Positions 1 through 23,276 of a stretch of DNA of 23,276 nucleotides are shown piece by piece (positions within the stretch are counted from its first letter, which is position 1; each line of letters begins with the position of its first letter). The position numbers and the translations under genes are program-made. This DNA comes from Candidatus Aenigmatarchaeota archaeon (GTDB taxonomy: Archaea > Aenigmatarchaeota > Aenigmatarchaeia > CG10238-14 > WAMV01). The notes below the pieces were generated by a model that made no database searches, had not been told where the DNA came from, and worked only from the letters and a program-made list of their open reading frames with translations. Location of the stretch: positions 1-23,276 of the forward strand of contig WAMV01000010.1 of assembly GCA_015522145.1 (NCBI GenBank), written 5' to 3'.

Positions 1-1104
<1,104 letters not shown>

Positions 1105-1108
<4 letters not shown>

Positions 1109-1428
1109 TCCCTTACTATTCTAGCGTTTCTAGGAGCTATTATGAGATAACCTTCTTCCACACCCACCACATCCCAGCCATAGTTTCTGGCCAATCTTTG
1201 TATTTTTTGAATGGATGCTTGAAATTCAGCAAAATCTCTTCTCTGTATATCTTTTGCCTTAACAAAAGCTATGTGCCCAGTTTTAACATCTCTCTCTATA
1301 GCATCAACATCCGCTATACTATCAAGTCTGTGAACCTTAACTAGAACCTGGGGCCTTTCTTCTGGTTTGTGCTGAAGCTCGACCACTTCCTCTTCTTTGG
1401 AGAACAATTTTTTCAGCTTATCAAACAT
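1105..1428 (-). CDS. sepF: Cell division protein SepF
   Basis: N-terminal amphipathic helix (MFDKLKKLF) and a SepF-like core ending GYLIIAP; 107 aa. Confidence 0.85.
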
Positions 1429-1440
1429 AAAAACAATTTT

Positions 1441-1935
1441 TTATTCCAAATATATATTCTTTTTAAGCTTCTGTCTGTTTTCCAGAAATTCAAGATGGTC
1501 AGCAGCATTTTTTAGGCTACTTGATAAAGCCTTCTTTACTGTAAACAACACAACTTCAACACCATGTTCTTTAGCTTTTTGTATGACAGGTAAGAAATCT
1601 GTGTCTCTTGTTGCCAAGCCTAAATAATCTAAGTTTTTCGTGAGAACAGCTTCTATTGAGTGAACAGCCAGTGTAACATCAACATCGTTTTTTTCTTCCT
1701 CATTCTCGCCCAAAACCATGACAACTTCATAACCTTCATTTATAACAGCCTCTATAAGCTTTGTGGGAGCGAACTGATTAAGAAAAACCTTGGCTATGGT
1801 TATTCTGCCATACTTTTCTGCTCTTTTTCTCAATTCCCTTAAATCTATCATAAACTCCTTTCTAAGCAAATTTGGACCGTCTACAAAAACCCCTATCTTT
1901 TTTTCTGGAGAAGTTTTGTTAGCTTTTCCACACAA
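1441..1935 (-). CDS. NYN-domain protein (TIGR00288/LabA-DUF88 family), putative ribonuclease
   Basis: Motifs VFVDGPNLLRKEF, DVDV, ATRDTDFLP and LKNAAD. Start placed at the TTG at 1935, 5 nt after GGAAGGTGA (SD-like); the start is uncertain. Confidence 0.85.
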   Translation of the reverse strand: MCGKANKTSPEKKIGVFVDGPNLLRKEFMIDLRELRKRAEKYGRITIAKVFLNQFAPTKLIEAVINEGYEVVMVLGENEEEKNDVDVTLAVHSIEAVLTKNLDYLGLATRDTDFLPVIQKAKEHGVEVVLFTVKKALSSSLKNAADHLEFLENRQKLKKNIYLE

Positions 1936-2557
1936 AGTTCTCACCTTCCACACTTGAAGCAAAACCTATAAGCTTAATACTTTCGTTTGTCTTTAAAAAT
2001 ATTCCCTCATAGCCCTTAATAACTATGTTCTTGCCATTCAAGGGCTGAATAGCTTGTGTACCTGTATGATTTATCTGGCCGAAGGCATTTGTTAAAATAA
2101 TTTCATCAGCCACCACTTTTGTGAGAGAAAGTCTCTCTACATTACTCAATATTATTGAACCACCATCAAATAACACGTTCAGGGAGTTTATGTTTAGCGA
2201 GGTTTGTTCAAGTACAAGCTCATAGTCGCTAGAGATCAACAATTTGCCATTAACTTTTGGGGCAAAAATTTTACATTTACCAGCTATATCACCACTCCCT
2301 AAAGATAGATAGCAGCTTGCCTGACTTGAGAGACTGCTGTTCACTATTTCAAACTCTTGATTTTTTAATGCTTTAGAATCAACAATCAAACTTATTCCAA
2401 ACTTAGGACCTGTCTCTTCTGGAAATAAATAGTAAAATAGGCCCGATACTGAAAACGGTGCTTCCAGATTCAAACCAAAGTTATTCAAGTAAGGAAAAGC
2501 AACGATAAGAAATATCATAACCAGCAGCACAGATGCTAAAACAGGCTTCCATTTCAT
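1919..2557 (-). CDS. Hypothetical membrane-anchored or secreted beta-rich protein
   Basis: 212-aa ORF with a basic N-terminus followed by a hydrophobic helix; no family recognised. Confidence 0.65.
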   Translation of the reverse strand: MKWKPVLASVLLVMIFLIVAFPYLNNFGLNLEAPFSVSGLFYYLFPEETGPKFGISLIVDSKALKNQEFEIVNSSLSSQASCYLSLGSGDIAGKCKIFAPKVNGKLLISSDYELVLEQTSLNINSLNVLFDGGSIILSNVERLSLTKVVADEIILTNAFGQINHTGTQAIQPLNGKNIVIKGYEGIFLKTNESIKLIGFASSVEGENFVWKS

Positions 2558-2594
2558 TAATTAATTTTTAAAGACATAACAATAAATTATTTGT

Positions 2595-3785
2595 ATGAAT
2601 ACCATATTTCTCCAATTTGGCAACGATTGGGTTTCCAACATATTATGGTTCTTAGTGTTTTTTGTTTTCATATTCTTTTATCCACGCATTCTAATAGCTC
2701 AAATAATGTTCAGACTAGAATCTTCTTTGCGCTTTATAGAAGGATTAAGAAACAAAAGCAAGCAAGTTATTCTCAGAAGAATAAGAAACCCTTCTCAACA
2801 CGCTAGGAAAAGAATATCGGAGTTTTTAGATTTTTTTGTTATAGGACCAGTCTCGTTAGACCCATTTGGCATCATCAAAAAAATAGAGCATATATCCGAG
2901 AGGGCTGAAGAATATATGAAGAATTTTGTGGAAGAGATTGCGCCTAAGTCTGATGAGGAAGAGAAGCAAAACATTATGATGGGATTAAGTGCGGCTATGG
3001 CTTTACATTACCTAGCCAAATATCTCCGCCACTACATAGAGTTGATAAAGAAGACCAAAAATTTCCAGCTGGGTTTGTTAATTCAAATGCAACTCCCCCA
3101 AATCGAAAAAGTTTCTAAAGCTTTGTATAGGGCGACAGAAGCTTTAGCTAATGGATGGCCCATAGGCGACTCCATAGGCCCATTTATAGTAACACATTAT
3201 TTCTCAACTAAGCCTAAAGAAATCGAAAAAGATACTCTTATAACGGTCAGGAAAATGTTTGGTAAGCAGGTTGTTTTTATGAGGGCTAAAGGCCCTGGTG
3301 GCAGACTTGGAAAGCTTGGCAAGGCAGCGCTTAAAGCAATCAAGAAGTATAAAATCAAAAAGATAATAACAATAGATGCAGCAGCTAAGCTTGAAGGAGA
3401 AGCTACAGGCAGCGTTGCTGAAGGGGTAGGTGTTGCAATAGGGGGTATAGGTGTTGACAAATCTTATATTGAAGAGATAGCCACCAAAAAAGGACTGGAA
3501 ATTGATTCCATTATAATAAAAATGTCTCCAGAAGAAGCTATTATGCCCATGCCATTAGAAGTTTTGAAGGCAACGCCTAATGTGCTAAACTTACTTGAGA
3601 AGAAAATAAAACAAAGTAAAGGAAACGTTTTAGTTATAGGCGTTGGTAATAGCTCAGGAATTCCATCAACTAGAAAAGATTTGGAAAAAGTGAAGAAGCT
3701 AATAACACGAAACGCCATTCTTATGAAAAGAATAGAAGAAAAAGAAAAAAGGCAAAGAAAAAGATTTTTTGATTTTGGTTTTTAG
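2595..3785 (+). CDS. DUF1512 family conserved archaeal membrane-anchored protein
   Basis: N-terminal TM; motifs PIGDSIGP, GPGGRLG, IDAAAKLEGE-x-TG, GVAIGG and GVGNS. Confidence 0.85.
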   Translation: MNTIFLQFGNDWVSNILWFLVFFVFIFFYPRILIAQIMFRLESSLRFIEGLRNKSKQVILRRIRNPSQHARKRISEFLDFFVIGPVSLDPFGIIKKIEHISERAEEYMKNFVEEIAPKSDEEEKQNIMMGLSAAMALHYLAKYLRHYIELIKKTKNFQLGLLIQMQLPQIEKVSKALYRATEALANGWPIGDSIGPFIVTHYFSTKPKEIEKDTLITVRKMFGKQVVFMRAKGPGGRLGKLGKAALKAIKKYKIKKIITIDAAAKLEGEATGSVAEGVGVAIGGIGVDKSYIEEIATKKGLEIDSIIIKMSPEEAIMPMPLEVLKATPNVLNLLEKKIKQSKGNVLVIGVGNSSGIPSTRKDLEKVKKLITRNAILMKRIEEKEKRQRKRFFDFGF

Positions 3786-3946
3786 AGGTCGTGACCTCTA
3801 ACTGTCTTTCTTCCATTGGCTTTTGCTCTCTTTACTGCATTTGCTATCAAGTCGGCTACTGCTTTATCTAATGCTTTGAAGAAATCTTCGCTTGCTCTCA
3901 TACCTTTTAACTTAGCTCTAACAGCGGATTTTACTATTAATGCCAT
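3782..3946 (-). CDS. Short archaeal histone-fold protein (alpha3-truncated, DUF1931/HTkC-like)
   Basis: Manual translation: MALIVKSAVRAKLKGMRASEDFFKALDKAVADLIANAVKRAKANGRKTVRGHDL (54 aa), with the histone R-K-T-V-x-x-x-D-L end and a strong SD. Below the ORF-track cutoff. Confidence 0.9.
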   Translation of the reverse strand: MALIVKSAVRAKLKGMRASEDFFKALDKAVADLIANAVKRAKANGRKTVRGHDL

Positions 3947-3950
3947 TTTT

Positions 3951-3956
3951 TCACCT
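3951..3956 (-). promoter_or_regulatory. Shine-Dalgarno site of the histone gene
   Basis: AGGTGA 4 nt upstream of the ATG at 3946. Confidence 0.75.
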
Positions 3957-3979
3957 AATTTTTAATACGGTTTTAATAT

Positions 3980-4720
3980 TTAAAAAACAAGGTTTTTTAA
4001 AGGAATCTCTAAAACTTCTGCTTCGGGTTCTATTATGTAAGCAACCATTTCTTTGATATCTACAGATTTTAGAATAGGTGATAAAAACTCTTGAGCTACA
4101 TTTATAGCATAACCCTCAGCTAAGGGTGATAGGGCCGGAATAACTATAATGGGTTTTCCATAAGCCTTTCCTTTTAGGAAGCACTTAAACTTGTGCTTAA
4201 CACCAAGTTCATCTCTTATTACAACAGAAGGATGCTCGTTAGCTATGATAATTTCTTTAACTTCTTTTCCAAATTCTTTCAAGCTAATTTCTTTGTGACC
4301 GTGCATGAATAAAATACCTTTCTCAAAATAATAGGGGTCATAAAAACCTATATCCATTTTTTTAAGTAAAGGTATTATGAAGTTATCGTGATTGCCTCTA
4401 ACCACTATAATCTCTAGCTTCCTGCTTTTTAGAAATTCTAAAAGATCTTTTGTTTCCTTCCATTCTTGCAAAGTGGCTTCTCCAAATTCATGCTTCAAAT
4501 CACCATTTATTATAATTTTTTGAGCGTCAACCATTTCTAACATCTCTTTAATTTGTTTTTTTATTTTGGGATATTGGGACTTTGGGATTTGTATTCCCTG
4601 CTTTTCTAGGGCAGCTTCGTATCCTATATGCAAGTCGGAAATAACCAGAGCTTTTATTTTTTCTACAAAAAGACCTGGTTTAGCATCAATTATTTTGAAT
4701 CCAGGCAATATTTCTTTCAT
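3980..4720 (-). CDS. Lhr-associated metallophosphoesterase (calcineurin-like, MPE)
   Basis: Motifs SDLHIG, GDLKH, GNHD, HGH and ANEHP; ATGA overlap with the lhr stop and a GGAGG SD. Confidence 0.85.
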   Translation of the reverse strand: MKEILPGFKIIDAKPGLFVEKIKALVISDLHIGYEAALEKQGIQIPKSQYPKIKKQIKEMLEMVDAQKIIINGDLKHEFGEATLQEWKETKDLLEFLKSRKLEIIVVRGNHDNFIIPLLKKMDIGFYDPYYFEKGILFMHGHKEISLKEFGKEVKEIIIANEHPSVVIRDELGVKHKFKCFLKGKAYGKPIIVIPALSPLAEGYAINVAQEFLSPILKSVDIKEMVAYIIEPEAEVLEIPLKNLVF

Positions 4721-7317
4721 TCAACCTCCCTCTTTATCTTATCGTACAACCTTTTCAATATTTCCTTTCTATCTTCCATAAGGACAACGTCTGTAAGACC
4801 TATAAGCACAATATTGTGTGCAAACGGAGAAGGCATTGGTAGGGAAGCCTCCACAACCTTAATCCTACCTTCTTCTATCCACCTTAAAACCTTTCTGGCA
4901 TTTTCTACATCCATATAGTCTTCCAACAACTCTCTGTATGTTTCTTTAATGATAGGAAAGTTATCTATTTCAGAAACAATTTTTATTAAAGTTTCAGCAC
5001 TGGTTTGCTGCTTACTTGCGCTTATTTCATAACCTTTGTAGTTTCTTAGTATCATCAACCCTCTATTGGCACAGTGTCTAAACCTTCTTTTCATGAGCTC
5101 GGTGTTTTTAACAGCCTCTTTTAAAATTTCTTCCAAATTTTTAGAGTTCACATAATTCAATGGGTTTAAAGACTTATCTACAGGCAATATCAAGCCAAAT
5201 CCATTATCACTTACCATAACACCCATATTTCTCCTAAGCTTTTTCCCAATTACATAAGCAAATGCTTTAGCTAAAGCTTCATTAACCTTGCGCCCAAAAA
5301 GTGTGTGCCATATTATATTTCTTCTTCCTTCTTCATCATAGAAATGTTCAACCAGAATGTGCTTATCGTCAGGCATTTGCTCAATATTGTTTTTCTTGAG
5401 AAACTTGTATTGTAGCAAAAAGTATTCGTAAATGCTGTTGGCTGTATTATCATCAGCGTGACATTTTTCTTTAATATATTCTGTTACTTTTTTCTTGTTA
5501 TGTATGTTTTGGAAAACAAATTTCCTAAACTTGGAAATTTCTAAAGCTAGGTCAAAACTTAAAGGTAACTGTTCACTAAACCAACTTGGTACAGTAGGTT
5601 TCTTATCAAAAGCTTTTTTCACTCTAACTCTTAAGCCTCTAGCTGAGACAAATTCATAAACCCTACCTCCCAGCACAAACCTGTCTCCTTTAACCAACCT
5701 TTCCAGAAAATCTTCTTCTAGATTTCCAACATATTTGCCGTTTTCATCATAAACCTTAACCATTACCTCATCTGGTATGGTTCCTATGTTTAAAGCATAA
5801 ATTACTCTAGCGTACTTGCCTCTTCTTCCAAATTCTTTGGTTTTCTCATCAAACCAAATTTTTCCATATATTTTATAATCTTCTAGCATGCTATAACCAC
5901 CAGACAAAAATCTTAACACTTCAACAAAATCTTCCATCTTCAAACTCCTGTAAGGGTAAGCTTGTTTAACTAGCCTGAAAGCTTCTTTTACCTTCCATTT
6001 TTTGTTTATGGCCATACCCAGCAAATGCTGAGCTAGTACATCCAAGCAGTTTTTCGGTATTTTTGTCTTGTCTAGATGATTTCTATAAGCTTCCTTTACC
6101 ATAACAGAAATCTCCACCATATCATCCAAATCTAACCCTATCATAACGCCTTTAGTTGTCTCATGCAAAGCATGCCCACTTCTTCCAATTCTCTGCAAGC
6201 ATCTTGTTACACTTTTTGGAGAGCCTATTTGCACTACTAAGTCAATGTAGCCAATATCTATACCCAGTTCCAAGCTTGTTGAACTGACAACTACTTTTAG
6301 CTTACCTTTTTTGAGTTTTTCCTCAACATCAAACCTTACATGCCTAGATAGGCTACCGTGATGAGCAGCTACACTTTCTATTTCTTCTTTGGGCATGAGC
6401 TGTTTAAGATGAAAAACAACCCTCTCTGTCCCGCTTCTCGTGTTTGTAAAAATTAGTGTGGTTCTGTGTTTCTTTATCAAATCTAACAAGGTTTTGTACA
6501 TTTCTTTATTCAATTTTTCTGCAGAAGTATGTACAACATCTTTTACAGGAGTGATGACTCTTATATCCTTATTTTTAATGAAACTTACATCAACAATCCA
6601 GCATCTTCTTTGCTTTAAGCTTTTATCGTAACCAACCAAAAATTTAGCTACTTCCTCTATTGGCGAAATAGTGGCAGAAAGCCCAATTCTAACTATTTTG
6701 TGATTAACCCAATACTGCAATCTTTCTAGACTTAAACTTAAATGAGTACCTCTTTTACTTTCAGCCAAACTATGTATTTCATCTACAATTATCCACTTAA
6801 CACTAAAAAGCTTCTCCCTGAATTTGGGTGCGTCCAGCATTATTGCTAAACTTTCTGGTGTTGTAATTAAAATGTGGGGTGGCTTTCTCAACATGTTTTG
6901 TTTTTTGCTTGCTGGCGTATCGCCAGTTCTTACAAGGTGTCTTATTTTTTCAATTTTTAGCCCTTTGTACTTGGCTAATTCATAAATCTCATTTAAAGGC
7001 TCTTCCAGATTTCTGTGTATATCGTTGTTAAGAGCTCTTAAAGGTGAGACATATATGCAGTAAACTTTATCTTCTAATTTTCCTTTTTTGGCCAGTCTGA
7101 AAAGTTTATCTATAATAGATATGAAGGCTGTAAGCGTTTTACCTGTTCCTGTAGGTGAAGAGACTAGCACATTTTTGTTTTTATGAATAAGAGGTATGGC
7201 ATAGGCTTGTGGAGGCGTTAAATCTTCAAACTTATTACTAAACCATTCTGCAATAATTTTATCCAGTAAAACCAAGACTTCTTTTTTGGTGTATTTTTTC
7301 TTTGCGTAGCGAATCAT
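4717..7317 (-). CDS. lhr: ATP-dependent SF2 helicase Lhr (Lhr-core)
   Basis: Motifs SPTGTGKT, SPLRALNND, TTPES, DEIH, SAT, HHGSL, SLELGIDIG and QRIGRSGH. Start moved to the ATG at 7317 (MIRYAKK). Confidence 0.93.
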   Translation of the reverse strand: MIRYAKKKYTKKEVLVLLDKIIAEWFSNKFEDLTPPQAYAIPLIHKNKNVLVSSPTGTGKTLTAFISIIDKLFRLAKKGKLEDKVYCIYVSPLRALNNDIHRNLEEPLNEIYELAKYKGLKIEKIRHLVRTGDTPASKKQNMLRKPPHILITTPESLAIMLDAPKFREKLFSVKWIIVDEIHSLAESKRGTHLSLSLERLQYWVNHKIVRIGLSATISPIEEVAKFLVGYDKSLKQRRCWIVDVSFIKNKDIRVITPVKDVVHTSAEKLNKEMYKTLLDLIKKHRTTLIFTNTRSGTERVVFHLKQLMPKEEIESVAAHHGSLSRHVRFDVEEKLKKGKLKVVVSSTSLELGIDIGYIDLVVQIGSPKSVTRCLQRIGRSGHALHETTKGVMIGLDLDDMVEISVMVKEAYRNHLDKTKIPKNCLDVLAQHLLGMAINKKWKVKEAFRLVKQAYPYRSLKMEDFVEVLRFLSGGYSMLEDYKIYGKIWFDEKTKEFGRRGKYARVIYALNIGTIPDEVMVKVYDENGKYVGNLEEDFLERLVKGDRFVLGGRVYEFVSARGLRVRVKKAFDKKPTVPSWFSEQLPLSFDLALEISKFRKFVFQNIHNKKKVTEYIKEKCHADDNTANSIYEYFLLQYKFLKKNNIEQMPDDKHILVEHFYDEEGRRNIIWHTLFGRKVNEALAKAFAYVIGKKLRRNMGVMVSDNGFGLILPVDKSLNPLNYVNSKNLEEILKEAVKNTELMKRRFRHCANRGLMILRNYKGYEISASKQQTSAETLIKIVSEIDNFPIIKETYRELLEDYMDVENARKVLRWIEEGRIKVVEASLPMPSPFAHNIVLIGLTDVVLMEDRKEILKRLYDKIKREVE

Positions 7318-7366
7318 GCGTATATTTTTAAGCTTTTTATACAATTTATTTTATTGTTTTAATAAC

Positions 7367-7371
7367 GGTGA
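7367..7371 (+). promoter_or_regulatory. Shine-Dalgarno site of rpl10e
   Basis: GGTGA 4 nt upstream of the ATG at 7376. Confidence 0.65.
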
Positions 7372-7375
7372 TTTT

Positions 7376-7900
7376 ATGGGTTTGAGGCCAGGAAGAACAA
7401 TGCGCAAGCTAGAAAGACCATATACTAGAATAAGCTACAGAAATCCCAGAAAGGGTTATGTAAAAGGAGTCCCCCAACCAAAAATAAGAATGTTTGAGAT
7501 GGGCAACAAAGAAGGAAACTTTGATACAGCGCTTTATTTAATTGCTAAAGAATCAGGCCAGATAAGGCATAATGCTTTAGAAGCCGCAAGAGTTACAGCT
7601 AACAAGTTTTTGGAAAAAAAGTTGGGCAGCTCCAATTATTTCCTAAAAATTTTAGTTTATCCACATCAAGTTATTAGGGAAAAGCCCATAGCTATGGGTG
7701 CTGGAGCAGATAGATACAGCCAGGGTATGCGACTGGCCTTTGGTAAGCCAGTGGGCACTGCAGCAAGAGTTTTTGTTAACCATAGAATAATGGTGGTTAA
7801 AACCAACAAACAAAATGTGGAGATTGCCAAACAAGCTTTAAAGAAGGCCGCAAGCAAAATTTCTGTGCCTTGTAGGATAGTTACGGAGGAAATTGGTTAG
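7376..7900 (+). CDS. rpl10e: 50S ribosomal protein uL16 (L10e)
   Basis: MGLRPGR, QIRHNALEAAR and GAGADRYSQGMRLAFGKP; start at the ATG at 7376. Confidence 0.97.
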   Translation: MGLRPGRTMRKLERPYTRISYRNPRKGYVKGVPQPKIRMFEMGNKEGNFDTALYLIAKESGQIRHNALEAARVTANKFLEKKLGSSNYFLKILVYPHQVIREKPIAMGAGADRYSQGMRLAFGKPVGTAARVFVNHRIMVVKTNKQNVEIAKQALKKAASKISVPCRIVTEEIG

Positions 7901-7931
7901 TTTATTAATTACTTTAACAAAATAATTTTAT

Positions 7932-10187
7932 ATGCAACCCTTTGTTGTATGGTTGGATCAGGTAAGCAAGGATGATTTGCTTTTGGTTGGTGGGAAGGGA
8001 GCGAATCTTGGTGAAATGATAAAACTTGGTTTGCCTGTACCGCTTGGCTTTGCTGTAACTACTTTTGCTTTTGATAAGTTTCTTGAATCCAATGGCCTGG
8101 ACGTTAAAATTTGGAAGATGATCAAAGAGTGTGATGTTGAGAATACTCAGGAACTCTTGCAGGTCAGTAATAAGATTAAGCAAATGATTTTAGCTAGTGA
8201 TATACCAGCTCCGATAAAAAATTCCATAATAGATGCATACAATAAACTTTCCTACACTTTTCTCAAAATTCCAGAAAAAATAGCTAGCTTAGTTAAGATG
8301 CGCGGCCCAACTTTGGTTGCTGTAAGAAGCAGTGCTACAGCTGAAGATTTGCCTACAGCAAGCTTTGCGGGCCAGCAGGCAACTTTTCTGAACGTTAAAG
8401 GAGAAACTCAACTTATTGAAGCGATAAAAAAATGTTGGGCAAGTTTGTTCGAGCCAAGGGCCATATATTACAGAGCTAAGAATAATATTAGCAAAGCCAG
8501 CATAAGCGTTATCGTGCAAAAAATGGTGAACAGCGATGCTAGTGGTGTGATGTTTACAGTAGATCCTGTTACAGGAGAAGATTTCATAGTTATAGAAGCT
8601 ACTTGGGGTTTGGGCGAAACTTTGGTAGGAGGGGAAGTAGAACCAGACTTTTACAAAGTTGATAAAAATTCTTACGATATAGTTGAGAAGAAAATTGGAA
8701 GAAAGGAAATAATGAGAATAAGAGATTACAAAAGTGATTCAACTATTGTTGTGCAAGTACCTGATGAGCTTGTAGAAAAGCAAGTGCTCAAAGAGGAGCA
8801 AATAAAAGAGCTTGCTAAATACGGTGTAATTTTGGAAAAGCATTATAAAAGACCTCAGGATATTGAATTTGCTGTAGAAAGGGGCAAGGTTTATATTGTG
8901 CAAACAAGAGCAATAACTGCAGTTGGTAAAAAAGAAGAAGTTAAGATTGAGGGAAAGGTTTTGCTTAAGGGAATTCCTGCTTCACCAGGCATAGCAACCG
9001 GTAAAGTAAAAATAGTTCATGGTTTGCAAGATATAACAAAAGTTGAACCTGGTGATATTCTAGTAACTAAAATGACTTCTCCAGACTTAGTGCCTACAAT
9101 GAGTAAAGCAGCAGCCATAGTTACTGATGAAGGGGGCAGAACAAGTCATGCAGCTATAGTAAGTAGGGAAATGGGAATTCCCTGTGTAGTTGGTACAAAA
9201 GAAGCAACTAAAATATTGAAGGACGGTATGCTAATTACAGTTGATGCTTACAACGGGATAATATATGAAGGCAAGCAAGAAATAGAAGTTAAGCAAGAAA
9301 AGTTTGAAGCAATTGAAACAAAAACAAAAGTTAAAGTTAACTTAGTTTTTGCACCAAAAAACATAGAGGAAATTGCTAAAGCTGCTGATGGTGTTGGTTT
9401 GCTAAGAATAGAGCATATGATTACTCAGTTTGGTGTGCATCCAGCTAAGCTTATAAAAGAAGGTAGAACGCAAGAATATGTTGATTTGTTAGTTAGAGGC
9501 ATAGAACCAATAGCTAAAGCCTTCCATCCTAAGCCCGTTTGGGTAAGAACGCTAGATGCAAGAACAGATGAGTTTAGAAATTTGGAAGGAGGGCAGGAAG
9601 AGCCTCATGAAGCCAATCCAATGCTAGGATGGCATGGTATAAGACGTAGCTTAGATGAGCCAGAATTGCTTAAGGCAGAATTCTTAGCTGTTAAGAAATT
9701 GCATGAAAAAGGTTATGATAATGTAGAAGTTATGTTACCATTTGTAATAAATGTTGAGGAATTTGAGAAAGCTAAAGAAATCGCTAGAGAAGTTGGTTAT
9801 GATGGTAAACTTGGCATTATGGTTGAGACGCCAGCAGCAGCTTTAAACATAGAGGAATTTTGCAAAGCAGGCATAAGCTTTGCTTCTATAGGTAGTAATG
9901 ATTTAACAATGCTAACTTTGGGAATAGATAGGAATAATGAAAAAATAGCAAGTCTTTACTATGAGCTTCACCCTGCCGTGCTAAAGCTGATAAGCAATGT
10001 TATTAAGGTTTGTAATAAATATGGTGTTGAAAGTTCTATTTGTGGGGAAGCTCCAAGCAACTATCCAGAAATGATAGAATTTTTAGTTAAAGAAGGTATT
10101 GGTAGCATCTCTGTAAACATAGATGCTTTACAAAGAGTTAAGAAGCAAGTAAAAGAATTAGAAGCTAAGCAGGAAAGTTCTGTTTAA
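7932..10187 (+). CDS. ppsA: Phosphoenolpyruvate synthase (pyruvate, water dikinase)
   Basis: GGKGANLGE, VAVRSSATAEDLPTASFAGQQ, the phospho-His motif GGRTSHAAIVSRE, EANPMLGWHGIR, SIGSNDLT and ICGEA. Confidence 0.96.
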   Translation: MQPFVVWLDQVSKDDLLLVGGKGANLGEMIKLGLPVPLGFAVTTFAFDKFLESNGLDVKIWKMIKECDVENTQELLQVSNKIKQMILASDIPAPIKNSIIDAYNKLSYTFLKIPEKIASLVKMRGPTLVAVRSSATAEDLPTASFAGQQATFLNVKGETQLIEAIKKCWASLFEPRAIYYRAKNNISKASISVIVQKMVNSDASGVMFTVDPVTGEDFIVIEATWGLGETLVGGEVEPDFYKVDKNSYDIVEKKIGRKEIMRIRDYKSDSTIVVQVPDELVEKQVLKEEQIKELAKYGVILEKHYKRPQDIEFAVERGKVYIVQTRAITAVGKKEEVKIEGKVLLKGIPASPGIATGKVKIVHGLQDITKVEPGDILVTKMTSPDLVPTMSKAAAIVTDEGGRTSHAAIVSREMGIPCVVGTKEATKILKDGMLITVDAYNGIIYEGKQEIEVKQEKFEAIETKTKVKVNLVFAPKNIEEIAKAADGVGLLRIEHMITQFGVHPAKLIKEGRTQEYVDLLVRGIEPIAKAFHPKPVWVRTLDARTDEFRNLEGGQEEPHEANPMLGWHGIRRSLDEPELLKAEFLAVKKLHEKGYDNVEVMLPFVINVEEFEKAKEIAREVGYDGKLGIMVETPAAALNIEEFCKAGISFASIGSNDLTMLTLGIDRNNEKIASLYYELHPAVLKLISNVIKVCNKYGVESSICGEAPSNYPEMIEFLVKEGIGSISVNIDALQRVKKQVKELEAKQESSV

Positions 10188-12096
10188 TGTAATTATAAGT
10201 TCTCTTTAGCTCATTTATTGCAATCTGTTTTTTGATTTCAGCTTTTGGATTATTTAGGCAATAATTACAGCCTCTTCTTTCTTCTTCCCTCCATAGAGCA
10301 TTAATAATTTCTATTGGATGTTTTAGTGCTCTTTTGAAATTGTTATAAACTTCTCTTATCATTTCTCTTGTCGACTCTTTGACTTCTTCAGTTACTATTC
10401 CATACCTTTTTCTTGTTACTACTGGTATTTCTGGGTTGGAGGTTATGGCTTGATACAAAATAATATGCATATCAGACATCTGCAAGTTTTCAAAGCTTTT
10501 CTTTCTTCTTAAGTTTTGAGTTACAATTGAGCCGTACACATATTCTTGCATCAAATGTACTTTCTTATAAGCCTCTGGCAAAGCTATTGTTGATTTCAAA
10601 TCCATAATAACCACTTTATTTTTTTCTCTGGCAAGACTATCTATCCTGCCTGTAATTGGTATGTCATCAAAATAGCCCTTTATGGGAACTTCTGTATAGC
10701 TATTTCTAGGGATTATGGTTTTCCCGTCAAAAAGTATAGTTAGTAATTCATGAGCAAGAAGTCTGTTTGTTTCATTTTCTAACACTAGTTTATGAAGCAT
10801 AGAACCTTTTTGAATTGTTAACCATTCATCTTCTGTAAAGAATTCTCTATCTTCTATCCTTAGCTGAGAGTACAATCTTTGAAGAGGACAGGGAGCTACT
10901 AGCGTAGATGGGTGTATTGCTAAAATTTCATGAATAGGATCTTTCCATTGAAAATCTAAATTAAATTTTTTAACGGGAAATGGTATTAACTCTCCGCTCC
11001 TTTCCCATTCTTCTAGAATTAAAGCCTCTATAGGCATGTAAGCGGTTCTTATTTTAATAAATTCTTCGTTTGAATTCTCAGGGAAATATTTGTCATAATA
11101 ATATCTCCACATAAACTTGTCATCTTGTATTTCAGGATATAGCAATCCACCAAATTTATTAAAGTCTATAATTGGCGTACCATCTTCTTCATGTAGCATG
11201 CTATAGTAATTTCCTTCTTCCACGAAATTTGGTGGATACACATATTCTATCCCTTTAGCAAAATATTTAGAAATTTTATCAATGTTGTAAATTGACTTGC
11301 CATGAACGTAATTTAAGAAAGCAATCAACTTTTGGGGAGGCATTCTTTGCATTTCATTCCAGTTTTTGCCTATGTAAAATTTTAGGTTTGGTTTATTTCG
11401 GAAATTTTTCTGTAGTTCTACTAGATAATTTTTGCTTAAATATCCGCTTTTCGAATCCATTGTGTAGATGTCAACTTGTTTGAACAATTTGCTCAAAGTT
11501 TCAAAGAACCATGATAAATAACTAAATACCATTTGCTTATTTTCTCTTAACCACATTCTCTCTTCTCTTTCATTAAACTCCCTCCCATATTTTTGTTCAA
11601 ATTCTTCTTTTGGTATGCCCAAAATTTTTTCGTAATTTTCAGCTTTCTTTTCAAGCTTTTCAAGAACTTTTTTAGCTGGCGAAGTGGATATAACAGAACC
11701 AACCATTTTATAATTCTTTGAGTAGTTTAGACTTTCACAGTGACCGTTATATATGTACCAGACGTCAAAACCATTATGAGGAGAAGGAACTTGAACAACA
11801 AGAATATGTTTATTAGTTTTTTTAGAGTAATCCTTTAAAATTTCCCTTAAAGGATTTCTAGGCGCGTTAAGATTAACAGAAACATATCTAGTTCTTTTAT
11901 TATAAGGTGAAGACGAAAGCCATCCCCACTGTTTGTAAGGTATGACTAAGACTAAAACATTGGTTACATCCAATTCATATAACCTTTTTCTTAATCTTAA
12001 GAACGATTCTGGGCCATTTTTTGATATCTCGTTAAAGAAAGGTTCTTGCTTTACGTAAATTCTTCTTGGATGGCTAAAGTAGCTTAAAGCATTCAT
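10165..12096 (-). CDS. Cas4-like PD-(D/E)xK nuclease fused to a ~390-aa N-terminal region (possibly a degenerate PolB exonuclease domain)
   Basis: The C-terminal third has PCP...KGSMLH...E...GRIDSL...IMDLKS...QEYVY...CNYC, i.e. RecB/Cas4-type motifs with three Cys. The N-terminal assignment is weak. Confidence 0.75.
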   Translation of the reverse strand: MNALSYFSHPRRIYVKQEPFFNEISKNGPESFLRLRKRLYELDVTNVLVLVIPYKQWGWLSSSPYNKRTRYVSVNLNAPRNPLREILKDYSKKTNKHILVVQVPSPHNGFDVWYIYNGHCESLNYSKNYKMVGSVISTSPAKKVLEKLEKKAENYEKILGIPKEEFEQKYGREFNEREERMWLRENKQMVFSYLSWFFETLSKLFKQVDIYTMDSKSGYLSKNYLVELQKNFRNKPNLKFYIGKNWNEMQRMPPQKLIAFLNYVHGKSIYNIDKISKYFAKGIEYVYPPNFVEEGNYYSMLHEEDGTPIIDFNKFGGLLYPEIQDDKFMWRYYYDKYFPENSNEEFIKIRTAYMPIEALILEEWERSGELIPFPVKKFNLDFQWKDPIHEILAIHPSTLVAPCPLQRLYSQLRIEDREFFTEDEWLTIQKGSMLHKLVLENETNRLLAHELLTILFDGKTIIPRNSYTEVPIKGYFDDIPITGRIDSLAREKNKVVIMDLKSTIALPEAYKKVHLMQEYVYGSIVTQNLRRKKSFENLQMSDMHIILYQAITSNPEIPVVTRKRYGIVTEEVKESTREMIREVYNNFKRALKHPIEIINALWREEERRGCNYCLNNPKAEIKKQIAINELKRTYNYIKQNFPA

Positions 12097-12148
12097 ATTT
12101 GAAGAAGTAGCACTTAATTATTTAACTCTAACTTCTATCAATCAAATT

Positions 12149-13915
12149 ATGACAAAAATCTTAACAAACATTCTGAACCGCCCCACAACTCTTACTTTAG
12201 TATACAGAAATTCTAAAAATGAAATTGAAAAAGAAGAAGTAAATAAGCTTAAGACTGGGCATAAATATTTCTCAGGTTTAGAAGCAACTATAGTAGCAAA
12301 CTTAATTGGACCTTATATAGGCAGGTTAAAACCTAATTATGTTTTATATAATTCTATTGTATTTGATATAGAATCTATAGAAAGAGAGCCTGGTTTGTGG
12401 CAAGTTGTTATGTTAGGAACTTATGATGGGGAAAGTCATAACACAGTTTATTCTCCTGATGAAGAAGAATTGGCTAAAATGATTTTGGATATTTGGCCTT
12501 ACGAAAAAATTTTTGCTGTTGGCTATAACATTTCATCTTATGACTTTGCAATGATAGATAAAACAATCAAAAAAATTGTTAAATCAAATTCTATAATAAA
12601 ATCTAGAATCCCCAAATTCTTCTCTAGGGAATATGGAGAAGAAATCTATGGACAAGCATCTATAGATTTGATGAATTTATCTTTGTTATCTTCCTTACCT
12701 TCTCATAGTTTGGAAATTGTACTAGAATCTCTAAAAATACCAATAAAAAAATATGATCAAAGAAAATTTCTTGAAATGCTCTACAATCAAAATTGGGATT
12801 TAATCATAGAACACAACAGAAATGATAACTATGGAACTTACAAGTATCTCGAGGCAACAAACTCTTTGATAGAATTTATCCTTAGAAATTCTTTAGGAAA
12901 CGTGTCTTACGCTTTAAGCAGACATAAAATAGCTAAAAATATGCTAATGTATTCTTTATCAAGCTATATAGATAATCCTCTAAAAAGAGTCGAAGTGGTT
13001 TATGATGCTCTTAAGAAACATAACTTGCTAAATAGCTTTAATAAGCAGGATTTAAAATACACAAAAAAAGGAAAAGAAGGAACGTATAAAGAATCTTACA
13101 TTTTGTTTAAACATTTACAATTTGCAAATTACATTATTTATGCTGATAGTTTTAAAAAATGGGCATTTTATTATTTAGTAAAAAAGCTGAACAACTTTGC
13201 TGCTGAAACAGCAAGAAAAGCCCGTTATAATCCAAAATATTTTCATATTCTATCTATTTTAAATTCTATAGTTGCACAAATAACAAAACCACTTTATCTA
13301 AAGTATGGTTTCTGGCGCAATTTTTACAATGCAAATTTTTCAAGCAAAGCTAGGGAAAATGCTATATACGATGATTTCTACATAGCAGTTTTTCCAAAAA
13401 TAGTTTTTCACAAATATTCTTTACCTTTAGACAATTTTGTATGTGGAAAAACACCAACAGGTAATGTTTATTATGAAGCAAACTATAAAGGAATAGTTTT
13501 GGCTTCTAAAACCTCTTTACCTCAAAAAGTTTTATTACCAGATTATTATTCCAAAAACCTTAATAAAGCAAGAATAGATAGAGCGAGAGGAACAACAACT
13601 TATAAAAAACCACAGATAAGGAAAGATAAGTATGAATTGTCAATAAGAGTAAGTTATAAAAACCCGATTAATTACACCAATCCAAATTCATATCAAGCTA
13701 TAATGGCTAAACAAATAGAGGAAGAGGCTAAAAAATATGGTTTAAAACTTAAGGAAAACGAACCTTTGATTATATGGTTAGGTAAAAATGGAAAACCAAT
13801 TTTATATTATAATGAAGATGAAATAGATATTGGAGTTTATAGAGACAATGTTTTGAAAGCTTACGAACACTACAATTTCTACAGGAAAAATACCTTAGAT
13901 AATTTTTTAAGCTAA
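12149..13915 (+). CDS. Family B DNA polymerase-derived protein: intact 3'-5' exonuclease, degenerate polymerase domain, C-terminal PIP-like box
   Basis: ExoI VFDIES, ExoII GYNISSYDF and ExoIII EHNRND are present. Polymerase motif A/B/C positions are recognisable only in degraded form. Thumb-like C-terminus ends KNTLDNFLS. Confidence 0.75.
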   Translation: MTKILTNILNRPTTLTLVYRNSKNEIEKEEVNKLKTGHKYFSGLEATIVANLIGPYIGRLKPNYVLYNSIVFDIESIEREPGLWQVVMLGTYDGESHNTVYSPDEEELAKMILDIWPYEKIFAVGYNISSYDFAMIDKTIKKIVKSNSIIKSRIPKFFSREYGEEIYGQASIDLMNLSLLSSLPSHSLEIVLESLKIPIKKYDQRKFLEMLYNQNWDLIIEHNRNDNYGTYKYLEATNSLIEFILRNSLGNVSYALSRHKIAKNMLMYSLSSYIDNPLKRVEVVYDALKKHNLLNSFNKQDLKYTKKGKEGTYKESYILFKHLQFANYIIYADSFKKWAFYYLVKKLNNFAAETARKARYNPKYFHILSILNSIVAQITKPLYLKYGFWRNFYNANFSSKARENAIYDDFYIAVFPKIVFHKYSLPLDNFVCGKTPTGNVYYEANYKGIVLASKTSLPQKVLLPDYYSKNLNKARIDRARGTTTYKKPQIRKDKYELSIRVSYKNPINYTNPNSYQAIMAKQIEEEAKKYGLKLKENEPLIIWLGKNGKPILYYNEDEIDIGVYRDNVLKAYEHYNFYRKNTLDNFLS

Positions 13916-13937
13916 TTTTAACAACATCCAAATTGTT

Positions 13938-14567
13938 ATGAGAGTAGCTAGCAATAATATAGAGGTTGTATTTGGAAAAGGAATAGGCCACGTAATAGAA
14001 GATTTGCTAATGCATGCCAGCAAAAGAATTTGGATAATGAGCCCCTGGATATCTGAAAAGTATGCAGATTTTTTGATAAGTAAGAAGAATAAAGGGTTGG
14101 AGGTTAAAGTTTTTACTAGTGATAATTTTCGCATAGAGAGTCATAAGCGAGCTGTTAAAAAACTTTTTAATGTAAGGTATGAGTGGAATAAAATTACTAT
14201 TTTTGTTTTAATTGCTTATCTTTCTATTTTAATTGTGCTCAGCTTTCTGATAACCCCAGCGTTCTTAGTCTTTTCCATCTTAGCCGCCCCAGCAAAAAAA
14301 TGGTTAAAGAAGACAAACGTAGAGAAGATTATAGATGTGGAGATTTTTGATAACATAGCTAGCCTAACTCATGCCAAAATTTATGTTATAGATGACAAAG
14401 TTGTTATAGCTTCGGCAAACCTAACAGAATCTGGTTTTTATAAGAACTTAGAAGCAGCCACGATAATCAGAGATGAGGAAGTAGTTAAAAACATAGAGAA
14501 TTACTTATCAAACTTAGTTCATAATCCAAGCATAAGGAAAGTTGAACTAAGTAAGTTAAGCCTTTAA
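13938..14567 (+). CDS. Phospholipase D-superfamily protein with a single HKD motif and an internal transmembrane hairpin
   Basis: IMSPWIS, HAKIYVIDD and SANLT...N-x-E motifs; hydrophobic stretch ITIFVLIAYLSILIVLSFLITPAFLVFSILAA. Confidence 0.85.
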   Translation: MRVASNNIEVVFGKGIGHVIEDLLMHASKRIWIMSPWISEKYADFLISKKNKGLEVKVFTSDNFRIESHKRAVKKLFNVRYEWNKITIFVLIAYLSILIVLSFLITPAFLVFSILAAPAKKWLKKTNVEKIIDVEIFDNIASLTHAKIYVIDDKVVIASANLTESGFYKNLEAATIIRDEEVVKNIENYLSNLVHNPSIRKVELSKLSL

Positions 14568-14592
14568 TTTGTTCTTTTACAAAAATAAATTA

Positions 14593-15528
14593 ATGGTCTG
14601 GATGGAAACCTTTTTGTTTATTTTCTTTGCGTACACACTTTTAAAGTCCAGCCAGTATGTTCTAAAAGAAATTAGAAACATAAACAAAATAATCGGAATG
14701 GAAGAATTTTTCCTTGGGTTTATAATGCTTGCTTTAGTTTCGAATTTGCCAGATTTAAGCATAGGGATGTATTCAATATTTACAAAACACAGTGAAATAG
14801 GGGTTAGCGATGTTCTTGGTTCAGTAGTTACAGACATTTTGCTAGCTACAGGTCTTGTTTTTATTTTTGCTAACATCAAAAAGCTCGGTAAAGAAGTCAA
14901 AACCCTTACGAAAATGCTTTTCGCAACAGCTTTGCTGCCCGTGCTTTTTTTGTTAAGCATGCCTAACATCTTGCTAAGCCTTATACTCTTCTTAACATTT
15001 TTGTATTTTAACAAGTCTGCGTTAAAAGTTTACAAAATGAAAAAACAAAAAGGTAGAAATAGACTAAAAATCACAGGAAAGTTTGCTAAAAGTTTATTCA
15101 TCTTAGGTATATCAACCTTCCTTACAATAATCTCATCTAAGCTTGTTGTAGAATACGCTTTACAGATAATCAATTTTATCAATGTTAGCGATGTTTTTAT
15201 GGGAGGGGTAGCTATAGCTTTATCAACAAGCTTGCCAGAGATAAGTATAGCTCTACATTCCATCAAAAGACCTAAAACGGCTTTAGGCACGGTTACAGGA
15301 GCATCTCTAGTTAATTTAACTTTGGTCTTGTCTATATTACTTTTATTTACTCCTTTAGATTTAGGAGCAGAAATTGCACCTCTTATAGTTTTTTGTATAT
15401 TTTCAGCTGGGATAGTTTATTTTTTGATAGAATTGGGATTTATGGGTAGAGCGCAAGGAATATTACTTTTAATTTTATATTTGGTGTATGTTTACTTTAT
15501 TTTTAGTGGGAATGCGCCGGTGGTCTAG
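14593..15528 (+). CDS. Cation/Ca2+ exchanger (CaCA, Na+/Ca2+ antiporter family)
   Basis: About 10 TM helices with two alpha repeats, SNLPD and STSLPE. Start at the ATG at 14593 or 14602. The 3' end overlaps tRNA-Gly. Confidence 0.85.
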   Translation: MVWMETFLFIFFAYTLLKSSQYVLKEIRNINKIIGMEEFFLGFIMLALVSNLPDLSIGMYSIFTKHSEIGVSDVLGSVVTDILLATGLVFIFANIKKLGKEVKTLTKMLFATALLPVLFLLSMPNILLSLILFLTFLYFNKSALKVYKMKKQKGRNRLKITGKFAKSLFILGISTFLTIISSKLVVEYALQIINFINVSDVFMGGVAIALSTSLPEISIALHSIKRPKTALGTVTGASLVNLTLVLSILLLFTPLDLGAEIAPLIVFCIFSAGIVYFLIELGFMGRAQGILLLILYLVYVYFIFSGNAPVV

Positions 15529-15639
15529 CCTGGTAGGACATCGGCCTTCCAATGCTGACAGCCGCTAACTGATTAATGAGGAATAAAAAGCCCTCTAAGA
15601 AGAGAGCCGAGGGCCCGGGTTCAAATCCCGGCCGGCGCA
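15514..15639 (+). tRNA. tRNA-Gly(TCC) with a 53-nt intron at 37/38 (15552-15604)
   Basis: Acceptor GCGCCGG/CCGGCGC+A; anticodon stem TCGGC/GCCGA; loop CT-TCC-A|A; T arm CCGGG-TTCAAAT-CCCGG. Intron GAAG pairs with CTTC (positions 32-35) as the central helix of the splice motif. Confidence 0.92.
15552..15604 (+). ncRNA. Putative intron-encoded box C/D sRNA (tRNA-Gly intron)
   Basis: ATGCTGA - 10 nt - CTGA - tta - ATGAGGA - 12 nt - CTAA, matching C/D'/C'/D order and spacing; the terminal boxes are degenerate. Confidence 0.55.
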
Positions 15640-15697
15640 TTATATTTTCTAAATTCTAAAAATGAAACTTGCCAAAAAAGATTTTTGTGTGTAAAAA

Positions 15698-15770
15698 AGC
15701 CCCGGGCGGGATTCGAACCCGCGACCTCTTGCTTACCAAGCAAGCGCTCTGCCAGCTGAGCTACCGGGGC
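15698..15770 (-). tRNA. tRNA-Thr(GGT)
   Basis: GCCCCGG...CTTGC-TT-GGT-AA-GCAAG...GGTTCGAATCC...CCGGGGC+T; complete cloverleaf. Confidence 0.96.
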
Positions 15771-15804
15771 ACTTAATAATTTTTCATTCTTATAATTTTT
15801 AACT

Positions 15805-16305
15805 ATGAAGGTCTTTATTTCGGGCATGCCTTCTGTCGGAAAAACCACATTAGTAAAAAAATTGATAACCTCCTTCCCAAATAAAAAAATCGTTGGTATA
15901 ATAACGGAACAAATTCTAGAGCAAGGGCGTAGGGTGGGGTTTGTTGTATTAGGGATTTCCTCTAATAAAAAATCAATACTTGCTCACAAAAAGAAAAAAA
16001 GTAGCATTAGATTTGGATCTTATTGGCTTCATTTAAGAAATCTTGATTTTATAGTATCACATGAGTTAAAAAATCTAACTAATAGTGAGTTAATCCTTAT
16101 AGATGAAATTGGTAAGATGGAGATGCAATCTCATACTTTCAAATTTTTTCTTGAAAAGGCTTTGAGTTCAGGGAAACCTTTAGTAGCAACTGTGCATAGG
16201 GATTATTTTAATCTGTATAAAAAATTGGGTAAAGCTTACTGGCTTACTAGAGAAAATTTTGAAAAGGTTTATGAGGAAATTTCTAAGCTTTTCTCATCTT
16301 TTTGA
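15805..16305 (+). CDS. Nucleoside triphosphatase (THEP1/HCR-NTPase family)
   Basis: Walker A GMPSVGKT, GRRVGF, and the Walker B signature ILIDEIGKME. Confidence 0.9.
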   Translation: MKVFISGMPSVGKTTLVKKLITSFPNKKIVGIITEQILEQGRRVGFVVLGISSNKKSILAHKKKKSSIRFGSYWLHLRNLDFIVSHELKNLTNSELILIDEIGKMEMQSHTFKFFLEKALSSGKPLVATVHRDYFNLYKKLGKAYWLTRENFEKVYEEISKLFSSF

Positions 16306-16942
16306 GCCATTTTTTTGCATCATCTTTCATGGCCAAACCAAAAGATATACCTAAAGTTAGGGAAAATGTCAAAACCAAACCAATCATAAATATCTCAAAC
16401 GTTCTAACGAATATTGTTGTGTCTATTCCCACGTTTTGGAGTGCTGCAACAAAGAATATGTATAAACCAATCCCTTTAATGAAAGAAGCTAAAGCTCTCC
16501 TATATGGAATCTTAGCTCTTAGTGTTTGCTGCTTAACCCACTCACTAATCAGCGCACCAAAGATAATGATAAAAATAAAAGCAAAAAGTTTTGGTGTGTA
16601 AATCACTAATATATCTAGAAGACCAGAGAACATCTGAACGTTGAGCATTGTTATTGCTTGAATTATAAAAGCAAAATAAACATACCATTTAACCACACCA
16701 CTTAAAATAGAGGCTAGGCTAAAACCGAAGAAAGCGTCTTGTAGCTTTTTTCTCTTTAACCACAAATCCAAATTAAAAAAATTCTTTAATACAATTTCAA
16801 TAAGTTTGCTTATAGCCTTTCCTAGAATGTAACCAACAACCAATACTATGAAAGCGTTAGCTAAGTTAGGCATCAAATCTATAAAGCTTAAGAACAATCC
16901 TTGTGTCGTTTCTTGTAATACTTGGAATAGTGACTGAGCCAT
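16283..16942 (-). CDS. Membrane protein with MscS-associated TM-helix repeats (CmpX-like)
   Basis: Repeated P-N/K-L...hydrophobic...G-x-x-x-x-K/E TM units and the C-terminal GISFGLAMKD; no cytoplasmic MscS beta domain. Confidence 0.75.
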   Translation of the reverse strand: MAQSLFQVLQETTQGLFLSFIDLMPNLANAFIVLVVGYILGKAISKLIEIVLKNFFNLDLWLKRKKLQDAFFGFSLASILSGVVKWYVYFAFIIQAITMLNVQMFSGLLDILVIYTPKLFAFIFIIIFGALISEWVKQQTLRAKIPYRRALASFIKGIGLYIFFVAALQNVGIDTTIFVRTFEIFMIGLVLTFSLTLGISFGLAMKDDAKKWLKKMRKA

Positions 16943-16977
16943 AATAAAATTAAGTTATTGAAGTTTTATTAACATTT

Positions 16978-17691
16978 TTAAAACAACAAATTGTTTAGCT
17001 CCCACAGACTATTTATTACGTTTATTTGAATATCATCTATGTTTGAGAATCTATCATTTCTATCTATAAGTAAAGCATTAATTCCATTTTGCAAAGCTGG
17101 TAGTATATCGTGTTTCAAATCATCGCCTATATAGCATATGTTTTCTTTTGGTTTATCTACAAATTTTGTTATTCTAGACCAAATTTCAGGATTTCTTTTT
17201 CCATTTATCTTATCAATATCAGAAGATGATAGATAAAAATCTACAAATTTATCAATACTCAATCTTCTAAGAGTTCTAACAATACTTACTAATGTCCTTT
17301 CTGATAGAATGCCAATAGTATATCCATTTTCTTTTAATTTTGTCAAAATATCTACTACATCCTCATACATTTCAGATGCTTCGATTTCTATAGTTGTTTG
17401 TATTTTTTCTGCAAATTCTTTTATGTCCTCAATCGAACCATCCCTTTTTATACAATAACACCAGAGGTATAGATAAGTGCTTCTTTTAGAAGGATTTAAA
17501 ATATGGCCCAATTTTTTCTTCCATTCAGGATAAACCTCTTCGTAAATCTCTAAAGGGTCTCTAGAGAAGTATGGAAAAGTAAGCTTTCTGTATAATTCTA
17601 TTGCCTTTTCTGGCACCACATAAAGTAATGTTCCATCCAGATCAAAAATTATAGCCTCTATCTTATCTGGTTTCAAAACATTACCTACCAT
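16978..17691 (-). CDS. HAD-superfamily hydrolase
   Basis: Motif I FDLDGTL, motif II ILS, a Lys of motif III, and motif IV IGDDLKHD. Confidence 0.9.
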   Translation of the reverse strand: MVGNVLKPDKIEAIIFDLDGTLLYVVPEKAIELYRKLTFPYFSRDPLEIYEEVYPEWKKKLGHILNPSKRSTYLYLWCYCIKRDGSIEDIKEFAEKIQTTIEIEASEMYEDVVDILTKLKENGYTIGILSERTLVSIVRTLRRLSIDKFVDFYLSSSDIDKINGKRNPEIWSRITKFVDKPKENICYIGDDLKHDILPALQNGINALLIDRNDRFSNIDDIQINVINSLWELNNLLF

Positions 17692-17768
17692 GATTTCAAA
17701 ATTTAGTTTTGATCAGAAATTTTAAAAATATTGTTTTTGTCGAAATAGAGTAGAATTGGAAAATAAAA

Positions 17769-17885
17769 TGCCCCCAGCGGGATTTGAACCCGCGTTTCCG
17801 GCTTTCTTCTTATCATCCGAATGTCAAACCTTTCGCTATGATAAGCGAAAGGCCGGCGTCCTTGGCCGGGCTAGACGATGGGGGC
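17769..17885 (-). tRNA. tRNA-Glu(TTC) with a 42-nt intron at 37/38 (17804-17845)
   Basis: Acceptor GCCCCCA/TGGGGGC+A; anticodon stem CCGGC/GCCGG; loop CT-TTC-G|A. Canonical bulge-helix-bulge: CTTT/GAAG, two 3-nt bulges and TTATCAT/ATGATAA. Confidence 0.95.
17804..17845 (-). ncRNA. Putative minimal intron-encoded box C/D guide for U34 of its own pre-tRNA-Glu
   Basis: Guide AGCGAAAGGT, then D-like TTGA, 7 nt, then C-like ATGATAA. The guide is complementary to GCCTTTCGCT, and the +5 rule lands on U34. Confidence 0.7.
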
Positions 17886-17900
17886 TTTAATTAATTTCAA

Positions 17901-18494
17901 TTATTTTGCTAAATTTAAATTTTTCCTTACGAAATAACCCCTCAAAATACCATTTTGATCTTTATAATCAAACCTACTCATGTGATTATCTATCAATTTA
18001 TAATGAACTTCTGGAGGTACTTCTTGCAAATATTTTTTATTTATTTTTAATGATTCAGGATAAAGCCCAATGTATAAAGATATTAAATAACATATTTTAC
18101 TAACTCTTTCTACTTCATCCAGATGTTTGTAAGCATTCATCGGTTTCCAATTTATAACATTAAAAGATGAAACACCATCGATAGAACCATCTCTTATTGG
18201 TAAATTGTAAGCTTCTGTTAGCACCACATCACAACTTACATTCCTGTATTTCATAGATTCTTGAGCTATTTTTTTAGCATTTTGCCAATCTAGTTCTGTG
18301 CAAATAAGATAGGTATTTTCTTTAAACAAATCATTAACTACATTACTGAATTTTTCATCACCACTTCCCACATCTAGAAATGTATTAGCATTTAAGTTTT
18401 TAGCTAGTCTAAGAAAAATTCTATATGCTTTTGTCCTCTGACCTTTCAAATACCTTTCTCTTTTCTTTTTATCTTTAACATATTCTAATCTCAT
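17901..18494 (-). CDS. Class I SAM-dependent methyltransferase
   Basis: Motif I FLDVGSG, acidic ELD, LPIRDGSIDGV and LDEVERV. Confidence 0.8.
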   Translation of the reverse strand: MRLEYVKDKKKRERYLKGQRTKAYRIFLRLAKNLNANTFLDVGSGDEKFSNVVNDLFKENTYLICTELDWQNAKKIAQESMKYRNVSCDVVLTEAYNLPIRDGSIDGVSSFNVINWKPMNAYKHLDEVERVSKICYLISLYIGLYPESLKINKKYLQEVPPEVHYKLIDNHMSRFDYKDQNGILRGYFVRKNLNLAK

Positions 18495-18497
18495 AAG

Positions 18498-18572
18498 TGG
18501 GCGGGGTGGGATTTGAACCCACGACCTCCCGGTTATCAGCCGGGCGCTCCAACCAGGCTAAGCTACCCGCCC
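18498..18572 (-). tRNA. tRNA-Ile(GAT)
   Basis: GGGCGGG...CCCGG-CT-GAT-AA-CCGGG...GGTTCAAATCC...CCCGCCC+A; complete cloverleaf. Confidence 0.96.
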
Positions 18573-18608
18573 ACTAACAATATTTTGTTGATAATTTAAA
18601 ATTAAATT

Positions 18609-19313
18609 ATGCTAATAGCTGCTGTAGCAGATGTTTTTTCACCAAGATACTATATGGAATTTTTAAAAGCTTTGGAGGACTTTAATCAAAAACCAGATTT
18701 ATTCATAATAGCTGGTGACATGGTATACCAAAACAATTTTGAAGAATATGTTAAAATAAAAAATGCTTTGATGGGCAAAATATTTTGTCCAATAATAGCA
18801 ACTATAGGCAATAATGAAGAGGAGATAGAAGATAAACTTAAAGAAGAAATTAAAGAGATAAGATTTCTAAATGATCAAAGCATAATATTAACAATAAATT
18901 ATAGAGAGGTTGGTATATTTGCTAGCATAGGTATTGTGGATGAGCCAACTTCTTACATGCGCAAAAAATATGCTAATCCAGAAATGCTTATGGAGCAAAG
19001 AGCTATAAAGATGCATAAAAACTTAATAAGGTTGAAAACAAGATACAGAATTTTGGTTACGCATTTTGCACCAACTTTTAAAACTTTGGAAGGTGAAAAT
19101 CCAGCTTTTTACAAACAACTTGGCTCTTTGAAAGCAGAAAAAATAATTATAGAGACTAAACCAGATTTAGTTATTCATGCCACAGCAACAAGAGGCAAAA
19201 AATTTGCTTGGGTAGATACCGTGCCTGTGTTTAACGTTTCTTTTCCTTTAAACAAAGAAATTGTTTTGATAGATACAGAAGAGCTTAAGCCTGGGCTTGA
19301 GAAATTTGTATAA
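18609..19313 (+). CDS. Icc-related metallophosphoesterase-fold protein with degenerate metal ligands
   Basis: Motif layout AVADVF / AGDMV / GNNE / THFAP / IHATAT matches the calcineurin-like fold, but several His ligands are replaced. Confidence 0.8.
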   Translation: MLIAAVADVFSPRYYMEFLKALEDFNQKPDLFIIAGDMVYQNNFEEYVKIKNALMGKIFCPIIATIGNNEEEIEDKLKEEIKEIRFLNDQSIILTINYREVGIFASIGIVDEPTSYMRKKYANPEMLMEQRAIKMHKNLIRLKTRYRILVTHFAPTFKTLEGENPAFYKQLGSLKAEKIIIETKPDLVIHATATRGKKFAWVDTVPVFNVSFPLNKEIVLIDTEELKPGLEKFV

Positions 19314-19388
19314 GTATGCCCCCACCTCGTGCATCCCTCTTCATTGCTAGCCTTAGCTTTAGCTAGAGGGAGGCTATCAAGGTGGGGC
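19312..19388 (-). ncRNA. Single-hairpin box H/ACA pseudouridylation guide RNA
   Basis: Lower stem CCCCACCTT/GAGGTGGGG; pocket GATAGCC + TGCAC; upper stem TCCCTC/GAGGGA; UA/GA-type K-turn (TA-GCTA...TAGC-AAT-GA-A); ANA box (ATA) 16 nt from the top of the pocket. Confidence 0.8.
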
Positions 19389-19433
19389 TAAAATAGAAAT
19401 AATATTAAGATAAAATAAAGTTAACGTGATATC

Positions 19434-21854
19434 ATGGAACTAAAAGAAAAGTTAAAGCTAAGGAAATTAATAAAAGAGCTTAAATCATACAAAGGAAGAC
19501 ATACGGAATTAGTTAGTGTATATATTCCTTCTGGCTATAATCTTGTCGACGCAGTTAACATGCTTAGGACAGAAGTTTCTACAGCCCAAAACATCAAATC
19601 CAAAACTACACGCAAGAATGTTGTTGAAGCGTTAGAGAAAATATTGCAGCATCTTAAGCTGTTTCGTGAAACCCCACCAAATGGCTTGGTAGTTTTTGCC
19701 GGCAACGTTTCACAAGAAGAAGGCAAACCAGATGTTAGGGTTTGGTCTATTGAGCCACCAGAGCCATTGAGAACAAAACTTTATTGGTGTGACCAAGTTT
19801 TTGTTACTGAGCCACTAGAAGAAATGTTAGAGGAAAAGGACAATTATGGTTTAATAGTTATGGATGGAAGTGAAGCTATCATAGGCGTGCTAAGCGGTAA
19901 ATCTATAAAGAAACTAAAAAGAATTGAAAGCTTGGCACCTAGCAAATCAGTTAAAGGTGGTATGTGTGTATGCGAAGACACACTTATTCAGCTTTCCGAC
20001 GGAAACATAATACCAATTAAAAACTTAATAAACGGTCAAAAAATCTTGTCCTATTCCCTGAAAGATATGAAACCAACATATGTTGATCATTTTGAGATTT
20101 TCAAAAGAAGGGCTAGAGTTGCGTATAAGCTTATATTTAAGTATCCCAGCTTACAACTAACCTTGACCCCAGAACACATAGTTTTTGTAGTAACAGAAAA
20201 TGGAATAGAAGAAAAAAGTGTGGAAGAACTAAGACCTGGTGATAAATTATTAATGGTTTTTGATATAAAGGTTAAAGGAAAAACTACAAATAAAAGTGGT
20301 AAGTTCTATCAATTGCTGGGCTACATTACAGGAGACGGAACCTTTGATAACAACAGAATAATTTTTTACGATAAAGATAAAGAGCTGCTGGAATTTTATG
20401 CTAAAATAGCTGAAACAACTTTAGGCAAAAAGCCAAAAATTTTGAAAAGGAGAAATGCTTATGAAGCCAGAATTTATAGCAAAGAAATAGCAAGCAAAAT
20501 TTCAAAAAAATATAAGGAAGTTGCTAAACTTAGTAGAGAAAGAGATATATCAGAGGAGATTTTGAAACTTCCTAATTATAAACTGAAGTTTTACTTGAGA
20601 GGCATCTTTGATGCAGAAGGTTATATAGATAAGAAAAGTATAGGTATGAGATTATCTAGTGAAATTTTAGCTAAAAAGCTTCATCTATTATTGCTAAGAT
20701 TTGGAATAGTAAGTAGCTTAAGAGGTCCAGATAAGCTTGGTAGGCTTGAGTTAAGAATAACAAACCCAATCATGATTAAGAGATTCTACCAAAACATTGG
20801 TTTTAGTAGTAAGAAAAAAATGAAAAAACTACATGAATTGCTAAGAAAGCATAAAATGAGCTATTCATTTAAAGCTCCAGTTAACGGATTGTTGGTAAGA
20901 AAAATAATTGAAGAAATGGGCTTAAAGAAGGAGGACATTAAAAAATACAGCATGTTTTTATCCGGTAAGAGAAGCATTTCATATCCAATATTTAAGAAAC
21001 TAGTAAAAGAAGTTGAAAGAAAAGCAAGAAGCAAGAAATACTTATCTTTGCTAAAGAGGATGCTTAATTCAAAACTAATCTCAATTACTTTATACCAGAA
21101 GCTGAAAATAAAAACCAGTAAAAGGTTTTACGATTTGTACATCCCCTCCACAAACAGTTTTATTGCACAAGGTATACTAGTTCATAATTCACAAAGACGT
21201 TATGATAGAATTAGAGAACAGGCTCTGATAGAGTACTATAGAAAAGTTGGGGAAATTGCTTCTAAACTATTTTTGGATTTGCCTAATTTGAAAGGTGTAA
21301 TAATAGGTGGGCCAGGTCCGATTAAAGAAAGATTTTATGAAGGAGATTATCTTGATCATAGAATAAGAGAAAAAGTTTTAGGTGTTAAAAGCGTTGGTTA
21401 CGTTAATGAATATGGGTTAGAGGAATTAGTTAAGAGAAGTGAAGATTTAATCCAAGAAGCTGAAATAATGAAAGAAAGAAAACTACTTCAGCAATTCTTT
21501 GCAAACATTCATAAGAAAGGCGAGAAAATCGTTTATGGTTTGGAAGATACTTTGAAAGCTTTAGAAATTGGTGCTCTAGACACAATAATGATTTCTGAAG
21601 ATTTTGATTATGTTAAGAGAAAAATAAAGAAAAATGGTAAGGAAGAAGTGGTTTATCAAAGAGAGAACGAAAGCTATGAAGGCGAACTAATAGAGGAAAC
21701 AGATTTATTGGAAGAAATAGAAAAGCTAGCTAAACAGTTTGGAACTAAAATCGAGTTCATATCAGACTCTACAAATGAAGGAAGACAATTTAAGAATCTT
21801 GGAGGAATTGGTGGTTTACTAAGGTATAGAATCAAAGACTTACAGGCAAGCTAA
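19434..21854 (+). CDS. prf1: Peptide chain release factor aRF1, intein-containing (398-aa extein)
   Basis: GRHTELVSVYIP, NIKS, YWCDQVF, GPGPIK and GGIGGLLRY; the GGQ position reads GGM. Confidence 0.96.
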   Translation: MELKEKLKLRKLIKELKSYKGRHTELVSVYIPSGYNLVDAVNMLRTEVSTAQNIKSKTTRKNVVEALEKILQHLKLFRETPPNGLVVFAGNVSQEEGKPDVRVWSIEPPEPLRTKLYWCDQVFVTEPLEEMLEEKDNYGLIVMDGSEAIIGVLSGKSIKKLKRIESLAPSKSVKGGMCVCEDTLIQLSDGNIIPIKNLINGQKILSYSLKDMKPTYVDHFEIFKRRARVAYKLIFKYPSLQLTLTPEHIVFVVTENGIEEKSVEELRPGDKLLMVFDIKVKGKTTNKSGKFYQLLGYITGDGTFDNNRIIFYDKDKELLEFYAKIAETTLGKKPKILKRRNAYEARIYSKEIASKISKKYKEVAKLSRERDISEEILKLPNYKLKFYLRGIFDAEGYIDKKSIGMRLSSEILAKKLHLLLLRFGIVSSLRGPDKLGRLELRITNPIMIKRFYQNIGFSSKKKMKKLHELLRKHKMSYSFKAPVNGLLVRKIIEEMGLKKEDIKKYSMFLSGKRSISYPIFKKLVKEVERKARSKKYLSLLKRMLNSKLISITLYQKLKIKTSKRFYDLYIPSTNSFIAQGILVHNSQRRYDRIREQALIEYYRKVGEIASKLFLDLPNLKGVIIGGPGPIKERFYEGDYLDHRIREKVLGVKSVGYVNEYGLEELVKRSEDLIQEAEIMKERKLLQQFFANIHKKGEKIVYGLEDTLKALEIGALDTIMISEDFDYVKRKIKKNGKEEVVYQRENESYEGELIEETDLLEEIEKLAKQFGTKIEFISDSTNEGRQFKNLGGIGGLLRYRIKDLQAS
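19965..21188 (+). mobile_element. Intein (408 aa) with a LAGLIDADG homing endonuclease
   Basis: N-terminal CVCEDT, block B TPEH, endonuclease blocks LLGYITGDG and YLRGIFDAEG, block F FYDL, and C-terminal VHN followed by Ser. Confidence 0.95.
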
Positions 21855-22614
21855 AGAATTTTTTTGCATTCTTGCCACAAGTTTTCCAAACATCTTCAAA
21901 CTCAATTTCTTTTATTTCAGCTATTTTCTCTGCAACAATTTTAATTGTTTTGGGTTCATTTCTTTCTTTTTCCTTTCTTAATAACCAGTTTGGCGACATC
22001 CAAGGAGCATCTGTCTCTAGCATTATTAGCTCTAAAGGTACCTTTTCCACAATTCTCCTATGTTTCTTGCTAACTAGAATTATTGGCCCTACTGAAATTA
22101 ACCAATTGTTATCTATTACTTGCTTTATATATTCTTCTGCTCCAAACATGTGCCAATGGATTTTATCTATATCACTTTTTTCTAAAATTTTCAAACATTG
22201 TTTGTTTGCGTTCCTACAATGAATAGTCAAGGGCAAATTTAATTCTTTAGCCAACTCAATATGTTGTGAGAACATTTCTATTTGTCTTTTTCTTTGAACT
22301 TCATCTTTAACCCAGTAAAAATCCAGACCTGTTTCGCCAATACCGACCAGTTTTTTGGATTTGTTCTTTATTGTGTTCAAAATTTCCAATATTTGCTCAT
22401 CATTAAATTCCTCTATGTATTCAGGATGCAAAGCAGCTTCATAGAAAACATAATCTTTGAATTCTTCTATCAACTGAAAAGCTCTCTCGAACTGAGAAGG
22501 ATGGGTTACACAATTCACAACTGCTTTTACTCCTTCTTTTTTAGAATTTTCTATAACTTGTTTTAAATCGTTTTTATAATCTTCTTGCTCCAAATGACAA
22601 TGTGCATCTATCAT
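21832..22614 (-). CDS. tatD: TatD-family deoxyribonuclease
   Basis: [23 protein letters not shown] and LETDAP; start at the ATG at 22614, overlapping the rpl13e stop (ATGA). Confidence 0.93.
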
Positions 22615-22796
22615 TTTTTCAAACTTTTTAACATTTCTACATTTTCTGACCAAACACTTTTTCTTCTTTTATCAACTCTTATCCCAAGCTTTTTTGCTTC
22701 TTTAATCGTAAGGCCAGCTAACCTTAGCTCGCCTAAACTAAAACCTTTACCTTTCCTTTTCTTATTTTTAGAATATACAATTGCTTCTGCCAACAT
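22611..22796 (-). CDS. rpl13e: 50S ribosomal protein eL13 (L13e), short archaeal form
   Basis: [16 protein letters not shown] and [10 protein letters not shown]...ENVEML signature. Confidence 0.93.
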
Positions 22797-22798
22797 GG

Positions 22799-23188
22799 CT
22801 AACTACCTTCTATTAAAACAGCGTTAACTACACCATGTTGACCAGGTCTGGATATTACTTTAGCTTTTCCCAACTCAGTTTGTATTATACTACCTTTAGT
22901 TATAATCTTTCTTCTTGAGAAGTGTGGATTTGCAGGATTTTCAATAACATCTATTATCTTTACTTTTTTAGCTTTCTTAGTTTTAGGATCAAAAACATTT
23001 GCATATTCTGCTGAATAAAGCTTTAACTTTAAGCCTCCTCCTTTTGTTCTAATTTTCTTTAAAATGGTTTGTCCTATTTTTGTTAAAGTTGGTAATCTAC
23101 CAAGTTCGTATTTTCTTTTCTTTCTTCTATGTGGCCTTGTTTTACCACCACTTTTCTTTCTTTTTCTTTCACCATGCCATATTGCCAT
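22799..23188 (-). CDS. rps8e: 30S ribosomal protein eS8
   Basis: [22 protein letters not shown] and [13 protein letters not shown]. Confidence 0.97.
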
Positions 23189-23276
23189 ACATTTAATTAA
23201 TTTTCAACATTACTTAAATTTTACCTATGAAAAAATTGCGCATTATGTAGAAAAAAATATAAAGTTTTTAAATGAA

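Follow-up and report, generated by a model that had tools for sequence, protein, structure and literature searches.

A conserved divergent archaeal gene pair predicted to encode a polymerase-dead family-B polymerase derivative and a PD-(D/E)XK nuclease

The 23,276-nucleotide stretch of Candidatus Aenigmatarchaeota DNA analysed here (the window) contains two long genes in head-to-head arrangement. Gene A (P0001, 643 aa) is encoded at 10165..12096 on the (-) strand and gene B (P0002, 588 aa) at 12149..13915 on the (+) strand; ORF calling returned exactly the coordinates, and the 52-bp spacer, given in an earlier note on this DNA. The unstranded spacer (12097..12148) is a putative bidirectional promoter, from which A and B would be transcribed as leaderless mRNAs. 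It holds a central A/T (TATA-like) tract, TTAATTATTTAA, at ~12115-12126, which lies ~24-29 bp from each of the two start codons. A search for RNA runs containing this locus found none. Both ORFs had been described as AT-rich. This is true of B, whose GC content of 28.3% falls at the 2.4th percentile, and GC3 at the 1st percentile, of the 206 genome ORFs of at least 200 aa, but A is ordinary (32.1% GC, 20th percentile of the same ORFs).

Gene B carries a DEDD 3'-5' exonuclease domain of the PolB type at aa ~63-273 (12335..12967, (+)). The proofreading motifs that the earlier note had pointed to are present on the (+) strand: Exo I as FDIE (aa 72-75, 12362-12376), Exo II as YNISSYD (aa 126-132, 12524-12544) and Exo III as HNRND (aa 222-226, 12812-12826). 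Homologues of B are P0003/P0006 (618 aa; E 4.6e-7 against 1.84 billion proteins, BLASTP 1e-16) and P0005 (679 aa, genome G008), and the exonuclease carboxylates are intact in all three family members. Compared with 12 PolBs, D73, E75, N127, D132 and D226 show little or no variation, and the Exo I/II/III residues are shared with archaeal PolBs of the same phylum and of Thermococcales (5vu5, 1tgo, 4ahc). Exo III of gene B starts with H222, where the PolBs and both homologues have Y.

Profile and structure comparisons, proposed earlier as a check on B, identify the exonuclease as that of a family-B polymerase. Alignment with nine PolBs of the phylum by hhalign gives a probability of 98.7% and an E-value of 4e-16, and each of the 39 PDB entries matched by the gene B family profile is a family-B polymerase (best E 4.1e-8); PF03104 scores 18.9 bits on gene B, under the cut-off of that model. 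The AF2 model has pLDDT values of 70-90 over residues 63-246, and its 16 best structural matches are all family-B polymerases (Z 17.5-13.6), for a model whose input alignment included PolBs and was thereby biased toward the PolB fold. The nearest relatives of the domain are cellular archaeal PolBs.

What, then, has become of the polymerase? The palm and fingers position is taken by a degenerate middle (aa 274-494, 12968..13630, (+)) that lacks polymerase motifs. Unlike active PolBs, B has no match to PF00136 in the Pfam scan and no SLYPS or DTDS motif, and the three-member family alignment has no invariant acidic column from D275 to E538. Over this middle hhalign finds no confident match, and AF2 yields no usable model (pLDDT below 50). 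Tentative MAFFT placements suggest a motif A relic (YADSFKKWAF, 13139-13168), amounting to at most D/E/E, and motif B relics (VKPLY or SKARENAIYDD); in placing them MAFFT and hhalign are partly at odds. Sequence comparison thus supports the description of B as a polymerase-dead PolB, in the sense of a family-B polymerase derivative whose exonuclease site is intact and whose polymerase centre is not detectable by PF00136, motifs or the family alignment. The host genome encodes two normal PolBs elsewhere.

The C-terminal region of B (aa 495-575, 13631..13873, (+)) is weakly recognisable as a thumb remnant, with the thumb-like segments LSIRVSYKNPINYT, NEPLIIWLGKNG and EIDIGVY. A profile of the C-terminal half (A7) matches the thumb of the L027 PolB with an E-value of 6.5e-5, and this polymerase is a genuine one that has YGDTDS and SLYPS. 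Residues 480-588 alone align by hhalign in colinear fashion (to 696-771 of 805; E 0.016). In the AF2 model, pLDDT is 52-67 at ~520-570 and below 50 over the remainder of the region.

PIP boxes follow the terminal consensus Qxx[LIM]xx[FY][FYLI]. The PIP-like box ascribed to B is there at the motif level: KNTLDNFL (aa 580-587, 13886..13909, (+)) ends one residue before the C-terminus and lacks the canonical Q, and a C-terminal xxxLxxF[LIY] recurs in all three family members (KNTLDNFLS, KSLIQFYY and TITLDSFIQ). QKGLTSFLK occupies this position in the 805-aa PolB encoded by this genome. PCNA genes were found in both pair-bearing genomes, and gene B is possibly recruited to PCNA via its tail. Overall, B shares with archaeal PolBs the colinear order of exonuclease, middle and thumb-like region, and its thumb-like end and clamp-binding-type C-terminal tail resemble theirs. 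It is shorter (588 aa versus 805-920 aa), and the N-terminal domain is almost absent, with ~65 aa ahead of Exo I.

The C-terminus of gene A is supported by sequence matches as a RecB/Cas4-type PD-(D/E)XK nuclease. The domain (aa 424-613, 10258..10827, (-)) is recognised as Pfam PDDEXK_1 (PF12705; E 4.2e-5, 24 bits; model cut-off 22), by phrog_1706 (E 3e-8) and by PDDEXK_1/Cas4 clusters of the Atlas (score 0.93). It contains the motifs GSMLHKLVLE (431-440), D486, D499-x-K501 and QEYVY (517-521). A full-length homologue, P0004 (705 aa, genome G008; BLASTP E 2e-10, 26% identity), shares G431, H435, D486, D499 and K501 (GxxxH + D + DxK) invariantly, and a partial ORF, L024:1-774(-), is homologous and colinear from residue 1 (E 4e-7). 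Three strain variants of gene A are intact; P0007 and P0008, with 8 and 1 substitutions, are undisrupted.

Solo Cas4-like genes are over-represented in small-genome archaea, and the Cas4 Fe-S module has four conserved cysteines, as described in the sections of PMC5704561 that deal with these proteins. Gene A shares the PD-(D/E)XK core motifs with solo Cas4/pfam12705 nucleases (RecB/AddB/Dna2 family) and shows the Cas4/AddB arrangement of one cysteine upstream and a CxxC downstream of the nuclease core. However, only three of the four cluster cysteines occur in A (C403, C610 and C613), P0004 has no cysteine at any of these alignment columns, and PF01930 (Cas_Cas4) is absent from the Pfam matches of A at E up to 1. 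The nuclease assignment made earlier stands, whereas the label ‘Cas4-like’ is too specific for a protein that matches PF12705 only and has just part of the cysteine cluster, which its homologue lacks altogether. A is also 2.5-3 times longer than solo Cas4-like nucleases, with a novel N-terminal region. These ~350 aa (11047..12096, (-)) are not recognisable as a known fold or family: Pfam, PHROG, NCBIfam and PADLOC families gave only weak coiled-coil noise, the family profile had no matches in PDB, and an Atlas search with residues 1-350 returned no usable match. The region is kept in all three family members.

Checks for co-occurrence and synteny confirm that A and B are a conserved divergent pair, beyond chance. 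At every locus with readable DNA that holds a B homologue (3/3), an A homologue lies head-to-head with it, and the remaining neighbours differ. The spacers are 52, 49 and 51 bp long (the 49-bp spacer becomes 52 bp if the ATG one codon further in is used). All three have a central A/T element, and the two related loci share an ATTTAAA-like centre. In the window the pair is flanked by PEP synthase on one side and by a PLD nuclease and a Na/Ca exchanger on the other, and in G008 by AdoMet synthetase and L18e-L13-S9 genes. The PLD-family, DrmC-like nuclease gene of the window starts 22 bp after B. For gene B and for an A variant alike, the longest contig on record measures 105,673 bases, in keeping with a chromosomal location.

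Both families are near-orphan and share one narrow distribution. Of the 371 genomes of the phylum, 2 yielded the pair, and it was not found in G012, a 79% complete genome congeneric with G008. Homologues within the A and the B family are 19-27% identical, and in the same two genomes PCNA is 46% and the canonical PolB 55% identical, placing the divergence of the pair well ahead of either. The family comprises three known lineages only, so the conservation statistics are thin. Recurrence of the same pair in two distant relatives suggests an undescribed two-nuclease DNA-processing unit.

The earlier note had not recognised the pair as a described system, and we found no published description of it in the literature searched, PMC7544198, PMC4104785 and PMC5704561 included. 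PolB2/Dpo2 is one of the nearest parallels: the sections of PMC4104785 on these inactivated archaeal PolBs describe disrupted exonuclease and polymerase centres, and an operon shared with inactivated RadA and arCOG07300 (a RadA-like partner and a helical one of ~90 aa). Like B, PolB2/Dpo2 is paralogous to PolB, its polymerase centre is disrupted, and it is linked to a conserved partner gene and has a proposed role in repair or replication control, but the exonuclease of B is intact, and its partner is a 640-705 aa PD-(D/E)XK nuclease protein that is divergently transcribed. Among the Pfam-scanned neighbours in the window and G008 there is no RadA-like gene. We reject identity with the PolB2 operon, given the intact exonuclease of B and the lack of a RadA-like neighbour.

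Stand-alone PolB-type exonucleases, PF10108 (DNA_pol_B_exo2) and PF13482 (RNase_H_2), resemble B in having an exonuclease without a polymerase. P0003 scores above threshold in both (26.2 and 35.6 bits), and P0002 and P0005 in neither. The two profiles (213 and 165 positions) span the exonuclease region only, whereas proteins of the B family retain ~320 additional aa, among them the putative thumb remnant and the PIP-like tail.

Casposons combine a PolB and a Cas1 casposase, and they often carry a Cas4-like nuclease as well. The pair is similar in joining a PolB-family gene to a Cas4-like nuclease gene, but it sits in a housekeeping chromosomal setting whose flanks differ between genomes. Genome and neighbour scans bear out the reported absence of cas1, CRISPR arrays, integrases and terminal repeats. 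Cas1 was found in neither pair-bearing genome (80-81% complete), the CRISPR search returned no repeat array, inverted repeats flanking the pair are no better than AT-rich chance matches, and none of the 20 neighbouring ORFs scanned encodes an integrase or transposase. We therefore reject a casposon identity (no Cas1, no inverted repeats, and a polymerase-dead B) and, unlike the usual context of Cas4, there is no cas1, cas2 or CRISPR array with A-B, which rejects a CRISPR module. A match to a described polB-cas4 module or a decaying casposon or provirus, raised earlier as a competing explanation, is not borne out.

So, what might A and B do? The reading we favour, to which we give about an even chance, is that they form a co-expressed and possibly PCNA-recruited two-nuclease processor of DNA ends, flaps and forks, acting in repair or replication restart. 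Co-regulation, an A-B complex, PCNA recruitment, the nuclease polarities and the repair role are what we infer from the features described above. The main rival, which we consider unlikely, is that A and B are accessory genes for anti-mobile-element defence, degrading invading DNA such as PCNA-loaded viral or plasmid DNA. Such a role would suit the patchy distribution (2/371 genomes), the very fast divergence relative to PCNA and PolB, the low GC and GC3 of B, the DrmC-like gene 22 bp past B, and the defence or repair roles proposed for the solo Cas4-like genes that small-genome archaea carry, in the part of PMC5704561 concerned with them. Yet neither P0001 nor P0002 matches any family among the 5027 models of PADLOC-DB 2.0 (E up to 0.1), the flanks are housekeeping genes rather than defence islands, the PLD gene does not adjoin the pair in G008, and nothing that could discriminate self from non-self (a methylase, sensor or guide) is seen.

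Inactivated PolB paralogues are established as scaffolds or regulators, at least in the sections of PMC4104785 and PMC7544198 that treat them, and B, with its thumb-like end and clamp-binding-like tail, could be a structural pseudo-polymerase comparable to PolB2 or to Pol epsilon in its C-terminal half, with A as a recruited partner in a non-catalytic replisome accessory. We think this improbable. At 19-27% identity, family members still retain the exonuclease carboxylates (B) and the PD-(D/E)XK residues (A), which argues for catalysis by both, and PolB2, as described in that section of PMC4104785, has both centres disrupted. There is a similarly slim prospect that A and B have no functional link and are neighbours across an intergenic region only, divergent pairs being common in compact genomes. 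Against this, the same pair persists at all three loci, 49-52 bp apart, amid otherwise different neighbours, and the two near-orphan families have the same narrow distribution. Least credible, and very improbable in our estimation, is that the pair is what remains of a decaying casposon, provirus or plasmid in which polB and a Cas4-like nuclease gene were once carried. Casposons and archaeal viruses do carry PolB and Cas4-like genes (PMC5704561), and B is low in GC, but the scans found no Cas1 in either genome, no terminal inverted repeats flanking the pair and no integrase among the neighbouring ORFs, two viral-contig scans returned no relatives, three lineages have undisrupted ORFs that preserve the nuclease sites, and the exonuclease of B is closest to those of cellular archaeal PolBs.

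Under the favoured reading as a DNA-end, flap and fork processor, A-B would be a divergent two-gene chromosomal module of very small hydrothermal DPANN-type archaea, co-expressed from the single central TATA-like element. B, a descendant of a family-B polymerase that has lost the polymerase motifs and kept the exonuclease, the thumb-like DNA-binding end and the PIP-like tail, would hold a primer-template or DNA end and shorten its 3' strand with no synthesis. A, as a RecB/AddB/Cas4-type nuclease, would cut the 5' strand or flap. The two would act jointly, probably recruited by PCNA, with both polarities on ends, flaps and stalled forks. A core repair role predicts wider conservation, and we count the occurrence of the pair in 2 of 371 genomes against it. 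No functional gap for A-B to fill is evident, with Fen1 (present in 5 of 5 genomes searched), NurA and an Lhr helicase that has an adjacent phosphoesterase already there. The fast divergence and the low GC3 of B fit an accessory or defence gene equally well.

A bolder extension, which we regard as possible and hold with less confidence than the processor itself, is that A-B is a single branch of a DPANN invention that is widespread but hyper-divergent: a machine of both polarities, recruited by the clamp, for resecting ends, cleaning up forks or destroying foreign replicating DNA. If true, a polymerase-dead, 3'-trimming PolB and a large RecB/Cas4-derived nuclease with a new N-terminal domain would function as one enzyme in minimal-genome archaea.

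The locus centres on two long divergent ORFs, which by ORF call and translation lie exactly where the earlier note had placed them: gene A (P0001, 643 aa) at 10165-12096 on the minus strand and gene B (P0002, 588 aa) at 12149-13915 on the plus strand. They are separated by a 52-bp spacer (12097-12148) with an A/T tract, TTAATTATTTAA, about halfway between both ATGs. The description of both genes as visibly AT-rich holds for B (GC 28.3%, the 2.4th percentile of 206 genome ORFs of at least 200 aa, with GC3 at the 1st percentile) but not for A, whose GC of 32.1% is not unusual (20th percentile of the same ORFs). B appears to be a family-B polymerase (PolB) that now serves solely as an exonuclease and is linked to another nuclease, one of RecB/Cas4 type.

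At the level of sequence, B has kept the carboxylates of a PolB-type exonuclease site, and no polymerase site can be recognised in it. It has no significant Pfam, PHROG, PADLOC or NCBIfam model, and its match to PF03104 (PolB exonuclease) is sub-threshold at 18.9 bits. A profile of the three B-family members aligns with nine PolBs of the phylum at a probability of 98.7% (hhalign, E 4e-16), and all 39 of its matches among PDB sequences are family-B polymerases (best E 4.1e-8). The DEDD proofreading domain suggested previously is thus well founded, with Exo I (FDIE), Exo II (YNISSYD) and Exo III (HNRND) all in place; Exo III starts with H in B, and with Y at that position in the two relatives. 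AlphaFold2 prediction of P0002 from a 2-row alignment gave a mean pLDDT of 32, and from 15 rows, 12 of them PolBs that bias the model, it gave a folded exonuclease domain only, confident just for residues 63-246. The 16 best structural matches of the model are family-B polymerases (Z 17.5-13.6, rmsd 2.5-4.4 Å, 168-199 aligned residues).

The designation 'polymerase-dead' is also supported: SLYPS and DTDS motifs are absent from B, and none of the acidic columns between D275 and E538 is invariant in the three-member alignment. The middle of the protein, ~220 residues between exonuclease and thumb, is without confident similarity by hhalign. In a tentative motif-level mapping with MAFFT, motif A (as D/E/E) and motif B may survive as relics; hhalign, however, puts motifs B and C at other positions, and because the two methods disagree we do not rely on this mapping. 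The last ~100 residues weakly resemble a PolB thumb, in that a profile of the C-terminal half matches the thumb of a genuine PolB (E 6.5e-5) and residues 480-588 alone match at the colinear place of PolB (hhalign, E 0.016). The same C-terminal profile matched ~660-aa proteins of genus g82 (E 0.002-0.03); these are taken as compositional noise, since the one inspected is a multi-pass membrane protein.

All three B-family members end in the pattern xxxLxxF[LIY] (KNTLDNFLS, KSLIQFYY and TITLDSFIQ), at the position where the 805-aa PolB of the host genome ends in QKGLTSFLK. The shared tail makes the PIP-like box proposed for B a candidate, and both genomes that hold the pair have PCNA genes; the predicted complex of host PCNA (30-row alignment) with P0002 residues 490-588 scored at best 0.27 against a mark of 0.32, without controls, which speaks neither for binding nor against it.

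Two ordinary PolBs are encoded elsewhere in the host genome (frames of 897 and 808 aa). The full-length 805-aa protein on contig C13 (locus L006, 1432-3849, minus strand) carries its QKGLTSFLK as a canonical PIP box, and a full-length 890-aa PolB on contig C18 (L005, 1270-3942, minus strand) ends in a cysteine-rich domain like those that a PolB survey (PMC7544198) gives for Aenigmarchaeota. A search for a lost function that the pair might fill gave no pattern in five genomes: Fen1 and PolB were found in all five and PolD DP2 in none.

Gene A has, as judged from its motifs, a conserved PD-(D/E)XK site. The stretch from residue 424 to 613 scores above the cut-off of PF12705 (E 4.2e-5) and also matches phrog_1706 (E 3e-8), and the language-model neighbours of A are PDDEXK_1/Cas4 clusters (score 0.93). 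P0004, the 705-aa homologue in a second genome of the phylum (G008), aligns with A over its full length, with GxxxH, D486 and D499-x-K501 invariant. The Cas4/RecB motifs noted before therefore stand as a PD-(D/E)XK nuclease and fall short of a strict Cas4. The Cas4 family is defined, in the part of PMC5704561 available, by four conserved cysteines; A has C403 and C610-x-x-C613, three of the four of the Cas4/AddB cluster, and P0004 has none at those columns. A is accordingly classed as a putative RecB/Cas4-like nuclease. Over its first ~350 residues A is conserved among family members but has no match in Pfam, PHROGs, PDB sequences or Atlas. Strain variants of A carry 8 and 1 substitutions, all outside the nuclease core, with the reading frame intact. 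A separate protein of 340-375 aa with a full-length PF12705 match is encoded in three related genomes (G008:C24:6636-7328, G012:C61:1639-2328 and G002:C5:45912-46604); it was not found in the host genome, where A is the sole PF12705 match.

Homologues are few. Word-indexed searches with P0002, P0001 and the family alignment A1 returned the queries themselves only, and scans of genome, metagenome and viral contigs with the family profiles A1 or A2 found no relative. With P0002 as the query, HMMER detected a single relative among 1.84 billion representatives, P0003 (618 aa, E 4.6e-7), which is colinear with B from a common N-terminus, MxxILTN (BLASTP 1e-16), and passes PF13482 and PF10108; a scan with P0003 recovered its own metagenome contig. 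A profile search of 371 phylum genomes added P0005 (679 aa, G008) to the B family. A1 matched 119 of the 371 genomes, and all but the host and G008 are taken as exonuclease-domain matches to ordinary PolBs; 10 of 11 inspected matches (L012, L013 and nine further short-frame examples) are genuine PolBs truncated where their contigs stop. One A1 match in a same-class genome (G195:C9) is PolB-like without polymerase motifs and was rejected as a pair member, its neighbour being deoxynucleoside-kinase-like, with no nuclease partner. This 686-aa protein (L063, 3278-5338, minus strand) has intact-looking FDIETD, WNSDKYD and YSRRD, lacks SLYPS, motif B and DTDS, and is divergent from the kinase-like P-loop gene. 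PolB paralogues without polymerase motifs may thus have more than one origin in the phylum.

Wherever DNA could be read, in three loci from three lineages, A lies beside B head-to-head; at these loci, the co-occurrence and synteny that the earlier note wanted checked speak for the pair. The spacer between P0004 and P0005 in G008 is 49 bp (52 bp if an ATG one codon in is the start), and on the 2,882-base metagenome contig a divergent ORF begins 51 bp upstream of the P0003-type gene, its 258 readable residues aligning to the N-terminus of A (E 4e-7). The pair neighbours differ: in G008 the two flanks are AdoMet synthetase and L18e-L13-S9. A and B have been inherited together head-to-head. At the centre of all three spacers is an ATTTAAA-like tract, with about 25 bp to either start codon. 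Such a layout is what archaeal promoters would lead one to expect of a TATA element shared by two leaderless divergent transcripts, and we infer that the tract may be one. The A-family profile finds the gene in 2 of the 371 phylum genomes; it was not found in G012, which is of the same genus as G008 and 79% complete. Between the host genome and G008, A is 26% and B 19% identical, compared with 46% for PCNA and 55% for canonical PolB.

The host genome comprises 322,935 bases in 19 contigs and is 81% complete, with the window being one of these contigs (C10); three DNA sequencing runs, all from one study, and no RNA run are listed for the locus. In a protein collection, B and an A variant are each recorded with a longest contig of 105,673 bases, and the pair is therefore chromosomal. 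Around it in the window are genes for NYN-domain and DUF1512 proteins, ribosomal proteins L10e and S8e, a Na/Ca exchanger and a NurA-like protein (113-1108). An Lhr-type helicase (875 aa; DEAD, Helicase_C, WH_Lhr, DEAD_assoc) and a 246-aa calcineurin-like phosphoesterase, whose genes overlap by 4 bp (3980-7344, minus strand), have the look of a helicase-nuclease repair operon. PEP synthase (7932-10187, plus strand) is convergent with A, their 3' ends overlapping by 23 bp (10165-10187). Farther along, an 806-aa eRF1 gene (19434-21854, plus strand) bears an in-frame intein that includes a homing endonuclease of the LAGLIDADG type; matches to Intein_splicing, LAGLIDADG_3 and Hint fall between eRF1 domains 1 and 2. 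The third of three tRNAs in the window (126 nt, 15514-15639, plus strand; Rfam 55.5 bits, missed by ARAGORN) is probably intron-containing. A 209-aa PLD-family nuclease (13938-14567, plus strand; PLDc_2 E 1.7e-18) follows B by 22 bp on the same strand. In G008 its gene does not adjoin the pair; the nuclease is therefore probably a mere neighbour, although it could be a local third component.

What might the pair do? B would hold a 3' end via the remains of its polymerase scaffold and thumb and then trim that end, and A would cut 5' strands or flaps, like the Cas4, AddB and Dna2 nucleases whose polarity is summarised in PMC5704561, as far as its available part goes. The two would be co-expressed and act together, with B recruited by PCNA. 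Such a repair or fork-processing pair has, in our estimate, an even chance of being correct. A role in defence would fit the scattered occurrence and rapid divergence of the pair, the low GC3 of B and the PLD neighbour, whose top PADLOC and NCBIfam matches are to DrmC of DISARM, well under the equivalog cut-off, but which accompanies the pair in one genome only; we regard defence as rather unlikely.

Still less probable is a non-catalytic scaffold, a reading to be set beside the nuclease motifs kept in both proteins, and mere adjacency of A and B, to be set beside their shared arrangement in three lineages, is just as doubtful. Searches around the pair revealed neither an integrase or transposase nor a cas gene or repeat array, and none of the flanking inverted repeats was convincing, in keeping with what had been reported for the window, and Cas1 was found in neither the host genome nor G008; with both about 80% complete, gene absences mean 'not found'. 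That the pair is the remnant of a mobile element seems very improbable.

Inactivated PolB paralogues, such as the C-terminal half of Pol epsilon and PolB2, are central to ideas on archaeal and eukaryotic replisome evolution. To our knowledge, the known inactivated cases have lost the exonuclease too. The nearest described kind to B, as an inactivated PolB with partner genes, is the PolB2 group as presented in the available part of PMC4104785, where the partners are RadA-like and arCOG07300 proteins and both centres are dead, whereas B keeps its exonuclease site and has a different partner. The available parts of the PolB survey, which covers Zn-finger-bearing PolBs of Aenigmarchaeota (PMC7544198), and of the Cas4 survey (PMC5704561) contain no mention of 'Cas4' or 'nuclease' and of 'polymerase' or 'PolB', respectively. 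Searches of the main text of published articles brought up no account in which a polymerase-dead PolB is coupled with a PD-(D/E)XK nuclease, which agrees with the view that this is not a described system. If this reading is true, A and B would represent a new route to a two-polarity DNA processor. The N-terminal domain of A, without known relative, could have a novel fold or serve as a novel module for binding PolB, and the pair may illustrate by what means symbiotic archaea of very small size keep up or defend their DNA on a small gene set.

Follow-up and report, generated by a model that had tools for sequence, protein, structure and literature searches.

An important question raised by the tRNA-Glu(UUC) gene of this Candidatus Aenigmatarchaeota archaeon is whether its 42-nt intron, inserted at position 37/38, has a role before it is removed. 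The gene occupies positions 17885-17769, minus strand, of the window, by which we mean the whole analyzed stretch of 23,276 nucleotides. A preliminary description had read the intron as a minimal guide RNA aimed at the wobble uridine, U34, of its own tRNA. We conclude, at a probability of about 70%, that the intron is a one-kink-turn guide that would fold as a hairpin onto its own precursor and direct 2'-O-methylation of U34 (Um34) before splicing. The same figure applies to the broader form of this conclusion, in which the intron functions like a box C/D guide and belongs to a family of one-kink-turn, probably cis-acting guides for wobble ribose methylation.

The gene was missed both by ARAGORN without introns and by Rfam at the gathering score; over the whole window, Rfam at that score gave three tRNA matches only and no match to an sRNA family. 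ARAGORN with introns at a low threshold returned mostly noise, and a search on the T-arm and acceptor was used instead. A sigma-70 promoter scan, a type unsuited to archaea, yielded nothing useful. The intron lies at the canonical archaeal 37/38 site and carries a canonical BHB splice motif: a 4-bp central helix (CUUU/GAAG, four of four pairs) between two 3-nt bulges, with an outer helix of seven pairs (UUAUCAU/AUGAUAA). In the anticodon loop, C32 is at 17851, U34 at 17849, and G37 at 17846. The features, all on the minus strand, are as follows.

17846..17885, minus strand: 5' exon, tRNA-Glu(UUC) positions 1-37; U34 is 17849
17804..17845, minus strand: intron, 42 nt, canonical 37/38 site; the exon junction is identical in the intronless Glu(CUC) paralog
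17769..17803, minus strand: 3' exon, A38 to the discriminator; A38 is 17803
17844..17853, minus strand: guide target, G30-G37 and the first two intron bases, from the pairing table
17838..17844, minus strand: 5' strand of the BHB outer helix, TTATCAT, which is the hairpin loop in the guide fold
17828..17837, minus strand: antisense guide AGCGAAAGGT; A17832, fifth nucleotide upstream of the D-like box, is the partner of U34
17824..17827, minus strand: D-like box TTGA, directly 3' of the guide
17817..17823, minus strand: 7-nt spacer, predicted to form a C-G pair closing a 4-nt loop and then a kink bulge G-A-U (3 nt)
17810..17816, minus strand: C-like box ATGATAA, which doubles as the 3' strand of the BHB outer helix
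17806..17809, minus strand: 3' strand of the BHB central helix, GAAG, pairing with C32-U35 (17851-17848), four of four pairs

By sequence, the elements thus run in the order target, loop, guide, D-like box, spacer, C-like box. The guide AGCGAAAGGT (17837-17828) forms nine Watson-Crick pairs and a G30-U pair with the target GCCTTTCGCT (17853-17844); two of the nine involve intron bases. U34 stands opposite the fifth nucleotide before the D-like box, as in archaeal box C/D sRNAs, and the two boxes, degenerate but covarying in the family described below, correspond to the kink-turn or kink-loop of boxes C and D. The positions and motifs given in the preliminary description (antisense guide, TTGA, 7-nt spacer, ATGATAA) all hold, as does its placement of the fifth nucleotide against U34. 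The nine pairs are contiguous, a length that only 14 of the 108 guides of the family reach; the credibility threshold for C/D guides is about 9 or more contiguous Watson-Crick pairs (PMC6009581). The intron does not have the standard two-motif architecture (C/D plus C'/D', with two guides): its 42 nt contain one RTGA and one YYGA in register, which makes it a variant of the box C/D guide rather than a standard member. Nor is it of the pre-tRNA-Trp type (tRNA-Trp host, C34 and U39 as targets), since the host is tRNA-Glu and the single guide addresses position 34. Antisense to positions 32-36 arose in 29,386 of 200,000 dinucleotide shuffles of the intron, antisense together with a YYGA box at +5 in 766, and the full layout, with RTGA downstream, in 78.

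The layout recurs in intron sets that were not selected for it. It was found, with pairs at 32-36 required, in 6 of 12 canonical introns of the source genome (G000, a partial assembly of 323 kb; other G and L numbers are relatives' genomes and loci), in 7 of 15 from G038, and in 6 of 19 from G027; shuffles predict 0.06, 0.03, and 0.07 introns per genome, respectively. The 12 introns of the source genome came from the T-arm search; for G038 all 52 T-loop matches were fetched, and for G027 most of 74, with a few unlikely ones omitted. The six guide-bearing introns of the source genome are those of Glu-UUC, Lys-UUU, Arg-UCU, Leu-CAA, Met-CAU, and Trp-CCA.

Over all fetched loci, 148 introns were parsed (4 genes were dropped as unclear, 6 were left unparsed, and 10 anticodons were set by hand; L072, misparsed, was excluded from the pairing table). 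At least 5 nt of antisense covering nucleotide 34 occurs in 110, and the remaining 38 have no such antisense. A YYGA box stands at exactly +5 in 108 of the 110, and at offsets 1-4 or 6-8 in none, a pooled ratio that is inflated because 57 of these guides came from a pattern, AG-N-W-YTGA, that preset part of the register (RTGA was not demanded) and 23 from BLAST with the Glu gene; the unselected sets, which supplied 20 (the other 8 were by-catch), therefore carry the test. The relatives are, further, non-independent samples.

Nine tRNA types host such guides: Glu-UUC, Lys-UUU, Gln-UUG, Arg-UCU, Leu-UAA, Leu-CAA, Met-CAU, Trp-CCA, and one Gly-UCC. Position 34 is a pyrimidine in every one, and all except Gly read split codon boxes. 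When guides and tRNAs of the three genomes were cross-matched, the best fit of each guide was its own tRNA, with two ties (Leu-CAA in G038, Gln in G027). From one tRNA type to another, the guide changes together with positions 34-36, and a pair at position 31 is present in 95 of the 108, with three pair types. A half guide with +5 at U34 is also present in the 5' leader of tRNA-Ser(UGA), in the source genome (G000:C7:45419-45437) and in G027 (L158). The preliminary description had proposed an independent, single-kink version in tRNA-Glu. The single motif stands; the notion of a lone invention in tRNA-Glu does not, given nine tRNA types and a 5' leader, and independence from the euryarchaeal tRNA-Trp guide is not established, because Trp is among the hosts. 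Outside these counts, tRNA-Leu(CAA) in L108 and L109 (G013 and G031; 1612, minus strand) has the guide and boxes with apparently non-canonical intron boundaries and was excluded. The tRNA-Ile(UAU) introns (G000:C13:77, G000:C7:79568, L008, L150, L168) have no guide; the two source-genome copies differ at a single base, have the same upstream flank close to the ends of contigs, and may reflect overlap in the assembly.

Among Glu(UUC) introns, 27 of 29 parsed keep the guide and D-like box in the +5 register, a proportion biased upward since most were found by BLAST with this gene. Loss of guide and boxes from relatives that keep the splice motif, which would have told against the proposal, is thus not what this set displays. 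The orthologs retain guide and boxes across intron lengths of 22 to 43 nt, the shortest being L026. A Glu-specific pattern matched in 94 of 371 genomes of the phylum, against 10 matches for a reversed-pattern control. Of these genomes 82 were kept (7 with CTTTCA matches only, 4 whose matches were not tRNA, and 1 unchecked were removed). The tRNA gene was inspected in 44 of the 82: 26 were parsed, and 18, of 20 fetched from other orders, were examined by eye.

The boxes behave as a paired unit. The D-like box is TTGA in 74 of the 108, CTGA in 29, TCGA in 4, and CCGA in 1, and RTGA follows it within the intron in 107. The first base of the D-like box and the sixth of the C-like box (D1:C6) pair in 104 of 107: C-G in 28, T-A in 68, and T-G in 8, with 3 mismatches. 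The C-G and T-A types both occur inside single genomes. The compensatory C-G to T-A departure from consensus that had been noticed in the Glu intron is, on these counts, a family-wide covariation. The U-U pair of the consensus boxes (D2:C5) is retained in only 43 of 107, which weighs against our reading. The base preceding the D-like box is Watson-Crick paired to position 30 in just 4 of the 108. Of the 72 spacers of at least 6 nt, 51 have a 3-nt bulge closed by a Watson-Crick pair; the corresponding counts for 2-, 4-, and 5-nt bulges are 13, 36, and 24. A stem at the 3-nt-bulge register is the geometry of a kink-turn. In other orders, G-C predominates as the bulge-closing pair and is joined by a further C-G pair (7 of 8 loci passing the T-arm filter). 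The tRNA-Trp gene of the source genome (G000:C11:6085, plus strand, L089) is the exception without an intronic C-like box beside its guide. It has two introns, with guide and D-like box in the 37/38 intron; by eye, the C-like box lies in the upstream intron, probably at 25/26, where a 4-bp closing stem with the end of the guide intron is possible. The kink-turn of this single case would then span two introns.

Several known systems resemble this one in part. One is the euryarchaeal pre-tRNA-Trp intron (Haloferax volcanii; Pyrococcus sR50), which guides Cm34 and Um39 (PMC7994747, PMC11408192, PMC4090602); there too, the guide for position 34 is encoded in a 37/38 intron of the tRNA that it targets, and the target lies within the BHB central helix. 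The Trp intron is longer (median 65 nt), has two target sites, and reportedly works in trans, whereas the Glu intron has 42 nt, a single guide, and a single box pair in which D precedes C, a design found in nine tRNA types. Reviews of 2014, 2021, and 2024 present the tRNA-Trp intron as the self-guiding archaeal example (PMC4090602, PMC7994747, PMC11408192). The 66-nt intron of elongator tRNA-Met in Nanoarchaeum equitans, a stable RNA for which a C/D guide function was proposed (Randau 2012, PMC3491384), likewise comes from a DPANN tRNA and has a single box D and a single deviant box C; compared by description, it may be a member of the half-guide family. The available portion of that account (PMC3491384) mentions no target, self-targeting, or family. 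Free-standing archaeal C/D sRNAs have been predicted to act at tRNA position 34 (Leu, Met, and Trp in Pyrococcus; sR26, sR27, sR45, and sR46 in Pyrobaculum; Gln U34 in S. acidocaldarius). They share the target position and predicted chemistry, but are separate trans-acting genes rather than embedded in the target. In the open literature searched, we found no published account of a half-guide family beyond the two-motif Trp intron and the suggested Nanoarchaeum Met intron; the supplements of surveys might bear on novelty.

The feasibility of a single motif is indicated by work on a synthetic hemi box C/D RNA whose target was tethered by a GAAA loop. This RNA is reported to bind L7Ae (Kd 12 nM), to recruit Nop5-fibrillarin, and to be methylated (Hardin and Batey 2006, PMC1635284). 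It resembles the introns in having one C/D motif, one guide, and a target on a short tether. The same report furnishes the main objection to our reading, for synthetic single-motif complexes lose site specificity in vitro, and the two-motif architecture is called absolutely conserved in natural complexes (PMC1635284). The hemi RNP is artificial and site-nonspecific, whereas the introns, as known from sequence, resemble hemi-guides of natural origin whose +5 register is fixed.

The proposed course of events is as follows. In the nascent pre-tRNA, the guide would form a hairpin with positions 31-37; L7Ae would bind the kink of the two boxes and recruit Nop5-fibrillarin; and fibrillarin would methylate the 2'-O of U34. 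After release, positions 32-35 and the C-like box would re-pair as the BHB motif, and the endonuclease would excise the intron. The second kink-turn that precision requires in vitro could, speculatively, come from a second precursor or from another guide on the Nop5 dimer. The product has precedent, as Um34, s2Um34, and Cm34 are reported from archaeal tRNAs (Wolff 2020, PMC7668247). Genes for L7Ae and the splicing endonuclease are present in the source genome, and fibrillarin and Nop5 each occur in 59 of 60 relatives. Neither of the latter two was found in the 323-kb partial assembly, a point against our reading; a weak match to fibrillarin there (27.9 bits over 44 positions) was not counted.

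Guide and splice folds are mutually exclusive throughout the family, since the guide duplex and the BHB central helix both draw on positions 32-35. The preliminary description had noted the exclusivity through the C-like box as a strand of the splice helix; that much is sound, and the C-like box overlaps a BHB helix in 96 of the 108, complete 7-bp capture of the box being the extreme of this Glu intron. That the two folds act as a regulated switch that times splicing is conjecture. It was further claimed that pairing across the exon-intron junction makes the guide specific to the precursor. Two of the pairs here do involve intron bases, but as a general source of specificity such pairing must be rejected, since only 31 of the 108 guides reach into the intron. 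In ViennaRNA, which has no kink-turn or BHB terms, the guide hairpin dominates (pair probability of nucleotide 34 above 0.5) in 80 of the 108. A point against our reading is that the naked Glu RNA favors a splice-like fold (-23.9 vs -19.4 kcal/mol for the guide fold), with a pair probability of 0.0005 for U34, so its guide state must be protein-driven; the 4.5 kcal/mol gap is probably within reach of the nanomolar binding reported for L7Ae (Kd 12 nM, PMC1635284).

Does the guide act on the molecule that carries it? An excised, probably circular, intron or another precursor molecule could instead guide Um34 in trans on a different tRNA molecule. We regard this as unlikely, even though the only intronic guide that has been tested, that of pre-tRNA-Trp, is reported to act in just this way (PMC7994747, PMC11408192, PMC4090602), which also counts against our own reading. 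Excision would release positions 32-35 from competition, the Nanoarchaeum Met intron is described as a stable and abundant RNA (PMC3491384), and the nine contiguous pairs of the Glu intron reach the usual credibility threshold (PMC6009581). Yet two of those nine lie with intron bases, and the contiguous duplexes of the family are mostly shorter: 5-6 bp in 63 of the 108 and 5-7 bp in 82, less than a free guide would need. The loops span 3-17 nt. Further, each guide sits in its matching tRNA, which trans action does not require, and the leader-borne Ser(UGA) half guide also remains attached to its target. Such short guides suit a tethered hairpin, which points to cis action.

Alternatively, the element could bind L7Ae without methylating anything, serving to gate splicing or to check folding by keeping the BHB motif hidden, or positioning another anticodon-modifying enzyme. 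The exclusivity of the two folds and the box overlap in 96 of the 108 would suit such a device. There is also a reported parallel in mammalian intronic kink-loop RNAs that suppress intron excision in cis (bioRxiv 10.64898/2026.08.03.742641), and single-motif complexes are described as imprecise methylases in vitro (PMC1635284). A gate has no need of a fixed register, however, and the +5 distance to nucleotide 34 is invariant. The element is restricted to tRNAs with a pyrimidine at 34, and its Ser(UGA) version lies in a 5' leader, away from any splice site that box pairing could mask. This explanation, too, we judge improbable.

It is very unlikely that the family is functional while the Glu copy is in decay, its 7-bp outer helix holding it in the splice fold. 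Its guide-pair probability of 0.0005, against values above 0.5 in 80 of the 108, suggests as much, but its elements are all intact, its guide is among the longest, and, among the rows listed, three other Glu orthologs (L003, L019, and L022) have comparably low values. The energy gap, moreover, is one that L7Ae could probably bridge. That the element arose by chance, or as a side effect when an inverted duplication of the anticodon loop gave rise to the intron, is scarcely credible: antisense alone is frequent in shuffles, but the full layout is not, duplication explains neither the boxes nor their covariation, and 38 other introns lack such antisense altogether.

If the introns are self-guiding methylation devices, as we propose, what might Um34 provide? 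A rigid wobble ribose may keep the split-box tRNAs on purine-ending codons, and a possible further role would be as a stand-in for wobble thiolation where NcsA is absent. The 2-thiouridine at position 34 is reported on Glu, Gln, and Lys tRNAs (PMC7025502), and its archaeal maker is described as NcsA (PMC10067955). In the order of the source genome, none of 118 genomes combines the Glu guide with an NcsA-like gene; 58 have the guide only, 24 NcsA only, and 36 neither. NcsA-like genes were called with NF047749 at E of at most 1e-45, a threshold of our own (no protein reached the curated cut-off), and the comparison had been redone with this model because TIGR00269 alone mixes TtuA-like proteins with NcsA. 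Two counts tell against a strict rule: outside this order, 11 of 24 guide genomes also carry NcsA, and 129 of 371 genomes across the phylum have neither. In one family (f4), NcsA-like genes are present in 22 of 23 genomes and Elp3 in 18 of 18. Its 10 parsed guides are all of C34 types, as compared with 55 of 92 of U34 types in other families, and its eight inspected Glu(UUC) genes have no guide. Loss of Elp3 was considered as the guide's partner and fits less well, since genus g5, G011, and G060 have both Elp3 and the Glu guide. That guided Um34 substitutes for lost NcsA thiolation is a tentative proposal, drawn from a pattern of few lineages counted without a tree, and we lean somewhat against it.

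Other tRNA introns near this family appear to hold C/D RNAs of fuller form. As no 16S rRNA was found in the partial source assembly, their rRNA targets were sought on relatives' rRNA only. In the window, tRNA-Gly(UCC) (15514-15639, plus strand) has a 53-nt intron (15552-15604) that resembles a complete two-motif C/D RNA but does not target its own tRNA. Its boxes, on the same strand, are:

15552-15558, plus strand: C-like box
15569-15572, plus strand: CTGA
15576-15582, plus strand: C'-like box

The second guide of this intron has a 9-nt match to the 16S rRNA of G004 and G010; no target was found for the first in relatives' rRNA. The tRNA-Ser(UGA) intron is a full C/D RNA in the source genome (G000:C7:45452, plus strand, L090), G008 (L006), and G038 (L142). 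Its D' guide matches 16S helix 44 at a site that is also predicted in other archaea and that we take to be about E. coli A1408; guide and rRNA change together in genus g5. By eye, the second guide in the source genome and G008 is a complement of the 3' end of 16S rRNA. In G015, the 16S rRNA gene carries an insertion close to its 3' end (L097:3320-3430), probably an intron, which contains a C/D RNA with the two guides of the Ser(UGA) intron in the source genome and G008, which suggests that guides move between rRNA and tRNA introns.

The tRNA-Thr(UGU) intron (G000:C11:3258, plus strand, L092) has a guide with a 10-nt match to 23S rRNA helix 69 in 4 of 4 relatives, at what is presumably about E. 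coli C1920, followed by CTGA and ATGAAGA. That of tRNA-Ser(GGA) (G000:C7:1907, minus strand, L091) contains the box pair ATGAAGA/CAGA twice, which makes it a symmetric C/D RNA outside the consensus; it has no convincing target in relatives' rRNA. The Ser(CGA) introns of L111 and L143 also resemble full C/D RNAs. Elsewhere in the window, 19434-21854 (plus strand) encodes release factor aRF1, of 806 aa, with an intein-like insertion; the long form is found in several relatives. Of the labelled relatives of this gene, most belong to Candidatus Aenigmatarchaeota.

In its most far-reaching form, our proposal would hold that reduced Aenigmatarchaeota genomes modify the wobble position through an RNA-encoded system with a half guide in each split-box tRNA, that natural one-kink-turn complexes, unlike synthetic ones, are precise to a single base, that methylation precedes and gates splicing, and that self-guided Um34 (in Glu, Lys, and Gln) replaced NcsA-made 2-thiouridine where the enzyme was lost. 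We consider that combination doubtful. In three genomes, roughly one third to one half of the canonical introns nevertheless appear to be self-guiding, which offers a testable reason for their retention. The pattern of NcsA, for its part, suggests that RNA-guided ribose methylation may replace a lost wobble enzyme in minimal cells.

What the first reader, a model, noticed from the sequence alone, without database searches (positions are those of the whole stretch)
19941..19964. aRF1 with GGM in place of the universal GGQ motif
Seen: codons GGT GGT ATG, so the spliced loop reads KSVKGGM-SQRRYDRIRE. ATG is two substitutions from the nearest Gln codon, so a single base-call error is unlikely. NIKS and YxCxxxF are intact. 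Known: GGQ is near-invariant in class 1 release factors, and its Gln is N5-methylated by PrmC/Mtq2-Trm112. Inference: Met may be a genetically encoded mimic of methyl-Gln that makes the methyltransferase dispensable. Alternatively, the change reflects intein -1 residue preference or escape from the homing endonuclease.
Basis: partly seen in the sequence, partly recalled or inferred. Interest (0 to 1): 0.8.

Follow-up and report, generated by a model that had tools for sequence, protein, structure and literature searches.

The report
Release factor without its universal glutamine
This archaeon's only translation release factor really does read GGM where all textbooks show GGQ, and it belongs to a large group of Aenigmatarchaeota that rebuilt this catalytic loop and lack the enzyme that normally methylates the glutamine.

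Summary
Codons GGT GGT ATG (19956-19964) end the N-extein of an intein-bearing aRF1, the only aRF1 found in the genome. It is neither an error nor an intein effect. Two independent contig sets reproduce it, and a related intein-free allele reads GGM-SQRRYDRIRE. The same intein site occurs with Q, W or M at -1.

Across 204 genomes of the phylum, 78 have GGQ and 126 do not (W 70, M 52, Y 2, F 1, A 1). None of the 89 examined in the window's own order has GGQ. The whole loop covaries: GGQ-S-[A/S]-x-R-F becomes GG-[W/M]-S-Q-x-R-Y. Gln at +2 occurs in 116/126 non-Q against 6/78 GGQ.

Mtq2 scores above cut-off in 64/78 GGQ genomes but in only 1/113 non-Q genomes, and that one is atypical. Trm112 is often kept. 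No second GGQ factor was found.

Best reading: a functional release factor with a remodelled loop. A bulky hydrophobic residue replaces methyl-Gln, and a Gln two residues downstream resembles the GGxSQ loops of VLRF1-like relatives.

Met is derived, Trp looks ancestral, and the downstream Gln was missed. I found no published report.

The parts
19434..21854 (+). aRF1 precursor ORF (806 aa, stop at 21852-21854), interrupted by one intein
   Evidence: TIGR03676 aRF1_eRF1 scores 430.5 bits against a cut-off of 234.7. Pfam finds eRF1_1, eRF1_2 (split) and eRF1_3.
19434..19964 (+). N-extein (residues 1-177), ending in K-G-G-M
   Evidence: The aRF1 profile matches positions 1-172 over residues 5-176.
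19590..19601 (+). NIKS stop-codon recognition motif
   Evidence: AAC ATC AAA TCC.
19782..19802 (+). YxCxxxF motif (YWCDQVF)
19956..19964 (+). GGM in the place of GGQ (GGT GGT ATG); Met177 is the intein -1 residue
   Evidence: Reproduced in contigs of X1 and X2 and in an intein-free allele in X3.
19965..21188 (+). Intein of 408 aa with a LAGLIDADG homing-endonuclease domain. It has Cys1, a TPEH block B (20166-20177), LAGLIDADG motifs at 20313-20339 and 20592-20621, and a terminal His-Asn.
   Evidence: Pfam Intein_splicing 53.4 bits, LAGLIDADG_3 64.8 bits (2 stretches), Hint 27.1 bits. intein_Nterm starts at residue 178. Motifs located.
21189..21851 (+). C-extein (residues 586-806), starting with Ser+1
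   Evidence: The aRF1 profile resumes at position 174. The intein-free allele in X3 confirms the junction.
21189..21203 (+). S-Q-R-R-Y: second half of the remodelled catalytic loop, with Gln at +2 and Tyr at +5 relative to Met177
   Evidence: Covariation across 204 genomes.

Best explanation
The gene is the organism's single, functional class-I release factor. It belongs to a large clade of Aenigmatarchaeota in which the catalytic loop was rebuilt from GGQ-S-[A/S]-x-R-F to GG-[W/M]-S-Q-x-R-Y.

The two glycines and the flanking invariant residues (K-6, S+1, R+4, R+9) are kept, so the loop should still reach the peptidyl-transferase centre. A bulky hydrophobic side chain takes the place of N5-methyl-Gln and does its packing job against the PTC wall. 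Trp came first, and Met came later in the window's lineage. A Gln two residues downstream most likely supplies the amide that positions water, as in the GGxSQ loops described for VLRF1-like members of the same superfamily.

With no GGQ substrate left, the methyltransferase Mtq2 became useless and was lost, or its loss came first and selected for the rebuild. The intein is an unrelated passenger that sits between Met(-1) and Ser(+1) and splices out.

Shown: the sequence, its distribution, the covariation, the absence of Mtq2 and of any backup GGQ factor, and the independence from the intein. Inferred: catalytic activity, the packing role, the role of Gln+2, and the order of events.
For: Sole aRF1.
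- Only the window's two extein halves match eRF1_2 or an aRF1 profile in the genome.
- All three stop codons end long ORFs: TAA 142, TGA 73, TAG 46 of 261.
- Bacterial-type RF domain PF00472 was found in 1 of 61 genomes.
- Of the further aRF1-like hits in relatives, 4 were checked: 3 are Pelota and 1 is a Gln-less acVLRF1-like protein.

Clade-wide distribution.
- 204 genomes: GGQ 78, W 70, M 52, Y 2, F 1, A 1. The state is uniform within every genus but one.
- On the gene tree one GGQ clade of 63 (support 98) stands against the rest. The fewest Q/non-Q changes number 3.
- An AU test does not reject a single non-Q clade (p 0.26).

Purifying selection.
- Met is kept across 42 aRF1 down to 48% pairwise identity, and Trp across 66 down to 37%.
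- K-6, G-2, G-1, S+1, R+4 and R+9 are invariant in 165 of 165.

Loop covariation.
- Gln at +2: 116/126 non-Q against 6/78 GGQ. Tyr at +5: 115/126 against 12/78.
- The covariation holds across the intein: all 12 large-intein genes completed pair Q with SA/SS and W/M with SQ..RY.

Recurrence outside the main clade.
- Six further NIKS-type representatives have GG[W/F]SQ: P0202, P0168, P0261, P0158, P0171 and P0146 (P0158 and P0146 lack a check or a hit for NIKS).
- Among representatives, Gln+2 is in 18/21 non-Q against 21/97 GGQ.
- In 8 independent pairs it goes the same way 5.1 times and the other way 0.3 times (median p 0.06).

Precedent.
- Burroughs and Aravind 2019 (PMC6514570, passages read) state that aVLRF-1 and acVLRF-1 carry a GGxSQ motif.
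- A paralogue with GGWSQxRYxRIRE, best matched by Pfam baeRF_family10 and acVLRF1, sits beside a canonical GGQ aRF1 in 4 Thermoplasmata-like genomes.

Mtq2.
- 64/78 GGQ against 1/113 non-Q genomes.
- Inside the mostly-GGW order, the four GGQ genera are those with NPPY Mtq2-like genes.

Literature.
- Zeng and Jin 2018 (PMC5799190, passages read) say the Gln side chain has a packing role, and that methylation adds van der Waals contacts to U2506, A2451 and A2452.
Against: - No biochemical test exists; activity is inferred from conservation only.
- 10 of 126 non-Q aRF1 lack Gln at +2 (GGW-SAN/SAS/SSN, GGM-SAR). Gln+2 therefore cannot be strictly essential, although 8 of those 10 have Asn at +3, which no GGQ genome has.
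- The loop length is unchanged, whereas VLRF-1 loops are said to be longer. Whether a residue at +2 can reach the reaction centre is unknown.
- The independent-pairs test is underpowered (median p 0.06, range 0.03-0.6).
- Related genomes are not independent, so the 2x2 tables overstate support.
- 14 of 78 GGQ genomes also lack an above-cut-off Mtq2 hit: 4 have weaker hits, and their completeness is 83-95%.
- 8 non-Q genomes carry sub-threshold HemK-like genes.
- In yeast a Q182E eRF1 could not be propagated (PMC12440015, passage read), so Gln loss is not generally tolerated.
- GGQ genera placed by taxonomy inside a mostly-GGW family imply several switches, reversal or transfer. The gene tree cannot resolve which.
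Confidence: 0.7

Rival explanations
1. Side chain dispensable. Catalysis rests on the backbone of the third residue and on the glycines. Any bulky hydrophobic residue (W, M, F, Y) simply fills the pocket that methyl-Gln fills. Gln at +2 and Tyr at +5 are hitch-hiking or merely stabilising changes with no catalytic role.
For: - Only hydrophobic or aromatic residues, plus one Ala, are seen at the position.
- 10 non-Q aRF1 have no Gln at +2.
- Literature passages describe a packing role for the side chain.
[quoted passage not shown] I saw the title only.
Against: - It does not explain why Gln+2 accompanies Gln loss in 116/126 genomes and in 6 of 6 scattered W/F representatives.
- It does not explain why 8 of the 10 exceptions carry Asn at +3, which 0 of 78 GGQ genomes do.
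Confidence: 0.25
2. One reading: Met specifically is a genetically encoded mimic of N5-methyl-glutamine.
For: - Met is strictly conserved in 52 genomes.
- Mtq2 was not found in them.
- Met is linear and of a length not far from methyl-Gln. This is my own knowledge, not tested here.
Against: - Trp is commoner (70 genomes) and lies on both sides of the Met clade in the gene tree, so Met is derived from a Trp state.
- Phe, Tyr and Ala also occur.
- Mtq2 is equally missing from the Trp lineages.
Confidence: 0.12
3. The factor no longer hydrolyses peptidyl-tRNA. It only recognises stop codons, and release is done by another route such as ribosome splitting followed by a peptidyl-tRNA hydrolase.
For: - The canonical Gln is missing.
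- Pelota, of the same superfamily, works without catalysis. This is my own knowledge.
Against: - GG, S+1, R+4 and R+9 remain invariant in 165 of 165, and the replaced position is itself under strong constraint. Pelota-like decay of the loop is not seen.
- No alternative GGQ-type hydrolase was found.
Confidence: 0.05
4. The change is caused by the intein, either as a preference for Met at -1 or as escape from the homing endonuclease.
For: In the window's own order every intein-bearing allele seen has GGM: 22 of 22.
Against: - 30 of 52 GGM genes have no intein.
- The same insertion site carries inteins with Q (10) and W (6) at -1 in other families.
- An intein-free GGM allele occurs in run X3.
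Confidence: 0.02
5. Sequencing or assembly error.
For: None.
Against: - There are two substitutions from any Gln codon.
- Contigs of X1 and X2 are identical to the window.
- The same residue is seen in dozens of independent assemblies.
Confidence: 0.005

Closest known systems
Canonical archaeal/eukaryotic class-I release factor aRF1/eRF1 (NCBIfam TIGR03676; Pfam eRF1_1/2/3)
   Same: Full-length match at 430.5 bits. Three domains, NIKS, YxCxxxF, the two glycines, Ser+1 and the Arg ladder after the loop are all present. It is single copy.
   Different: The third residue of GGQ is Met (Trp in relatives). Gln sits at +2 and Tyr at +5. Mtq2 was not found in the clade. An intein lies inside the motif.
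[quoted passage not shown]
   Same: The GGxSQ catalytic-loop pattern. A Thermoplasmata-like paralogue of this kind reads GGWSQxRYxRIRE, letter for letter like the Aenigmatarchaeota loop.
   Different: Those proteins lack NIKS and YxCxxxF and coexist with a canonical GGQ aRF1. Here the loop sits in the sole, NIKS-bearing aRF1. PF18854 scores 26.3 bits, below its cut-off of 27.1. Outside W, Q and Y the flanks are those of the phylum's own aRF1, so this looks like convergence, not domain swapping.
Pelota/Dom34
   Same: Same superfamily, and it lacks the GGQ glutamine.
   Different: Pelota is a separate gene in these genomes (TIGR00111 at 265-283 bits for 3 checked). It has no NIKS and no GG loop.
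Laboratory Gln substitutions in RF1/RF2/eRF1, and loss of PrmC/Mtq2 methylation
   Same: They bear on the same question: what the Gln side chain and its methyl group do (packing, water positioning).
   Different: Those are engineered, mostly deleterious variants; Q182E in yeast could not be propagated. This is a natural state, conserved across lineages.
Inteins in conserved active-site motifs (class 1 intein with LAGLIDADG endonuclease)
   Same: Cys1, TxxH, two LAGLIDADG motifs, terminal His-Asn and Ser+1. It is inserted in the most conserved motif of the host protein.
   Different: Nothing unusual in the intein itself. Mini forms (133-146 aa) and full-length forms (303-511 aa) share the site across the phylum.

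Membership tests
aRF1/eRF1 (TIGR03676) | Whole-protein HMM score above the curated cut-off | tested here: met
   430.5 bits against 234.7, in two stretches around the intein.
aRF1/eRF1 (TIGR03676) | Three-domain architecture eRF1_1, eRF1_2, eRF1_3 | tested here: met
   66.8, 109.9 and 96.8 bits, all above cut-off.
aRF1/eRF1 (TIGR03676) | NIKS and YxCxxxF stop-codon recognition motifs | tested here: met
   NIKS at residues 53-56 and YWCDQVF at 117-123.
aRF1/eRF1 (TIGR03676) | GGQ catalytic tripeptide | tested here: not met
   GGM. GG is kept, Gln is replaced, and a Gln lies at +2. I therefore file it as an orthologue of aRF1 by homology, but as a variant with respect to the catalytic-motif definition.
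aRF1/eRF1 (TIGR03676) | Peptidyl-tRNA hydrolysis at stop codons | not testable with these tools
   Inferred only, from single copy and conservation.
VLRF-1 / acVLRF1 / baeRF family 10 | GGxSQ loop | tested here: met
   G-G-M-S-Q after splicing. The motif is as stated in PMC6514570.
VLRF-1 / acVLRF1 / baeRF family 10 | Family HMM above cut-off; no NIKS-type stop-codon domain | tested here: not met
   PF18854 scores 26.3 bits, below 27.1. No PF18859 hit is listed for P0001. The NIKS domain is present.
Class 1 intein with LAGLIDADG homing endonuclease | Cys/Ser1, block B TxxH, C-terminal His-Asn, nucleophile at +1 | tested here: met
   C178, TPEH, HN585, S586. Intein_splicing scores 53.4 bits.
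Class 1 intein with LAGLIDADG homing endonuclease | Two LAGLIDADG motifs | tested here: met
   LAGLIDADG_3 at 64.8 bits in 2 stretches. The motifs are LLGYITGDG and YLRGIFDAEG.
Class 1 intein with LAGLIDADG homing endonuclease | Actual protein splicing | not testable with these tools
   Indirect only: an intein-free allele in run X3 has exactly the predicted junction.
Mtq2/HemK2 (TIGR00537) as partner system | Orthologue present in the genome | tested here: not met
   The best hit in the own genome has E 1.4e-6, far below cut-off. The genome is 81% complete, so the statement is 'not found'. Among non-Q genomes 1 of 113 scores above cut-off, and that one lacks NPPY.

The most novel reading that the evidence does not exclude
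The class-I release-factor catalytic loop has two interchangeable architectures. One is GGQ, with a methylated Gln at the tip. The other is GG-phi-S-Q, with a hydrophobic plug at the tip and the working Gln two residues on. Canonical aRF1 switched from the first to the second at least once at the base of a large Aenigmatarchaeota clade, and probably several more times elsewhere. Each switch made Gln N5-methylation and Mtq2 dispensable. The same second architecture is the one used by VLRF1-like rescue factors.
Probability: 0.4. Interest if true: 0.92.

Novelty: new variant of a known kind. Interest (0 to 1): 0.85.

Why it matters
[quoted passage not shown] Mtq2 is described as present in all archaea (PMC6144793, passages read; PMC5799190, abstract). 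Here both statements fail for at least 126 genomes in 65 genera.

A natural, conserved replacement with a matching loss of the methyltransferase is a ready-made experiment on two long-debated questions. One is what the Gln side chain does. The other is why it is methylated.

The loop covariation gives concrete, testable mutants: W/M, Gln+2 and Tyr+5. The result also matters for annotation and for motif-based screens, which would call such factors inactive.

Tried and rejected
- Second GGQ factor. None was found with eRF1_2 in the own genome, with an aRF1 profile over its ORFs of 150 aa or more, or with PF00472 in 60 of 61 genomes (the one hit, in G041, was not followed up).
- Trm112 co-loss. 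Rejected. PF03966 is present in many non-Q families (f4 11/12, f14 16/17, f15 6/7) and missing from some GGQ families (f12 0/8).
- Compensating change in 23S rRNA. 23S was taken from 13 non-Q and 13 GGQ genomes. Of 283 well-aligned columns around the PTC, only 2 differ by group, and these look like one compensating base pair away from the core. The alignment is noisy because of introns and strong divergence, so this is a weak negative. The first 23S search failed on the machine.
- Gene conversion from a GGWSQ paralogue. Outside W, Q and Y the flanks of the loop are those of the phylum's own aRF1. Of the second aRF1-like hits in relatives, 4 were checked: 3 are Pelota and 1 is a Gln-less acVLRF1-like protein. 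A short-tract conversion cannot be excluded.
- Expression. No RNA holder is listed.
- Taxonomy of the scattered GGW/GGF representatives. The cluster look-up gave no organism names.
- Literature. Four full-text searches found no report of a natural aRF1/eRF1 without the GGQ Gln, nor of GGW/GGM/GGWSQ/GGMSQ in release factors. The only GGxSQ hit is PMC6514570, on VLRF-1 families. Shaw and Green 2007 and Seit-Nebi 2001 are not held, so what I say of them is recalled or taken from citing papers.
- Earlier findings of this scan: none.
Full report
**Observation.** The window holds an 806-aa ORF at 19434..21854 (+).
- It matches NCBIfam aRF1_eRF1 at 430.5 bits (cut-off 234.7), in two stretches.
- Pfam finds eRF1_1, a split eRF1_2 and eRF1_3. 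Between the eRF1_2 halves lie Intein_splicing, Hint and two LAGLIDADG_3 stretches.
- The N-extein ends ...S-K-S-V-K-G-G-M with GGT GGT ATG at 19956-19964.
- The intein runs from Cys178 to Asn585 (19965-21188), and Ser586 follows. It has the TPEH block and two LAGLIDADG motifs.
- NIKS and YWCDQVF are intact.

**Not an error.** Logan contigs of runs X1 and X2 cover 19700-20200 with no difference, at word depth 10 and 20. Both may be the source samples, so they are not independent of the assembly.

Run X3 is more telling. It comes from the same study and is labelled hydrothermal vent metagenome. It holds a 151-nt contig (depth 2) that matches 19935-19965 with one other letter and then runs on with letters that translate as S-Q-R-R-Y-D-R-I-R-E. 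This is a related, intein-free allele that reads GGM-SQRRYDRIRE. It confirms both the Met and the predicted splice junction.

**Sole release factor.**
- The genome is 322,935 bases in 19 contigs, estimated 81% complete. Its only eRF1_2 matches are the two halves in the window.
- An aRF1 profile built here finds only this ORF among 261 ORFs of 150 aa or more.
- Those ORFs end in TAA (142), TGA (73) and TAG (46), so all three stops are in use.
- The bacterial RF domain PF00472 was found in 1 of 61 genomes of the order sample.
- I checked 4 of the extra weak aRF1-like hits in relatives. Three are Pelota (265-283 bits). One, in G039, is a 257-aa acVLRF1-like protein whose loop reads GGSSARRF, without Gln.

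**Distribution.**
- The nearest homologues carry NCBI names of Candidatus Aenigmatarchaeota.
- Of the 120 best shorter homologues, 93 have GGM (5 of them cut within an intein), 11 GGF, 10 GGQ, 4 GGW and 2 GGY.
- I fetched aRF1 genes from relatives of the same order and from an even sample of the phylum, which has a single class here. This took. I read the loop in 204 genomes; G169 was cut and left out.
- The result is GGQ 78, GGW 70, GGM 52, GGY 2, GGF 1 and GGA 1.
- No genome of the window's order has GGQ: 0 of the 89 examined in families f1-f7.
- A second order (families f10, f14, f15, f20, f31) is GGW except for four genera of f20. Family f22 is also GGW. The other families are GGQ.
- The state is the same in all members of a genus, except in g16 (Ala/Trp).

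**Trees.**
- A FastTree of 178 intein-excised aRF1 shows one GGQ clade of 63 (support 98) against all the rest.
- The fewest changes are 3 between Q and non-Q, and 9 among all states. Trp lies on both sides of the Met clade, so Met looks derived.
- In a 62-row IQ-TREE analysis the AU test does not reject a tree with all non-Q rows as one clade (p 0.26).
- These are gene trees without an outgroup. The number and direction of switches remain open, in particular for the GGQ genera inside family f20.

**Independence from the intein.**
- Thirty-eight of 204 genes carry an intein at exactly this site, of 133-146 aa or 303-511 aa. The -1 residue is M in 22, Q in 10 and W in 6.
- Thirty of 52 GGM genes have no intein.

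**The whole loop changed.** Numbering the Q/M position as 0:

| Feature | Non-Q genomes | GGQ genomes |
|---|---|---|
| Gln at +2 | 116 of 126 | 6 of 78 |
| Tyr at +5 | 115 of 126 | 12 of 78 |
| Asn at +3 | 8 of 126 | 0 of 78 |

(All.)
- The eight Asn+3 cases are 8 of the 10 non-Q genes that lack Gln+2 (SAN or SSN). The other two read SAS and SAR.
- The pairing holds across the intein. In the 12 large-intein genes completed, Q at -1 goes with SA or SS after the intein, and W or M goes with SQ..RY.
- K-6, G-2, G-1, S+1, R+4 and R+9 are invariant in all 165 full-length exteins aligned.
- Met is kept among 42 proteins down to 48% identity, and Trp among 66 down to 37%.
- The position is therefore constrained, not relaxed.

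**Methyltransferase.**
- TIGR00537 (HemK2/MTQ2) was searched in 201 genomes of the phylum. Among the 191 whose aRF1 state I know, an above-cut-off match occurs in 64 of 78 GGQ genomes and in 1 of 113 non-Q genomes.
- That one, in G019, scores 87.5 bits against a cut-off of 87. It is a 384-aa protein with WNGP where NPPY should be.
- Eight further non-Q genomes and four GGQ genomes have weaker HemK-like hits. Those of the GGQ genomes G082 and G133 have NPPY. Of the non-Q ones looked at, G212 and G151 have NPPF, G037 has DPPF, and G063, G210 and G089 have none.
- Ten GGQ genomes have no hit of note; their completeness is 83-91%.
- In the mostly-GGW order, the hits at or near cut-off lie in the four GGQ genera (G113, G178, G194, G082, G133) and in one atypical 382-aa protein (G220).
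- Trm112 (PF03966) does not follow the pattern. It was not found in the own genome.

**Ribosome.** 23S rRNA was taken from 13 non-Q and 13 GGQ genomes.
- The PTC region is unusually divergent and intron-rich across the whole phylum.
- By my anchor motifs, the bases at the positions of A2451, U2506 and U2584/2585 are kept in both groups.
- Only 2 of 283 well-aligned columns separate the groups, and these form an apparent compensating pair.
- I saw no rRNA change that goes with Gln loss. The alignment is rough, so this is a weak negative.

**Beyond the phylum.**
- A degenerate DNA pattern for GG[W/M/R/L]-S-Q-x-R-Y-x-R-x-R-[D/E] was scanned over one genome per prokaryote species.
- Among the titles shown, most say Aenigmatarchaeota or 'uncultured archaeon'.
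- Four hits (L243, L253, L255, L299) lie in Thermoplasmata-like genomes of about 1.8 Mb. Each of these has a canonical aRF1 (NIKS, GGQ, 442-552 bits) and a 304-371-aa paralogue. The paralogue has no NIKS, is best matched by Pfam baeRF_family10 and acVLRF1, and has a loop that reads GGWSQxRYxRIRE.
- Among the 150 best representatives of 50%-identity clusters, six proteins with GG[W/F]SQ fall outside the main non-Q clade. P0202, P0168, P0261 and P0171 carry NIKS and YxCxxxF. P0158 has YxCxxxF but no NIKS hit, and P0146 was not checked for either.
- Several of these six sit next to GGQ sisters that already have SQ.
- On that tree of 118 rows there are at least 9 Q/non-Q changes. Gln+2 is in 18 of 21 non-Q rows and 21 of 97 GGQ rows. 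In 8 independent pairs it goes the same way 5.1 times and the other way 0.3 times (median p 0.06).
- Their organisms are unknown, and each is a single sequence on a long branch.

**Mechanism.**
- Established knowledge, from passages read in PMC5799190: the glycines adopt backbone angles only glycine allows. The Gln side chain has a packing role and helps hold the water. N5-methylation adds van der Waals contacts to U2506, A2451 and A2452.
- Burroughs and Aravind 2019 (PMC6514570, passages read) describe GGxSQ loops in aVLRF-1 and acVLRF-1, and a GxuQ pattern in other VLRF-1, with that Gln taken as catalytic.
- The loop found here, G-G-[W/M]-S-Q, is exactly this pattern inside a canonical, NIKS-bearing, sole aRF1.
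- I therefore read it as a functional factor. A hydrophobic residue plugs the site of methyl-Gln, and Gln+2 most likely does the polar work. Mtq2 was lost because its substrate is gone, or was lost first.
- The ten natural Gln+2-less forms keep the simpler 'packing only' rival alive.

**Comparison and novelty.**
- By homology this is an aRF1. By the catalytic-motif definition it is a variant.
- It is not a member of the VLRF1-like families, because the family model scores below cut-off and a NIKS domain is present.
- Four full-text searches found no report of a natural class-I release factor without the GGQ Gln.
- I rate it a new variant of a known kind, of high interest.

**Limits.**
- All genomes but a few are metagenome bins, so absence means 'not found'.
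- Family and genus codes are anonymous and relatives are not independent.
- Trees are of the gene itself.
- Motif states were read by pattern and by eye.
- No function was tested.

Noticed in passing
L352 (G233:C21), L353 (G235:C7:122-955), L354, L355: Thermoplasmata-like genomes carry an aRF1 paralogue of 304-371 aa without NIKS. It is best matched by baeRF_family10 and acVLRF1, and its loop reads GGWSQxRYxRIRE. In G235 it lies about 2 kb from the canonical GGQ aRF1 on the same contig.
   Followed up: partly
L374-L400 (23S rRNA loci of 27 genomes): The PTC region of 23S rRNA is unusually divergent across the phylum, at roughly 70% identity to a typical sequence. The base at the place of A2503 varies (A/C/U), and many read GAUAAUGG where GAUAACAGG is usual. 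Several genes span 4-6.7 kb, which suggests introns.
   Followed up: partly
L003, L005, L044; L009-L021; L096-L100: The NIKS motif itself varies among relatives: NVKD (G048, G060, G039), NVKS (family f4 and others), NVKN (family f18) and NIKSD (genus g5). I did not test whether stop-codon use differs in these genomes.
   Followed up: no
L371:97-867 (G039:C1, about 8 kb downstream of its aRF1): A 257-aa acVLRF1-like protein (75.5 bits, below cut-off) whose loop reads GGSSARRF, with no Gln at 0 or +2.
   Followed up: partly
G007, G030, G033, G019 and others (table): Short aRF1 forms of about 360-375 aa match the profile at 3-316 and 358-402. They lack about 40 positions of the C-terminal domain.
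   Followed up: no
window 19965-21188 and the same site in 37 other genomes: Mini-inteins (133-146 aa) and full-length endonuclease-bearing inteins (303-511 aa) share one insertion site inside the catalytic motif across the phylum.
   Followed up: partly
window 17901-18494 (-): A 197-aa ORF with a SAM-binding-like LDVGSGDE motif has no NCBIfam match at E 1e-5. It is not an Mtq2.
   Followed up: partly
whole genome G000: The assembly is only 323 kb at an estimated 81% completeness, well below the relatives' 0.4-1.2 Mb. GC content is 34%.
   Followed up: no
P0249, P0265: Two aRF1-like representatives read GGE and lack NIKS. One is named by NCBI as aRF-1 of a bacterial record ([Eubacterium] cellulosolvens).
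   Followed up: no
G041:C15:6433-6804: This is the only PF00472 (bacterial RF-1 domain) hit among 61 genomes of the order sample, at 44 bits in a 164-aa ORF. It could be contamination or an ArfB-like gene.
   Followed up: no
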